From a virus (lineage: Duplodnaviria > Caudoviricetes): DNA of 64,000 nucleotides. The stretch is from positions 32,001 to 96,000 of the IMG/VR virus record IMGVR_UViG_3300037067_004891; one strand, 5' to 3'. The position numbers and the translations under genes are program-made. The notes under the pieces were generated by a model. The model ran no database searches, had not been told where the DNA came from, and saw nothing but the letters and a program-made list of their open reading frames with translations. This document shows positions 1 to 64,000 of this stretch, in pieces. Within the stretch, counting starts at the first letter, position 1; every line of letters begins with the position of its first letter.

Positions 1-393
1 TTACAAGAATCATATTGGGTTGGTGGTAACAAAAATGAAGTCACGATATGTCTCGGTTTAGATAATAATGATTCAATTAACTGGGTATATCCCTTTTCAC
101 ATTCCTTTACTAAATCTGGTTCATTGGAAGTGGATTTAAAAAATTATTTCAGAGAGTTGCCAAGGTTAAATGAAAATATTTGGTATCAGGTTGCTGATTA
201 TTTACAAAAAGAAATTCACAGTAAATTTCACAGAATAGAATTCACCAAACCATCAGAAGGATTTTCATATCTTAGAATTGACCCACCAAGATGGGCTGTT
301 ATATTAAATATAATTTTAACCTTGCTAATATGTCTTGGTGTAACAGCTTTTGCTATATTTAATGAATTTGATAATGAACTAATAAAAGAGTGA
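1..393 (+). CDS. membrane protein, 5' partial (frame open from base 1)
   Basis: Frame 1 is open from position 1 (LQESYWVGGNKNE...) into the listed ORF; C-terminal hydrophobic helix. Confidence 0.6.
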   Translation, partial: LQESYWVGGNKNEVTICLGLDNNDSINWVYPFSHSFTKSGSLEVDLKNYFRELPRLNENIWYQVADYLQKEIHSKFHRIEFTKPSEGFSYLRIDPPRWAVILNIILTLLICLGVTAFAIFNEFDNELIKE

Positions 394-799
394 TAATAAT
401 CATCTTTTTATAAAACCTTATTATATTTTTTACGTTAAAATAGCTTACATCAAATAAATCTAACTAAGGAGAACATCTTATGAACACAGTTTTACTTTCA
501 GGTGGAAACAACACCATTAAAAGACCTTTTAAGAAAGGTGTTAAAGTTGTAGGTATTAATGGTAACAGCGAAGAATTTGAAGTGCTTGGTTATATTAATA
601 ATCTAATAGTTTTAAAACCTTTAAATGACGCAGCTTTTTCTACTGAGAAGGAAACCCTTACAGAACTTAAAAAATTCGCTTTAAAAAACGGTTATAGAGC
701 AATCGACAAACCAATATTGATGCATTATCGGTATGCAGACAGATACAATAAAAAAGATAAACCCGAAATTAATTAATTCATTTTAAATAAAAACCCATT

Positions 800-1468
800 A
801 TGAAAAAACTTTTTATTATTTTAGTGGTGATTTTTTCATCATTTATTTCTTATTCACAAGAAGGTGACACGCATTTTAATGCGAATGTCACTTCAAATTT
901 TATCTGGAGAGGTCAGAACTTATCTGATAAAATTAGTGTGCAACCTATGATTCGCTTTACAAAAGCCGATTCTCTTTGGACAAATGAAATTGGAACGTTT
1001 AGTTCTTTTTCACTGGATGGTTCTTATAAAGAAGTCGATTTATATTACAAAGTTGCTTATAAGTCATTATATTTAATGGTTACCGATTATATGCTTAATG
1101 TTGACGATGTGTTTAATTATAGTGATTCAACAAATAACATTATTGAAACTTCTATTGGGTATTCATTTAAATTTCCATTGACATTATCTTATAATATATT
1201 TGTCTGGGGCTGTGATAAAGACGAAAATAATAATCAATTATATTCTTCTTATATTGAAGCCAGTTATTTAATTAAAAATATAAACATTTTTTGTGGTGTT
1301 AATCCTTATAAATCATATTATGCCGATGAATTAGCTGTCGTTAATGTTGGTATGACTTTGAGTAAAGAGGTAAACATAAACCCGTCCTATTCAATACCTA
1401 TCAGTACAACTTTAATGTTAAATCCAGATTCGAAAAAATTGTTTGCTAACTTGACGTTTACGTTTTAG
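800..1468 (+). CDS. outer-membrane beta-barrel, TorF-like putative porin
   Basis: Signal peptide, 'SNFIWRG..L...SVQP' and 'EVDLY' motifs, alternating beta-strand pattern, C-terminal Phe. Confidence 0.7.
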   Translation: MKKLFIILVVIFSSFISYSQEGDTHFNANVTSNFIWRGQNLSDKISVQPMIRFTKADSLWTNEIGTFSSFSLDGSYKEVDLYYKVAYKSLYLMVTDYMLNVDDVFNYSDSTNNIIETSIGYSFKFPLTLSYNIFVWGCDKDENNNQLYSSYIEASYLIKNINIFCGVNPYKSYYADELAVVNVGMTLSKEVNINPSYSIPISTTLMLNPDSKKLFANLTFTF

Positions 1469-1620
1469 AAACAATGAAACCACATAGAAAAGAAAAAATT
1501 GACAGTTCTGAATTTAGTAGATTGAGAGAAATTTGTTACAATTATCACAAGTTTCTTTAGACTAAATTCAAAAGACGTATCAGAACTAAAAGACTGGATA
1601 AATAATTAGCAACATAAATA

Positions 1621-1652
1621 AAAAAACCACTCTAATGAGTGGTTTTTGTTTT
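1621..1652. terminator. bidirectional intrinsic terminator
   Basis: AAAAACCACTC-taat-GAGTGGTTTTT hairpin with A/T tracts between convergent genes. Confidence 0.75.
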
Positions 1653-1667
1653 TAACTCTATGATTTT

Positions 1668-1901
1668 TTAAATATCTTTAATATCTTCACATTTCATAAG
1701 TTTTTCACCATATTCAGATAATCCCTTACCTTTATTCCACCCCTTTTCAACATCAGCATAGAATTTTTTACTCAATTCTTCTTTAGTTTTGAATTGTATT
1801 GGTGATGTCACTCCGTATAGTTTTAAAAGGTGTGAAAAGAATTCTCTATATTCATCCTGTAACTTAGATTCATTTAAGAAATCATCAAATTTAATTTTCA
1901 T
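1668..1901 (-). CDS. small protein with capsid-targeting-like N-terminus
   Basis: MKIKFDDFLNE start; TAATATATA motif upstream on - strand. Confidence 0.55.
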   Translation of the reverse strand: MKIKFDDFLNESKLQDEYREFFSHLLKLYGVTSPIQFKTKEELSKKFYADVEKGWNKGKGLSEYGEKLMKCEDIKDI

Positions 1902-2063
1902 AATATTGATTATTTTTTAAGTATATATTAAAAATAAAAGTCTTTAAAAATAATTTTTACTTTTATATTTTTATTAATATTAAATTAAGAATAAAATGTT
2001 ATTTATTTAATATGTTTATTATCATTTAAAATGCATAGTTGTTATATATAAAAATAAAAATAT

Positions 2064-2333
2064 ATGTTGAAAAATATTAGTTTATCAATAATTTTTTTAT
2101 TTATAAGTTTTGTTGTTTTATGTAATCAAAATTATAAGATTGTAGATAAATACACTAAAGAAGAATTAGCAGGTGTGAAAATTATCATTAATAATGATAC
2201 CTTATATTCTGATTTGAATGGAAATTTTACTTATAATGTAAGTGATAGTTCAGAAATAAAAATATCATATATATCTTATACCTCAATTAATTTCCTACTT
2301 TATCCATCTGATTCTATAATAGAATTAAAATAA
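2064..2333 (+). CDS. secreted carboxypeptidase-regulatory-like domain protein
   Basis: Signal peptide; 'VDKYTKEELAGVKI...SDLNGNF...ISYISY' pattern. Confidence 0.6.
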   Translation: MLKNISLSIIFLFISFVVLCNQNYKIVDKYTKEELAGVKIIINNDTLYSDLNGNFTYNVSDSSEIKISYISYTSINFLLYPSDSIIELK

Positions 2334-2363
2334 TTTTTATTTATTAAATTTATTTTTCTATAT

Positions 2364-3245
2364 TTGATGATTATTAATTCATTAAAAATGAGAAAAATTA
2401 CTTGGATAATAGAACAATATGTATATGATGAATATGACCAGAAATTAATAGAAGCTATTAAAAAGTCTGGTGCTTACGTGTATATATATGATTATAATCC
2501 AACTGAATCTGATTTAGAAAAAGATTTGGTAAAAAGATTTGGTAAAGATGATATTATCGTTTTTCATGGTGGGCTTCAGCTTGGTAGAAAAATATCGAGA
2601 CTCCCTCTTTATCCTTGTACTTTCTTAACTATTGAAAATTATGAATGTTTTCGATATTATGGTTATTATGGTAATCATTTATTAAATTCTGATTATTTGA
2701 TGATGGGTTTGAATGATGTTGAAAGGAATAAAGAATTTATCTTTAACTGTTTTAATACTTCAAATGTGTTCATTAGACCATCAAATGGTTATAAATCATT
2801 CACTGGACAGTGTTTATCATTTAAAACATTTGAAAGCGATTTAAACACCTTAAAACAATCATATGGTGGATTAGATTTAAACCAGTTAGTTGTTTTATCT
2901 TCTGAAAAAGAAATTGAAGAAGAATATCGTTTTGTTGTTGTTAATAACAAAATAGTTTCTGGGACGTTATATTTGGATAAAGATAATCGTGATTCACATC
3001 GGGCATATTATGATATAATGTGTGATGATTTTAACGCCTTAAAATATGCAGAATCTCTTATTCCTTTATATCAACCTGATATAGCTTTTACTATGGATAT
3101 AGTTGGATTGACATCAGGGAAATATAAATTGATTGAAATTAATTCATTTAATTGTGCCTCAATGTATGGTGGTAATTACGATAGTATTGTAAAAGCCATT
3201 AATGATTTGAGTTATGATGAATTTGTTGATATATATGGTATTTAA
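2364..3245 (+). CDS. ATP-grasp domain protein (DUF4343/R2K-like)
   Basis: 'FIRP..GYKSFTG', 'EYRFVV', 'MDI...KLIEIN' ATP-grasp motifs. Confidence 0.75.
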   Translation: MMIINSLKMRKITWIIEQYVYDEYDQKLIEAIKKSGAYVYIYDYNPTESDLEKDLVKRFGKDDIIVFHGGLQLGRKISRLPLYPCTFLTIENYECFRYYGYYGNHLLNSDYLMMGLNDVERNKEFIFNCFNTSNVFIRPSNGYKSFTGQCLSFKTFESDLNTLKQSYGGLDLNQLVVLSSEKEIEEEYRFVVVNNKIVSGTLYLDKDNRDSHRAYYDIMCDDFNALKYAESLIPLYQPDIAFTMDIVGLTSGKYKLIEINSFNCASMYGGNYDSIVKAINDLSYDEFVDIYGI

Positions 3246-4325
3246 AAATTAAAATTATGATTATTACTTGGCAAAGTTTATTTTACGAAAATACATGGTT
3301 GAATAAGTGTATTATGGATTCATTAACCAATGAATGTATTGAAAGTGGTCGTGAAAAAACTCAATATGAAGTTAAACTTCTGGTAAACGGTATTGAATTA
3401 GAACCAAAACTGTTAGACGATTTGATTTCAAATGTTGCTAAATACATCGACAGTGAAGCATTGAAAGTAGCTGATGATAAACTAAAAGAAGCATTGAATG
3501 AAGTTGAATGTTTGAATGACATCATCAAAGATGTTACATATAAAATTCGAGATAAGTTCGATATACCCGATTTAGAACATGATAACGATTAATAAATAAA
3601 TTATGACTAAAATAACTGATGAATTTCAACATCTTATAGATAAGATGGTAGAAAAGAATGTGAAAGTGGTGTTTGGTTTAGAAGCCCAAGGACATATACC
3701 AACCATTGAAAGAATACTCGATGAACTGGGTAGTAATGAATATGCTTGGGTAAAAATCGGAAAAGAAATAAACTGGTGTCCTAAGACAGCCTGTTATCAT
3801 TATGTAACATATTTGAGGTCTTTAAATAAAATATGAAAAAAAAAAATGGAGTGGGAATATACGGGTCACCCAATTGCATATGAAACTGGCGAATGGGATG
3901 GTAAAAGAAGTGATGAGGTCATAGCAGTGGATGATATTGGTAGAAAGATAATCGCACGAGTTTACACTGGTATAATGGATGGTAGTGAATTTATAGATTG
4001 GGTTGATATTGATGGTAACATCATAGATAGACCGATTGTTAAATGGTTTAAAATACCTGAATAAATTATTATTTATAAAACAAATAAAATAAATGAATAA
4101 TATTGGAAAACCGAGATATGGTATTATTGATTCTGGATTATTTGGAATCAGAATAGTTTCTGGTATTGTAACTGGTATTCGGTATACAGAAGATAAACCT
4201 GTGTATGAAATATCTTTCGGTAAAAATAAATATTGGGCAACTGATATAACAGAAAAACCAGAAGATTTAATTAAATTTTTTAATCTCGCCTCTCCAGAGA
4301 GAATTAAAGAAACACATGGATTAAG

Positions 4326-4658
4326 TATAAAATATGCAAATAATTGTACACCATGAATGTAAACTATTTAAAAAAATACCTGAAAAATTTATTTAAAAGG
4401 CACAAACAATTGAATATAACTGGTATTGTGTGTAATGTTTGTGGTTCTGACAATGTGAAATCAGAAACAAAAATAGAAGCGAAATTCAAAGTTAAAGGTA
4501 CTGGTATTCATCAAAGAAGATATGACTTCAGAGAATCATATGTTTCTCACACTTGTCAGAACTGTGGAAATGTGTGGAGATAAATATTACACAAACTATA
4601 AAATATGCAAATAATTGTACACCATGAATGAAAACGATTTAAAAGAATACTTGAAAAA
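4326..4658 (+). repeat. imperfect ~62-bp direct repeat (4326-4387 and 4597-4658) flanking a small Zn-finger ORF
   Basis: 34-nt identical core TATAAAATATGCAAATAATTGTACACCATGAATG in both copies. Confidence 0.85.
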
Positions 4659-5063
4659 ACATTTGAAGATAGAAATTAATTTATCTTACACTGGAAGAAC
4701 CGAGGTAAAATTATTATTGGATGATGAAGTTATTTCAGTAGATGCTGCTTCCAGTTATGGTAGTGGACATTGTGGGCCGATGTGAAAAATGAATGAATTA
4801 TGGCTTATTTAAAAATATTATTATCATCGATAAAAAACTAAATAAAAAAGAGAATAATCATGGAAATAATTAAACGAGGAAATCCATAGGGTAAAACAGT
4901 GGAAAGAACCTGCCAACATTGTGAAACTGAAATACGTGCTAAAGCATCCGAATTTAATAAAGGAGGTTCATTATCTGGTTGTTTTTTAAAATGTCCAGTA
5001 TGTGGCTTGCGTATTTTTTATTAAAATAAGATTTTTATATATACCATAAAAATATTGGTTTAT

Positions 5064-5429
5064 ATGAAAAAGATAATAAATTATAATTCTTTCTTAAACG
5101 AATCTAAGAAATCTCAACAGAAGTTTTTTAAAGATGTTGAAAAAATCCTTAAACAGTATGGTGGTGTTAAGAAAGAAACCGAATATAATATTAAATATGA
5201 ATTTACATCTAAAAAATATGGTAAATTCACTGCCTCATTACACACAGACGATGATGATAAAATTTATTCAGTTTTTGGAAGATTTGATGATGAAAAACTT
5301 GTTAAAGACGACCCAAAATTTGATTCTTTCGATTTAAATAAATATAGTGGAAAATGCAATTTTCACAACCGTGATGCTGGATATGTAATTGAACAATTAG
5401 AAAAATTATTAAAAATTATAAAAGATTAA
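5064..5429 (+). CDS. protein with capsid-targeting-like N-terminus
   Basis: ATG at 5064 gives MKKIINYNSFLNE. Confidence 0.55.
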   Translation: MKKIINYNSFLNESKKSQQKFFKDVEKILKQYGGVKKETEYNIKYEFTSKKYGKFTASLHTDDDDKIYSVFGRFDDEKLVKDDPKFDSFDLNKYSGKCNFHNRDAGYVIEQLEKLLKIIKD

Positions 5430-6238
5430 ATGGTATAATCATCACCTTTTTTCTTCTTAAAAATATTTAGTGGGTTTTGTTTAGAGTACAAGAAGTATAA
5501 TGTAAAAAACAATGCCGACAGCAGGTAAAAAACCGAAATTGAAAGCCAATAATTTCCCGTCAATTGTATTAGTTTGTACAGAATAGCATCGTATCCAAAT
5601 GGATTGAAGAACGTTCCTAAAAAAAGACAAACAATTGCTATTTTTTTTCTTCTGTCGCTTATCACTATCACTGTCCATTTGTTTTTAAATTAATTTTTAA
5701 TTGTAATTATATATTAATTTTTTTATAATATAATTTTTACTATTTTTGAAAATATTTTAAAAATTTATGGTTTTCTTTCACAAAAATATAAAAAATATTT
5801 ATATATACAATTAAAAAGAATTAAATAAATTTAATCGAAGCACTATCGTAGTATTTGTACTAACTACAAAAGATAAAGTTTCTTTAGACACTATTATCGC
5901 TTACAGGGATGTGTGAAGAAATTTGTTCAAATGAACATTATAGAGATATTGAAGCAAGAATTGATGAGTTTGCAGAATGGCAAAAACTCAATCACGAAAA
6001 AATTAAAATACCTGATTAGTTGTCTGATGGTGCATACTGATTAACTTGAGTAAAAAGAACGGAATTAGTAATTGAATATTTTTTAGGGCGACTCTTATAT
6101 TTTTAACTAAAATAATTTACAATTAACGAAACTTTGACGTTAAATAAGAAACAAATTATTATGAAAACTATAATAGGATTAGAAAATTTAATATCTTTGT
6201 AACGCAGTTCGATTATGAAAAATATAAAATTCATCGGT

Positions 6239-6556
6239 TCATACTATACAATATAGAAATGTTGTTTTATCACCAGCTTTGGCTTGTTTACTCAATTTTT
6301 GAATGATACTTCTGTCTTCGAGTGTGTTTACAATACTATATCTAACTTTAGGATTAAGAAAAAATTCATCTTTGTTTATATCATCGGATTTAGGTATAAT
6401 CACCGATAATTCCTCATACAAATTTCCATTATATAATAAATATACATTTAATTTATTATCTTTTATTGCAGTTTCTATATAATACGTTTTATCACCAATT
6501 AAAATTGGGTCAGATTTAAAATTTTCTTTAATATATTCTTCAAACTTTTTTATCAT
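6239..6556 (-). CDS. protein with capsid-targeting-like N-terminus
   Basis: MIKKFEEYIKE; TAATATATA just upstream on - strand. Confidence 0.55.
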   Translation of the reverse strand: MIKKFEEYIKENFKSDPILIGDKTYYIETAIKDNKLNVYLLYNGNLYEELSVIIPKSDDINKDEFFLNPKVRYSIVNTLEDRSIIQKLSKQAKAGDKTTFLYCIV

Positions 6557-6897
6557 AATCTTATATATTAAAATAAAACATTGAGTAAAACAAAATTTAT
6601 AAATCCTAAAGAATTCCGTGAAAAGGGATATTTACAGGAATTAAATATAAGGTTTCTTCACCCATTGGGTTTAGCCTTGGCTATCAAGAAGGCCGAGAAT
6701 AATATTGAGTATATTATAGGTATTATAGATTGTCGGGATGATGAAGAAGGTTTTGTTTTTGATATTTATAACAGTGACACAGATAGATTAAAACAATTTA
6801 TAGAACGAAAAAATTTCATCGATAGCGAGATTGATAAAAGGAAAGAAGTTAGGATGAAACTTTTTAATAGTGATTCAGAAATTGAATCTTTAGACTA

Positions 6898-7389
6898 ATG
6901 TATAAACTAACAATAGAACTTGTTCCAGAGACATCATTTTATAATAATGTCAGAAGTGCAGTCACATCTACCGAATGGAATGTAATACGAAGAAAATGTT
7001 ATAAAAAGGCTGGTAATGTATGTGAGATTTGTGGTGATAAAGGAACAAAACAAGGACGTAAATATTCAGTTGAATGTCATGAAATATGGGAATATGATGA
7101 CATATTACATATTCAAAAATTAACTGGTTTAATAGCACTTTGTCCTAAATGTCATCAGGTTAAACATGTTGGCTTGGCCAGAATTAATGGTAAAGAACCT
7201 GATGTTATTAGGCAATTGATGAAAGTTAATAAAATAACTGCAACTGAAGCTGATAATTATATCATCGAATCATTTAAAATATGGGAAAAACGTTCTGATA
7301 AACAATGGACTGTTGATATTTCTTATTTGGAAAAATATAAGAAAGAAGATGATTCCGATAATTTATTTAAAATGAATAGTTTGTTTTAA
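6898..7389 (+). CDS. HNH endonuclease family protein
   Basis: CEIC ... ECHE ... LCPKCHQVKH. Confidence 0.75.
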   Translation: MYKLTIELVPETSFYNNVRSAVTSTEWNVIRRKCYKKAGNVCEICGDKGTKQGRKYSVECHEIWEYDDILHIQKLTGLIALCPKCHQVKHVGLARINGKEPDVIRQLMKVNKITATEADNYIIESFKIWEKRSDKQWTVDISYLEKYKKEDDSDNLFKMNSLF

Positions 7390-7413
7390 ATTAAAAACTC
7401 TACTGGTGTAGAT

Positions 7414-8157
7414 ATGATTGAAATAAATAAAATTTATAATGAAAATTGCTTGGATACAATGGGTCGTATACCAGATAAATTTGTTAATCTCATAGTAACT
7501 TCACCCCCATATAATATGAACCTAAGAATTAGAAAAGGTGAATATTGCAGTAGACAAATAATTAAAGAAGAATTTTCAACAAAATATGATAATTTCGATG
7601 ATAATTTACCAATAGATGATTTTTATAAATTACATTATGATATTTTAAAAGAAATTATTCGAGTAAGTGAATTATCATTTTATGTTATACAAATAGTGAC
7701 TGGCAGTAAAAGAGCTTTTTTTAAATTGATTGGAGATTTTAATGAATATATAAAAGATATTATTATTTGGGATAAAGTTAATTCCCAACCTGCCATGAAA
7801 GCTGGTGTATTTAACTCTCAATTTGAAATGATATTGGTATTGGGTGATAATTCAATATCCAGACAATTTACTAATTATAATTTTAACAGAGGTGAATTAT
7901 CTAACGTGTGGAAAATAAAACGAGGAAAAAAATTATCTAATAAAAATGGTGCAGTGTTTCCAAGAGAATTAGTGGATAAAATAATATTAAATTTCTCAAA
8001 TGAGAATGACATTGTATATGACCCATTCACTGGAACAGGAACAACACAAGAAAGTGCTATTATGAATAATAGACTATTCATTGGAAGTGAATTAATTAAA
8101 TCACAATTTGAATTTGTTGTTGAAAGAATAAATAAAATAAAAAATATGAATTTATGA
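7414..8157 (+). CDS. DNA N4-C/N6-A methyltransferase (beta class)
   Basis: TSPPYN catalytic motif precedes DPFTGTGT SAM-binding motif. Confidence 0.9.
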   Translation: MIEINKIYNENCLDTMGRIPDKFVNLIVTSPPYNMNLRIRKGEYCSRQIIKEEFSTKYDNFDDNLPIDDFYKLHYDILKEIIRVSELSFYVIQIVTGSKRAFFKLIGDFNEYIKDIIIWDKVNSQPAMKAGVFNSQFEMILVLGDNSISRQFTNYNFNRGELSNVWKIKRGKKLSNKNGAVFPRELVDKIILNFSNENDIVYDPFTGTGTTQESAIMNNRLFIGSELIKSQFEFVVERINKIKNMNL

Positions 8158-8960
8158 ATTCACCTATCCGATATTTTGGTGGAAAAGGCACTATGTTTAA
8201 AAATATTATTGAATATTTTCCAAAAACAGGCAGTTATGACACATATATAGAGCCATTTTCAGGAAGTTTTACTATTGGAATAAAAAAAACGATAACACCA
8301 GTTGAAATTTATAATGATTTAGAAAAAAATGTATATTCGTTATATAAAGTCATTTCAGATAAAGTTTTATTTGAACAATTTAAACAAAAATGTGATTTAA
8401 CATATTATTGTGCAGATATACGTAAAGAATATAAAGAATTATTAAAGAATCCTGAGTTATCTATTTTAGATAGAGCGTTTTATTTTTTTTATGTTAACAG
8501 AACAAGTCGAAATGGAATTGGGGGTTTAAGTGTCAATACTATTATTAGAAGAAACATGAGTAAATCAGTATCTGACTTTTTAAGTGCTATTGATAGATTA
8601 CCTGAATTACATCAAAGATTATCTAATCTTATTGTTTTAAATGAAGATGGTTTTGAGTTAATAAAAAAATATGATAGAGAGAATGTGATGTTTTTTTGTG
8701 ACCCACCTTATGAACAAAGCACTCGAACAAGTAGTACTCGTTATAAGTTTGATTTAAATAGAGAAGGTCATATATTTTTTTTAGATACGGTAATAAATAT
8801 CAAAAAAGCAAAAATATTAATAAGTGGATATGATTGTGAACTGTATAATAAATTAACGGATAATAATTTCAAAAAACAACAATTTATTGTTAATACAGTT
8901 GATGGTAATAGAGTTCCAAAAACTAAGATTGAAACAGTTTGGTATAATTATACTATATAA
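8154..8960 (+). CDS. Dam-like (D12 class) DNA adenine methyltransferase
   Basis: YFGGKG, EPFSGS, YND and DPPY motifs. Confidence 0.9.
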   Translation: MNSPIRYFGGKGTMFKNIIEYFPKTGSYDTYIEPFSGSFTIGIKKTITPVEIYNDLEKNVYSLYKVISDKVLFEQFKQKCDLTYYCADIRKEYKELLKNPELSILDRAFYFFYVNRTSRNGIGGLSVNTIIRRNMSKSVSDFLSAIDRLPELHQRLSNLIVLNEDGFELIKKYDRENVMFFCDPPYEQSTRTSSTRYKFDLNREGHIFFLDTVINIKKAKILISGYDCELYNKLTDNNFKKQQFIVNTVDGNRVPKTKIETVWYNYTI

Positions 8961-9191
8961 TATGAAAAAAAGAAAGAAAACCCAGAGGAATAAAGAAATA
9001 TGGTACTATATCTGAGGACTTGTGTCCTTATTGTTATTCTTTCAATTGTGATTCTGGAACAATGTCAAAAAAATTTCAAGCAAAAGTGAAAAGACGAAGA
9101 AAAGCTGGTGAATGTGTAGCTTGTGGAAATAAGACCAGATTTATCTGGCATAAACTGTGAAGTAATTAAAGAAATGAGTTATTTTAACTCT

Positions 9192-9225
9192 GAAACCACT
9201 AAGTCTTTAGTTTAGTGGTTGTTCA
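9192..9225 (+). mobile_element. IS200/IS605 right-end remnant
   Basis: GAAACCACTAAGTCTTTAGTTTAGTGGTTGTTCA, nearly identical to the right end of the tnpB element at 13949. Confidence 0.8.
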
Positions 9226-9516
9226 TTGCAGCTTCTTTTTTAATACCTTTATATTCTGGTTTAGCATACAATGATTTCCAACATTCTTTTGACCAACCTT
9301 CAAAATAAATGATTTTATTTTCATCTGGTACATATTGTATAAATGTCTGATATTCGTAACCATCCCAAGGGTCTAACAACTCGTCATAATTTGGTTCATC
9401 GATATGAAATTCCAATTCATCTACATCACCACTTTGAATTTTTTTAAATACATCTTCGACCATATCTGACCTTAGATCATCAGAGAAGTATGTTTGATTA
9501 TATTCTTCGTTTAATT

Positions 9517-10026
9517 TTAAATGTCTTTTTTTCTCCATATTACAAAATCGTTTTGTGCGCCATCTAAATCTGCTTTTAATAAAACTGACATAATATTTAA
9601 CACATCATCTTTGGATATTTTTTCTGTGAATAAATTTGTTAATGCTTCTTTATTGATAAAAGTTAATGGAGATACATTTATATTAAAAATTGTAATATTT
9701 GTAGGCATTTCACTATAAAAAGTGTTAATACAATAATTTGTCATGTTTTCTTTTATTTTATCGATCTCATCACTATGAAAACAATACACGTTTAGAATAA
9801 CTCTATTGTTGTTTAATATATCACCTGTAATATCGTTTACTTTCATTAAATGTTTTTTCTCATCAAGAATATCAATATATTGTTTATATGTATTAAATTT
9901 TTTTTCGATAGCAGTTTTATGAATATCAGTAGCATATTCCACGTTTGTCAAAAATTCCTCAATAGTAACATTGGGTATATAAAAATTTTCGAATATATTA
10001 TATTCTTTAAATTTTTTGATTTTCAT
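9517..10026 (-). CDS. hypothetical protein, capsid-targeting-like N-terminus
   Basis: MKIKKFKEYNIFE. Confidence 0.5.
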   Translation of the reverse strand: MKIKKFKEYNIFENFYIPNVTIEEFLTNVEYATDIHKTAIEKKFNTYKQYIDILDEKKHLMKVNDITGDILNNNRVILNVYCFHSDEIDKIKENMTNYCINTFYSEMPTNITIFNINVSPLTFINKEALTNLFTEKISKDDVLNIMSVLLKADLDGAQNDFVIWRKKDI

Positions 10027-10391
10027 TTAAATAATATTATTTTTTATAAAGTCATTATATTTTAGGATGACACCTTCATTTGTTTTTTTATCTTTTATTG
10101 TTGCTTCTTTATCATCTATTATGTCATTAAGAATTTTTTTTATATTTTTTCTATAATCTAAATCATCATCAAACTCTTTCTTTCCATAATAACTAATATC
10201 CTTTAATAAATTATTAAAAGATGTTTTATTATTGAAATATTTTCTTAACCGTTTTATATCAACATTATATGATAAATATTCATTTAACAATTTTTTGATT
10301 TTTCTTATAATTTCGGTTTTTAATTTATTATCCATAATGATATATATAAAATTCGACAATATTTTTTAATATATATATAATAAAAATATTA

Positions 10392-11051
10392 TTGAATATG
10401 AAATATGTTAAGGAATTTTTTGATGACTTTGCTGTTAATCCAGCAAAATCAAAAATCATTATAAAATGGATTATTTATATTTCTTTTTTTAGTATAATTG
10501 GTGCATTTACGTTAGGAACATTAAAAAGCGATAGATTTAATAAAATATCTAATATTGAAAAACAAGTAATGATTAATCAACAATATATTAAAGAAGTGGA
10601 TTCTAAAATAACAGTTTTGAATACTAAAGTTGATTCTGGATTTAAATTCGTTAAAAAAGATATGACTACAAATTTATTAACAATTTCGACTTTAATGTCT
10701 TCTTATCAAGGGTTTGTACAAGGTCAAATGGAAATTTTAATAGATTATGGTAAAGAAAATAAAGGTCTATTAAAAAGTGCATTATTATTAAGACAAGAAG
10801 ATAATCAAAGACTTATTAATCAAACTGTGAAATCAGCTATTAATGAATTAAATTCAATACCTGATAATTTGAGTTCTACAAGTTATATTAATGTAAAAAA
10901 AACTGGAGAAGATGATAATTATGATGTAACAATTCATACTATGAAAAATGCGTCTGTTAGTCAGATGGATAGTATATCTGCAAATTTTAAAATTGTTTCA
11001 GTTGAATTACAAGATAATGGAAAATATAAAATCGTGTATAAAATAAAATAA
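10392..11051 (+). CDS. membrane-anchored coiled-coil protein
   Basis: One N-terminal TM helix followed by a heptad-like region. Confidence 0.5.
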   Translation: MNMKYVKEFFDDFAVNPAKSKIIIKWIIYISFFSIIGAFTLGTLKSDRFNKISNIEKQVMINQQYIKEVDSKITVLNTKVDSGFKFVKKDMTTNLLTISTLMSSYQGFVQGQMEILIDYGKENKGLLKSALLLRQEDNQRLINQTVKSAINELNSIPDNLSSTSYINVKKTGEDDNYDVTIHTMKNASVSQMDSISANFKIVSVELQDNGKYKIVYKIK

Positions 11052-11125
11052 GTTTTTATTTGGTATATTGTTTTTATTTTTTATTTTTGTCTCATTATTT
11101 TTACACACTCATAATTTCAAAACAA

Positions 11126-11977
11126 ATGAGACAATTAAAAATTTCACCTAAAATAACCAGACGGCATGAATCTCCTTCAATTGAAAAATATTTAAATGAT
11201 ATATCAGAGTTAGATTTAATAAATTCTGATGAAGAAACATTATTATCCATAAAAATAAAAACTGGTAATAAAGATGCTCTGCATCGATTAGTTAAAGCAA
11301 ATTTGCGTTTTGTCGTATCTGTCGCTAAACAATACCAAGATCAAGGTTTAACATTATCAGATTTAATAAATGAAGGTAATTTGGGTCTTATTAAAGCAGC
11401 AGAAAAATTTGATCACACAAAAGGCTTCAAATTTATTTCTTATGCAGTTTGGTGGATAAGACAGTGTATTCTTCAAGCATTGGCTGAAAATTCTCGAATT
11501 GTTCGATTACCTTTAAATCAGATTGGTAAATTAAACCAAATCAATAAAATTTTAAATAAAAAAAGTCAAGAACTCGAACGAGAAACTAATTATTATGAGT
11601 TCGAAGACGAATTTTCTTTAAATGGTATGGAAAATGTATTTTTTGCTGATAAAAGACCAATATCTTTAGATGCTCCAATTATTGAAGATGAAAACACAAC
11701 ATTCGTGGATTTAATAGAAGATGTAGAATCTATATCCCCTGACAAAACGTCTTTAAAATCATCATTATCTATTGATTTAAATAGCGTTATTTCAACGTTG
11801 AGTGAACGAGAAAAAAACATAATCAAAATGTCGTTCGGAATTGGTCAAGAAAAAAAGTCAATAGAAGAAATATCAGAGTTTTATGATATATCAAAAGAAT
11901 GTATTCGCCAGATAAAAGATAAAACATTGAAGAAAATGAAACAACGTTCTAAAAATCTACTAAAACAACATTTGTAA
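11126..11977 (+). CDS. rpoD: RpoD-family sigma factor, Bacteroidota type
   Basis: MRQLKI... start typical of the Bacteroidota primary sigma; NLRFVVSVAKQY, DLINEGNLGL, GFKFISYAVWWIRQ; region 4 HTH. Start moved to ATG 11126. Confidence 0.92.
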   Translation: MRQLKISPKITRRHESPSIEKYLNDISELDLINSDEETLLSIKIKTGNKDALHRLVKANLRFVVSVAKQYQDQGLTLSDLINEGNLGLIKAAEKFDHTKGFKFISYAVWWIRQCILQALAENSRIVRLPLNQIGKLNQINKILNKKSQELERETNYYEFEDEFSLNGMENVFFADKRPISLDAPIIEDENTTFVDLIEDVESISPDKTSLKSSLSIDLNSVISTLSEREKNIIKMSFGIGQEKKSIEEISEFYDISKECIRQIKDKTLKKMKQRSKNLLKQHL

Positions 11978-12015
11978 AAAAATTGGGTTAGGTTTTGGTT
12001 GAATTTTGGGTGGAC

Positions 12016-12048
12016 AGCAGAGAAGTATATGATTTCCCTGCTTTTTTT
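12016..12048 (+). terminator. intrinsic terminator after rpoD
   Basis: GCAGAGAAGT...ATTTCCCTGC imperfect hairpin followed by a T-run. Confidence 0.55.
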
Positions 12049-12941
12049 TATAAAATCATATAATATAATATATTATATATATATTTAATTTCTTTATAAG
12101 TAATTATCAACAATTTAATATTATTTTCACTACAATAATTAACTTTAATATTATCTCTTATTATTTGTTTTTCGAAACTTTCTTTTCCACCAAAATAACT
12201 TATCGATTTATAATGTTGTCTCCCATTAAATTCAATTAACACATTCTGTTCTGGTAAATAGAAATCAAAATATAATTTTCTAATAAATATACAGTCATCG
12301 AAAGATTTTTCTCGATTATATTTTATGTTATTATTTTTTAAGTGTGTTTCTATCTGTTCAATTCCCTTAGATTTACTTTTACAAATTGGACACCCATTTA
12401 ATTTATTTAAATGATTGTCTATTATTTGATTAAAAATATGATTACATTTTTTACATTTAAGTTTAATATATTTAACTTTATTTTTATGAATTATATCTAA
12501 ATAAAAATATTTATCTCCGTGAATTAATATACCTTTTTCTTTTATTTCTTCTAAATTGAAGTTATAATTACCAGCACATTTAGGACACCCAGATTTTTTA
12601 TTCAAATGATTATCAATTAACGGTGTAAAAATATGATTACATTTTTTACATTTTATCTGAATCCTATTATTGTCTAATAATTTAATATATTCATATTTTT
12701 GAGTGTTACCTTTTTGTTTGATTTTATGAATATTAAGCTTGATATTTCCAGCACAATTAGGACAACTTATACCTCGTAAATGACTATATACATATTGTTT
12801 AAAGGTAAAATTACAGTCGTTACATTTCAAAATGAAATATTTTCGATGTTTTATCATTTCGAATCCTAAATATTCAAATTTATCACTGTGTATTTTTTTT
12901 GCTTTAATTATTAAGGATTCATTAGAAATTTTTTTTGGCAT
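12048..12941 (-). CDS. free-standing endonuclease: CxxC repeats plus PD-(D/E)XK/Vsr-like domain
   Basis: Three C..C/H..GCPxC repeats; 'FDFYLP...IEFNGRQHY' nuclease motif. Confidence 0.75.
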   Translation of the reverse strand: MPKKISNESLIIKAKKIHSDKFEYLGFEMIKHRKYFILKCNDCNFTFKQYVYSHLRGISCPNCAGNIKLNIHKIKQKGNTQKYEYIKLLDNNRIQIKCKKCNHIFTPLIDNHLNKKSGCPKCAGNYNFNLEEIKEKGILIHGDKYFYLDIIHKNKVKYIKLKCKKCNHIFNQIIDNHLNKLNGCPICKSKSKGIEQIETHLKNNNIKYNREKSFDDCIFIRKLYFDFYLPEQNVLIEFNGRQHYKSISYFGGKESFEKQIIRDNIKVNYCSENNIKLLIITYKEIKYIYNILYYMIL

Positions 12942-12992
12942 TTATAAACTTTTATACTTTAATATTATATATTAAATAAAATACATTTCATA

Positions 12993-13967
12993 ATGACTGG
13001 TGAAGATTTATCTGTTAAGAAAAATAGAATAAAAGAATTACAAAGCCTTATATATTTCAAGAAAAAAGAATATGATTATAATAAGGCTATGCAGTTGGCA
13101 TTAAAGCTGACGTTAAATGGAACATATGGGGCTTTTGCTAATAAACATTTTGTTTGTTCTAATGCTGATATAGCCAATGCAATAACAGCACATGGTCGAG
13201 ATGTTATTCAATTTATGCTCAATAAAATCGAACAATATTTTTATTATGATTGGCATAATGATACAGAAGCACATGCGTTATTAGGCATGGAATATATTGG
13301 GGTCGAAAACAATATGTTTTGTTTTTATGATAGAAATTTAAATCAACTTGGATATCCTAAGAATTCTTTAGTCGAATTACTTGAAGTACGTGATTTAAAT
13401 GCAAATGAAATAAAAAAAATAAACAACATTGATAATAATAAAGGTATTGATATCCAATATGAATATTTTGTTCACGATTTTAATAATGTAAAACAATTAG
13501 ATGAAAACCCAATTTTTACAAAAGAAGGTGATACTGATTACGAAGGTTTTATTGCATACAAAGGTAAAAACCCTGTAACCATATATGGGGACACGGATAG
13601 CGTTCATAATCAGACAGTTATAAATGTATATGGGGAAAATATAATAGTAGAAGATTGGTATAATAAAAATATAAAAAATGGTTCGGCTGGTGTTACATTA
13701 AAAGGGCATGAATCCGTAAAAACTGATGATAAAATTTTGAACTGGTCAGAAGATGAAGGTTTATATTATGTTCCTGTTAAGAGAATAATAAGACATAAAG
13801 TCTCAAAAGAAAAGTGGAAATTAAAAACTAAATCAGGTAAAGAGATTATAGTAACCAATGACCATTCAATGATAGTTTTTAGAAATGATAAAAAAATAGA
13901 AATTAAACCAAGAGATATTTTAAAATTAGATAAAATATTAGCTATTAATGAACTACCACTAAACTAA
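12993..13967 (+). CDS. family B DNA polymerase palm fragment (motif B to motif C) fused to N-terminal split intein (IntN from 13599)
   Basis: KLTLNGTYG (motif B); YGDTD followed by Ser-start intein with block B 'VTNDHS'. Confidence 0.9.
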   Translation: MTGEDLSVKKNRIKELQSLIYFKKKEYDYNKAMQLALKLTLNGTYGAFANKHFVCSNADIANAITAHGRDVIQFMLNKIEQYFYYDWHNDTEAHALLGMEYIGVENNMFCFYDRNLNQLGYPKNSLVELLEVRDLNANEIKKINNIDNNKGIDIQYEYFVHDFNNVKQLDENPIFTKEGDTDYEGFIAYKGKNPVTIYGDTDSVHNQTVINVYGENIIVEDWYNKNIKNGSAGVTLKGHESVKTDDKILNWSEDEGLYYVPVKRIIRHKVSKEKWKLKTKSGKEIIVTNDHSMIVFRNDKKIEIKPRDILKLDKILAINELPLN

Positions 13968-15284
13968 AGATTTAGTGGTTTCTTGGGCTGAACTCGTAAC
14001 CGAATTCATAACTCCCGAAGCGTGAATTTCCTCCGTTCCAGAGGTATTATTTTTCACAAAACTAAAATTTTTAATATTATTTGATGCGTTTACATCTCTG
14101 TCATGTTTAGTTCCACATTTAGGACATATCCATTCTCTATCGGATAATTTCAAATCAGATTTAATATAACCACAAACAGAACACATTTTACTTGAAGGTT
14201 CAAATTGTCCAATTCTAATTATATTTTTTCCATACCATTCTGATTTGTAATCTAACATCCTATTGAATTCACTCCAACTAACATCCGATATAGACTGCGC
14301 TAAATTATGATTCTTAATCATCCCAGAAACATTCAGTGTTTCTAAACATAGTGTATCATAATCATCTATCAAAAATTTAGATGTTTTGTGCAGAAAATCA
14401 GTCCTTCTATTTGAAATTTTTTCATGTATAGATGACAAAATATGAACGGATTTTTTTCTATTATTAGAACCATTCACTTTTTTTGAATGTTTTCTCTGTC
14501 TAATTTTTAATCTTCTTAATGATTTTTTTAAATGTTTTGAATTATCAATCACTAAACCATCTGAAGTAACTAAAAATGATTTAATACCCAAATCAATTCC
14601 TATTGCTTGCTTCTCGTCAATAGGTTTTTTTCTTGGTAATTCTTGATTAATTTCAACTAATATAGAGATGTAATATTTTCCATTTGTTTTCATTGATATA
14701 GTTGAAGACCTTATTTCACCTTCAAATTTTCTATCAATGATAATTTTAATTCCTTTTTTGAATTTAGGTATATACAACAAGTTGTTTTCAAATTCAACAA
14801 CGGTATTCTGTGGAATTCCAAAAGATTTTTTAGGATTTTTCTTTGATTTGAATTTCGGATAACCACCCAGTTTTTTGAAGAATTTCGTAAAACCGTTGTC
14901 TAAATTTTCTAAACTATACTGTAATGATTGACTATTTACTTCCTTTAACCAAGATGTTTCTTCTTGTTTTTTTAATAATGGTATATTTTTTTGAATATCA
15001 AACCTTGAAATTCCTTTTTTTGTTTGAGTATATGTTTGATTTTTCAAATTTAATCCATAATTATACACCCATCTAACACAACCAAAGTGTTTGTGTATCA
15101 GAATTTTTTGTTCTGAATTAGGGTAAATTCTATATTTGAAAGTTTTCAACATATATTATTATATTATATATTTTAGAAAAAGTTTAATTTAATTCTAAAA
15201 TTATTTTCAACAAATAATATTTATATAATCAAAATTCATCCCACGAAACTGAAGATTTCGGGGATTTCTTTTGAAAAAATTTAA
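13949..15284 (-). mobile_element. IS200/IS605-family (IS1341-type, tnpB only) insertion sequence
   Basis: Subterminal hairpins at both ends (CCACTAAACTAAAGATTTAGTGG; CCCACGAAACTGAAGATTTCGGGG); right end terminates TTCA; TTTAT abuts the left end; no tnpA. Confidence 0.88.
13959..15152 (-). CDS. tnpB: RNA-guided endonuclease TnpB
   Basis: N-terminal HTH, GIDLG (RuvC-I), LETL (RuvC-II), CxxC...CxxC zinc ribbon, HDRDVNA (RuvC-III). Confidence 0.95.
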   Translation of the reverse strand: MLKTFKYRIYPNSEQKILIHKHFGCVRWVYNYGLNLKNQTYTQTKKGISRFDIQKNIPLLKKQEETSWLKEVNSQSLQYSLENLDNGFTKFFKKLGGYPKFKSKKNPKKSFGIPQNTVVEFENNLLYIPKFKKGIKIIIDRKFEGEIRSSTISMKTNGKYYISILVEINQELPRKKPIDEKQAIGIDLGIKSFLVTSDGLVIDNSKHLKKSLRRLKIRQRKHSKKVNGSNNRKKSVHILSSIHEKISNRRTDFLHKTSKFLIDDYDTLCLETLNVSGMIKNHNLAQSISDVSWSEFNRMLDYKSEWYGKNIIRIGQFEPSSKMCSVCGYIKSDLKLSDREWICPKCGTKHDRDVNASNNIKNFSFVKNNTSGTEEIHASGVMNSVTSSAQETTKSLV

Positions 15285-16118
15285 ATAAATGTCGTGTATT
15301 TAATAGAATATGTAATATAACTAATTTCGCATTTGATATACCATATGATGTAAGCGAAAAATGGAAAAGTAAAAATTATTCAATTACACTCAAAACATTA
15401 ACAGAAAAATATGGAGACGAAGAAGGAAAAGATCGGTGGGATTCATATTGTAATAAACAAGCTGTAAGTAATACATATGAATTTAAAAAAGAAAGATATG
15501 GTTGGACAAAAGATGAATTTAAAAAATATAATAAATCCCGTTCAGTAACAATTAATAATTTAATAGATAGACATGGTGAAGAAATGGGATTAGAAATGTG
15601 GACATCATATTGTGAAAGGCAAATATATACCTGTACATTGAATTATTTTATTGGAAAATATGGTGAAGATATTGGTACGTCTAAATTTAATAATTTTAAT
15701 CAAAAACGAAATAATATAATTGGTGTTTCAGAAATATCTCAAATTATATTTGATATAATTGATAAAAAAGTATTTAATCAATATACTACTTTTTACTATA
15801 AAAAAAATTATGAACAAAATGTTGACGGTTATCTTTTTAGATTATTATATAGAAAATTTAAAATTAACGATTGAGTTTAATGGCGATTTGTGGCATGGTA
15901 ATCCAGAAATATATAAAAATACTGATCGACCGAATCCATTTCATGAAAATTTAACAACATCTGAAATATGGGAAAAAGATAGAAAAAGAAAAGATTATTT
16001 AAAAACAAAATATGATATTGATACTATAATAATTTGGGAAAAAGATTATAAAAAAGATGGTATGGATATTACCATTAAAAAATTATTAGAAGAAATTAAA
16101 AAATATGAACGATTATGA
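15285..16118 (+). pseudogene. decayed Vsr-like/PD-(D/E)XK homing endonuclease between the split-intein halves
   Basis: Frame open from ~15275 with no start codon (KYG.E.G repeats); frameshift near 15835 separates it from 'LDYYIENL..IEFNGDLWHGNP'. Confidence 0.75.
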
Positions 16119-17094
16119 TTTTTATTTTGATGAAGTTGAAAGTTGCGAGTGTATAGGAACATTCGAAGATGAATATGTATATGATGTTGAAGTTGATGAT
16201 GATACACACACATTTATAGCCAATGATATTTTAGTACACAACAGTCTTTATATATCATATACACCAATAATGGAATCTGTTAATTATGAGGGAGATGGGT
16301 TGAAATTTATTCTTCATGTTGATAATATTATTATCAAAAAAATGTTTAATAAATACTTAGATGAATATGCAACACCATATAAAGTGAAGAGTTTACATGA
16401 TTTTGAACTCGAAACTATAAGTAAATCAGCTTTATTTATCGAAAAGAAAAATTATTTAAATAATATAGTTTGGGAAGATGGTGTTCATCATGAAGACTTA
16501 TCATATTTTTATCCAAAAGGTATAGAAATTGTTCGTAGGTCTACACCAGAATTTGTAAGGGTTCATGTGTATGAAATTATAAATTATATTTTTGGTAATC
16601 CAAATAATATAAGTCAAAGGGTTTTGAAAGACCTTCTTAAAAAACTAAAAAAAGATTTTGAATGGCAAAGTTATGATAATATTGATAGTATAGCTATGCA
16701 AACCAGTTGTTCAAACTATAATGATAAAGTATATGATGATATAAATACTGTTGTGGTGGAAAAAGGTACTCATTATGGTGTTAAAGCAGCAGCCTTCCAT
16801 AATTATTTGTTAAATCAGAATGGAGAATATAAGACAAAATATGATATGGTTAAAAGTGGTAGAATAAAATACTATTTTTGTAAACACAACAAGGGTGATA
16901 ATTTCGGTTATTATTTTGGATATTTGAGATCGTTTCATCCTAAAGAAATTGTTGAAAAAGAAGGTATAGAAATTGATATTGATGAACAATTTGATAAAAC
17001 TTTTTTATCTATTGTTAATAGATTCATGATACCACTTGGGTTTCCACCATTTACAAAAGAATTAGGATTTTTTTCAAGTATATTCAATTTTTAA
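16105..17094 (+). CDS. C-terminal split intein (46 aa) fused to family B DNA polymerase C-terminal part
   Basis: Own ATG; YVYDVEV...HTFIANDILVHN|S; then FELE, KKNY and KGIEIVRRSTP PolB motifs. Confidence 0.92.
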   Translation: MNDYDFYFDEVESCECIGTFEDEYVYDVEVDDDTHTFIANDILVHNSLYISYTPIMESVNYEGDGLKFILHVDNIIIKKMFNKYLDEYATPYKVKSLHDFELETISKSALFIEKKNYLNNIVWEDGVHHEDLSYFYPKGIEIVRRSTPEFVRVHVYEIINYIFGNPNNISQRVLKDLLKKLKKDFEWQSYDNIDSIAMQTSCSNYNDKVYDDINTVVVEKGTHYGVKAAAFHNYLLNQNGEYKTKYDMVKSGRIKYYFCKHNKGDNFGYYFGYLRSFHPKEIVEKEGIEIDIDEQFDKTFLSIVNRFMIPLGFPPFTKELGFFSSIFNF

Positions 17095-17427
17095 AATCTA
17101 TATATACTTATAAAACAAAATAAAAATTATGAATATTATATCTGGATACGAAGGTTATATTTCTTTATGTACAATTTTTCTTTTTATAATTATAACTTAT
17201 AGAATATTAATATCATATGGAACTAATTTTCCATCTAAAAACTTAAAATTTAAATTGGTTGAAGTTAAAAAAGGCAATATGATTTTATATAAACCGCTTA
17301 TAAAGCGTAGTGTGTGGGGTTGGTCTCCCTTTAAAATAAAACAAGATGGTAAAACAATTTTTGCAGATAAAGCACATTTTCATAATAAAGAAGCAGCCGA
17401 ACGATATATTGAATTTTATAAGAAAAT

Positions 17428-17453
17428 AAAAGGGGCTATTTAGTCCCTTTTTT
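17428..17453. terminator. bidirectional intrinsic terminator
   Basis: AAAAGGGGCT-attt-AGTCCCTTTT between convergent genes. Confidence 0.7.
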
Positions 17454-17475
17454 ATATAATTTTTAAAAAATTATT

Positions 17476-18465
17476 TTAGTCTATCATTTCAATTGCATCA
17501 TAACCAAATTTATCAACCAAATTCCAATTTTTCTTTGTGTCTTTCATATAAAACCCGTAACCACTATCTATGGTTTTATTGTTATAATTTCTAATTTGTT
17601 TTTCTTTTTCATCTTTAATAATATGTTTATTAATTGGGTTTTCTTTAATTAAAAAAACATATTTATTATCTATATAAATACTACTTTCCAGTCCTCGTCC
17701 ATCAAGTATTATATAAACATTATTTTTTTTATATAAACTATAAAAACCATCAAAATCACCTTTTATATTAGCTATATTCATCCATTCTCCAGATTTTATA
17801 ATTCTACTCGGATTTATACCAGATGTATAGTTCATGTATTCTTTACCTCCAATTTTTTTTTGAAAATTATCTGAATGATATTCTTCAAAGGAAACTGGTA
17901 TTAATTCTTCATCTATATCTTGAAGTATTATTGATTTTAAATCTAATATGTTACTATTTTTTATTTTATAAGTTTTTATCATGTCATTTGATTCATTAAT
18001 GATTATATCACTTTCATTTATTTTTATATCATGTTTCTTCAATAATGCTCTGGCCTCGTCTTTGGTCATACCACCCATAAGTTTTGCGCCATTATCTGTA
18101 TATTTTAATGTTTGTTTAGCTATTCGTATTTGATGCCATAGTGCTGGATTTCTACTTTTTATATCACTTTCTTTTGATTCTTCTAATTTAAATTTAGAAA
18201 ATTTTACAATGGTCTGTTCTTCTACTTTCTCAGGCAATCCTTTATGTTTAGTTTCTGCGAAATCTTTTATATCATCTAATGACATACCTTTTGTTTTTTC
18301 TCTTTTATCACCAGTTTTTTTCTTTTGACCATCTGCGATATTTTTTATTTTATCTGCCAGTAATTTATTTAAATCATCTAATTTTAATTTACCAGTTTTA
18401 TAAGCATAAACCATACCCATAAGTCTTTGTTGAGTTTTTGATGTTGATTTTTCATTTAAATTCAT
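17476..18465 (-). CDS. DUF3008-like N-terminal domain protein, probably virion-associated
   Basis: 'KSTSKTQQRLMGMVYAYK...DFAETKHKGLPEKV'; several internal (I/L)NE sites. Confidence 0.55.
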   Translation of the reverse strand: MNLNEKSTSKTQQRLMGMVYAYKTGKLKLDDLNKLLADKIKNIADGQKKKTGDKREKTKGMSLDDIKDFAETKHKGLPEKVEEQTIVKFSKFKLEESKESDIKSRNPALWHQIRIAKQTLKYTDNGAKLMGGMTKDEARALLKKHDIKINESDIIINESNDMIKTYKIKNSNILDLKSIILQDIDEELIPVSFEEYHSDNFQKKIGGKEYMNYTSGINPSRIIKSGEWMNIANIKGDFDGFYSLYKKNNVYIILDGRGLESSIYIDNKYVFLIKENPINKHIIKDEKEKQIRNYNNKTIDSGYGFYMKDTKKNWNLVDKFGYDAIEMID

Positions 18466-20420
18466 ATATTTAAATTATATTTGTATCTATATATTATTTT
18501 TAATTTTTAATTTTTATAATATTATAAATGACTGACCGTGATAAAAAATATTTGGATCAATATCTTCGTGATAATAGAAGTGCTATTAATAAATATGAGG
18601 TAAATAGTATATTGGTTGTGTCAGTAGATAGTAATATATTAAAACCTCATAAAGAGATTTATAAACTTCTTTATGAAGATGGTGTTCGATTTGTTTTTGA
18701 AATGAATGAAATATTATGGTATTATCCACAAACACCATTAGATAATGATATTCTTTTTCGTTGTTATGTATTAAATAAAAATGCAATATTTATTGATATA
18801 ACTACTGATGTAAAGAATATTGATGACCTTAAAATTTATATAAGAAAACAAAAAATTAAAAAATTATTAGATGAATAATAATGAAAGAACTATCTTTAAC
18901 TGATGGTTCATTTGACCAATTTATAAGATGTGAGAAGATTAATGAAATATTATCATGAGTAATTCTATTGATAAATATAAAATTTCTTTAGAATTAAGTG
19001 AATTTCTGAAAAAATTCAGTTTTAAGTATCAGATGGTTTTATCAATTGAAAAAATATCTGCTGAAATGATTTTAACACTAACTCCAATTTCAAGAGACAC
19101 GAGTGCTAATATTAATGCTGATAATTTGATTAAAATATTACTAAAAAATAATATTCATTTTCTTAGGTATTATTCGATGTTTAGCATCCCAGCTAATTAT
19201 AATTATTTTAAAGTGACTAAAAAAGGTTTAAAACCTATAAATATTACATATGATAACACTTTTATAAAATACCTTCGTAAAAGAAAAATACAAAAAATAT
19301 TAAATGGAAAATAAGAGTTTTCCTTGATACGACAATTCGCTATAATGATAAACAGGAATATAAATTTAGTTGTTTCAGGATGGAATTTATACAGATGAAT
19401 ATTAGAGAAATACGAAAAGAAAAGATAAAAGAATTATTTAATGATTTATAACTTAAAAGATATGAAACATGTTGATAATGATTGGGAAAATTTTTTTAAT
19501 TTAGATGAAGATGAAGATAAAGAATATACCGAAGATGAAGAAAAAGAGATTTTAATAGAAATTGAAGAATTTGAGAAAGAATCATCAACAAAAAAAGGCA
19601 GACCTTATAGACAGGATGATTGGTCAGATGCCGAGGATGTAGAATATGATGATACATTTGATGATATTTTTAATTACCTTCAAGAAGACGAAGAAGAATC
19701 TAAAATAACACCAGAGGAAGAACGATTGTCTAAACAACTTGTAACTCAACTTAAAATTGAAAGTTTGGATGATGAGTTCATAGATGAAGATAGAATTAAA
19801 CTAATAAAAAAGAAAATAAATGCTCATATAGCAGCAAACCCACACGCTGATATAATAGATATCGCTGCCAAAATGATAAGTTACAGGGATAAAAAAATTC
19901 ATAAATCCGAAAAAGAAGACGATATTCAATAAATAAAACATTTCATCTTTTATTTTATATAATAGAAAAATACTTTCTATTTAAATGAATGATAAATGCA
20001 TCATAACACATGATGGTAAAAGTTATTTTTTAGATGTCCTATCGTATAGTTTTGTTAGTAATAGCACCTATAATAATATTACATTTGGTAATATATCAAA
20101 AATGTACCCAACCTATTCACCTTTAATTGGAATAGAAGTGACAATATCATTTGTTGTAAGTAACGCATTTCAATATTTTATAGACGCATTCAATACAAAT
20201 AAGGTTGCTAATTATTCAATTTCTTCAATAAAATTTGACATGGAATTAAAAAGTAGTAAAGGTAATATATTTTTTTACGGATGTTTGTTAGATACTTATG
20301 TAGATGATTCTAATAATTCAATAGACTGTATTATACAGTCTGACCATTGTGTATATGGTACTATATCTGAAAATGATTATTTAAGACAAGAACGAATACA
20401 AAAATTAAAAGAAATATTTA

Positions 20421-20912
20421 ATGGGGAGCTTTAAAGAAATAGAAGGAAATTTAATTGACATGGCCTTAGATGGTGAATTCAATTTAATAGGTCATGGTGC
20501 TAACTGTTTTTGTAAAATGGGTTCTGGTATAGCTAAAGAAATTGCTGCAAGAATTCCTGATGCTGTTAGAACTGATAATGAAACTGAAAAAGGTGATATT
20601 AAAAAATTAGGAAATTTTACTTATGGTAATATTTGGAATGTTGAAGAAGAAAAACGCACTGGTGAAGAAAAACTTAAAGGATATATTTTAAACCTTTATA
20701 CTCAATATAATTATGGCACTTATTCTATAAAGGTGGATTATGAGGCATTAACTCTGTGTATGAGAAAAATTAATAAATTATATAAAGGTTATACTATAGG
20801 TTTAAATAAAATAGGTGCTGGGTTAGCTGGTGGTAACTGGGATAAAATTAAAAAAATTATACAAACAGAATTAGTAGATATGGATGTTACCATAGTACAC
20901 TATAAAAAATAA
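20421..20912 (+). CDS. macrodomain (ADP-ribose processing) protein
   Basis: 'GNL..', 'HGANCFCKMGSGIA', 'NLYTQ', 'IGAGLAGGNW'. Confidence 0.88.
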   Translation: MGSFKEIEGNLIDMALDGEFNLIGHGANCFCKMGSGIAKEIAARIPDAVRTDNETEKGDIKKLGNFTYGNIWNVEEEKRTGEEKLKGYILNLYTQYNYGTYSIKVDYEALTLCMRKINKLYKGYTIGLNKIGAGLAGGNWDKIKKIIQTELVDMDVTIVHYKK

Positions 20913-21506
20913 AAATATAAAATTGGCGAATACTGTAATTAAACTGGCGAAAGAATTAGTTGCTGAGAAGGGGAAAGATGAAGCTATAAAATATTTCAAG
21001 GATAGATTGAATGAAATGGGAATACCAACTAATTTCGAAGATAATTTGTAAACAAAGTGCTTGGGAAATTGCGATTGACTATATCAATGGCGAAATAAAA
21101 ATATAAAATTAACAATTAATATATAAATAAAAATATTTTAATTTTAATGATAAACTCATTTTCCTCGTATAAAAATGTGTATAAAGGATTTAATGTGAAT
21201 GTATACACATCAATAGAAGAATCAAAAAAGAATTATGTCAATATATCCAGTCTAAAGGAATAAACTGTATAATAAAATAATAATTATAAAATGGAAAATA
21301 AACTTAAAACTATTAGTGAATTTTTATTAGAAAATTCTAAGGATAAATCAGATTTGAGAAGTTTGATTAATGATTTGATTTATAAAAAACAACTTATATT
21401 AAAAACTCCGATGATATGAATGTGCGTGTTATTAAAGAGGTTGATTTCAAATCCTTGATTGATGATATCTATATAATTTTAACTGGTATAATGGATAAGA
21501 AATAAA

Positions 21507-21911
21507 TTATAAAAGCTTAAAATCTTTTGTTATTTCATCAATCTTATCCGAATCGTCAGGCCCGATTGCACAACAAGTTATGGTTGGTACACCATTAAAT
21601 TCTGTCAACCCAGCATCCATTATTATTGAGCATGGAATATTTCGTCTTTTTGCTTCTTCATAAGCATTGACTACTTCAGCTAATGTATCGGCACTAACCA
21701 CTATTTTTTTATAAATACCATTTAACCATTTAGCCATCGGACTATCTTGTTCTACATGAAAAATAGCATCACCATATGATTCTTGACCAGCCCATACTAA
21801 TTTATCTAAAAACACTTTTAAACTGGCGTGTGAAGCTGCACTGCACATTTTCCCTTTCCTCATATTGAGGTCTTTACGTATTACAATAACTTGTTTGGGT
21901 TCTTTTTCCAT
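21507..21911 (-). CDS. pth2: peptidyl-tRNA hydrolase, Pth2 family
   Basis: 'KQVIVIRKDLNMRKGK', 'ASHAS', 'KKIVV', 'DAGLTEF', 'AIGP'. Confidence 0.92.
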   Translation of the reverse strand: MEKEPKQVIVIRKDLNMRKGKMCSAASHASLKVFLDKLVWAGQESYGDAIFHVEQDSPMAKWLNGIYKKIVVSADTLAEVVNAYEEAKRRNIPCSIIMDAGLTEFNGVPTITCCAIGPDDSDKIDEITKDFKLL

Positions 21912-22528
21912 AATAAAAACGTTTTTTAATATATAGTTAATAATAATTAAAATGTTTAATATATTTGTGTAAATAATCCTATTATGAAATCAAAAAGAAA
22001 ATATCCAAGTTATTGTTGTCAAGAATGTGGAGAATATAGGTTGGTTAGGTAGATTCATAGAATGGATATACTGTGGATTAATAAAACACGAATGTAAACT
22101 AAAATCTTAAATTTAATAATATATGTGTATTTATGTAACTGAAATAGACAAAGAAACATTTGATAGTTTTGAAGTTATTGGCGTATCTTTAGAACCTATA
22201 TCCAATGCCTTTAATTTTACAAGAAAATTTTATGCATCTTCTGATGAAAATCGTAAAAATAAAAACCCATTTAATATCAAATATGAAAAAATGATTGAAT
22301 TTTTTGGTGTTCCGAGTTTTAATGATGATATGGATTATTGGTGGTTTATGGATTATGAAGAACATGGATATGCTATATTAACTAATGAAATAGAAGGAAG
22401 TCAAATATATAAAGCAGTTTTATCTTCTGATAAACCTCAATCAATAAATGAATTTTCTGATAATATGGAAGCATTTTGGGTTGAATTGTTTACAATGTTC
22501 GAATCACCAAAATAATACCATTTTTTAT

Positions 22529-22921
22529 TTATCGTTTACCATTTTCATCAAATACTATATGAGCCTTTTCAGGTAAATTCTCGGATACATCTCTTATCTT
22601 ATAAAAATAGGTAAAAACATTTTGTGTAGTTTTTTCGTTAGCACCGTTTAATCTTCTATGTTCCCAATAATATACCCTACAATATTTTAAGTTATCTTCG
22701 TCTATATAAATCTTTGTAATTTTATGCCAAACATCACCATATTCATCACTAAAATTGACCCACCATCCAGCTTTTGGTTCTTTGTTAGCAATCTCAACTG
22801 TTCTTCTTAGATATTGACTATCCAAATAGTCCAATTTATCATATTCTTCTTCACTAATATTATATTTATTTGTCTCATTTAAATGAGAACTTATGAATTC
22901 ATTGAATTTTTTCATAAACAT
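22529..22921 (-). CDS. protein with capsid-targeting-like N-terminus
   Basis: MKKFNEFISSHLNE. Confidence 0.5.
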   Translation of the reverse strand: MFMKKFNEFISSHLNETNKYNISEEEYDKLDYLDSQYLRRTVEIANKEPKAGWWVNFSDEYGDVWHKITKIYIDEDNLKYCRVYYWEHRRLNGANEKTTQNVFTYFYKIRDVSENLPEKAHIVFDENGKR

Positions 22922-23131
22922 TTTGTATTTTTGCTAATATATATAAATAAAATGAATATGTGTTTATTTAAAAAAAAGAAAATAATCACTGAAAAAGTTG
23001 AAGAAGAATTTAATTATGCAACTCCTTATACAAGAGAGTTCTATAAATTTTTCTTGAAACAAAAAGATGCCGAAGCAAAAAATAATTGAAAAATAAATAC
23101 AACTTTTGTTTTTTTATTAAGTATAAAGAAT

Positions 23132-23181
23132 TACATTTGCAGAGTATTTGGAAAAAAGACGTGTTTTTTCCTTAATATATA
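23132..23181 (+). promoter_or_regulatory. promoter region of tRNA array: Bacteroidota -7 element TACATTTG (23132-23139) and TAATATATA motif (23173-23181)
   Basis: Match to the TAnnTTTG consensus and to the recurrent phage motif. Confidence 0.55.
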
Positions 23182-23208
23182 AAACAAATAAAACAGTAAA
23201 AAATAGAA

Positions 23209-23331
23209 ATGATGTTAAAGAGTTTTAGTCATATTAGTTCGATAGTTTCCTCAGTGAAACGCCATAAATGGTTTATTAGCCATAATGGGACTGGACTATA
23301 TTGTCTAAAATCTGAATTTCTTTGCTTGTAG
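23209..23331 (+). CDS. putative attenuator leader peptide (40 aa)
   Basis: MMLKSFSHISSIVSSVKRHKWFISHNGTGLYCLKSEFLCL*; contains CTGGACT complementary to the downstream terminator arm. Confidence 0.6.
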   Translation: MMLKSFSHISSIVSSVKRHKWFISHNGTGLYCLKSEFLCL

Positions 23332-23361
23332 AACACGAAAAGAACTCATATAAATGACAGG

Positions 23362-23393
23362 AAAGTCCAGACGAAAGTTTGGACTTTTTTTTT
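23362..23393 (+). terminator. intrinsic terminator/attenuator immediately upstream of first tRNA
   Basis: AAAGTCCAGAC-GAAA-GTTTGGACTTT followed by a long T-run. Confidence 0.85.
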
Positions 23394-23418
23394 GGTATAA
23401 TTTGTTCTTTGAAATGAT

Positions 23419-23506
23419 GGAGAGTTGGCAGAGTTGGTTGATTGCATCAGTCTTGAAAACTGACAAGCCCGTAAGGGCTTCGGGGGTTCGAATCCCTCAC
23501 TCTCCG
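23419..23506 (+). tRNA. tRNA-Ser(TGA)
   Basis: GGAGAGT/ACTCTCC acceptor, CTTGAAA loop, long variable arm. Confidence 0.95.
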
Positions 23507-23619
23507 CTTAATGTTCTTTGACGTATTGAAATAATTTTAATAGTTCGAATTAGTTTAGTTTATATTTAATTTGATAAATCGAACTTATCCATATTTTATA
23601 TATAAAAATAAAAATAAAT

Positions 23620-24384
23620 ATGGATAAGAACACATATCAAAATGTATTAAAATGGGCTAAAAAAATAAAAGCTATAAATTATCTTGGTGGTAAATGTGAT
23701 AAATGTGGTGATGATAATATTTTTCATTTAGTTTTTCATCATTTAGAATCATCAAACAAAGAAAAATGTATTAATAATTTAAAAAATAATAGATGGACTA
23801 TAATTGAAAAAGAATTAAAAAAGTGTCAATTACTTTGTAATAATTGTCATGCTGAAGTTCATTATAAACAAGATTTTTTAACTGCTTCGAGTAAGGATAC
23901 GGTTTTAAGAAAGATTAATAAAAATTTTTGTTTGGACTACAAAAATAATAAATGTGAAAAATGTGGATATGATAATAATGAACATGCTCTGGTTTTTCAT
24001 CATACAAAAGATAAAGAGTTTGAATTAAGTTGTATTAGATATGACATAGATTTAGTTGAGGTTAAAAAATTTTTAAAAGATGAATTAGATAAATGTTTAT
24101 TATTATGTAGAAATTGTCACGGTGAAGAACATATGGATATCATTTTTTTTGAAAAATATAAAAAAGAAATTTATAAAAAAGTAGAAAATTATAAAGAAAT
24201 ACAGAAAAAATTACCAGTAGATGATATAAAAAAACTATACGAAAATGGAATGACACAAAATAATATAGCTAAATATTATAACGCTTCTAAGGGGACTATT
24301 AGTGGTATTATAAGAAACATAAAAATGAAATATAATATGGGAAATTCGGCAATTGGAAGTCAATCTCTCTCCAAAAGAGAATAA
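23620..24384 (+). CDS. tandem HNH-domain homing endonuclease with C-terminal HTH
   Basis: Two C..CG...FHH...LC.NCH.E.H units. Confidence 0.8.
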   Translation: MDKNTYQNVLKWAKKIKAINYLGGKCDKCGDDNIFHLVFHHLESSNKEKCINNLKNNRWTIIEKELKKCQLLCNNCHAEVHYKQDFLTASSKDTVLRKINKNFCLDYKNNKCEKCGYDNNEHALVFHHTKDKEFELSCIRYDIDLVEVKKFLKDELDKCLLLCRNCHGEEHMDIIFFEKYKKEIYKKVENYKEIQKKLPVDDIKKLYENGMTQNNIAKYYNASKGTISGIIRNIKMKYNMGNSAIGSQSLSKRE

Positions 24385-24411
24385 GTGGTGGTTCGAGTCC
24401 ATCATTTCCCG
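24339..24411 (+). tRNA. tRNA-Trp(CCA)
   Basis: GGGAAAT/ATTTCCC acceptor; TCTCT-CTCCAAA-AGAGA anticodon arm. Confidence 0.85.
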
Positions 24412-24515
24412 CAAAAATGTTCTTTGAAGTATTGGGTTATTTATATTATGGAAAGTAGATGGTTACATTTTGTAACGGACTCAGATGAGTAATTTAATAA
24501 ACCCAAAAATAAAAT

Positions 24516-24589
24516 GTTGTGGTAGTTCAGTTGGTTAGAATACGACCCTGATAAGGTTGTGGTCGGTGGTTCAAGTCCACCTCACAACA
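24516..24589 (+). tRNA. tRNA-Ile(GAT)
   Basis: CGACC-CTGATAA-GGTTG; canonical D and T arms. Confidence 0.92.
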
Positions 24590-24599
24590 CATTTTTTTT

Positions 24600-24674
24600 G
24601 TCCTAATAGCTCAGTTGGTTCAGAGCAATTGCCTTACAAGCAATAGGTCGGTGGTCCGAATCCATCTTGGGACA
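24600..24674 (+). tRNA. tRNA-Val(TAC)
   Basis: ATTGC-CTTACAA-GCAAT; T-loop TCCGAAT. Confidence 0.9.
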
Positions 24675-24676
24675 CT

Positions 24677-24749
24677 GTGTCTGTGTAGTGTTGGCTCTAC
24701 AAAGTGATTGTGACTCACTTTTACGGGGATTCGATTTCCCTCAGACACC
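24677..24749 (+). tRNA. tRNA-His(GTG)
   Basis: AGTGA-TTGTGAC-TCACT; C discriminator; atypical D arm. Confidence 0.82.
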
Positions 24750-24787
24750 CACATTATCAATCATTTATGATTGAAGTTCTTTGACAT

Positions 24788-25029
24788 GTTGGTTGAAGGT
24801 TTTAAAATTTTCTGAAAGTAATCGTGAAAATTCGGTGAACTCTGAGATAAAACCTAATTTGGAAGTAAGTATAACTTACAGGCGTAACGCACATTTTCGA
24901 TTCAGAAAAACCATGAGCCGAGGAAGGGTCGGACAGGCACTGTGTGAGAAGTATTTATGAGTATGATTAGTTAGTAGTTGATGAAAGTATCTGGATGAAT
25001 AGTGTTTATGAGTAGGCATATGGGTAAAC
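24788..25029 (+). ncRNA. candidate structured ncRNA within tRNA array
   Basis: GC-elevated, no credible ORF; pairings TTTTCTGAA/TTCAGAAAA, GTAAGT/ACTTAC, GAAAAT/ATTTTC. Confidence 0.45.
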
Positions 25030-25114
25030 TCGTTTGTAGTTCAGTGGTAGAACAAGGGAACATCGTAAATGTGCTTAAATCCCTGTGTCGCAGGTTCGAA
25101 TCCTGTCAGGCGAG
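25030..25114 (+). tRNA. tRNA-like gene with 20-nt expanded anticodon loop (identity undetermined)
   Basis: TCGTTTG/CAGGCGA acceptor, canonical D and T arms, AGGGA-[20 nt]-TCCCT. Confidence 0.75.
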
Positions 25115-25130
25115 GTGACCATATGAAAAT

Positions 25131-25203
25131 GGAACGGTAGTAAAGTTGGTCAATACACCAAGCTGAAGACTTGGCAATAGTGGTTCGATTCCACTTCGTT
25201 CCA
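25131..25203 (+). tRNA. tRNA-Phe(GAA)
   Basis: CCAAG-CTGAAGA-CTTGG. Confidence 0.88.
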
Positions 25204-25208
25204 CAAAT

Positions 25209-25281
25209 GACCCAATAGCTCAATTGGTTGAGCCTCGCACTTTTAATGCGAAGGTTGTGGATTCGAGTTCCACTTGGGTCA
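25209..25281 (+). tRNA. tRNA-Lys(TTT)
   Basis: TCGCA-CTTTTAA-TGCGA. Confidence 0.9.
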
Positions 25282-25338
25282 CTTCGCACTATTTAGACCC
25301 ACAACTTTATAATATATACTAAAAAGAAATTATATAGT

Positions 25339-26241
25339 ATGTCTGTAAAGTTGTGGGAAAAATATGAAATAGATTTCATCAAAGAAAATTATTCAGAAAA
25401 CGGTGCGAAATATTGTTCTGAACATTTAAATAGAACAAGAAAAGCTTGTGTTAGTAAAGCAACTGATTTAAAACTTAATTATTTAAATTATAAATATAGA
25501 TTTGAACATTTAAGTATTATTGTTAAAGAATCTAAAACTAAGTCTGAGTGTGTGATAAAGTTAGGATTGTCTGCAAGATGTTCTGGTAATTTTCAAACTC
25601 TTGATAAATATATTAAATTATATAATTTAGATATTTCACATTTTGAATATAGTCATAATAAGATATTTGATAAGAAACCATTATGTGAAGTGATGATTGA
25701 AAATTCCACTTTTCATACAAGAGCTTTAAAGACTCGTCTTTATAAAGAAGGTATAAAAGAAAGAAAATGTGAGTTATGTGGTCAAGGAGAAGAATGGAAT
25801 GGTATGAAAATATCGTTAATATTAGACCACAAAAATGGTGTATCGGATGACCACCGTTTAGAAAATCTTAGAATTGTTTGTCCTAATTGTAATGCTGGAT
25901 TGGAAACACATTGTAGAGGACATAATAGAATGAGCAAACAAAAAGATAATTCTTTTAGAAAAGAAAAAGTTATAAAAGAAAAAAATATAAATAACAAACA
26001 TTCTAAAATATATTATTGTTCTTGTGGTAAGATTAAATCAAAAGAATCAAAAATGTGTTTAGATTGTCATAATAAAATCATTTCTTTTAAACAAAGAAAA
26101 GTTATACGTCCACCTTACGAACAACTCATCAATGAAATAAAAAGTTCGTCTTATGTGGCAACAGGTAAAAAATATAATGTATCTGATAATGCAATTAGAA
26201 AATGGGTTAAGTATTATGAAAAAAATATTAACTTTGTTTAA
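25339..26241 (+). CDS. HNH homing endonuclease
   Basis: CELCG...LDHKNG...ENLRIVCPNCN. Confidence 0.88.
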   Translation: MSVKLWEKYEIDFIKENYSENGAKYCSEHLNRTRKACVSKATDLKLNYLNYKYRFEHLSIIVKESKTKSECVIKLGLSARCSGNFQTLDKYIKLYNLDISHFEYSHNKIFDKKPLCEVMIENSTFHTRALKTRLYKEGIKERKCELCGQGEEWNGMKISLILDHKNGVSDDHRLENLRIVCPNCNAGLETHCRGHNRMSKQKDNSFRKEKVIKEKNINNKHSKIYYCSCGKIKSKESKMCLDCHNKIISFKQRKVIRPPYEQLINEIKSSSYVATGKKYNVSDNAIRKWVKYYEKNINFV

Positions 26242-26939
26242 TGTTATCATTTGAAGAATATATTTATCAGCTCAATGAAGGTTTAATAAAAACTAACCCT
26301 ATTGATAAGTCTTTAACGATTTTAAAAAAGTCATTAATAAACAATATTGAATACTGGTATGATTTAGAAATAAATAATAACAATAACACCTTTCAAATAA
26401 ATTTTGAAGGAGTTCTAAATGAAAATGAATTAGAATGGTTATTCAGAATATGTAACAATTTAGGATATTTTTGTTCTTTTTATTTTTTAAAAAAACATAA
26501 ATTTCCATACAGGGGATTTTCTTGGTCTAATATAGAAGATTTTAATGGAAAAGTGAAAAATTGTATTCATTCGGGTTTTTTATTTGAGTCCAAGTTTGAT
26601 ACTTTATTAAAATATAAACCGTCATTTGTATATCATGTGAGTGACGAAAAATATTTAGATAGGATAAAAAAACATGGTGTTATACCAAAAACAAAGAATA
26701 AAAAAACAAATCATCCAGAAAGAATTTATATAACTTTGAGTTTAAATAAAGCGGAAAAATTGATAGATACATTTAAAAGTCAGGATAAGATTAAAAATAT
26801 AAAAAATGAATATCTTATTTTTAAGATAGATTTGACTGATAAATATTATGATAATATTAAAATATTTAAAGACCCAAATATGGATGGTGGTTTTTATTTA
26901 TATGATAATATTAAACCAAATGATATAATAAAATTATGA
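26241..26939 (+). CDS. KptA/ADP-ribosyltransferase-like protein with capsid-targeting-like N-terminus
   Basis: MLSFEEYIYQLNE; 'YHVS...IKKHGVIP...HPERIY'. Confidence 0.55.
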   Translation: MLSFEEYIYQLNEGLIKTNPIDKSLTILKKSLINNIEYWYDLEINNNNNTFQINFEGVLNENELEWLFRICNNLGYFCSFYFLKKHKFPYRGFSWSNIEDFNGKVKNCIHSGFLFESKFDTLLKYKPSFVYHVSDEKYLDRIKKHGVIPKTKNKKTNHPERIYITLSLNKAEKLIDTFKSQDKIKNIKNEYLIFKIDLTDKYYDNIKIFKDPNMDGGFYLYDNIKPNDIIKL

Positions 26940-27140
26940 CAAAATTCGAATTAACACCTGAAGAAGAAAAACAGGTTGATAAATGGAAGAAAAAACAGCA
27001 AAAGAAAAATTCTGATACATTTACTCTTGGTGAAAGATGGACATATTCATTTACACCCACTGGATTAGGTACACTTAAATCAGTTCATGATAATTTGTTG
27101 GATGAAGAATTTACGATAAGTGGTACTGAAGATTGGTAGT

Positions 27141-27479
27141 ATGGAAGAAGAAACACTTGATATAATTCAAAAGATACAAGAAGCAAGAAATCCTAAGTAT
27201 TTCTTATGGCAAATTATCAAGAATATGGAATGGTTTGCCTCTGAGAAAATTGATAGATGGTCGATAGGTAAAAAAGATGGTATAGTTTATTTCGATTACG
27301 ATACAAAAAATCACATTTTATATTATGATTATTTTAAAATATATCAAGTTTTAAAAACGAAATATCATCTTAATGATCTAACTATTAATGAATTAATTAA
27401 GGGTATGGTGAGTGAACATTTCAAATTGAGGGTGGACACAACTATTTTTACGGACGCTTACCAATCCTACGGTGAGTGA
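27141..27479 (+). CDS. hypothetical protein whose C-terminus is encoded by a CRISPR-like repeat and spacer
   Basis: MEEETLD...KGMVSEHFKLRVDTTIFTDAYQSYGE*; VSEHFKLRVDT is read from repeat 1. Confidence 0.65.
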   Translation: MEEETLDIIQKIQEARNPKYFLWQIIKNMEWFASEKIDRWSIGKKDGIVYFDYDTKNHILYYDYFKIYQVLKTKYHLNDLTINELIKGMVSEHFKLRVDTTIFTDAYQSYGE

Positions 27480-27549
27480 ACATTTCAAATTGAGGGTGGA
27501 CACAACTCGTAAAGATTATTCGTGCTAAAGTTTGATGGTGAGTGAATAT
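27407..27549. CRISPR. CRISPR-like mini-array (2 full 36-nt repeats + 1 truncated; spacers 28 and 30 nt), no cas genes in window
   Basis: GGTGAGTGAACATTTCAAATTGAGGGTGGACACAAC at 27407-27442 and 27471-27506; partial GGTGAGTGAAtAT at 27537. Confidence 0.6.
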
Positions 27550-27574
27550 ATAAATTATTTATAAAACAATAATT

Positions 27575-27718
27575 TGGGGTGACCCGATTTGAATGGGTAC
27601 TTCCTGATTAAGGTGCTGTGACATTATCTTGTACTAATCTCACCCATCAACTAAAGTAATCAACTTTAGGCTATTATAAGGCTACTGTCAGTCGAGTTTT
27701 CCAGTTCCACCACACCCC
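27575..27718 (-). ncRNA. tRNA-like RNA with ~80-nt insert in place of the anticodon loop
   Basis: GGGGTG/CACCCC acceptor, GTGGAACTGG D-loop, ACCCA-TTCAAAT-CGGGT T arm; TATATTTG promoter element at 27746-27739. Confidence 0.65.
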
Positions 27719-27904
27719 AAAATATATGTTTATAGCAACAAATATAAAACATTTCATTCATATTTAAAATTAAAGTTTACATTAATTTATCACATTTGAG
27801 TTATACATTAAAATATTTTATATTTGCGACTGATATAAAATATTTACCTGTAATTTTTTTTATAATATTTCTTTTATTATTTTTGACTCATAAAATATAC
27901 AGAT

Positions 27905-28669
27905 ATGATGAGGACTAAGATAATAAGGAACAATATATTGAAATCTGCTGAAAAAATAGAAGCTGATTTTTTAAATATAGCTTCATGGACTGGTCAAGTT
28001 GAAGAAGGGTTATTTGATGAAATCGAAGAACATTTTTTTGATTATTTCGATTTGACAACAAATCATGACCAATTCGATTTTGATACATTTGAAAAATATG
28101 TTCAGGTTCAGAACTTTTTCCCTCATTTAGTTGGAAAAGATGTTGGTAGTGGTTCTTGGGTGAAAGTTAAATCCGATTTAGGATATAATGTATACTGGGC
28201 GAAAAAATCGAATAAGATATTATCAGTTGAAAAATTAACACGCAAATTAACTGGTATGACTAAGGTTAATAAGAACATCGAGTTGGGTGTTTTGAAGGGT
28301 AAAATTGAAGAATTGAATGAAATAAAAAAGGAAATCGATTTATTTTCATATTTATTAACCTTACCCTTTGAGATTCAATTTGTGAAAATATTAAAAGGTA
28401 AGAACAACTTTGATTATATTTTACCGAGTACTTTTGAAATGGTTGAAGATGTTACTATATATACCGATGCATTGATGGATGGTATGAATGGTGGTGCTGT
28501 GAAAGTTAAAGAACATTTCACCAGTGCGGATGAAGATAAGGTGTTCTACTTACAATCCAGAGGTATCAGTAGGGAGATAGCTGTTATGATGGTAAAATTA
28601 CAGCATTGTCATTTTGTTATTGATACACAAAAATTGTTTTCTAATTGGATGCAACCTGTAAAAAAATAA
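27905..28669 (+). CDS. hypothetical protein with SufB/SufD-like C-terminal helix motif
   Basis: 'DEDKVFYLQSRGISREIA'. Confidence 0.55.
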   Translation: MMRTKIIRNNILKSAEKIEADFLNIASWTGQVEEGLFDEIEEHFFDYFDLTTNHDQFDFDTFEKYVQVQNFFPHLVGKDVGSGSWVKVKSDLGYNVYWAKKSNKILSVEKLTRKLTGMTKVNKNIELGVLKGKIEELNEIKKEIDLFSYLLTLPFEIQFVKILKGKNNFDYILPSTFEMVEDVTIYTDALMDGMNGGAVKVKEHFTSADEDKVFYLQSRGISREIAVMMVKLQHCHFVIDTQKLFSNWMQPVKK

Positions 28670-29164
28670 AAATATGATATTAAAATTCAATTTTTTAAAA
28701 AGGTCAAAAAAGGTTATCGTTGTTGATAATTATAATGACGAACGGGTGATTGATGTTCTTACGATGGAACAGATAGTTAAAGCAATGAAATGGTATAAAT
28801 TACATAAAGATAATATTAATAAAATAGTTGCTGATACTGAAAAAATTTTTGCACCTTCTCTATTTGAGGATAAAAACGACCCTATGATATGGAAAGCTGA
28901 ATACTGGAAATGGTTCTTATTTAAATTTGGAATAATAAGATAAATATATTGTGTAACTAAATTTGTGTATATGGAAAATGGTTCATAAATAAGTACGATG
29001 CCGATAGTAAGGTGGATATTTTACTTTTGACACTAAGAAGTATCGGTACAAAAGAAAAACATTTCTGAAATCATAGGTAATTGTGAATAAAGATTTAGAT
29101 TTTTAGTTTGTAATTCATATTATATTTTAAAAATCTCGTTAATTTTTGATGAGGTTTTTCGTAT

Positions 29165-29238
29165 GTTCGTGTAATTCAGTTGGTTAGAAATTCAATCTTA
29201 TACATTGGCAGTCGTAGGTTCGAGTCCTACCGCGAACA
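29165..29238 (+). tRNA. tRNA-Ile(TAT)
   Basis: GTTCGTG/CGCGAAC; TCAAT-CTTATAC-ATTGG. Confidence 0.85.
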
Positions 29239-29244
29239 CAACAT

Positions 29245-29318
29245 TCCCCAGTAGCATAACTGAATTATGTATCTCACTACGGATGAGAAGATTGTTGGTT
29301 TGAATCCAACCTGGGGAA
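29245..29318 (+). tRNA. tRNA-Arg(ACG)
   Basis: TCCCCAG/CTGGGGA; TCTCA-CTACGGA-TGAGA. Confidence 0.87.
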
Positions 29319-29360
29319 CTTTTTAAAATATTTTTTTAAAGAAAAAATAATATATAAGTT

Positions 29361-29540
29361 ATGAAAGAATTACATTATTACCCCAATTTAAAGGGTCAGA
29401 GGAAGAATGGTTGGATCAGTGGATGGACACAACCAAAGGGAAAATTCTGGAAACGGAATGCAAATAAGAAATTAAGAAAACAAAACGTACCTGATGGTAA
29501 ATTTTATAAAAAAACATGGGGTTGGTTTGAGTGGTCTTAA
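29361..29540 (+). CDS. small basic Trp-rich protein (59 aa, not in ORF track)
   Basis: MKELHYYPNLKGQRKNGW...KKTWGWFEWS*. Confidence 0.55.
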   Translation: MKELHYYPNLKGQRKNGWISGWTQPKGKFWKRNANKKLRKQNVPDGKFYKKTWGWFEWS

Positions 29541-30009
29541 AAAATAAAAATATTTTATTATGGGAATGTTTGATAGGGTTATAGTAAATATAGGTATGCT
29601 TCCATTGAGTCATTCGGAAAAACAAATAATATATGATGCATCTAAAAATGATATTGAATTTGATTTTCAAACAAAAGATTTTGAGAATGTTTTAACTGAA
29701 ATTTATATCACTGATGATGGTTTATTGCAGATTAATGATTGGGAATATGAAACTGTAACATTAGAAGAAAGACCACATTCTGGTGCAACTGGTTTATTAA
29801 AAATGGCTGGATGTTTAAGAAGGGTCAATCAACGATTGGTTACTCAGGAAGATTACACGGGTGTTTTTAATTTTTATACATATTTTGAAAAAAAACTTTT
29901 TGAATTTAATGCCACATTTATACATGGAAAATTAGAAAAAATTGATAGGGTATTTGAGTAAAATGAAATAAAACGTGGAGTAAGAAAAGAAAAATTGAAT
30001 GATATATTT

Positions 30010-30100
30010 GGAGAGTAGCCGAATGTCGGTTAGTCGGGGCTGTCTGCTAAACAGTTGCTCGTTGAAAAATGGGTCGTAGATTCGACTTCTACACTCTCCG
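30010..30100 (+). tRNA. tRNA-Ser(GCT)
   Basis: GGAGAGT/ACTCTCC; CTGT-CTGCTAA-ACAG; long variable arm. Confidence 0.9.
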
Positions 30101-30106
30101 CTTAAA

Positions 30107-30292
30107 TAGGTAGTTGACGATTTGCAATAAGTCAAATACTTAGGGTTCTGGTATGGATAACGCACTGTCTTAATATTCAGCGTAGGCACTTTGCATTACG
30201 GATAAAATCGTAAGTAAATGGGTGTTTATCAGAGATGTTTTAATCGTTGCAATACGGTTGGGATGGTCAGTAAGAGGCTGACACCAGAATCC
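30107..30292 (+). ncRNA. candidate structured ncRNA downstream of tRNA-Ser(GCT)
   Basis: Closing helix GGGTTCTGGT/ACCAGAATCC enclosing hairpins TTACG/CGTAA, AATCGT/ACGGTT, GTCAG/CTGAC. Confidence 0.55.
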
Positions 30293-31474
30293 ATTTTTTA
30301 TTACTTTCAATTAACAAAGTCAAATCCAATTGATTTCATTTTTAAAATTCTTGATTCTTCTGTTGATAGAAGTCTGAATTTAGTCTTACTGTATAATTCT
30401 TTTTTAAATTCTTTAACTATTATAGTAGTTTGTGCTGGGTCTTCATAAAATAAATTATAAATTTTATTATGTTTAACAGTATTTGTGTCTTCACCGAAAT
30501 AAAATATAGACGAATCAAGTTTATTTCTAAAAATGTAAAGTGGTGACATATATGAGTTGTAACCTATTCTTTTATCATCTAATGTCATAAACATATCAGT
30601 GATGAACATATTAGGTGTTATATTTAATATAATAATTCTTTTATGCATTATATAACCAACCTCAACTATGTCCCATTTATTAATTACAATATTTTTTCTA
30701 AATCGAGTGGGATAAATGTTCTACTTTTAACAAAAAGTCTTTCTTTCATTAATTTAAAAATATAAACAAAAATAATTATTTTCTATCAATAAAAAAATAT
30801 TTATAAAATAATTCAAATATAATTGTAAATGATAAATAATAAAAAAATGCATCTAATAACAAAAAAGGTGTCCAAGGACTATATAAAACCACTGCTAACA
30901 TAATACAAGTTAACATCAACATTTTAGCAAAGTGCCATAAGTCAGTTAACCAAACCAAAAAAGTAGATGAACCAAAAAATTTTTCTCCTTGTTTGGCATC
31001 ACCATTTTTCCATTTATTATCATTAGACATTGACGGGTTCACCCAATCCAGAATTTTCAAATTTTTCAAATTATTAAATATGGATGTACCATAACGAGTT
31101 TTTAATGTATCCATAATAGCATTAAAGAAACCAGCTATTAATAATAGAATAAAAGATATCATTATTTATTTGATTGTTTTTTCACTTTTTCTATCGTTCA
31201 TCGGGTTTATAATATAAGCATAAATAAACAATAATAAAGCTAATAAACCAAAAAATATTCCAAATGGTATTATGAGATATTTGAATATTATTAAACCAGT
31301 ATAATAATATAAAGTATAAAATAAAAATGAAAGTATAGCTGAACCAAACATTTTAAGCATACCATACTTTTCAAATACTATATGAATAAATTTTTTCATA
31401 ATCGTTTTTTTTTTATTATATATTTAAAACAAAATATTCTTTTTTATATAAAAGAATAAAAATTTTTTATATCT

Positions 31475-32437
31475 ATGAAATTCTTAAAATTTTTATTAAT
31501 GGGGTTATTTGCTCTATTAATGGGTAGCTGTGTATACACAGAATTAAATGATTGTCTTAGTAAGAATACTGATTTGGAAAAGACTAATCAAACTCTAATC
31601 ACAGCAAACAACAACTTATTAGTACTTAATATTAAATTGATCAAAGTAAATGATAGTACAGTACTTGTTTATAATGAATTAAATAATAATTATGTTATTT
31701 TACAAGATATTAATATTAATTTAACTACTACTGTAAACAATTTAAATAGTAGAATATTAAAATTGGTAAATGAAAATGATTCTTTAAATATAGAAAACAA
31801 TTCACTTGCGTTTATGTTTAGTGATTGTCAATCTTATATTGCATTTATTGAAACCATCTTATCTGATAGTACGAGATATCATATAATTGATTCAGTTATC
31901 TACACTTTGGATACTTTACCAACATATTATTTGGATACAACACTGATAATAACCGATACAATTACTATTCTTTTTTATGATTCTTTAATTCAATGTAAAC
32001 CTGTGTATCAGGCTATTTGTAATAAGGATTCTACTTATTCTTCTTTTTATAAAATACCAGAAGAATACTTTCCAACGTTTAGGTTAAGAGCTGCTAATAG
32101 TTGGTTTAAATATGGAGCTGGTGTTATGTTTGAAGGTTGGAATAACATAAAGAATTATTCTAAAATTTCAATGCCTGACTCATCAGCTTATTTAGAAGTG
32201 ACTGTTTATGATAGTACATTTAATAACATTATTTATCATAATAAATACAGTATACCTGCAATAGATTCATCTGCAATATATAAATTGAAATGGAACTCTG
32301 ACAATTGGGTTTTACCTTATGATGGTTTTTATTATATGGGTCAGTTTATGTATGAAAATAGAAAAAAATATAACCAACCAGATAGAATTATTGATGGTAA
32401 TCATTATAGATTTACCTCAGTTAAATCAAATAAGTGA
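31475..32437 (+). CDS. lipoprotein with coiled coil
   Basis: Lipobox-like LMGSC after a signal peptide; N-rich heptad region. Confidence 0.55.
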   Translation: MKFLKFLLMGLFALLMGSCVYTELNDCLSKNTDLEKTNQTLITANNNLLVLNIKLIKVNDSTVLVYNELNNNYVILQDININLTTTVNNLNSRILKLVNENDSLNIENNSLAFMFSDCQSYIAFIETILSDSTRYHIIDSVIYTLDTLPTYYLDTTLIITDTITILFYDSLIQCKPVYQAICNKDSTYSSFYKIPEEYFPTFRLRAANSWFKYGAGVMFEGWNNIKNYSKISMPDSSAYLEVTVYDSTFNNIIYHNKYSIPAIDSSAIYKLKWNSDNWVLPYDGFYYMGQFMYENRKKYNQPDRIIDGNHYRFTSVKSNK

Positions 32438-32577
32438 AATAATGACAAAAGAATTTTTACAAATCATTCCTTATGAACCTCTTTTTGAACATACAACTGG
32501 GCGACAGAATAAAACAATTTAGATGGCATTCATTAGTGAATATAAATTATTACTTCGAAAGTTAAAACTAAAAGAAA

Positions 32578-32949
32578 TTATTGAAAAATAAATTTAACAC
32601 TATAATCTTTTATAGTAATGTTTATTTTCATAATATCTTGTATTGTACCATCAAATATTTCAAGGGTAATATCATAATCCATTTGAGTCAGTTCTGGTAT
32701 ATATTCTACAATCTGATCAATAATAATTTTACGAATTTGTTTAACAGGAACTTTTGTTTCCCACAAATAATATTCTATGTTACAACCCATGTTAGAGTCG
32801 CCTAAAACTTCTCCTTTTTTTGTAAATAATAACATTTCAAGTTTTTGAATTATGACATTGATTACATTGTTTTCAATTACATATTCAGAATTATATCTTG
32901 GATGTCCTTCATATACGATATAAATATCTTTATAATCTCTTATAGCCAT
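32578..32949 (-). CDS. baseplate wedge protein, gp25/GPW-like
   Basis: 'LLFTKKGEVLGD.NMG..IEYYLWE ... YIPE'. Confidence 0.8.
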   Translation of the reverse strand: MAIRDYKDIYIVYEGHPRYNSEYVIENNVINVIIQKLEMLLFTKKGEVLGDSNMGCNIEYYLWETKVPVKQIRKIIIDQIVEYIPELTQMDYDITLEIFDGTIQDIMKINITIKDYSVKFIFQ

Positions 32950-33660
32950 ATGAAACAGAATTTTTTTAATATATATTAAAAATCAATGTTGTAATTAATA
33001 TGAATTCAGATATTTCAATTTCAATAACAGATATAATAGGTAAAGTGGAAGATGGATTAGCTTTATTATTATCTTTAGTTATTAAAGAAAAACAATATGA
33101 TATGATTTATTGGATTGATAAAAATGTTAATTATAGATTAGAAGTCGATAAAGAATTTCTATTGGACTTCAAATTAGATAATATATATGATTATAAAAAT
33201 ATTAATTCATTAATCATTTTTATAGAAAAAAATATTCCAAATAAAAGTCAACTTTTAGATGAATACTTAATATAAAAACAAAAAACGATAGAATATGTCT
33301 AAAACGAAAAGAAGTAAAGAAAGTAAAAGGAAGGCAAAACATCATGGTTTAATGGTAAAACATGCAAAAAAAAGCATGGATAAAAAAAGAATGGAATTTT
33401 TTAGACAATTAATAGAAGAACGAAATAAAATATCTACTCAATCTGAAAATATTGTAAATGCTGGTGATGTGAACATTGACATTGATAATATCGATCAAAT
33501 TATAACAGATTCGGTTACTGATATAGTTGATGTAAACCCAACAGAGGAAAAATTACCTGAAACTAATTCTTCAATTGAAGAATAAAATATGTGTACATAT
33601 TAAATTTTGAAAAAAAATATAGAACTTGAAAGACTTTATTGATATTTTTTAATTAAAAAT

Positions 33661-34233
33661 ATGAAATATATTAAAACGACATACGAGGCTTATCAGCAAT
33701 ATTTAGAAAAACATAAAACTGACCGAATTCAACGTGGTGTAAAACTCATAACATCTAAATTTTCAAATAAACATAAATTATACGAAATAACATATATTCC
33801 TAAACCAACAGAATTTGAGTTTAAGACTATATCAACTGATATATATCTATCACATTTTGTTTATATATTTGAATGTGATTCAAAAAATAAATATATTTTA
33901 GAATTAATTGAAATTAAACCAGAAAATTTTTGGTATGATAGTAAACATTTTTCTGTTTCTTTTTCTTTATTAGACAGAGAAGATAAATTTTATGATGAAC
34001 CAACAAATCTTGGTGAGTTATATGAAGTATTTCAACGATTATTATTTTTATTAGAAGATTTTAATGGTAAAAACGAAAATGTTGTTTATGTGATTGGTAA
34101 TCCACTCGACAAAAGAAAAGAATTGTTATATTTAGATTTTATTCACAGTTTTAATAAAAATTATATAATAAAAACTGCTGAGTCTTCTTATTTTAAAGGT
34201 AAAGGAGATAGTTATTACATTAAACTTATATGA
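33661..34233 (+). CDS. protein with capsid-targeting-like N-terminus
   Basis: MKYIKTTYEAYQQYLE. Confidence 0.5.
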   Translation: MKYIKTTYEAYQQYLEKHKTDRIQRGVKLITSKFSNKHKLYEITYIPKPTEFEFKTISTDIYLSHFVYIFECDSKNKYILELIEIKPENFWYDSKHFSVSFSLLDREDKFYDEPTNLGELYEVFQRLLFLLEDFNGKNENVVYVIGNPLDKRKELLYLDFIHSFNKNYIIKTAESSYFKGKGDSYYIKLI

Positions 34234-34371
34234 TACAACTCAAACTCAAAGAAATTTTGTCGAAAGGCATAAAGAAACCGATTAGTTGATTTTCCTGAAA
34301 AGTGGACAATCGAGGTTATAGACACCAAAAGAGTTTATGATTCAAAAAGACACAAGTGGTTTTAAAAAAGA

Positions 34372-34398
34372 AATCCGACTTTAAAAGTCGGTTTTTTT
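34372..34398. terminator. intrinsic terminator between convergent genes
   Basis: CCGACTT-taa-AAGTCGG followed by a T-run. Confidence 0.7.
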
Positions 34399-35014
34399 AT
34401 TTGATATTAATTAAATTCCAATTCCCATCATAATCTTCTACCGTAGCTGTTTTATGACCAACCCAGTCTCCAGAGTTTATATAAAATAAATCATTCATTT
34501 TATCGATGGTTGGGTAGTGTGTATGACCACACAATAAAATATCACATTTACGTAATCTACCATAGGTCATATAATCTCTATCATCTTTATCACCACCACC
34601 ATTTATTATAATTTTTTTATTGAAAAATTTTAAAAATTTTAATATAGCAACATTCCAATCTCCGTGTGTAGCATGAACTTTCATTCCATTAGAATTAAAA
34701 TTATAGAATTTTTTTATTTTTATTTTTAAAAATGATTGTATAAATTTAAGTAAAAAATAATGATAATCATGATTACCTATAATGTATATAATTTCAGTTT
34801 TTCTGTCTCTCATTAATTGAAGAAATTCTTTAATGATGTATTTATGTTTTTTATAATTACCTTCTTTTCTTAATAGTGCAAATACATCAAAAATGTCACC
34901 GTTTAGAATTAATCTATCACATGGATTATTCTTTAAGAATTCAAAACATTCTTTGAATAAAGAATCATTTCTGAATATGTGTATATCTGACACTGAAATT
35001 GTTTTATATTTCAT
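34397..35014 (-). CDS. calcineurin-like metallophosphoesterase (LpxH-like)
   Basis: SDIH, GDIFD, GNHD, HG, GHTH, NSGDW. Confidence 0.85.
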   Translation of the reverse strand: MKYKTISVSDIHIFRNDSLFKECFEFLKNNPCDRLILNGDIFDVFALLRKEGNYKKHKYIIKEFLQLMRDRKTEIIYIIGNHDYHYFLLKFIQSFLKIKIKKFYNFNSNGMKVHATHGDWNVAILKFLKFFNKKIIINGGGDKDDRDYMTYGRLRKCDILLCGHTHYPTIDKMNDLFYINSGDWVGHKTATVEDYDGNWNLINIK

Positions 35015-35018
35015 AATT

Positions 35019-35671
35019 TTATATATCTACTTTTTGGTATAATAATATAGCTTCTTTTGGTATTGGTTCATATGTCATTATATATTTATCCATAATTTTA
35101 TTAGCATATTTGTTTATATTTAAATCTAAATACCAAAAGTTTTTTAAGTTGGTGGTATCAATTTTCCACACATCTTTATTATATGGTGAAAATAAATTCT
35201 TTTCATCGGTAGATGCGAATATTGCAGGTTTATATTTTAAATCCGTCCCCCCCCCCAATCACCTGTTGCAGGTATTAATCCATTTTCTAAAATAGATTTT
35301 CTTTTTTGAGGCGATGATGTGTGATAAATATACTTAGGTGGTTTTACTCTTTCTATTTTTTCTTCCTTTACATAAACATAATAATTATAAGAGAATGCTC
35401 CATCTGGTGAATACGCACCACTTTTTGTTTCATATGAAAATAAAAGACCTTCTTTATCAAATATCTTTTGATATTTTTTTAATATATTTTCTACATCTTT
35501 TGTTTGAAAAGGTTTTACATAAAAAAAATTTTTGCGGAATGTTCTATTTTTATCTAATTCCTCTGATGTTACTATATGTGGATAATGTGATAGTATTTCA
35601 TTTGACATCTTATTAATAAGATATTCAGTGTTTTTAACGTTTTTAATATATTCATTTAATTTTAAAAACAT
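35019..35671 (-). pseudogene. KptA/ART-like gene frameshifted at a G10 tract (35247-35256)
   Basis: 'IYHTS...ILENGLIP' ORF and 'PAIFAST...VWKID...IPKEAI' ORF join in frame with 8 or 11 G. Confidence 0.7.
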
Positions 35672-35951
35672 TTTAATTATTTATTCTTGTTTTTTAGTTT
35701 TCCTTGGTCTGGTTCAATTTTATTTGTTATTTCAAAAGGCAATTCGAAATCATAATTAGCATCCATAGATAATTTAAAACCTCTATCACCACTTTTAATA
35801 TATATTTCTCGAATCAATGGTTGATAATTTATATCATCAATTCTTATTTTTTCACCATCGTCAGTATACATATAATTACCAATCATAATTTTCTTTAATA
35901 AGATTTCCATAATATTGGTTCGTATTTTTGCCATATCTAATATTTTTATTT

Positions 35952-36671
35952 TTATTTATATTTGTTATATACACCTTCAACGAAAACATTTACCATTGCA
36001 TTAATAAAAATTTCCCACGTCCCTGTTATTAATGTGTAATAGTTCTCTTTTAATCCTTGAATTGAAAAAGAATTAGTTGATTCTATATAATCCATAATAC
36101 CGTCTTTTTTATCACCATAATTTATTCCTAATCTACCCATATCATTATATGCAAATACTAAAGGTTCAACTGTATTTAACAAATCTTCTGAATCTGAAAA
36201 ATTTAAAAACATTGGCACAACTAATTTAGCATAATACCACCTTTGTTTACATGCTTCTATTAAATTACCATGATGTTTATGCCATTGTTCCAATACAAAA
36301 TATTGAGCTTGTTGTTGAGTATAACCTTTTGTTGTCATCAAATAAATAACCGCACTTGTCGCATCAGGATAAGCAAAATATTGAATAGCTAAATCTTTTT
36401 CAACATTAGTTAAACCCGACCAACCAATTTTTTCTACGATACTTTTTATACAGTTTTTATAAACCAAATAATCATTAGATATTATTCCACCATATAAATG
36501 CCAGTTTGTTATAGAACTTATATTAACATAGTTATTTGGTATAGTTTGTCCACTATTAATTATAATAAATGCACTATTACCGTTTAAATTTACATTAGAC
36601 CAAGAGGTTAAATCAACACCAACTGTTTGCCCACTTATTTGATATGCTAAAAGATATTTTTTCATTTTCAT
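35952..36671 (-). CDS. hypothetical virion-cluster protein
   Basis: 239-aa ORF directly downstream of the large fibre gene. Confidence 0.45.
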   Translation of the reverse strand: MKMKKYLLAYQISGQTVGVDLTSWSNVNLNGNSAFIIINSGQTIPNNYVNISSITNWHLYGGIISNDYLVYKNCIKSIVEKIGWSGLTNVEKDLAIQYFAYPDATSAVIYLMTTKGYTQQQAQYFVLEQWHKHHGNLIEACKQRWYYAKLVVPMFLNFSDSEDLLNTVEPLVFAYNDMGRLGINYGDKKDGIMDYIESTNSFSIQGLKENYYTLITGTWEIFINAMVNVFVEGVYNKYK

Positions 36672-36680
36672 AAATTTATT

Positions 36681-39600
36681 TTAAGACGTTCTAATAATTT
36701 CTAAAGAAGCATCCCTGATATTGGTAGTGCCAGCAGATTCTTGTGAATATTGTAATGTTATTGTATGTGTAGTTGTTGTTAGGAAAGTTATAAATAGAAC
36801 TTTAGTATATTGAACCCAAGACGAACTATCACTTAATTCAAGTTGCATAATATTACCTAAATTACTTCCATCAACTTGAATTCTAATATATAGGTCAGCA
36901 GCATTCGTAGTTTTATTAACTTGCGCAGATGCTGTTATTTTATATGTACCTGCTGGTATAGTTGAAGTAGATAATGTAATTTTAGTTGCATAATTAGGAG
37001 TGACAAGTGTTGTTGAGGTCGATGTTAAATCTTGAATATAGTCAAAATCTGAACCATATACATTGAATTTTAATCCACTATTGGCTAATTTTTTTGTAGT
37101 ATTATCAATAACAGTGAAATTTTGTTGGGTTGCTCCAGATGTAACATCACCCAAATATGTTGAACCAGTTATATAAACATTATTATAAAATTTTGCATTA
37201 CCAATATAAAGTGATAATGTATTATAAAGATTTGTTGAACCAGTAATATATAAATTACCAGTTAAATATTCATTTTGGTATGCATACAGGTTGCTATTAA
37301 GTGATGTAGAACCAGAAACGAACAATGTACCATATAAAGATGTATTATTACTTACATATAGTGACAATATTGATACTGAACTATTAAATGTTGCTGGGTT
37401 AAAAAATGTTGTATTACCAGTAACAATTAGAGTTCCGCCGACAGTTACATTCCCAGATATATCCAAACTATTAGCTGAAAAGGAACTATTTACATTTAAT
37501 GCGCCATAGTGAGTCGTAGTACCAGTAACATTTAAAATATTCTTTAAATTTGTTGCCCCATATATTGTTGTAACCCCAGTTGTTATTAAAATTCCACTTA
37601 TTGAAGTATTACCATTTATAACTGCACTATTTGAAGTCAATGAATTATTTATGATAGTTACACCATTTACAGTTAGATTGTTATTTAAATTTGTTACACC
37701 AGTAACTTTTAACGTTCCTGTTATAGTTTCATTTCCTAATAATGTTATACCACTTACAGATAGATTATTCTGTATTATAATATTACCATTATATTCAATA
37801 CGCATTTTTTCATCTTCTACTGTTGTACCGTTAGTGAAGAATATTAAATTTTTAGTTGATGTAGCTGTTCCAATTGCTAAATGCCCACCATTTGAAATTA
37901 AATATGAATCATTACCATCAACGATTGAGTAATCTGGATCATTATATGTTGATGAATTAATACCCATGTCTATATACATATCTGATTCACTACCATTATC
38001 TGCCGTTGCTACGATATCAGAAGATGCAAAATTACCACTATTATTATTATGAATATTTAATTGAATATACGTATTAGCATTTGCATAAGCACTTATAATG
38101 TTCTTAGTATCTGTATAACTTTGAACAAGAAAACGTTCAGGATTTAAAACATCAAACACAGGATTACCAATAGCTACATTACCACCACCTGTTGCAATAT
38201 AAACATTATCAGATGAATATGTATTAATTTCAAACGTTCCACCACTACTATCTAAATGTAGAGAAATATTTCCATTATCACTACCAGAAATTATACTTGA
38301 TGCACCCACTTGGGTGTGTATGACAAGCTTATCGGTAGCTAAATTAACAGAATTTGTATTAATATTACCTACATGATAAATTGTATTATTTCCAACGGAA
38401 TCTAAATATGATTTGTTTGTATGTGTGTGGGTATTTGTATATGCAGAATCCCAATTGGTTTTATTATAACCACTGATAGATGTTGTACCACTGAAAAAAT
38501 CATTAATATCAGTTTTTAAATAATAGGATGTAAAATCGTTATATGATGATAAATTGGATATTTCATTTGATGTATGTGTGTGTGCTGAATTGGCTTTTAA
38601 AAATAAATTATCATCAACATATTTTTTATCAATTAAATCAGTATCTGTTGAAAAACTTGGATGACTATCATATTGTTGTATTCCTAATATATTTCTTGTA
38701 CCGTCTGTTCTAAGATATTGTAAATGATCGTCTGCATTTAAATTTGTTAATTGACTATGTGATGAACTTACACCACCACCACCACCACTTTGTCCACCAA
38801 GTCTATATGAATATGGTAATGGTCTAATATCATATATATGACCAGTTAAATCGGTTAATCCTTCATTAACAACAATAGCAGCTATTTTAATAGCTGCATC
38901 AATAATAGATGTAGGCAACTCTGGTAAAACACCAATAACTGCTTCATCATATGTTGTAAAATATGTTTGACCTAATAATAAATACATAGCACCATCACCA
39001 CTTCTAACTATTATATGTTTAGTATATGAACCATATGGTATTTTCGGCATTGAACTATTTATAATTGCTGTTCCACTACCACCTGATCCTAAATATACAC
39101 TTTCTAAGAATATATTTGTTTGTGAACCAGTCCACGTAACAGAACTAATAGGGGTAGAATATAAGTTTGTGTCATTTGAAAAATAAATATGATCACTATT
39201 TGTTACTAATGTAGTTAAATCAGAAGAACAAGTGACTGTATTACTATATTGAGTAAAAGTTAAGGTATAACCAGTGATTGTTATAGAACTATTTTTAGTT
39301 ATGTCGTTCCATCTATTTGTTGGTATAACACCCTGACTACCTATCGAAAAATAGTAGTTGATTTCCCAATCTAAATCATTACTATTATAAAAATTTGAAA
39401 AGATGAAAGAATTTGCATCATTTGATGATATTTCTCCCAATTGTGTACTATATAATCCATATTGCATTTTACAAGGTAAACTTATAACTTTTTGTGTAGA
39501 ACCACTTAATATATTTAAATTTCCACCATTATCATAAATAAATACGCCTTGTCTAATAGTATAATCCATTAATGAAGTTAATGCTGTATTTAATAGACAT

Positions 39601-42600
39601 CCGCATTGTTGAATAACACCTATAAATGTACCACCATAGTAAAAATACCCAAGAGTAATATTATATACACTATTTGGGGGTACTGTTGATATGTTAATGA
39701 TAGAATTCACATTTATATACACATAATATGAACCTTCTGTAAATGCACTTAAACTGAATGTTTGTGTTGACCAAGTGATGTATTTATGAAAATTTTCATA
39801 ATTAATGTAACCAGTTCCACCACTAACATTAAGTGTTTGTGTCAATCGACCACTTAAAACATCAACAGGGGATATTCTACCAGTTCCATTTGTTATATTT
39901 ATAAAACTTGTGATATCATCTAATCCATCTTTTACATTATTTATAGACCAATAAGCATTAGCATAGTTAATATCAATTGCGTTTCTATTTTCGATATCTG
40001 TTAATGTTGAACCACTAAACTCTATATCACTCCATAAAACAGTTCCACCAGTATTCATCTTACCATCCAATAATGAATCAATTGTTGTTGACTGATAATA
40101 ATTAGTCAATCCAGTATAAGATGATAAATCAGAAATTTCATTTCCTGTATGAGTATGCCCAGTAATAGAATAACCAGTTAATAAATTATTAACACCTGTT
40201 TTATTATAATAATAAGTATTTATATCAGTTATACTTGATACAACATGACTATGACCAATTAAAGTATACCCACTTAACAATGAATTAGTTTGGTTTTTAT
40301 CATAATAATATGTTGAAATATTATCGATATCTGTAACTAAATGTGTATGCCCTGTGTTTGACTTAGAATCCAGTGTGGATTGTAAATTATTAATATCACT
40401 TATCTCATGTGTGTGTCCAGTTAAAGACAATGAATTTGGATTTATTGTAGTATTCAACCTAAATAAACTTGAATTCCAAACTGGTATAAATCCGTCAATT
40501 GGTGTATCTTCTCTTGTGGCAATTGCTTGTAAAGACCCTATTTGTCCGACTCTAAAAGTTTCAGTTGGTTCATCAAATACAAATCTATAATTTGTTAGAT
40601 ATCCTCTATCTATTTCTATACCAGCTATACTTTTTGTTACACCAGAATTAGTTTCACCACTATTAATATAAATCATGTTATCCAAAACATTCAATTCTTC
40701 TGTATTTAAAAATATAGTAGTTCCAGAAACCACTAAATCACCTATTATTGTTAAATTGTTATTAAAATTTGTATGTGTATGTCCAGAATCCGATTTTAAT
40801 ATTAAATTATCATCTGCGTATTTTTTTGAAATAATATCAACATCCGATGTGAATGGTTTATTATTATTGTATGATATAATATCAGTTATGACCCTTGTAC
40901 CGTCTGTTCTAAGATATTGTAAATGGTCATCATTACCTAAATCAGTCAAAGTACTATGTGATGTCACACCTGCGTTACCGCCACCACTACCGTAAGTATA
41001 AGTGAATGGTAAAGGTCTAATATCTGTTATTTTATTGGATAGTGATGTATCACCTTCCTGTACTATAATATATGCTAATTTAACAATAAATTTAATTGAC
41101 GATTCTTCTACTGGTGGTAATGAACCTAAAACAGCTTCCTCATATGTATTAAAATATTGTTGTGCTGTAACAAAAACTAAAGAATCACTTAATTGTCTAA
41201 AAAATAAATGTTTAACATATTTACCAGTCGGTATTTTCGGTAAACTATCAAAGTAAATTATATTTCCATTTCCACCCCCGCCAAGATATATACTTTCTAA
41301 TAATATAGTTGTAGTACCAGTTGCATATGTTACAGCCGAAATGGGTGTCATAGCTGGTAATGATGTGTTTAAAGGGTAAACATCATTTTCTAAGTGAATA
41401 TAATGATTATTTGATAATATTGAAGTTAAATCACCAGAAACTGTAACAATTGAACTACCACTTGTAAAAGTACCAGTATAACCAGATAATGTAGTGAATC
41501 CAACACTGTTAATATTATTATATCGGTCTGTATAAATTTGACCACTTTTTTCATTAAACATTCTATAATAATCAAGACTATACTTACCACTAATATCGAG
41601 ATAAATTAAAACGAATTTGAAATTTTCAGTATCATCACTATCAATTTTAGATAGGTTGAATTTTTTAACACCAAAATTTATCTGACATGCTGAAGTGGAT
41701 ATTTTTAAAGTATTTCCTGTCATGACTTCAAGTACACCACCATTATCAATTATAAATGCACCTAAATTTAATAACGTTTCAAGTGTTCGATTTGATGAAT
41801 TACCTAATATGAGGGGGGTATCTGATACGTTAACTATTTTATTATCAGAATAATATAAATATCCTAAATAAATATTATTATAAAAATTTGGTTCTATGTC
41901 TGAAACACAAACTATACCATCAGTATTTACATATACAAAATATGAATTTGATATATAACCATCTAAATTAAAGGTAGTTTCAGACCATGTGATATATTTA
42001 TGAACATCAGAATAATTGATATATCCAGTTCCACCTGTTATTGTTAACATATATGTTTCTAAACCTGATATATAATTTATATCATTTATAACACCTGTTC
42101 CATTTGAAATTGATATAGAAGTTGTAATATCATCTAAATACCCCTTTATTGTAACTGGTGTTTCTGTCCATCCTGTATTATTATGATATATTAATTCTTC
42201 ACTACCTTGAACAAAATTATTAATAGCATATTCAGTAACTAATGTAGTAGTACTATTACCTGATAAAACATTTGAAATATTATCAATATTAATAGAATTT
42301 TCGTCTCCAATTAATAATGTTTTTGTTAATAATTTATTATTTTCGTAAAAAGTACCATTTCCATTGAATATCGAATAGTAAATATCTCCAAAATTACCTT
42401 CTGTTGTGTAAATAATTGGTAATGTATCTGTGGAAGTATTAAAAACCGTATTTATAACTTTAATAATATCTGAAGTTGATATTACAGCACCAATATAAAT
42501 TTCAGAATCACTTATAAACGAATTCCATGATATACTACATGTCAATATGGATATTGATGAACTATTTATTGAATTTATATTATATCCACATATAAATTTT

Positions 42601-43574
42601 AATGATGTTGTTTCACTAACAGACACACATTCAAAAGAAGTATTACTAAAAATCGTTGAACAAGATGAACCACTGTGAAAGATATTATATACATTATTAA
42701 GTGGACTTAATCCATTAAAATTATATCTAATAATAGAATTTTCAATATTAACAATTGTTAATATGTTAGTATTACTATTATAAACGCATCCCATATAATT
42801 ATTATCATTATATGTATAATTTAAAATAGTAGAACCATTAATTAATATGTTGATATCATTTGAACCATGAACATAAAGCACATAGTTATTGTTATTAACA
42901 CTTATTATTTCCGAATTTACTAATTTCAAATATGTTTTTCCTTTTATATCTAATGCACCATCACTTATATCTATAACACATTTTATCTCAGCGTCAATAT
43001 CCCAGATACTTTCAAATATAACATCTGATAAAGATATATTTGTGTTTTTATCTAAAATACATGTTGGTCTATTGGTTGTAGTAAATTGTATATCTTTTAT
43101 TTTTATAAAACCAAGTGTTTCACCACTTATTGTTAAATTACCTATAACTTTAACCATTGAAGAAGCAATACCTTGAACATATACATAGTTTTTCATAATT
43201 ATATCTTCGGTATAAATACCAGAACCAATCGATATAAAATATGGATTTTCACTTGAAGCATCAGTGACAGAATTTATCGCTTCCTGTATCGTATTATATG
43301 TAGCACCAGATTTTCTAACATATAGTTCATTTAATGCAATATCATAATAATTTATTGTTGCATTACTATATGCATTTATATATTCTACAATATTACCATT
43401 GATTAATCTAACTAATGTATTACCACTCAAATAATAGTCTAATTCATTTGACAAAGTTGCTTTGTTGAAATCATATAATTCAACAGTTTCTCCAGATGGT
43501 ATTACATATCCAAAATCTTTTAATTCTACTTCTCCATCCGATATATTTTTAATTATAAATACTTCTCTATCCAT
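36681..43574 (-). CDS. very large tail-fibre/structural protein (2297 aa)
   Basis: S/T/G/N-rich; beta-helix-like N-terminus, repeated GHTH/HSH motifs, internally duplicated ~450-aa module. Confidence 0.75.
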   Translation of the reverse strand: MDREVFIIKNISDGEVELKDFGYVIPSGETVELYDFNKATLSNELDYYLSGNTLVRLINGNIVEYINAYSNATINYYDIALNELYVRKSGATYNTIQEAINSVTDASSENPYFISIGSGIYTEDIIMKNYVYVQGIASSMVKVIGNLTISGETLGFIKIKDIQFTTTNRPTCILDKNTNISLSDVIFESIWDIDAEIKCVIDISDGALDIKGKTYLKLVNSEIISVNNNNYVLYVHGSNDINILINGSTILNYTYNDNNYMGCVYNSNTNILTIVNIENSIIRYNFNGLSPLNNVYNIFHSGSSCSTIFSNTSFECVSVSETTSLKFICGYNINSINSSSISILTCSISWNSFISDSEIYIGAVISTSDIIKVINTVFNTSTDTLPIIYTTEGNFGDIYYSIFNGNGTFYENNKLLTKTLLIGDENSINIDNISNVLSGNSTTTLVTEYAINNFVQGSEELIYHNNTGWTETPVTIKGYLDDITTSISISNGTGVINDINYISGLETYMLTITGGTGYINYSDVHKYITWSETTFNLDGYISNSYFVYVNTDGIVCVSDIEPNFYNNIYLGYLYYSDNKIVNVSDTPLILGNSSNRTLETLLNLGAFIIDNGGVLEVMTGNTLKISTSACQINFGVKKFNLSKIDSDDTENFKFVLIYLDISGKYSLDYYRMFNEKSGQIYTDRYNNINSVGFTTLSGYTGTFTSGSSIVTVSGDLTSILSNNHYIHLENDVYPLNTSLPAMTPISAVTYATGTTTILLESIYLGGGGNGNIIYFDSLPKIPTGKYVKHLFFRQLSDSLVFVTAQQYFNTYEEAVLGSLPPVEESSIKFIVKLAYIIVQEGDTSLSNKITDIRPLPFTYTYGSGGGNAGVTSHSTLTDLGNDDHLQYLRTDGTRVITDIISYNNNKPFTSDVDIISKKYADDNLILKSDSGHTHTNFNNNLTIIGDLVVSGTTIFLNTEELNVLDNMIYINSGETNSGVTKSIAGIEIDRGYLTNYRFVFDEPTETFRVGQIGSLQAIATREDTPIDGFIPVWNSSLFRLNTTINPNSLSLTGHTHEISDINNLQSTLDSKSNTGHTHLVTDIDNISTYYYDKNQTNSLLSGYTLIGHSHVVSSITDINTYYYNKTGVNNLLTGYSITGHTHTGNEISDLSSYTGLTNYYQSTTIDSLLDGKMNTGGTVLWSDIEFSGSTLTDIENRNAIDINYANAYWSINNVKDGLDDITSFINITNGTGRISPVDVLSGRLTQTLNVSGGTGYINYENFHKYITWSTQTFSLSAFTEGSYYVYINVNSIINISTVPPNSVYNITLGYFYYGGTFIGVIQQCGCLLNTALTSLMDYTIRQGVFIYDNGGNLNILSGSTQKVISLPCKMQYGLYSTQLGEISSNDANSFIFSNFYNSNDLDWEINYYFSIGSQGVIPTNRWNDITKNSSITITGYTLTFTQYSNTVTCSSDLTTLVTNSDHIYFSNDTNLYSTPISSVTWTGSQTNIFLESVYLGSGGSGTAIINSSMPKIPYGSYTKHIIVRSGDGAMYLLLGQTYFTTYDEAVIGVLPELPTSIIDAAIKIAAIVVNEGLTDLTGHIYDIRPLPYSYRLGGQSGGGGGVSSSHSQLTNLNADDHLQYLRTDGTRNILGIQQYDSHPSFSTDTDLIDKKYVDDNLFLKANSAHTHTSNEISNLSSYNDFTSYYLKTDINDFFSGTTSISGYNKTNWDSAYTNTHTHTNKSYLDSVGNNTIYHVGNINTNSVNLATDKLVIHTQVGASSIISGSDNGNISLHLDSSGGTFEINTYSSDNVYIATGGGNVAIGNPVFDVLNPERFLVQSYTDTKNIISAYANANTYIQLNIHNNNSGNFASSDIVATADNGSESDMYIDMGINSSTYNDPDYSIVDGNDSYLISNGGHLAIGTATSTKNLIFFTNGTTVEDEKMRIEYNGNIIIQNNLSVSGITLLGNETITGTLKVTGVTNLNNNLTVNGVTIINNSLTSNSAVINGNTSISGILITTGVTTIYGATNLKNILNVTGTTTHYGALNVNSSFSANSLDISGNVTVGGTLIVTGNTTFFNPATFNSSVSILSLYVSNNTSLYGTLFVSGSTSLNSNLYAYQNEYLTGNLYITGSTNLYNTLSLYIGNAKFYNNVYITGSTYLGDVTSGATQQNFTVIDNTTKKLANSGLKFNVYGSDFDYIQDLTSTSTTLVTPNYATKITLSTSTIPAGTYKITASAQVNKTTNAADLYIRIQVDGSNLGNIMQLELSDSSSWVQYTKVLFITFLTTTTHTITLQYSQESAGTTNIRDASLEIIRTS

Positions 43575-43578
43575 TTTT

Positions 43579-44166
43579 TTAATTTCGTTTACCTATTTCT
43601 ATAATAAGACTTATATTTTCTAATTCTGGTTCAACATTATTAGCTATTGCAATAGCATGTATGAAATTATATTGATTGAAATTTAAGTTGATATTGTTTA
43701 TATAAGTTTGTTTTGTTGCTGACGATATAGTTAATACAACTTTGTTTACAAGACTGTTGTTTATTCTTATTTCAATATTTCTATCAGCACCCATATTATT
43801 TGAATTATCAATCGTAGATGATAATATAACACCATCATAAGGTAATATAATTCCAGTGGTACTTGAGTGTACAACATCAGAGACACCCAAATATCCAGAA
43901 ACATTGGTTGGTATGATAGCTTTACCTAATATTAAAATCTCTCGTTTTAATGATATCCATTTAACTCTAACAACATCGTACATATATGGTTCATTATCAA
44001 TTGTATAAAAAAATAAATCACCATTTATAGGTTCGGAAGGAAAAAACATTCCTTTTTCTATTTGAGGATAATCAAAAAAAAATTTATTCGAACCATCAGA
44101 TAACAATGTTTTACCACTAAGTTCGTTATCAGATGTTAATTGTTTTATTTTTATTTTCGATGTCAT
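43579..44166 (-). CDS. virion structural/fibre-associated protein
   Basis: 'FPSEPINGDLFF...YMYD...W' fibre-type motif; KIKIKQ N-terminus like 62546-62986. Confidence 0.5.
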   Translation of the reverse strand: MTSKIKIKQLTSDNELSGKTLLSDGSNKFFFDYPQIEKGMFFPSEPINGDLFFYTIDNEPYMYDVVRVKWISLKREILILGKAIIPTNVSGYLGVSDVVHSSTTGIILPYDGVILSSTIDNSNNMGADRNIEIRINNSLVNKVVLTISSATKQTYINNINLNFNQYNFIHAIAIANNVEPELENISLIIEIGKRN

Positions 44167-44224
44167 TTACAGTTTTATGAAATTTTCAATTATATATTAA
44201 AACGAAAAAAAATAAATTAAACAA

Positions 44225-45577
44225 TTAAATTCCTTTTTCAACTTTATTAATTATTGGTAGTGGTTTTTCGTCCTTTTCGTCCTTTTTACCTTCTTTTTTC
44301 TTATCCTCGGATGAGTTTTCTTTCGATTTCATTTCTTTATCATCAATATAAAGTTTACCAGTGGTGTCAACATTATATTTTGTATCAAAGAAATCACTAA
44401 AATTTAACAAATTATTTTGCTGCGATAAATATTCTTTATTAACTTGTAATAATTCATCTAATGTATTATCTATCTTTTCTACAAGATTATTAAAAGCTAA
44501 CAAACTATCTTCTGTGAATATTCCAATTGTTTTCTTCTTCTTCTTGTTAAAGGAGTTTAAAATTATTTTAAAAACATATTCGATTTTTGGATGCATTTTT
44601 ATATTCTTAACAGTCTTTTTATTGTTTAAGAGATTATAATTTATTTTAAATTTATCTTCATTGAAAAATGATGGAATTACAAAATTCCATTGAATGATAT
44701 CATCTTTCATGTTTTCTATGTAGTCATTAAAAATTAATGACATAAAATCGACATACAATTTATCTTTTGTAATATTATATGATTTATATTTTTTGATGTC
44801 ATTTAATTGACAGAATTCTAAGAAATTTGTTAATATCAATGTATAAATTTGTAAATGTTCGGATGTATTATCTTTAACTATTTTTTGGTAAAGTGGATTC
44901 AAAATTTCAAATGTGTAATGAGTATCACCTTCTATTTTCATAATAATTTTTTCGAGATTATCATTATAATTACCGTTTTTCATAAGAAATGATGCTCTGG
45001 TTAAAGGATTTAAAATTTTATAAAAAAATTGGGCGAAATTTGTCTCTCCGAATACAAATTTTAAATCAGATTCTGATGTTGTAAGGAATAATGATATAAC
45101 TTCTATTTGTTTAGGATTTAATTTTCCTTTGAAAAGTATCGGTAGTGGTTCAACATCAAATAATTTTGCATATTCAAATACTTCATCTATATTATAAAAA
45201 TATCTCGAACCTTTTACAATACATGTTAATATCATATTATTTTTAGGTAACCTATTATATGTTATATGGGCTGGTTGTTTATCAGGAAAATACTCAAAAC
45301 AAAACCACCAGTTTGGACTTAATAGATTTGTGACATAATCAGGTAATGAGTGAAAATATAGATATGCAAAATTGTAATATTTTTGAGTTGCTAAATCTAT
45401 AAAATTCAAATCGTCATTTTTGACCGATTTGGGACGAATAATAAATTTTTCACCAGTCCAATTTACATAAATTCGGCTACCTTGAACATCCTCATAAATA
45501 ATTAATTGTTTGTTGCTGATTTTTTTCAGAAAGTGATTCCTTTCCGATTCCTCGTTTAATTTAACTAATTTTGTCAT
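44225..45577 (-). CDS. RNA-ligase-like nucleotidyltransferase-fold protein (degenerate)
   Basis: 'IYEDVQGS' at the motif I position, 'FCFEY', 'PLPILFKG', 'EKIIMK'. Confidence 0.45.
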   Translation of the reverse strand: MTKLVKLNEESERNHFLKKISNKQLIIYEDVQGSRIYVNWTGEKFIIRPKSVKNDDLNFIDLATQKYYNFAYLYFHSLPDYVTNLLSPNWWFCFEYFPDKQPAHITYNRLPKNNMILTCIVKGSRYFYNIDEVFEYAKLFDVEPLPILFKGKLNPKQIEVISLFLTTSESDLKFVFGETNFAQFFYKILNPLTRASFLMKNGNYNDNLEKIIMKIEGDTHYTFEILNPLYQKIVKDNTSEHLQIYTLILTNFLEFCQLNDIKKYKSYNITKDKLYVDFMSLIFNDYIENMKDDIIQWNFVIPSFFNEDKFKINYNLLNNKKTVKNIKMHPKIEYVFKIILNSFNKKKKKTIGIFTEDSLLAFNNLVEKIDNTLDELLQVNKEYLSQQNNLLNFSDFFDTKYNVDTTGKLYIDDKEMKSKENSSEDKKKEGKKDEKDEKPLPIINKVEKGI

Positions 45578-46452
45578 ATATAAATATTTTTGTTTTTATA
45601 TTTACTTCTATATATTTAAATAATAAGGTGTAATTTTTTTATTTGTAATAAAAAAGTTTATTTTTGTAGTTTTCTTTCACAAAAATATAAATACAAAATA
45701 CAAAACAGTGGAAATTAATTATTTTTATTTCTTATTTAAATTAAGAAAACCTATTCAATTATTGAAGAATGAAGTTTTTGTGAGAATATTAATGATCTTA
45801 AATGAAATTGAAATATTAGAAAAATATTTTTTAATAGACCTTCGTAAAGCAAAAATAAAACATATATTAAATGATTAACTTAATTTGTTATAAAATTAAA
45901 TGGTTCTGGTATAAATGTGTGTTTACACCATATATTTTTTATTTTTGGTATTTCATTACAATAATTTTTATATATGCTATAAAACCTATTAGTCTTAATT
46001 TATTGTTTTTATTTTTTGGATTTGTATGTATTTTAAAACCAATTCGAATACGATTATTTTATTTATATTTTCAAAAAATTCATATAGATCATATTATTGG
46101 TAATTATTCTTTTGATTATACAAAATTTTTAATTAACAAATTTGATAAATCTTTAGATTTATTTGTACATGTTCAAAATAAACTTGGACAAGATATTATA
46201 AAAGTTGATTATTTAAGATATTCGAATGATATTCGTAACATAATTAAAACAAAAAATAAAGAAAAATATATTCTATTATTGTTTCAAAAATTAAATATGA
46301 CCAACCGATTAGATGATACAACTAATAAAAAATTAAAATATTATAGTAGAATGGATAAAATTAAAAGTATATTATAAATGATAAGGGACTTTTGTTACAA
46401 ATATATTAATTCAGCTTTTTCATTTTTAGGTGCATATTTTATAATATTTTAT

Positions 46453-46499
46453 AATTTTATGAAAGAAAACCGCTAAATCTTTAGTTTAGCGGTGGTTCA
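46453..46499 (+). mobile_element. miniature IS200/IS605 derivative (PATE-like)
   Basis: Preceded by TTTAT; hairpin ACCGCTAAA-TCTTTAG-TTTAGCGGT; ends TTCA. Confidence 0.8.
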
Positions 46500-46613
46500 T
46501 TCCTTAATATTCTGGAATTGGAGAGAAACCTACACATTGGATATGGAAGTTATTATTAAAGAAATAGCAGGGAAATCTGTTTGGATTGATATGACATTTA
46601 CAATTGATTAAAC

Positions 46614-47081
46614 CTATCCAATTTCTTCTGCTGGTTTGGCAACTTGTTTAACATCAGTAGTTGTAGTAGTTGCTGCTGGTTCATCTGGATTTTCTGGGTC
46701 GCCATTAGGTTTATATGCTTTACCTAAGATATAAGCACTAACAAATGGTGTTAAAGCTCCAAAATAAGCCGATAAATTTACAAAATCTGCATTAGTTAAT
46801 AATCCAGTAACACCTAAAGCTGTCCATAGAAAAACAGTTACATAAATCATCTTTTCTCTTGATGATGTTCTCCCAGTTGCAAATATCGAACTCGATGAAG
46901 ATTTTCTAACACTTTCACCCCATATATAAGCTGAGACGAAACCTGTCAAAGAAAGAAAATATACAGCCATTTGTGCATATGAAACTGGATAAAAAGCTAC
47001 TGCTACACCAAATAATATCCACAGTATAACTGTAATATAAATTAATATTTCTCTTTTTTCATTCGTTAAATCTAAAGCCAT
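46614..47081 (-). CDS. four-TM membrane protein with internal duplication (holin-like)
   Basis: Two repeats 'RE..IY.TV.LW...YF..LT.FVSAYI.G'. Confidence 0.55.
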   Translation of the reverse strand: MALDLTNEKREILIYITVILWILFGVAVAFYPVSYAQMAVYFLSLTGFVSAYIWGESVRKSSSSSIFATGRTSSREKMIYVTVFLWTALGVTGLLTNADFVNLSAYFGALTPFVSAYILGKAYKPNGDPENPDEPAATTTTTDVKQVAKPAEEIG

Positions 47082-47223
47082 CTTCTTGAAATATTTTTTT
47101 TATTTTTGATTTTCTTATTAACGGGTCGTTTTCAAATAAAGAAGCAATTTTATACATCAGTATTTTTTTATGCTCTTCACTTATGTTAATAAGTTCATCA
47201 ATCATATAGGTATATATTAAATT

Positions 47224-47538
47224 TTAAAACATTTTTAATGACATATTATTAGCCAAATTAAGTGCTTCTTCATAATTTTTATTATCTGGATATAACTCGC
47301 ATAATTGTTTAATTGATTCTATAATCATATTCTTATTTTTTAAACTTTTTATACCTCTACCTATAATAGTGTATTCAAATCCGTTGAAAATTTCTTGGGC
47401 AGATAAATTATATGAATTTATATTTTCCAATTCATCTTTTGTAGGTAACCTATATATGGTTTTTTGAAAAATTTCAGGTGATTTATCATTAGGTTTAAAT
47501 GTAAAATTTTCATTTAAAAATTCTAAGTATTTTTTCAT
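47224..47538 (-). CDS. protein with capsid-targeting-like N-terminus
   Basis: MKKYLEFLNE. Confidence 0.5.
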   Translation of the reverse strand: MKKYLEFLNENFTFKPNDKSPEIFQKTIYRLPTKDELENINSYNLSAQEIFNGFEYTIIGRGIKSLKNKNMIIESIKQLCELYPDNKNYEEALNLANNMSLKMF

Positions 47539-47540
47539 TA

Positions 47541-49112
47541 TTAAGTATTTAATTTTAAAGTTGCTTTAATTACACCAGAATTATATATTTTATATTTTTT
47601 CTTATTTTTTAAAAATATTTTTTTTTCGTCATTCTTATTAAAAATTAATTTTGATTTTAATTTATTATTGGAAATGTAATATTTATAAGTCAGTTTATTA
47701 AAAATATTAAAACCCATTTGCTTAAAATTATTTACATTTTCAAAATCTAAATTAATATATGTTATAATATTATTTGGTATATATTTTATCAAAAAATAAT
47801 TAATCATATCATTATGAATTTTTATTGTATGATTAGTATAATTTTTATTACATATAATCATTTCATAATCATTTAATTTTAATTTTTTGAAACATATCAC
47901 AAGTGTTACTATATCATTGTTTATTAAACCAATGTTAATATCTGAATTTATATTTTCAACTAAATTGTTTTCTTTTAAAAAGGTATCTGTTGATTTTTTA
48001 TTTATTTCTATTATATCGCCTTCATTAATAATATTTTTTTCTATGTTCAATAAATTTAATAAATATGATTTAGAAATATCATTTTTATATTTCCAATCGT
48101 CTTCATAAATGAAATATAAATCGATTCCATGCTTTTTAAAAAACTCTTTTTTATTTTTATGATAGTCATCAAGTTTGTTTATATTATTATGCCACCATAA
48201 ACCATTAATTTCTATCCCTATTTTTAAAGACGGTATATATACATCTATTTCTTTGTTTTCTATTCTATAATTATTTATAATATTTATATATTTTTTAATG
48301 AAATCACAAATATTAATTTCTAATCCCGATTTAAGATTGTAATACAAACTATTACATTTTGTGCATAATATTGTTTCACATTTCAGTCTTCGATTTAATG
48401 TATCTGGGTGTATGTCGAAATTGTGATTTTTATTATTATCACATTTTATATTATATAAGATTTTATTATTTTTTTTATATATTTCATTTATATAAATATT
48501 ATATTTTTTCTTGAAATATAATATTGTTAAATCTTGTTGTGGTTTACTGCCTCTATAATAAACAACGTTATCATAAAAATATTCAGATTCAACAAAATTC
48601 TCATTACCATATTTTTCTAAGTTTGTTTTTTTCTTTTTTTCTTTAAACTCTAAAACTTGTGATGGATTCGATACACCATATTTTTTTATAAATTTTTTCT
48701 TTAATTCTATTCTTTCTTTTTCACATTTGAAAATACAGTCAACACCATATTTTTCAATTAAAGATTTTTTTATTTGTTCATAGTTATTATAATTTTCATC
48801 TCCATATTTTTCTAATTTTGTTTTTCTATTTTTATCATAGGCACATTTAGTTGAACAGGTATAGTAATTATATTTTTCAATAGAATCATTATAATATCTA
48901 TATTGAATTTTTTTAATGTTTCCACAAATATCACATTTCACATTAACTTCAACATGTGATTTTTTACTTAATAACAAAATCGGAATATTAATAATATCAT
49001 TTATTTTAACATCATGTCCATTTTTTCTCAACAATAATATGTTTTTTGTATGGACTCTAACAGAAACAACATTATCAACTAACATTAAATATTGTTTTTT
49101 TTGTTTCAGCAC
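47541..49112 (-). CDS. Hef-like/PD-(D/E)XK homing endonuclease with KYG repeats
   Basis: 'LEKYG..N' repeats; 'EIDVYIPSLKIGIEINGLWWH'. Confidence 0.75.
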   Translation of the reverse strand: MLKQKKQYLMLVDNVVSVRVHTKNILLLRKNGHDVKINDIINIPILLLSKKSHVEVNVKCDICGNIKKIQYRYYNDSIEKYNYYTCSTKCAYDKNRKTKLEKYGDENYNNYEQIKKSLIEKYGVDCIFKCEKERIELKKKFIKKYGVSNPSQVLEFKEKKKKTNLEKYGNENFVESEYFYDNVVYYRGSKPQQDLTILYFKKKYNIYINEIYKKNNKILYNIKCDNNKNHNFDIHPDTLNRRLKCETILCTKCNSLYYNLKSGLEINICDFIKKYINIINNYRIENKEIDVYIPSLKIGIEINGLWWHNNINKLDDYHKNKKEFFKKHGIDLYFIYEDDWKYKNDISKSYLLNLLNIEKNIINEGDIIEINKKSTDTFLKENNLVENINSDINIGLINNDIVTLVICFKKLKLNDYEMIICNKNYTNHTIKIHNDMINYFLIKYIPNNIITYINLDFENVNNFKQMGFNIFNKLTYKYYISNNKLKSKLIFNKNDEKKIFLKNKKKYKIYNSGVIKATLKLNT

Positions 49113-50301
49113 TGTAAATATACTTGTGATTTAATAAAGATTTAATTCCCATTGATTTACAAGCTACAAAAATATCATTTAAACATTCAAAATCTGCCCC
49201 TCCGACAAGTATAATTGTTTTACCTTTTAATTGATTAAATAATTTTAATAAATCATCGTTTATAAAGAACCAATCGTGATTATTTTTAACCCTTACAAAT
49301 ATATCATCCGAATCTATTTGTATTTGTTGACCTTCAATACTATCATTTTTTAATTTTTCTAATTTGTTTTGAACGTCTTTTTCTAAAAATTTTTTTCCGA
49401 ATTTTTTATTGATAGAACCTTTTTGGTTAGGGAATTTAAAAGTTGGTGCGACTGCATCATGAGAATCCCATATCTGATAAACTTCTTTAAATTCTTTGCA
49501 ATATTCAAATAATTCTTTAACCATATTATCTGGTATATAATCACCGAATTCTTTTTGAACATCAACAATTAATAATATGCCATCATGGTTTTTTAAACTC
49601 AAATCTTCATTAATGAAATTAGAGTATAATTCTGTAATTTCGGAAACTTCTGTAATTTCGCCATTTTCAACTATATGGATTTTTTTATATTCGAGTTCTC
49701 CATGAACAATACATTCATGTTCATCTCCATCGATGTTATATATATAAATATCATTAAACGGAATATCAGTTTCTATTATAAAACCTTTCTGTTCAGATTC
49801 ATTTTTCCATCTTCCACCTACAAAACCATATTGTGTAAATCTTAATGCTATATTTTTATCTAAAGTGAAAGATTTGTATTTATTTTTAGCTAAATATTCT
49901 AAATTTTCATAATAATTTTTTGGAACACCTCTAAAAATAGTAACCGATTTATTTTTTATGAAATCCATTGGGTTATCTATTTCTATGCCATATTCTTTCT
50001 TTAAAAATATTGTAAGGTCACCCCACCCATGAGCATACATGTAGATTTTTTCACTGAAAGATATATTTTTTGGTATTATATTGTGATTATGTAATTCAAC
50101 AAACAATCTGTCATGTGCGTGTTCCAATTCATTTTCGTCCAGTACAGAATTGACCCATTTTTTTATAAAATTCCAATATGGATAGAATGATTTTGTGCAA
50201 TTAAGAGACTTTAATAAATTATTATAATCTTCCCAAAATTCTGGGTTGTTCAAATTGAAGTCTAAAGTTTCATTTAAAAAATCGTGATAATTTAAAATCA
50301 T
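49075..50301 (-). CDS. fusion: ADP-ribosyltransferase-like domain plus isochorismatase/nicotinamidase-like domain
   Basis: 'IFRG...KSFT...EHE' (R-S-E ART pattern); 'LLIVDVQKEF...WDSH...VGGADFEC'. Confidence 0.6.
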   Translation of the reverse strand: MILNYHDFLNETLDFNLNNPEFWEDYNNLLKSLNCTKSFYPYWNFIKKWVNSVLDENELEHAHDRLFVELHNHNIIPKNISFSEKIYMYAHGWGDLTIFLKKEYGIEIDNPMDFIKNKSVTIFRGVPKNYYENLEYLAKNKYKSFTLDKNIALRFTQYGFVGGRWKNESEQKGFIIETDIPFNDIYIYNIDGDEHECIVHGELEYKKIHIVENGEITEVSEITELYSNFINEDLSLKNHDGILLIVDVQKEFGDYIPDNMVKELFEYCKEFKEVYQIWDSHDAVAPTFKFPNQKGSINKKFGKKFLEKDVQNKLEKLKNDSIEGQQIQIDSDDIFVRVKNNHDWFFINDDLLKLFNQLKGKTIILVGGADFECLNDIFVACKSMGIKSLLNHKYIYSAETKKTIFNVS

Positions 50302-50312
50302 ATTTAAAAATA

Positions 50313-51068
50313 TTATTTACTCATATAAAACCAAGCAACTTTTGATTCTTTCTGAATTGTTTCTTCAATAGTAGTTATTCTTTCACTTGCTTCTGAAATA
50401 ATATCAGAAGCATTATATTGAAATGAACCTGGCATATTGAAGGAATATCTACCTAATAATTGACCCATTCTTTTTTGTGAATATGCCATCACATAATCTT
50501 TGAATAATTGATTATCAAATAATGATTCTTGCTCAATTCTAACCCACACTTCTAACATTAAATCGTTTCTCAATTCATCGAGAATAGTTAATCTTTTATT
50601 AACATGATTATAATGAAATTTAGTAAAATTTCTTGCTAATTTATTTACTTCGTCAGAAAATGCACTTAAAATTTGACGATACGTAGCGAGTTCGCCCACG
50701 TTCGTGACAAAACTGGTTAAAAATGGCTGATTAGTAACCCCGAAATTAATTGATAAATTCGGAGCTTGTATACCAATCCGAAAAAGAGAGGGATCATCAA
50801 CATTCATAATACGAACAAGTCCTTCAACTTCTTCTGGTAATTGTATATATTGTTCACCAGTGCATTGTAATTTTGTTAAACAAGACCTATTTAACTTATA
50901 ATATGTTTTCAATAATGCAAATTGATAGTTTTTATAAAAAAATTCTAAACAGTGTTCTTTTATCAAACGTTTTATTTCTTTATCAGGTAATACTTTTGGT
51001 AAAGTTCCAGAAAATGTCAAATCAGCTTGAACTATATCTATTAATTGTTCTAAAGGAATTTTTGCCAT
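50313..51068 (-). CDS. neck protein, T4 gp13-like
   Basis: C-terminal 'KDYVMA...MGQLLGRYSFNMPGSFQYNASDIISEA'. Confidence 0.72.
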   Translation of the reverse strand: MAKIPLEQLIDIVQADLTFSGTLPKVLPDKEIKRLIKEHCLEFFYKNYQFALLKTYYKLNRSCLTKLQCTGEQYIQLPEEVEGLVRIMNVDDPSLFRIGIQAPNLSINFGVTNQPFLTSFVTNVGELATYRQILSAFSDEVNKLARNFTKFHYNHVNKRLTILDELRNDLMLEVWVRIEQESLFDNQLFKDYVMAYSQKRMGQLLGRYSFNMPGSFQYNASDIISEASERITTIEETIQKESKVAWFYMSK

Positions 51069-51223
51069 ATTATAAACTTTTTTGTTTTATGAGTATATAT
51101 ATTAAAAACAAAAGATTAAAAATAAATGATTAAAAATAATAATGTGATTTATGTTTATATTTAATTACATTATTATTTTTTTATATTTAGAAAAATAGTA
51201 TATTTGAAAAAAAAACATATTAT

Positions 51224-52147
51224 ATGAAATGTGATTTTAATGATAACGATTTAAAGAATCTAAATGAAATAAAAAATTTCTTAGAAGAAAACGATATTGA
51301 ATATAGCACAAAATATGATAATTTCTGTTTGTGGTATGACAATCCTGAAGGTAAAAGATCATATGAAATTGTATATGTACCATCATTACAATATCCAATG
51401 GCATATCATAATTTTAATATTGAAGGTGTTGATAAAGATTACTTTTTTAAATTAAGTTACAAAGCTGAAAACGAAAATAATTCATTTAAATTATGGGTGA
51501 AAGATTATGAATGGGAAAATTTAAACAAAAAAGAAGTTCTCAAATCCTATATTTTATATGCTGCTAATAAAATTCAAAAAAGATGGTATGCAAGAGAATG
51601 TGAAATAAGAGTCGTTGATTCGAAAGATGGTAGTGATTTTGAATTGGAAAATTGTTTTTATGGCAAAAGAGGTGCAACTCTAAGATTAGGGTTATACTCC
51701 AAAAAAGAAAAATATGGTATTCCTATTGGCTCATTATTAATGATATATACATTTGGTAAAAATTTCTTCGCTAAGAAAGATGGTATTATCGAAGTAATAA
51801 GAGTTGGTACTATGAAATATTGTCAAGTTATTGGTGGAGCATCTAAATTATTAAATCATTTTTTAAAAAACTATAAAACCCTAAAAATAGGAAAAGAAAC
51901 AGTTAAAGTTAAACAACTCAAATTCTATTCTGATTATGATCATAATATTGGTGGTAGTATGGATAATTTAGGTTTTGAGTTTCAAGGTTATTCAGGTGGT
52001 GGTTTTATGAACTATTGGGTGGAAGAAAAAGTTGTTAAGCATAGACAACCTATGAAACATAAATGGGTAATGGAACAAAAAATGTTGGGAAAATGTTTTG
52101 CAATACCAAATTCTGGTGTAAAAATTTACATTTTAAATGTAGAATAA
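51224..52147 (+). CDS. Hef-like endonuclease-associated domain protein
   Basis: 'YARECEIR', 'VIGGASKLLNHF', 'YSD...G...LGF', 'NSG'. Confidence 0.6.
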   Translation: MKCDFNDNDLKNLNEIKNFLEENDIEYSTKYDNFCLWYDNPEGKRSYEIVYVPSLQYPMAYHNFNIEGVDKDYFFKLSYKAENENNSFKLWVKDYEWENLNKKEVLKSYILYAANKIQKRWYARECEIRVVDSKDGSDFELENCFYGKRGATLRLGLYSKKEKYGIPIGSLLMIYTFGKNFFAKKDGIIEVIRVGTMKYCQVIGGASKLLNHFLKNYKTLKIGKETVKVKQLKFYSDYDHNIGGSMDNLGFEFQGYSGGGFMNYWVEEKVVKHRQPMKHKWVMEQKMLGKCFAIPNSGVKIYILNVE

Positions 52148-52433
52148 ATAATATATTTAAAAAATAATATATATAAAAAAATAAAACAAATATCTATGAA
52201 AAACAAATTAAATAATTTACAAACATTTGAACAACATACAATTGAAAAAAATGATAAAGAATCAACCAAAATAGAAGTTGTATGTAGTGATTGTGGAAAG
52301 AAATTTAAAACAACACAAGCATGGTTCGATGTCAGAAATAAAGATGGAAAACTTCCTTGTAGAAAATGTAGATTTTCTAAATTTCCCCCAAAGAAAGAAA
52401 AACCTGCGGAAGATAAACCAGCCGAAGAAAAAA

Positions 52434-52829
52434 ATGATTAAACAAGATTTAATCGATATTATTCTAACATCGTTTGAAAGAGAAGACATAAAACAACTCT
52501 TGAAAAATGATATTTTAGGTGATTATTGGTATAATATTAATAAATCATCAAAAGATCATTCAACTGGTTTTTGTTATCTTGCTTCTGAAATGTATTATTT
52601 TTTAGATGGTAAATCTAAAAATTGGTGGTTTAAAGAAATAACAAGTCCTGAACATCTTCCATATAATGGAAAACATTTTTATTTAGAAAATAAAGAAACA
52701 GGTGAAATTTTAGATATTACTAAATCTCAATTTGGGGATATTAAAATACCTTATCATTTATCAAAAAATAAAGGTATAAGGTTTATGTCAAAGAATTGTA
52801 GAAAAATTAAAGAAATACTCGGTTTATGA
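52434..52829 (+). CDS. hypothetical protein with Cys/His motif, C-terminus truncated by miniature IS
   Basis: 'TGFCYLASE...HFYL'; stop TGA supplied by the element end. Confidence 0.5.
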   Translation: MIKQDLIDIILTSFEREDIKQLLKNDILGDYWYNINKSSKDHSTGFCYLASEMYYFLDGKSKNWWFKEITSPEHLPYNGKHFYLENKETGEILDITKSQFGDIKIPYHLSKNKGIRFMSKNCRKIKEILGL

Positions 52830-52905
52830 ACTACCACTAAGCTAAAAGGCTTAGTGGTTTCAGAAACGAAACCGAAGATTTCGTGGTTCTCTTTTAATAA
52901 AAAAT
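52827..52905 (-). mobile_element. miniature IS200/IS605 derivative with both end hairpins
   Basis: TGAACTACCACTAAGCTAAAAGGCTTAGTGG (right end) joined to CGAAACCGAAGATTTCG (left-end hairpin as at 15244). Confidence 0.85.
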
Positions 52906-53533
52906 ATAGATTTTGATAATTGGAAAGAACACAATTTTTAAATATCCGTTTTCTCTATTTGTAAAGTATTTTTATCAGATAAATTATAAAATTTAATAAG
53001 ATTATTATTATAATCGATTATAATGTCAAATGTGTATAATCCTTTGGCTATTTTATCCTTAACAAAGGCTTCTAATTCTGAAAGTTTAATATTGGTTTCG
53101 TTTTCGAAATCTTCCGTTTCAATTTGAATATTATTTAAATCTTTTTTCATTTCTTCTTTTTTTAGACGTAACCATTCCATTAATTTAAGAACCATTGAAC
53201 CCCATTTATCTGATCCTTTTCTAAATTCACTATATCGAACGATTTCTTTATCACCATTTGATATTTTTTCATCGTCATCATCTTCTATTAAACCAATATC
53301 TTCTCTGGATATATGTGGAATATTATTAATATATTCTTCAAATTTTTTTGTGTAACTATCTTGTATATGTTCAAGTATAATTTTTTCGATTGCAGCTTTA
53401 GATTGTTGAAATTTTTGTGCTGTTTCTAAAAGCGCATCATCGAATTCTTTGCCCTCTATTAATTTTTCATTATAAAAATATTTTATTGCTTGTATATTAA
53501 GAGCAGGAAAACTATCATATTTATCTAAATTCA

Positions 53534-54136
53534 TTATTTAATATTTCTTTTTGTGATATAAAATTTTACCCCAAGTTCCTCATCTTCATATGTATATTCT
53601 CCAAATTTCGGGTCTTCATCACCATCTCGATATATTGATATGTAACCACTCTCTATACTTTTTTGTGATAATGGAGCTAACATACCAAAAGATTCATGTG
53701 CATGTATATTACTATAATCCAATTTATTATTAGTCATAAATTCAATTACCCTATCAACAAAAGATGTCAAATATTCATCTACAATTATTTGTAATCCATT
53801 TATAGCATGGTCAGCTATTATACCAGTTAAATCATCAAATGATGTTTCTGGACATTTTGTTCCGTTATATTCTTCTTCGTAAATACACAAATTTAATTGA
53901 TCATCAAAACTAAAACCAGCTAAATCTGTACCATCAACATTAGTATTTGATTCCATTATTTCTCTAAAGACTTCTTCATTCGTTATGTTTTTTCCACTGA
54001 TTTGTTCAACAGATGATATAATCACTCCTTTAACAGCTTCAATCACATCATAATCTTCTCGAACTTTTGTTAAGAATTCGTTTACGGATTCTAAACTTTC
54101 ATTGATTGTGAATGAACTAAAATTTTTAATTTTCAT
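53534..54136 (-). CDS. acidic protein with capsid-targeting-like N-terminus
   Basis: MKIKNFSSFTINE. Confidence 0.5.
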   Translation of the reverse strand: MKIKNFSSFTINESLESVNEFLTKVREDYDVIEAVKGVIISSVEQISGKNITNEEVFREIMESNTNVDGTDLAGFSFDDQLNLCIYEEEYNGTKCPETSFDDLTGIIADHAINGLQIIVDEYLTSFVDRVIEFMTNNKLDYSNIHAHESFGMLAPLSQKSIESGYISIYRDGDEDPKFGEYTYEDEELGVKFYITKRNIK

Positions 54137-54804
54137 AATACGAAATTATTTTTCATTATATATAAAAAATAAAAAGTGAAAAATCTTATCAATTTTCCAC
54201 TTTTGAAATAAAAACATAAGTGTTGGTTTTATATTGTGGTTTTCAATAATCGTTTGAATAATATGGTTTTACAATTTGTGTATTTATCCGTTTCTGTAAA
54301 TGATATATGTTCATCAACTTGAATATTATTTATTACTTCAATAAATACCCAACCAACTTTAGCTATTTGATTAATATAATATAACTCTGTATTATTTTTC
54401 TTAAAAATCATAATTGTTTCTATTAAAACACCATTAGTTATAGTTACATGAGTAATTATTTCTGTTGTTTTTGTTTGTTCTGTTTCATTACCAGACACGA
54501 CTGATGTTTCACTTTCGATAGTTAAATAAGCATATTCTTCTGTTTGTTTTGTTGTATTGGTTAATAATTGCCCAAATGTGTTTAAATATAAACCAATAAA
54601 AATAAATGATAAAATTAGTTGTTTCATTGTATTTTATATATTTCATGTATTATTTTAAATGTTTCGTAAAAGTATATAAAAATACATTTAAATATAACAA
54701 ATTAATAAGTTTTTTTTCAAAAAAATTTTATATTTTTTGTTGAAAGAAACTCGTTAAATTTTTAGTTTAATGAATGATTTTTAGTTACTAAAATTTTTGA
54801 ACGT

Positions 54805-56220
54805 TTACCAAGTTTTACCTTTTTTGGATGTGTCTAAAAGTATACCTTTTTTAGTATTTTTTTCTTTTTCTTCATAATTATTTTGACTGGTTATACCAAA
54901 GAAGTCGTCATTATCACTTACGATTTTAACATCATCACCAATTATACCAGTTTCTCCAACTTTTGCAAGTCTTAATATACCATCGGGCATTTCACCATTC
55001 ATAATACCACCATAAAAGAATGACATTGATATCATACATTGATTATCAACATTGGAGTTTTTTATTTTACATTTGAAAGCATCTGTTGCAAGCATCTGAG
55101 AACTATTAATCATAGTGTTGTTGATTGTACAGTTGATAAATTTACAATTATTAAAAACACCACCATTTATTGTACTATCGATAATAGTCCAATTATTCAC
55201 ATCAAATATTCCTGTAACCGTAGCATCAACAAGTTCAAATTCTTTTTTATCAGTATCATAATTGATTGTACAATTATTTAAATTGAATGTATTTGATATC
55301 AAATCGTATAAATCATCAAATAGATCATTATAATGAACATTTAATATTGACAACGATGACATTCTATCAATTTCCAAATTGATTGTCGGAAAGTTTCCAA
55401 TGAAGTTATCTAAATTGTTGAAATTTTTATAAACATTAATATTTTTACTCAGATAGTCCTCTAACTCATCAATATCATCATCAGTGAGAACTTCATCAAT
55501 ACAGTTCCAAGATAATATTATGAAATAATCCATTAATTGTAATATTTCATTGGTTTTCTTTTCATAATCTGTATGACCAATATATCTAAATTCCAATCTT
55601 CCATCTGATAAAACCATAAAATTAATACCATAATATCTATCATTATCTGGTAATTCTAAACTTGATTGTAGTATATTCAAAGCATCTGAGGCATAATTAA
55701 ACTGTTTAAATGGAATTATTCTTTTAACAGATTTAGCATAATAATTATCTCGTCTTTCTGGAAAGAATTTATAAATATGCTCTTCGTCTACATTTAAAAT
55801 TAATTTGAGTCTATTTACTTTATCAATTGTTTTACCTTCTTTATTATCATCAAATGATATATTTATATGTATTGAGCATTTTTCATTTGTATATCCAATC
55901 TCTTTAATAAGTTGTAATGATTTCAATAAAACTATCCGAGCAAAATTATATTTTATTTTACCTGTGATAAGTTCAACCATTGAACTACCACCAGAAAAAT
56001 CAGGAGTTATTAAATAATTTGTTTCTGTTGGTTTTGTTTCAGGATGGTATTTTCTAAAACCTTGTACTTGAATATTTAATTCTCTAAATGAATTATTTAA
56101 TTTTTCTAATAATTTATAATAAGATATATTTTGATTCGTAAAAAATTCAAATTCAAACCCTATAAAAGCATTTTTAAGAATATTGAAGTCGTTTAAATAC
56201 TTTGATGAGAAATCAGACAT
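54805..56220 (-). CDS. putative amidoligase (COOH-NH2 ligase) family protein
   Basis: GFEFEF, ELIT, CSIHINISF, RYYGINF, LEFRYIG. Confidence 0.78.
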   Translation of the reverse strand: MSDFSSKYLNDFNILKNAFIGFEFEFFTNQNISYYKLLEKLNNSFRELNIQVQGFRKYHPETKPTETNYLITPDFSGGSSMVELITGKIKYNFARIVLLKSLQLIKEIGYTNEKCSIHINISFDDNKEGKTIDKVNRLKLILNVDEEHIYKFFPERRDNYYAKSVKRIIPFKQFNYASDALNILQSSLELPDNDRYYGINFMVLSDGRLEFRYIGHTDYEKKTNEILQLMDYFIILSWNCIDEVLTDDDIDELEDYLSKNINVYKNFNNLDNFIGNFPTINLEIDRMSSLSILNVHYNDLFDDLYDLISNTFNLNNCTINYDTDKKEFELVDATVTGIFDVNNWTIIDSTINGGVFNNCKFINCTINNTMINSSQMLATDAFKCKIKNSNVDNQCMISMSFFYGGIMNGEMPDGILRLAKVGETGIIGDDVKIVSDNDDFFGITSQNNYEEKEKNTKKGILLDTSKKGKTW

Positions 56221-56303
56221 GTTAAATTGTTAATATTTTTTAGTTATATATTAATTTTAAGAACGCACAAATTGAAATATATAAAAATAAAATTATAATA
56301 CAT

Positions 56304-56981
56304 ATGAATATTGATTTAGCAATTGTTATACAAACATGTGATAAATATGATATATTTTGGAATGCTTGGTTTAAAAGTTTTTGTGAGTATTGGGATTTTG
56401 AGTTACCATATAAAATATATTTTTGTAATGAAGTATCTGAATTACCTTTTAAACATGATAAAATAACACAACTAAAAACGGGCATAAATGAATTTTCAGA
56501 TAGATTGTTATTTATATTAAATAATATTCCCGAAGAATATTTATTTTATATTCAAGAAGATATCTGGTTAATCAAATCAATAAACATCGCAAAATATTAT
56601 TCTGATTTTGTGAAATATAATTTTGATTCATTAAGAATACCAAGAGATTATAATAGATTTTACAAACTAATACAACATATTGAGGGTGATTATATACAAT
56701 TAGACAACGTTTTTAGTGGATTTTTAGTAAGTCATCATCCCAGTTTTTGGAAAAAATCTTTTTTTATTAAATGTATGTGTAAGGGTGAAAATCCTTGGAT
56801 GAATGAAACACTTGCTACTGAAAGAATTCGTAAAATAAATCCCAGAATATTTACAATAATAAAAACAGTTAAATGGTATTTTGAAGTTTCCAAATGTGGA
56901 TATTTAAAAAAATGTGGAGTAGACGTATTAAGAAAATATAAAATTTTTAACGAATTTCCAATTGGAAGAATTGATAAATAA
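56304..56981 (+). CDS. glycosyltransferase-like protein
   Basis: 'TCDKY...W', 'YLFYIQEDIWL', 'ENPW.NE'. Confidence 0.55.
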   Translation: MNIDLAIVIQTCDKYDIFWNAWFKSFCEYWDFELPYKIYFCNEVSELPFKHDKITQLKTGINEFSDRLLFILNNIPEEYLFYIQEDIWLIKSINIAKYYSDFVKYNFDSLRIPRDYNRFYKLIQHIEGDYIQLDNVFSGFLVSHHPSFWKKSFFIKCMCKGENPWMNETLATERIRKINPRIFTIIKTVKWYFEVSKCGYLKKCGVDVLRKYKIFNEFPIGRIDK

Positions 56982-57618
56982 TAATATAAACTAACACTAA
57001 ACTAAAGATTAAGTTAAGTGGTTTCAGAAACTAAAAAGTTTTGGTTCTTTTTCACAGAAATTATAGAAAAATTGAACTTTATTTTTTAATATATACAAAA
57101 AAATAATATTCGAATATGGAAATAATAACAATTTTGTTGATTTTAGTTTTAGGTGTTGCATTAGTGGGTGGTTTCGCAGGAGCTATAGTTTATTATAATA
57201 AATTTAAAGCTGTTTCTTTAAAATTAAAAGAATTTGCAACGTTTATTACAACTGCTTTTTCTGATAAAAAAATAGATGCGACTGAAAAAGAAGCTATTCT
57301 TCTTAAAATAGAAGAACTTACTCCTTTGATTAAAGAAATACTTTCTGATATTAGTAAAGATGCTGCTGATTTAGACACCAATTTTACTAATTTTGTTGAA
57401 AAAATAAAAGTTATTCTTTCAAAGAAGAAATAAAAAATATTTCATTTAAAACATGTTATTAGATAGTGGCTCGATAGAAAACTCTAACATTGATTCTGAA
57501 AAAACTATTGACAGAACAATTGAGGAAAAAAAATTTAAAGAAGGTTTTATAAAGAAATATCACCTAATTTTAACTGAAAAGAAACAAGTGTTTGTTTAAA
57601 TTTAGTTAAAAACTTTAC

Positions 57619-57665
57619 GAATTTTAGCCGTAAAGCCCCTCGCCTTCAGGCGGGAGAGTATGTCA
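57619..57665 (+). mobile_element. miniature IS200/IS605 derivative of a second family
   Basis: TTTAC|GAATTTTAGCCGTAAAGCCCCTCGCCTTCAGGCGGGAGAGTATGTCA; GC-rich hairpin ending GTCA. Confidence 0.65.
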
Positions 57666-57989
57666 GATATGATATATTAATTATATACTTGGGTATATTG
57701 TTGATTGTCTAATTAATATAAGAATCATTTATAATTCAACAATTTTGAAGAATTATAAATGATTTTTTTTTTTGAATATATATCAAAAATTCCAGTGCTG
57801 AAGTTGTATTTAATAAGATTGTCTTCTTCAAGTTCAGTTAAATATTCACCAAGAGTAAACCCAATACCAATTCTTAATATACCGCCACATTCTATTATTT
57901 CTTGTTGAATTTCAGAATATGTAAAACTATTTCTATTTAATAAATGATGTTTTACTACTGATAATGTTATTTCATGCTGTGTACTCATA

Positions 57990-59156
57990 TTATAAGTAAT
58001 TAATTATTTCTTTTTTACCATCTAAATACATTATGTCGAATACATCCTTGGAGAAATATTTTTCCATTTTTAATAAATCATATGGCGGTTTTTTAGTTTC
58101 AATAGCCAGTTTGTTTAAATCTTTTATTTTATCTAATCTTTTTTGCGCTTCATATTTATTCGTCTTGTGTTTTAAAATATCTCTGAATAATAATTTCCAT
58201 AAAAAAACTTGATACCCTTTTTTTAACATTTTAATAGAATTTTTATAACCATCTGCATCATTATCATAAAATAATCGAATTTTAATACTTTCGTCATTTA
58301 AAATAAATGTTATATCTGTATTAACACCAACGACACCAATACTATTTGGAAAAAAAATAGAATCAAAATATCCTTCAAATATGGTAACTTCTTCATTGAA
58401 ATTTATATTTAAAACATTGATAAAATGTGATAATTTGTTATAGGCTATTGCTTCAAATTCATCCAATGTTTTATCAAAATGTATATTATTATATATTTCA
58501 CTGAATTCTATTATATGATAAAATCTTTTCTTTTTTTCTTCTTTTAGATTTCTTAATTGCATACCAAGTAATAGATTTTCATGTCTATTTAGTATGATTA
58601 CAACTGGTTCTTTCCAAGTATCAGAAAAATGATAAACACCTTCATATAAATTTGGGTCGTTTTTTATATTTCTATTTAAAAATAAATATTGATACACAAT
58701 ACTACCTTGTTGAACAGGTTTTATATTTGTTAATTTGAGGTCTGGGTGAGTATTATAAAAATCAGCGACTTCATCTAAATTTAATAGTTTATCAAGTTTT
58801 GTTATAATAAAATCATCATCACCTTTTTTATAATATGTATTATTATCGATATAGTCATACATTTCAAGACGTTTTTCAATATCGATATCAACATCAAATG
58901 TTTCACATAATTTAACAAATGATGTGTGATGTCCACAATTGAAACATTTGTACATTAAATTTTTAAAATATAAATTACCTCTTTTCCGAGATATTATTTT
59001 TTCCGAATCTCCACAAATAGGACAGGCAAAATTTAATCGGTCAAAATGTTCTCTAACTTCTTTTTTTTGTGGATGTTTATGAGCTTTGTTAACAATATTT
59101 GATATTTTATCTTTTAAATATTTTTTATCAAGAATATATTGTTTTGTATCTTCCAT
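57990..59156 (-). CDS. DNA primase, T4 gp61-like
   Basis: CPICGDS...YKCFNCG zinc domain; TOPRIM 'FEGYFDS', 'YDNDADG', 'KDLN'. Confidence 0.9.
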   Translation of the reverse strand: MEDTKQYILDKKYLKDKISNIVNKAHKHPQKKEVREHFDRLNFACPICGDSEKIISRKRGNLYFKNLMYKCFNCGHHTSFVKLCETFDVDIDIEKRLEMYDYIDNNTYYKKGDDDFIITKLDKLLNLDEVADFYNTHPDLKLTNIKPVQQGSIVYQYLFLNRNIKNDPNLYEGVYHFSDTWKEPVVIILNRHENLLLGMQLRNLKEEKKKRFYHIIEFSEIYNNIHFDKTLDEFEAIAYNKLSHFINVLNINFNEEVTIFEGYFDSIFFPNSIGVVGVNTDITFILNDESIKIRLFYDNDADGYKNSIKMLKKGYQVFLWKLLFRDILKHKTNKYEAQKRLDKIKDLNKLAIETKKPPYDLLKMEKYFSKDVFDIMYLDGKKEIINYL

Positions 59157-59267
59157 TGTGTGATATATATTTTATATTTATATAATCAAAAAAAGAAAAA
59201 GTTGGATTCTTTAATTAAATATATAAATATGTAATTAATATGTAAATATAAAAAATAATATTATTTT

Positions 59268-59447
59268 ATGGAACAAGAATTAATCCGAGAAACTGGACTT
59301 ACAACAGATGATTTACAAGATTTAAGAGAAACTTTTTTATCTCAATATGCAATAAAAAAAGGCTGGAATGCTAATAATTTGTCTATTGAACAATTGAATG
59401 AAATAAAAAATCAATCTGGTTATAAAACACCCTTGTTATTATCTTAA
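59268..59447 (+). CDS. small hypothetical protein (59 aa, not in ORF track)
   Basis: MEQELIRETG...KTPLLLS*. Confidence 0.55.
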   Translation: MEQELIRETGLTTDDLQDLRETFLSQYAIKKGWNANNLSIEQLNEIKNQSGYKTPLLLS

Positions 59448-60008
59448 TTAAGTTTTGTTTATTTAGTTGGTTTTTCGTATATTTGTTTTAAGAAAAATAT
59501 TAAAAATATATGAAGCCGACTAAAGAAACAAAAACAATTTATAAAAAAATCTTAATCACTTCTTTATATCGGGACTTCGATCAATTTAGTCATGAAATAA
59601 GTGATTGCGTTTATGATTCATATAATTATTATGAAATTATATACAGAAAAGAAATAGATAAACTTATACAAATAACAAAAACAGGTCAACATTTTTCATA
59701 TAACGCATTGATGATATTTACGATGAATAATATTAAATTAAGGAAATTAAAAATCAAAGAAATTCTAAACGATTAAAAATGGAAAATTTTAAACTATTAA
59801 CAGAGAGAAGGTCTGTGATTCTTAAAAACTTGGATTACTCTCTTAAAGTTGGGAATCGTGATAAATACAATTCTTATAAAAAAGAATTGGAAGAAATTGA
59901 TTCGAAAATTGAAAAATTGGAAAAGGTTAAAGAAACTAATTCACACCCATACTATTTTTAAACTTTTTATATAGTTTTAACTATCTATATTTAAAAAATT
60001 ATATCATC

Positions 60009-60695
60009 ATGAACTATAATAAATTAATATTCTTTGATATCGAAACTGTAGGAAAATATCGAGATGTTGATGAATTGAAAAAATCTGACAAAAGACTATA
60101 TAAGTTATTAGAAAAAAAATTCAAGAATACAGGTGATAAAGAACGCTGGGAAAGCGGAACAATTGAAGAAATGTATTTTCGAATGTCACCTATTATACCT
60201 GAATATGGAAAAATTGTATGTATTAGTTTGGGGTATGACGATGATGATGGTAAATGGATTATAACATCATTAACAGGAGAAGAATCAGATATACTTAATA
60301 ATGTTCAAAAAATATTTTTAAAATCTGGAAAAGCTGGTTATGTTCCATGTGGTTATAATGTTATTTTATTCGATTTGCCTTGGATTAATAAAAAAATGAT
60401 AAAACATGGAATTCGAATTCCATATAATATACAATTATTAGATAAAAAACCTTGGAACACTGGAATTTTAGATTTATCTGATAGTTGGAGAACAACAGGT
60501 AGATATTGGAGTTCGTTGGATGAAGTAACATATGAACTGGGATTGACATCACCGAAAGATGAATTGTCGGGCGATAAAGTTCATGATACCTATTGGAATA
60601 AAAATGATATCAGCAAAATTGCTAAATATTGCGAAGGCGATGTTTTTGCATTGAAAGAAACATGGGATAAGATATCTAAATGTATAACTATATGA
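60009..60695 (+). CDS. PolB-related 3'-5' exonuclease (DnaQ-like)
   Basis: FFDIET, GYNVILFDLP, YCEGDV. Confidence 0.88.
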   Translation: MNYNKLIFFDIETVGKYRDVDELKKSDKRLYKLLEKKFKNTGDKERWESGTIEEMYFRMSPIIPEYGKIVCISLGYDDDDGKWIITSLTGEESDILNNVQKIFLKSGKAGYVPCGYNVILFDLPWINKKMIKHGIRIPYNIQLLDKKPWNTGILDLSDSWRTTGRYWSSLDEVTYELGLTSPKDELSGDKVHDTYWNKNDISKIAKYCEGDVFALKETWDKISKCITI

Positions 60696-60740
60696 ACTAC
60701 TACTAAACTAAAAATTTAATGAATTTCTTTCAAGAAAAAT
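60693..60740 (-). mobile_element. degenerate miniature IS200/IS605 derivative
   Basis: TGAACTACTACTAAACTAAAAATTTA...TTTCTTTCAAGAAAAAT|ATAAA. Confidence 0.7.
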
Positions 60741-61842
60741 ATAAATGAAAATATGGCTAAAAGTATAGAATTCTTAAAAAAAGAATTGAAAAAAAATATT
60801 TCATATGCTGAAACACATATTCAGAATTGTTATAAAGAAATGAAACAATACAACAATCTACCTAATGATTGTGTTGGATATAAGTTCCCTGATGGTATAA
60901 TTTGCGAGAATAAAGATTTAAAAATTGATATGTTAACAAATTATCAACATCAAATAGGTTATATGGAATGTTTAAAAAATCATAGTAAAGATGTTTTAGA
61001 TTTGCTAAATATGTCAGATATACAATTCGAAATTCATCAAGAAGAACAAAAGAAAATAGATGAACATAATAGGAGAGAAATGTTAAGAGTGAAAAAATTT
61101 ATTAATGACAAAAGAAAATAAAAATATTTCTTTATATATTGATAATATTTTAATTGATATATTTTATCATGATGATGAATCATTTGTTAATGAATACGCA
61201 TATAAATTATACATATTAAGAATAAATAGTCTTGATATAGAACCACAATGGAACAAAGCTGCCTTTATCACTATGTGGAGAACATATGAACATTATTTTT
61301 ATGAAGCTAAAAAAATTCTTCGAAAATTAAAAATAAAAAAAATATATGATATTTAACAAAAAAAGTAAACATATATTGTAAGAAAAACTGAAAGAATATA
61401 TAATAAAACTACTGCTGATTTAAAGATTTTGTGATTTCTTTCAAGAAAAATATAAAAAGATGTAGAAAAATAGAATTGGCTGAAGAATGTCTAATATAAA
61501 TAAAAAAGATGATGTCGTAAACATCATTATATCAAAAGTCGATGAATATAATGAAGAACAATTGGAGTTGTATCACAAACACCGATTAGATAAAAGACGA
61601 AAACATGTGATGTTGGATGAATATGTTATTTTGACAAAAAAATTATCTCCAAGAAAACGTGGATATGTGTTTACGATTAATGAAGAAGCACAATTCAATT
61701 TAAATAAAAAAAAAACAATCGAATTATTAAATGAAAAAATAAAAAATATATGATATTAAACCAGAATATGAACATACACTTTTTCTTCAAAATATCAAGA
61801 ACGAAACAAAAATATAAACAAACATCACTTTACAACGACTTT

Positions 61843-62220
61843 TTATATTTCTTTATTCCAAATCCCTTTTTGAATAGCTACTTCTTTTAGTGTGTTTTTA
61901 AATTCATAACCTCTAATAGGCTTTCGAACATGTTCATCAAAAATACTATTCCCGTCTAAATCTTTAACACTCAATGCTGATAAGGCTATAATAACACTAT
62001 CTGGTTTGATTGTTCGTATAGCTGTTGTTGCTTTCCACCCATCAATATCAGGCATCATGATATCCATTATTATTATGTCATAATCTTTTTCTAATGCCAT
62101 ATTGATACCTTCTTGTCCAGATTTAGCGCATATAATTGTAAAATTCTCATTATATTTAAATATATCGGTAACTAACCCCCTGAAAACTCCATCATCTTCA
62201 ACATATAATACATTAATCAT
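61843..62220 (-). CDS. stand-alone CheY-like response regulator receiver
   Basis: VLYVEDD, MDIMMPDIDG, ALSA, KP; start at MINVL. Confidence 0.92.
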   Translation of the reverse strand: MINVLYVEDDGVFRGLVTDIFKYNENFTIICAKSGQEGINMALEKDYDIIIMDIMMPDIDGWKATTAIRTIKPDSVIIALSALSVKDLDGNSIFDEHVRKPIRGYEFKNTLKEVAIQKGIWNKEI

Positions 62221-62545
62221 ACTTAATATTTGTTTTTTTATTGATAAAAAATATAAATAATATTTCAATCACACAATATATATTAAATATTTTTTAATAT
62301 ATCATTTAAATAATTTATTGTTTCATTTTTAGTTTTGAACCAAGTAAAAATACCCGTGTGGTCGAAACAAATGAAACCATTTTGTCTGATTGTATTATTT
62401 GTGGTTATTACAAAATACTTCTTAATATCAAGTAAAATACCTTTTTTGATATCAGAGTTCATCTTTTCGGTTTGAATTTTATTAAATTTTGTAATTGACA
62501 TTATTTCCATTATTCATATATTTTTATTTTTCTTTTCGTAACTTT

Positions 62546-62986
62546 TTATTTTGTTAAATATATAAAATCTATTGAATCATCTGTTGAGAGTTGATAGTCA
62601 GCCACTGAACCAATCCAATATAATTTATCATTTTTTTGTTCTTCTCCAGTATTTCTTTTTGTTATTCCATCATCACCAGAAAAATAACAAGCAGCAGTGT
62701 TACCAGAACCAAGATTGACAATTAAACCATTTATATTAACTATAATAATACTATGTGGAATATCTTCTATTATATTACTACAAGCCAAATCACCATCAGT
62801 TGTTGTGATCAAAGCTGACATATTTAAATTAGTAATTGAGTATTTGATTGTATTACCACTAATTGAATTGATATATTCAATAGTTGCAGGTGTATTCGAA
62901 GAACTACCCGAATTCGGTGTAGTTAAATTGAATTTTTCTTGTGTTAATGTATAATCAAGTATTTGTTTCGATTTAATCTTAGTCAT
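62546..62986 (-). CDS. virion structural-type protein
   Basis: MTKIKSKQI start; ends DFIYLTK, a motif also present in the partial ORF at the window end. Confidence 0.5.
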   Translation of the reverse strand: MTKIKSKQILDYTLTQEKFNLTTPNSGSSSNTPATIEYINSISGNTIKYSITNLNMSALITTTDGDLACSNIIEDIPHSIIIVNINGLIVNLGSGNTAACYFSGDDGITKRNTGEEQKNDKLYWIGSVADYQLSTDDSIDFIYLTK

Positions 62987-63219
62987 TTATAATGTTATTG
63001 TTTTTTCACATATTCTTCTAATGTTTGTAGATTTAATTCTTTTATTTTAATATTCATATCTTCCTCACTATCAAAAAAAACAACTTTGTGAATCGTTCCC
63101 ATATCAGCATAATCAAAATATTTGTTTATATGGATGATTTTGGTTTCTTCTTCATAAACCAAAGTCCATAATTCATTTATAATTATTTTTTTTATTGTTT
63201 TCATTATACTTATATATTA

Positions 63220-63882
63220 TTAACTTGTAATTATAGTGAATCCTCTTTCAATTAAAGCATTTTTATCCGTTATACCTTGACCAGTTGGTGCGCCCATACT
63301 AATTCCTGTTAAAATTATAGAACCAGTTGTTGATGTGTTATATGTGTTATTATCTGATAGAACTTTATTTACTTCGGTTGATGATAATTGATTATCACTA
63401 AAATTTTGATATGTTGTGTAAAAATCAGAATTTTTTAAAGTATAACCAGTGAAATTATTAACAGAAATATTATATATTGTCATATAATTGGTTGGTGGTA
63501 TAATATTACCAGATAAATTATTATTTGATAATTCTATTATTGATAAATTATATAAATTTGATGTTGAATATGATAAACCAGATATAACATTGTTATTTAG
63601 ATTAAGAAATCTTATTTTAGAATTTATATTTGGTATACTGCTTAATAAATTGTTATTAAGATTTAATGAAATTATATCTAATCTGTTGTCTGACAAATCA
63701 GGACAGTTTGATATATTTGAACCACTCAATGTTATTTCTTTAATTCTTGAAACATCATAACCAGATAATGTTATATTATACTTTGAATTAGCTGAATAAT
63801 TATTAATAAACGTGAACTCTGATGTCCCATTTAATGTTGAACCAGTACTTGATAAATCCCCCCAGTTTATATTTATAGCCAT
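63220..63882 (-). CDS. leucine-rich repeat protein
   Basis: Repeated LxLxxNxL units. Confidence 0.75.
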   Translation of the reverse strand: MAININWGDLSSTGSTLNGTSEFTFINNYSANSKYNITLSGYDVSRIKEITLSGSNISNCPDLSDNRLDIISLNLNNNLLSSIPNINSKIRFLNLNNNVISGLSYSTSNLYNLSIIELSNNNLSGNIIPPTNYMTIYNISVNNFTGYTLKNSDFYTTYQNFSDNQLSSTEVNKVLSDNNTYNTSTTGSIILTGISMGAPTGQGITDKNALIERGFTIITS

Positions 63883-63891
63883 TATACCATT

Positions 63892-63999
63892 TTATTTTAA
63901 TTTTAATATAACAGATTGCTGTGAAATTTGATCTGTTTCAAATGTTAATTCCAATGATATCAACTCTACATATTTTGTTAAATAAATAAAATCAAATAC
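63892..63999 (-). CDS. 3' end of a gene running off the window
   Basis: Open frame ...VFDFIYLTKYVEL...LKLK*. Confidence 0.5.
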   Translation of the reverse strand, partial: VFDFIYLTKYVELISLELTFETDQISQQSVILKLK

Positions 64000-64000
64000 G

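Follow-up and report, generated by a model that had tools for sequence, protein, structure and literature searches.

Ahead of the tRNA genes of a giant phage, we find a compact leader that probably acts as a ribosome-mediated (leader-peptide), trp-type transcription attenuator gating the phage tRNA operon. A ribosome-sensed terminator/antiterminator switch with codons matched to the array had been proposed in the first-pass annotation of this DNA, and, as far as sequence comparison can tell, that proposal is supported by conservation of the leader ORF, by the tRNA arrays of relatives, by seven families of comparable cassettes and by a recurring complementarity between leader and terminator. 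The window (i.e., the whole 64,000-nucleotide stretch that we analyzed) comprises bases 32001-96000 of a virus record of 421,673 bp with 25.7% G+C. This record lacks a terminal repeat, and it may be incomplete because its close relatives measure 640 and 676 kb. Shine-Dalgarno sequences are found in 5/361 genes of this phage, with A-rich stretches at -10 to -20, and the genes without Shine-Dalgarno sequences, the A-rich upstream stretches and the TAnnTTTG boxes described below together suggest a Bacteroidota-like host.

The leader region contains the following elements:

23105-23139, plus strand: host-type (Bacteroidota-like) promoter candidate, with TTTG at 23105-23108 and TACATTTG, an exact match to TAnnTTTG, at 23132-23139
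23150-23182, plus strand: phage promoter module GGAAAAAA...TTTTT...TAATATATAA, 26 nt 5' of the leader ATG
23209-23331, plus strand: leader ORF of 40 codons plus TAG, with the conserved start at the second ATG, 23212 (39 codons)
23218-23283, plus strand: putative sensing codons 4-25 (KSFSHISSIVSSVKRHKWFISH), encoding amino acids that all have a tRNA in the array
23219-23241, plus strand: region 1, predicted anti-antiterminator strand, forming a long imperfect helix with region 2 (duplex -15.2 kcal/mol)
23291-23313, plus strand: region 2, with core CTGGACT (23291-23297) and TTGTC (23301-23305), partner of region 1 or of the terminator 5' arm
23355-23372, plus strand: region 3, GACAG plus the terminator 5' arm, partner of region 2 or region 4
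23359-23393, plus strand: intrinsic terminator with a 14-bp stem (23359-23390), a GAAA loop and nine T (23385-23393), -16.6 kcal/mol

Behind them lies an array of tRNA genes called by ARAGORN and Rfam, in whose remainder (24339-30101, plus strand) protein genes are scattered among the tRNAs:

23419-23507, plus strand: tRNA-Ser(UGA), the first gene behind the proposed switch, 25 nt past the T run
24339-25282, plus strand: tRNAs for Trp, Ile-GAU, Val, His, Tyr-GUA, Phe and Lys
29165-29319, plus strand: tRNAs for Ile-UAU and Arg-ACG
30010-30101, plus strand: tRNA Ser-GCU

The first-pass annotation had described a promoter-like element, a leader ORF and a strong terminator with tRNA-Ser 25 nt further on, and each of these lies where it had been placed. 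The whole record holds 12 tRNA genes, 11 of which make up the array of the window, the remaining one being a Met tRNA elsewhere, outside the window. At gathering score, Rfam finds nothing but tRNAs in the window, and admitting matches at E up to 10 adds sub-threshold, terminator-driven noise.

The codon content of the leader closely mirrors this array. Codons 4-25 use S, W, I, V, H, F, K and R exclusively, such that 22/22 consecutive codons match amino acids of the array, and under strict wobble the array anticodons read 20 of these 22. This restricted alphabet had been recognized in the first-pass annotation; its further statement that these are exactly the eight amino acids with tRNAs in the window does not hold, as ARAGORN and Rfam also call a peculiar tRNA-Tyr(GUA) at 25029-25115. 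The 22-residue run is the longest of that eight-amino-acid set in all six frames of the whole genome (runner-up 18), and a run of at least 22 occurs once among 1320 short ORFs, in this leader; with Tyr added to the set, the leader run shares second place genome-wide. The leader ORF contains ATA, CGC and each of the six Ser codons, as had also been noted, and several codons of the leader are rare in phage usage, such as CGC (1% of Arg codons) as well as AGC, TCC and TCG (3%, 4% and 6% of Ser codons, respectively). The reader of CGC is the array's own Arg-ACG. Because relatives are without the first ATG, the likely start is 23212, in a context that is A-rich and without Shine-Dalgarno sequence, like that of the phage's other genes, and we infer from the sequence that the leader ORF is translated. 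No homologue of the leader peptide was found among 5.8 billion proteins in a search limited to 22-70 aa, and the leader is unlikely to be a fragment of a larger protein because its composition logic spans families.

The terminator lies 29 nt past the leader stop codon and 25 nt ahead of tRNA-Ser. When both strands of the whole genome are counted, 39 hairpin+T6 sites reach -10 kcal/mol or below, and this terminator is one of 8 that reach -14 kcal/mol or below. Two alternative states, i.e., the mutually exclusive structures anticipated in the first-pass annotation, are predicted for the leader RNA. In the minimum-energy fold of the full leader, a helix between 23219-23241 and 23292-23313 encloses two small hairpins and the terminator is formed; in a transcript ending before the 3' arm, 23291-23305 pairs with 23355-23370, whether or not codons 8-24 are masked by a ribosome. 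This second pairing joins CTGGACT to AGTCCAG (23364-23370) in the terminator 5' arm, a complementarity that had been pointed out before and that we could confirm and extend, across a 3x3 loop, by 5 bp more (23301-23305 with 23355-23359), with a predicted energy of -17.3 kcal/mol for the region 2:3 duplex (7+5 bp). The antiterminator core here is just 7 bp and weaker in register than the terminator, and a ribosome that stalls on the final codons of the run would be in contact with region 2 already.

In the mechanism that we propose, transcription would start at the host-type and/or phage-type promoter (23105-23182), and the short leader ORF would be translated during its own transcription. Fast reading of codons 4-25 would carry the ribosome across region 2 (from 23291) as far as the stop codon; as an alternative to ribosome cover, region 2 would be locked to region 1. 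With region 2 covered or locked, the terminator (23359-23393) would form and polymerase would halt 25 nt before tRNA-Ser. Slow decoding of any Ser, Trp, Ile, Val, His, Phe, Lys or Arg(CGC) codon would instead stall the ribosome 5' of region 2, and the stalled ribosome would keep region 1 open, such that region 2 could pair with the terminator 5' arm and polymerase could enter the tRNA genes, whose tRNAs, once made, would relieve the stall as negative feedback. The direction of this switch is likewise our inference. Slow decoding could be caused by a mismatch between phage and host codon pools, by host shut-off, by amino-acid starvation or by a tRNA-cleaving defence, and we single out none of these; plain supply-and-demand feedback fits the data equally well as host anticodon nucleases (PrrC, PARIS) as the trigger.

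We next turned to close relatives with this leader, which we term A-type. Exact matches to the 26-nt terminator core occur in two giant contigs of IMG/VR, L001 and L002, which are also the only IMG/VR matches to the degenerate codon pattern of the leader, and a metagenome scan with the leader alignment found a single contig, L003, that is identical to L002 at the leader locus. Among the relatives sampled, just three close lineages are known to carry the A-type leader: four DNA runs from groundwater and landfill yielded contigs that merely repeat the three known variants, the neighboring 130-aa ORF (22123-22515) used as an anchor in IMG/VR retrieved no relatives, and no RNA sequencing runs holding the locus are listed. 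The first-pass annotation had named lack of conservation of the ORF as evidence against its reading; the ORF is instead kept in three lineages, being intact from the second ATG in L001, L002 and L003. Between the window and L002, 4/4 ORF substitutions are synonymous (p = 0.0016, with a synonymous single-base fraction of 0.20). The L001 leader shows K4N, then indel divergence past codon 30, with its frame ending at most one alignment column from the window's stop; it retains Phe codons, and ARAGORN calls no Phe tRNA in the L001 array. Overall, the promoter blocks, codons 4-30 and the terminator (identical in L001, L002 and L003) are nearly invariant and the ORF tail and spacer are variable, a pattern that, judged by alignment, fits the needs of a leader and not those of a functional small protein.

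The predicted RNA states behave similarly. L001 yields both of them despite its different spacer sequence, with an antiterminator of 7+7 bp, and its region 1:2 helix is predicted despite indels and a G-C to U-A change that is possibly compensatory. From folding energies, this helix is predicted in the window, L001 and most other cassettes, and not in L002 or G_L043. A leader that folds well (z = -3.3) and whose core is conserved at the nucleotide level might also be a protein-free RNA switch binding tRNA directly, in the manner of a T-box. We consider this very unlikely: neither a T-box (RF00230) nor any other Rfam family matches 23050-23430 even at E up to 10, the L002 substitutions are synonymous and not pair-preserving, and the amino-acid and codon logic of the leader requires a reading frame. 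We also know of no precedent for a single RNA that senses 6-9 different tRNAs by pairing.

Transcription of the attenuator would be served by two promoter candidates. The host-type block is kept in L001, L002 and L003, and a TAnnTTTG box also lies 5' of the B, C, D, E, F and G cassettes described below. TAnnTTTG is not enriched genome-wide (770 found vs. 762 expected), so that it is conservation on which we base the host-type promoter call; the spacing from TTTG to TACATTTG is 23 nt, above the 19-21 nt of Bacteroides promoters, and promoter-like sites in a scan with the sigma-70 consensus are no commoner than in shuffles. As for the phage module, AATATATA, with a T run ahead of it, peaks 30-40 nt 5' of this phage's start codons, and a weight matrix built from 96 such sites gives a score of 13.9 at 23175, which is at the distance from the leader start that is usual for genes of this phage, with 135 sites in the genome scoring at least 14. 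In other IMG/VR phages, every tRNA leader and many protein genes have this 33-nt module in front of them, from which it appears to be a general promoter of this phage group. A possible promoter 3' of the terminator (TATAAT at 23396-23401, GTTCTTTGA at 23404) was considered and set aside; it is not conserved in L001 and fits neither promoter model.

Between the terminator and tRNA-Ser, there is neither a TAnnTTTG box nor a phage promoter motif. Since this spacer is devoid of promoter motifs and is not conserved in L001, transcription of tRNA-Ser seems to depend on read-through. The situation differs further downstream, where a 254-aa gene (23620-24384), absent from L001, is inserted between tRNA-Ser and tRNA-Trp with its own phage promoter motif at 23598. 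Because the inserted gene brings this motif, the part of the array beyond tRNA-Ser may escape the switch in this genome, with tRNA-Ser gated tightly and the rest only partly.

These same signals admit another view, in which the leader is a small gene of the usual kind, or an insulator, whose terminator is constitutive, its peptide or ~200-nt RNA has a role of its own, and the tRNAs come from leaky read-through or from unrecognized promoters such as GTTCTTTGA. The ORF does carry normal gene-start signals, GTTCTTTGA stands 15 nt 5' of tRNA-Ser and after three other tRNAs (4/8 of the genome's plus-strand copies are located here), and the inserted gene has its own promoter motif behind tRNA-Ser. 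We nevertheless hold this view to be improbable, given that the spacer 3' of the terminator differs between the window and L001 and that the 22-70 aa search of 5.8 billion proteins found no homologue of the peptide, and it leaves unexplained several regularities among other cassettes that are more readily understood under attenuation, to which we now turn.

The first-pass annotation had cautioned that a tRNA set covering most amino acids would render the codon match unremarkable. Such coverage is indeed seen in the two relatives of 640-676 kb, G001 and G002, which carry 28 and 39 tRNAs, yet these are split over three main arrays (A, B and C). Each array opens with a TAnnTTTG box, a promoter module, a mini-ORF and a strong terminator, with the first tRNA mostly 9-25 nt on, and broad coverage therefore counts in favor of attenuation, because each of the three arrays has a private, matched leader. 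The leader and array amino-acid sets are S/W/I/V/H/F/K/R for A, L/D/N/M/E/Y/C for B and G/A/Q/P/T/R for C. Leaders of the latter two are found as follows:

L007:1855-1941 and L004:12140-12054: leaders of array B (Leu, Asp, Asn, Met, Glu, Tyr, Cys), first 17 residues almost only L, C, N, Y, M, E and D
L006:2218-2349 and L008:4677-4543: leaders of array C (Gly, Ala, Gln, Pro, Thr, Arg-UCU/CCU), 21 residues in a row drawn from T, A, P, Q, G and R

Comparing leader codon content with tRNA repertoire across these phages, we found that each leader matches its own array: the cognate fraction of sensing residues per genome is 0.53-0.88 for the own array and at most 0.17 for the other two. The two B leaders are scrambled in sequence with composition kept, and 7/7 replacements at cognate positions stay within the array's set, from which we conclude that selection apparently acts on leader composition and not on leader sequence. 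The present record, which is a third shorter than its relatives and without terminal repeat, contains no B- or C-type leaders or arrays.

To widen this comparison, we scanned IMG/VR with the promoter module, which gave 62 loci among the matches listed, and kept all modules with a short ORF and tRNAs. Families A-C were thereby joined by four others, for 13 cassettes in total:

Family D (L022, L023): leaders rich in K, H, S, F and W; array Lys, Phe, Ser, Trp, His
Family E (L044): leader E, M, Q; array Glu, Met, Gln, Gln
Family F (L038): leader A, T, V, P, G, R; array Pro, Ala, Thr, Gly, Val, Arg
Family G (L043/L067): weak match; array Cys, Lys, Asp
L057: third C-type cassette

With one representative for each of the seven families, the true pairing of leaders and arrays is the single best of 5040 permutations, and this rank holds for sensing residues, strict-wobble codons, whole peptides and a likelihood score. 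For individual cassettes, the sensing windows give binomial p-values between 2e-13 and 0.035 (the weakest, in G_L043), with 9/13 cassettes at or below 1.3e-4. G_L043, D_L022 and B_L004 match weakly, partly because odd tRNAs go uncalled: tRNA identities were taken from ARAGORN, which missed several odd tRNAs directly behind terminators (L002, L038, L043). Among 11 control ORFs, short and behind the same module without tRNAs, runs cognate to any array reach at most 8 residues, compared with 13-22 in 9/13 leaders. The match extends to anticodons, with CGC used alongside Arg-ACG in A and AGA/AGG alongside Arg-UCU/CCU in C and F, and as amino acids regroup among phages, leaders regroup likewise, such as Val, which is in A and F and not in C, and Gln, which is with Glu and Met in E.

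All 13 cassettes retain both the ORF and the terminator, the latter at -12.7 to -22.2 kcal/mol. In 6/7 families (A-F), the ORF further contains a 6-9 nt exact complement of its own terminator 5' arm, with a sequence that differs from family to family:

Region 2 complements: A CTGGACT; B GGCAGGG; C GCTGAGTG; D GTTCGGA or GCTCGG; E CTGATTGG; F CCATCGG

Dinucleotide shuffles give p = 0.004-0.04 for the family representatives (Fisher combined p = 5e-7). In family G, the automatic search matched just 4 nt of the predicted arm; by eye, and without a shuffle test, an 8-nt CTGATTGG complements CCAATCAG, which shares 3 nt with the arm and extends into the loop. The spacing of these elements is also regular: the complement starts 3-12 nt past the last cognate codon, which is close to where a ribosome stalled there would have its front edge, and ends 15-34 nt before the stop codon in A-F (1 nt in G), with another 19-41 nt from stop codon to terminator arm. 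Past region 2, cognate residues are depleted (4/13, 2/8, 3/13, 1/8, 0/8 and 1/8). In most cassettes, 1:2, 2:3 and 3:4 alternative folds are predicted, with region 2 pairing upstream until region 3 exists, and then with region 3 until region 4 exists.

These patterns bear on each of the remaining alternatives. Short ORFs abound in AT-rich genomes, codons 4-25 were chosen after inspection and tRNA-Tyr was overlooked, so one might ask whether an unrelated ORF and the terminator of upstream transcription merely happen to precede the array. That the arrangement is such an accident is scarcely credible, considering that the run is unique in the genome, that the leader-array pairing is 1 of 5040 permutations with a Fisher p of 5e-7 for the complements, and that the design recurs in 13 cassettes. 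For the small gene or insulator with a constitutive terminator, what goes unexplained is that seven unrelated leader peptides mirror their own arrays, that cognate residues end right before region 2, that 6/7 families (A-F) carry an exact copy of their own terminator 3' arm, and that the peptide sequence of the B pair drifts and its composition stays. A different objection is that the codon match proves only that translation of these codons matters: the leader may sense decoding with an output other than termination, such as pre-tRNA processing or stability or Rho-type polarity, and tRNA precursors do need processing at a site 25 nt from the terminator. We regard this, too, as improbable, because every cassette has a strong canonical hairpin with a T run and because a family-specific complement to the 5' arm points to control of the hairpin. 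Trp-type attenuation with tRNA as its output is thus the simplest reading of these cassettes and the one that we favor.

Comparable arrangements can be recognized in a phage that has been cultured. Annotated terminators lie directly 5' of tRNA blocks in the Caulobacter phage phiCbK (JX100813), in which a frame containing QFVRQIQVV is located ahead of a Phe/Val/Ile/Gln tRNA block and gp083, of 45 aa and rich in S, L, P and K (A and T too), ahead of a Pro/Lys/Leu/Ser block; phiCbK would offer a culturable test system for leader-tRNA cassettes. The cultured Flavobacterium phage immuto (MW353175) has few tRNAs, none with such a cassette. Taken together, we think it likely that large phages of several lineages run their tRNA arrays as demand-controlled modules, in which a private, codon-matched leader gauges the decoding speed of the codons that the array serves, and the tRNA set is topped up only when the host pool fails (e.g., by codon-usage mismatch, host shut-off or a tRNA-cleaving defence).

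Why and when phages use their own tRNAs is a long-standing question, with answers extending from codon-usage compensation to escape from tRNA-cleaving defences. If the above is true, the phage measures tRNA sufficiency and answers set by set, and the question becomes which stress stalls which leader. A textbook mechanism would then reach RNA genes of the translation machinery, viruses and up to nine amino acids per sensor, tRNA genes would for the first time be seen under attenuation control, and no known leader-peptide sensor would be as multivalent. In practical terms, one could predict from the composition of a leader which tRNAs an unannotated or odd array contains, and the cassettes could be used inside cells as compact reporters of how available chosen tRNAs are.

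In the full-text literature, we found no description of leader-peptide attenuation of tRNA genes, in phages or elsewhere, although such absence is not proof. The proposed switch nonetheless shares parts of its design with several known systems. T-box riboswitches (RF00230) likewise exert terminator/antiterminator control in response to tRNA status, but bind one uncharged tRNA directly and without translation, whereas a reading frame is needed here. The pheST operon of E. coli, with its pheM leader, also attenuates a component of the translation apparatus and senses charged tRNA supply and not a metabolite; there, a synthetase gene is regulated according to a single amino acid, and here the tRNA genes themselves. 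Mixed-codon leaders are known from ilvGMEDA (Ile/Val/Leu) and thr (Thr/Ile), where any one shortage gives read-through. Those leaders combine two or three amino acids of one pathway, unlike the present ones, which combine up to nine that are linked by a shared tRNA array and re-partitioned in their sets among phages.

The closest parallel is with trpL, hisL, leuL and pheL, the leader-peptide attenuators of amino-acid biosynthetic operons in E. coli and Salmonella. Like these, the phage cassettes comprise a short, presumably translated ORF that carries regulatory codons, and an intrinsic terminator before the first gene. The pairings 1:2, 2:3 and 3:4 among four RNA regions, which exclude one another in the trpL-type systems, are predicted in most of the cassettes, and a stalled ribosome, which favors read-through in the trpL-type systems, is proposed to do the same here. 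There is no sequence relationship between the two, and the genes regulated are phage tRNA genes here and enzyme genes there, with 6-9 amino acids per leader here compared with one. Furthermore, unlike in trpL-type attenuation, the product made upon read-through, i.e., tRNA, would act directly on the very step that is sensed, decoding.

One tRNA of the window's array, an unusual long-arm type that carries a C in place of the U that precedes the anticodon, recurs as homologous copies in two giant-phage loci with an A-type leader (L001 and L002), each time with a different anticodon.

25029-25115, window: long-arm tRNA, anticodon GTA
L002:4231-4317, minus strand: homologous copy, anticodon GGA (also in L003, a metagenome contig identical to L002 at the leader)
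L001:4614-4699: homologous copy, anticodon GTG

The window and L002 copies are identical apart from the anticodon, pointing either to anticodon switching between close phages or to a miscalled decoding identity. Further tRNA and RNA elements lie at two other loci.

L009:1255-1328, minus strand: tRNA with anticodon TTA (ARAGORN), on the 676-kb relative G002
L067:9718-10585, minus strand: GOLLD RNA (155 bits) in which a tRNA is embedded, and a group I intron, downstream of a G-type leader and tRNA-Cys

The TTA-anticodon tRNA would decode the stop codon TAA, a hint of stop-codon suppression late in infection.

Two Cys/His-rich genes lie inside the window's tRNA array, and a short motif, GTTCTTTGA, directly precedes or follows tRNA genes at four positions.

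23620-24384, plus strand: Cys/His-rich gene, weak HTH match only
25339-26241, plus strand: Cys/His-rich gene, weak HNH matches under the Pfam cut-off
23404, 23513, 24419 and 24776, plus strand: GTTCTTTGA

The first of these genes runs into the start of tRNA-Trp, and L001 lacks it, so it looks like a mobile insertion. Half of the eight plus-strand genome copies of GTTCTTTGA fall within a single 1.4-kb stretch of the window, and similar copies flank tRNAs in L022 and L038 (phage loci with D- and F-type leader cassettes) and in the cultured Flavobacterium phage immuto. The motif may be a processing signal; a possible alternative reading is that it is a promoter. The phage's own gene-start motif (a T run, TAATATATA, then an A-rich segment) is found 30-40 nt upstream of about 100 genes across the whole genome, for example at window positions 21119, 21929, 23598 and 25312, and its longer form, GGAAAAAA..TTTTT..TAATATATAA, is common to dozens of IMG/VR phage contigs.

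Directly after the last tRNA (Ser-GCU) comes a comparatively G+C-rich stretch (30102-30300, plus strand) that contains no ORF of at least 90 aa, has no match in Rfam and terminates with a weak hairpin and T run at 30294. At the other end, 1.3 kb upstream of the attenuator, lies a gene for a peptidyl-tRNA hydrolase.

21507-21911, minus strand: PTH2 gene (Pfam E=3e-29)

This adjacency is kept in both L001 and L002, and the enzyme may be functionally linked to stalled or dropped-off leader peptides; the annotation of the cultured phage phiCbK also includes a peptidyl-tRNA hydrolase.

Follow-up and report, generated by a model that had tools for sequence, protein, structure and literature searches.

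A dispersed gene-array cassette with a coding leader and a Cas13b-like repeat in cas-less CRISPR arrays of megaphages

We analysed a mini-array of 36-nt repeats that starts inside a small protein gene of a viral genome. The window, that is, the whole stretch of DNA under analysis (64,000 nt), corresponds to bases 32001-96000 of a 421,673-bp IMG/VR virus record (G000; ~25% G+C). In the explanation that we consider best, and to which we give somewhat better than an even chance, the array belongs to a variable gene-array cassette, dispersed in several copies, that carries no cas genes, has a Cas13b-like repeat and a coding leader, and would depend on its host for both effector and adaptation. Its carriers would be megaphages of landfill and groundwater, of the Lak-like Mahaphage type.

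The cassette in the window and its relatives

The gene in question (27141..27479, + strand) encodes a small conserved protein of 112 aa, composed of 89 residues, 12 repeat-encoded residues and a spacer-encoded tail. The 36-nt repeat, GGTGAGTGAACATTTCAAATTGAGGGTGGACACAAC, is present in the window in two exact copies, at 27407-27442 and 27471-27506 (both +), a match obtained in none of the shuffles (0/100). Repeat 1 also forms codons 89 (third base) to 101 of the gene (M-VSEHFKLRVDTT), and spacer 1 (28 nt, 27443..27470, +) is translated as the C-terminal tail. Repeat 2, the same as repeat 1, is out of frame and supplies the stop codon, a TGA at 27477-27479 read as GGT GAG TGA; the stop lies there because spacer 1 is 28 and not 30 nt long, which shifts the frame. 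The trailing spacer (spacer 2, 30 nt, 27507..27536, +) is followed by a truncated and degenerate terminal repeat (27537..27549, +) matching in 12 of its 13 first bases, and a truncated terminal copy of the same kind also closes the other arrays of the genome. The initial annotation had described a pair of identical repeats (36 nt) with an incomplete third copy, separated by 28- and 30-nt spacers, and had placed repeat 1 in frame, the tail in spacer 1 and the stop in repeat 2. All of this turned out to be correct; the annotation had missed the many other cassettes, the conserved family of small genes and the related repeats beside TnpB/Cas12f-like genes of the phages. Its statement that no cas gene is present in the window held for known Cas effectors; an unlinked TnpB-like ORF lies ~12 kb upstream. 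This 398-aa ORF (~13959-15155, - strand) has a Cas12f1-like TNB domain (PF07282, 8e-25), is one of about seven such genes in G000 and adjoins no array.

Comparison of the two window spacers with phages gave no target, either for their cores in exact scans of IMG/VR or among the megaphage genomes compared. The mini-array itself recurs without a change in contigs of three runs, which come from two studies. Downstream of it, a 22-nt inverted repeat (GGGGTG...CACCCC) brackets window positions 27560-27734, within a segment that is absent from related phages; the bracketed stretch has no Rfam match, and its fold signal is not above that of shuffles. The cassette region is flanked by 11 tRNA genes on the + strand, at 23419-25282 and 29165-30101 (Ser, Trp, Ile, Val, His, Tyr, Phe, Lys, Ile-tat, Arg, and Ser).

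Among GenBank phages, G000 resembles at the DNA level solely the Prevotella Lak megaphages, and these weakly; the stretch covered by the window is present in landfill and groundwater metagenomes. Recoding of TAG, as in Lak phages, left the ORF lengths of G000 unchanged, and code 11 was therefore retained. CRISPR arrays of 'unknown' subtype have been reported for landfill megaphages of 641, 678, and 508 kb in a 2025 paper that places those phages among the Mahaphages, predicted to infect Bacteroidetes (PMC12607003). None of the megaphage arrays had a viral target in the data of that paper, according to its authors; here, by contrast, we found exact matches to the carrier itself and to related megaphages (see below). 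For Lak A1/A2, no CRISPR repeat was found (PMC6784885).

We then determined the distribution of the repeat in the rest of the genome and in related phages. G000 carries six arrays of this one repeat family, with 2, 3, 7, 7, 5, and 10 repeats and unrelated spacers. A paralogue of the window ORF precedes every one of the arrays (6/6), with an identical junction, ...GGTAT|GGTGAGTG, and a seventh paralogue has no array and ends in a decayed repeat-like sequence. Among IMG/VR relatives, cassettes were found in the complete genome G001 (12 cassettes; 639,979 bp), in G002 (2 cassettes; 675,678 bp) and, in further copies, in two fragments. The full-length paralogues numbered 23, with 18 linked to an array, 2 followed by a single intact repeat and 3 by a decayed repeat. 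When two of the large arrays were compared with GenBank phages, neither repeat nor spacer was matched. On one of the related phage fragments (L014:1560-1690), ~900 bp downstream of a cassette, a solitary repeat gives the stop (GGT GAG TGA) to a different small ORF.

The window cassette and ~300 bp beside it form a variable segment (27139..27847), which is absent or replaced in a pair of related megaphages and also in contigs from two further runs. The orthologous site of G001 and G002 has a different small gene in place of the cassette, and in the contigs of runs X3 and X4, 163 nt of other sequence stand where the window has 27138-27848. Cassettes of the orthologous type in different phages have no spacers in common. 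On these genome comparisons, the cassette is an accessory, variable element.

Spacers, polarity and self-matches of the arrays

The 54 inner spacers of five genomes are 28 to 32 nt long, apart from a single spacer of 36 nt, most often measure 30 nt, and are mutually unrelated, the sole repetition among them being one duplicated spacer. The duplication lies in a five-repeat cassette array (G001 4342-4660), where the same 30-nt spacer occurs twice in a row, which points to recombination or slippage and not to a second acquisition. The mean G+C content of the spacers is 0.34, compared with 0.25 for the genomes.

The arrays have a polarity. Of the repeats in the 10-repeat array, the eight nearest the gene are of a variant that matches the Ile codon of the array's own gene, the ninth carries a deletion, and the last is the variant of the window with one mismatch. 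A similar gradient was seen in other arrays, with proximal repeats matching the gene's codons and distal ones ancestral or degenerate.

For twelve spacers, none of them from the window, a match with 0 to 3 mismatches was found in the carrier or in a related megaphage genome. Four of these are perfect matches to the carrier phage's own genome, and others match related phages; the protospacers lie in genes for a helicase, a tail fibre, a glycosyltransferase and unknowns, and the spacers copy either orientation. Self-matching spacers are enriched at the gene-proximal position 1 (6/17, compared with 1/34 at later positions; Fisher p=0.004), and because they are concentrated there, integration at the gene-repeat junction, with the coding repeat copied each time, fits the data. 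All four perfect self-matches are in the orientation unable to pair with the target mRNA (p=0.06), and two antisense self-matches carry one mismatch each; this is the pattern that selection by an RNA-targeting effector would leave, at p=0.06 only.

In the flanks, NAAA occurred on the leader-distal (3') side of 5 of 11 protospacers (nominal p=5e-4). Having been picked post hoc in an A-rich coding context, it was rejected as a PAM.

Taken by their sequence, the cassette arrays are genuine cas-less CRISPR arrays. The features by which CRISPR arrays are generally recognized, namely identical direct repeats of 23 to 50 nt with unique spacers, polarity, and protospacers in mobile elements, were all found.

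The small protein and the two codes of its repeat

Homology among the paralogues begins exactly at the ATG, and pairwise dN/dS over the 88 codons that precede the repeat is 0.16 to 0.41. Because of these ratios, the small ORF is a real gene under purifying selection. Close homologues found by a word-based search numbered 17 and came from metagenomes without exception; every one of them (17/17) carries the repeat-encoded peptide followed by an unrelated, variable tail. A profile search over 1.84 billion representatives extended the family to 224 clusters at E<=0.001, and even members that are only 23 to 38% identical to the protein of the window have a related peptide at their end, which several of them repeat. 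A 10-residue word recurs 21 to 23 residues further on in 32 of 166 family proteins (at least 19%), the distance being 22 in all but two. Were every member array-linked, a second repeat would be expected in ~26%, an expectation that takes into account how many spacers are 30 nt long and how likely a stop codon is.

Three distant members were confirmed at the DNA level, with 36-nt repeats, 30-nt spacers and 27 to 28% G+C. Among four contexts of distant members, three were contigs of <1.2 kb and one a phage-like contig of 50 kb with no cas gene near the member. Most of the other distant members in the cluster look-up were on contigs of <2.5 kb, since arrays break assemblies.

The small protein had no match in Pfam (TnpB-type domains included), PHROG or Atlas, and no significant match to a solved structure (best Foldseek E 0.27; best VIA Z 3.7). 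In the AlphaFold2 model of the 112-aa protein (pLDDT 87), the last helix, residues 79-94, extends into the repeat-encoded part.

To our knowledge, CRISPR leaders have been assumed to be non-coding and CRISPR repeats to be free of coding constraint. The repeat of the cassettes is open in a single frame, which is the frame used by the gene. In the paralogues without an array, the 5' half of the repeat is kept (86% identity to the consensus) and the 3' half is lost (63%), whereas in the array-linked paralogues both halves are at 88%. Because the 5' half is retained and the 3' half is not, the comparison indicates, in a small sample with three decayed copies, that the 5' half would be constrained by the protein and the 3' half by the array. 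One repeat would thus carry two codes, with a protein helix holding its 5' half and array function its 3' half. The initial annotation had offered, as its second option, that spacer capture diversifies the C-terminus of the protein; this is literally true as a consequence, but not as to a function of the tails, which are random and of variable length and frame.

A further suggestion, tentative and in our judgement rather unlikely to prove right, is that the small protein is a dedicated phage CRISPR-associated factor outside the known Cas set, acting directly on its array. The protein and the guide RNAs would come from one transcript, the gene ending in the first repeat. The protein might label the junction of gene and repeat as the place where spacers are to be integrated, or might bind the repeat RNA and so deliver, shield or redirect the guides.

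Candidate effectors and alternative readings

When GGTNNACACAAC was searched for as a spaced pair in 185,579 species genomes, ~80 loci were obtained, mostly in Bacteroidota and with a canonical 36-nt repeat. Both of the arrays with this ending that were checked adjoin Cas13b (NF038190), in Hoylesella saccharolytica (E 5e-240) and in a Bacteroidales MAG (7e-218). The phage repeat resembles the Cas13b-adjacent, type VI-B arrays in its 36-nt length, its ~30-nt spacers, its 3' end and its end-to-end pairing register. It differs in its 5' end, which is GGTG where type VI-B repeats are recognized by GTTG, and in the loss of the stable inner stem-loop that also marks them: pair 12-25 is never formed and pair 9-28 is formed in 35% of the variants, and the fold energy is -0.4 to -5.7 kcal/mol, compared with -9.5 to -13 kcal/mol for Cas13b-linked repeats. 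Even the nearest bacterial repeat has 10 to 13 mismatches over 36 positions. The coding leader, the translated first repeat and the lack of cas13b in the phages also set the cassettes apart from type VI-B arrays.

Cas13b (NF038190) and Cas1 were not found in G000-G003 (two of G000-G002 are 98 to 100% complete), and no large ORF with paired HEPN motifs (two RxxxxH) was present in the phage genomes examined. Cas12a (TIGR04330) was not found in the phages, but this negative is a weak one, since the control genomes gave no match either. The phage repeat was absent from the bacterial genomes and non-phage metagenome contigs searched. In Rfam, including its CRISPR-DR families, the array and its 3' flank had no match at the gathering threshold or at E<=1. 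On chromosomes of several Sphingobacterium species (L144, L149, L152, and L153), we observed clusters of short, degenerate Cas13b-like repeat pairs with irregular spacing, very variable 5' halves, a constant end, GGTATACACAAC, and no upstream ORF.

Since G001 carries a cas-less array of Cas12a type, with a repeat ending in CCTACTATTGTAGGT, these phages do keep arrays without effectors. Cas-less arrays other than the cassettes lie at 177771-178013, 288240-288951, and 395611-395733 in G001 and at 130441-130890 in G002; one is Cas12a-like, and an 11-repeat and an 8-repeat array are built on two other 36-nt repeats. Huge phages have been described with cas-less arrays that may use host Cas proteins (PMC7162821). 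The cassettes resemble these and other viral cas-less or mini-arrays in being short, in having no genes for adaptation or interference and in being thought to use host Cas proteins against competitors (PMC7162821, PMC12607003, PMC10120712). A conserved fusion of a gene to the first repeat, multi-copy gene-array cassettes and newest spacers that match the carrier itself are not described in the passages of these papers covered here. A limited literature search likewise found no prior description of a coding leader or a translated first repeat.

The cassettes could also be extra arrays for a miniature type V effector (TnpB/Cas12f-like) of the phage, with crRNAs built repeat-then-spacer and DNA of competitors as the target. 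We think this unlikely, although related repeats directly downstream of two non-orthologous TnpB/Cas12f-like phage genes do speak against a Cas13b partnership. In G000, a 423-aa protein (genome positions 191,010-192,281) has a Cas12f1-like TNB domain (1.6e-15) and is closest, among solved structures, to 8hr5 (deposition name 'Transposase', 6.6e-36) and to the Cas12f effector 9nzo (1.8e-32). A six-repeat array follows ~217 nt past its gene on the same strand, with a repeat that shares CAAATTGAG.GGT and ~62% identity with the cassette repeat, and a decayed cassette lies directly upstream. G002 has kept the gene of the 423-aa protein, at 94% identity and with an array. In G001, a related array lies behind another TnpB-like gene, one of 502 aa; moreover, a tail-fibre gene of another phage is matched both by a spacer of the Cas12f-adjacent array and by a cassette spacer. 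The cassettes recall TnpB omega-RNA/Cas12f loci, in which the guide scaffold overlaps the 3' end of the protein gene and the guide comes after it, and the phages themselves have TnpB/Cas12f-like genes accompanied by related arrays; the cassette gene, however, encodes only ~100 aa without a TnpB-type domain. For a DNA cutter, the four perfect self-matches would be suicidal. The 5' flanks of 11 protospacers share no PAM or TAM motif, and no complementary stretch stood out genome-wide as an anti-repeat or tracrRNA, a search in which a short or imperfect one could be missed. In the complete G001, which has 12 cassettes, the 423-aa protein finds no homologue at E<=1e-5, other TnpB-like genes have no repeat-like sequence downstream, and the repeats adjacent to the G000 and G002 effectors, themselves 94% identical, differ throughout the 5' half and have only the 3' half in common. 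Nor does a RuvC-type effector gene lie beside any cassette, the TnpB/Cas12f-like genes of G000, G001, and G002 flanking other, related arrays.

Two further readings concern the use of the repeats themselves. The cassettes may be RNA decoys or integration sinks and not guides, tying up the host effector and/or diverting new spacers, with spacer content as a by-product; this we regard as less likely again. It would account for the 6 to 12 copies per genome, for the lack of an effector beside the cassettes, for the solitary single-repeat copies, and for newest spacers that are mostly self-derived, as expected from integration during phage replication, and extraneous crRNAs lower Cas13b defence experimentally (PMC13187072). 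With a weak hairpin and 10 or more mismatches to any known host repeat, tight binding of the effector is uncertain, however; some spacers match other megaphages, which suits a guide function, and the conserved protein is left unexplained. The reading of the repeats as primarily protein-coding, either a C-terminal tandem repeat or a tail-diversifying device that resembles CRISPR by chance, is in our view very improbable. The single open frame of the repeat is that of the gene, the 66-nt unit keeps the frame (nearly all units of G001 are 66 nt), the repeat-encoded peptide motif is kept in very diverged members, and the model places residues 89-94 in the last helix. Yet the spacers range from 28 to 32 nt, so that in most cases the frame is shifted and translation soon stops, the tails are unrelated in sequence and length, the arrays extend up to 10 units past the stop codon, and the paralogues without an array lose the 3' half of the repeat. 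Moreover, no two spacers resemble each other, and some reproduce stretches of unrelated phage genes exactly, in one orientation or the other; the ordinary protein-coding tandem repeat, the third option of the initial annotation, is rejected on these grounds.

Two observations belong to the loci named above. At G000 190601-192881 (L022:1101-3366), the order is decayed cassette, 423-aa Cas12f/TnpB-like gene and six-repeat array, and in the decayed cassette the first 36 codons of the small gene run directly into the final 21 nt of the repeat. In a tail-fibre-like gene of another phage fragment (G004, L119; 3992-5428), a G000 cassette spacer matches with one mismatch and a spacer of the Cas12f-adjacent array matches ~100 bp away with three.

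Phage solitary repeat units, or RNA anti-CRISPRs, have reportedly been described by Camara-Wilpert et al. in 2023. The cassettes are like them in that phage repeat copies could compete for the host effector, and solitary single-repeat cassettes are found here too; they are unlike them in that most are true arrays, with spacers that turn over, and are linked to a gene for a protein.

As the partner we favour, and hold loosely, an effector that the host would provide in trans, probably of the Cas13b type, because the self-matches, the lack of a 5' motif and of an anti-repeat, and the absence of a TnpB gene next to the cassettes all oppose a DNA-cutting partner. The first option of the initial annotation, a mini-array that uses or decoys host Cas, is accordingly the one that fared best, given the shared length and 3' end and the lack of Cas13b and Cas1 in the phages, although the GGTG 5' end, the weak hairpin and the lack of a bacterial carrier weigh against it. 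In this host-dependent scheme, adaptation enzymes of the host would integrate new spacers in trans at the gene-repeat junction, and each integration would copy the coding repeat and rewrite the protein tail. Type VI-B arrays without their own cas1 and cas2 do acquire spacers in trans, self-derived ones included; the motif flanking the protospacers of the array studied there is on the side opposite that of the cassettes' NAAA, a point against the type VI-B reading (PMC8092290). The array would be transcribed along with the mRNA of the gene, and the crRNAs would be used by an effector in trans, most likely a host nuclease like Cas13b, with the small protein as an array-linked factor from the same transcript. 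The guides would act against competing related megaphages, a role suggested because several spacers match other phages, and/or the arrays would soak up the effector and the spacer-integration capacity of the host; the role of an integration sink is suggested because the newest spacers are self-derived. The three roles, as guides, in crRNA competition and as an integration sink, fit the data and are not mutually exclusive.

The gene-plus-array design is widespread in metagenomes and seemingly undescribed in the literature searched. Spanning more than 200 diverged metagenomic protein clusters, it has been overlooked at scale, likely because assemblies tend to break at arrays and because gene prediction simply carries the ORF on into the array. 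The proteins concerned are candidates for a new array-linked family. The very short, AT-rich variants of a Cas13b-like repeat provide a test of how far an effector tolerates changes of its repeat. Phage arrays that fill with the phage's own DNA are a natural case that bears on how phages exploit or blunt the CRISPR adaptation of their hosts. If the small protein were indeed a dedicated factor, the cassettes would represent a phage-specific CRISPR-like system outside the known set of Cas genes.
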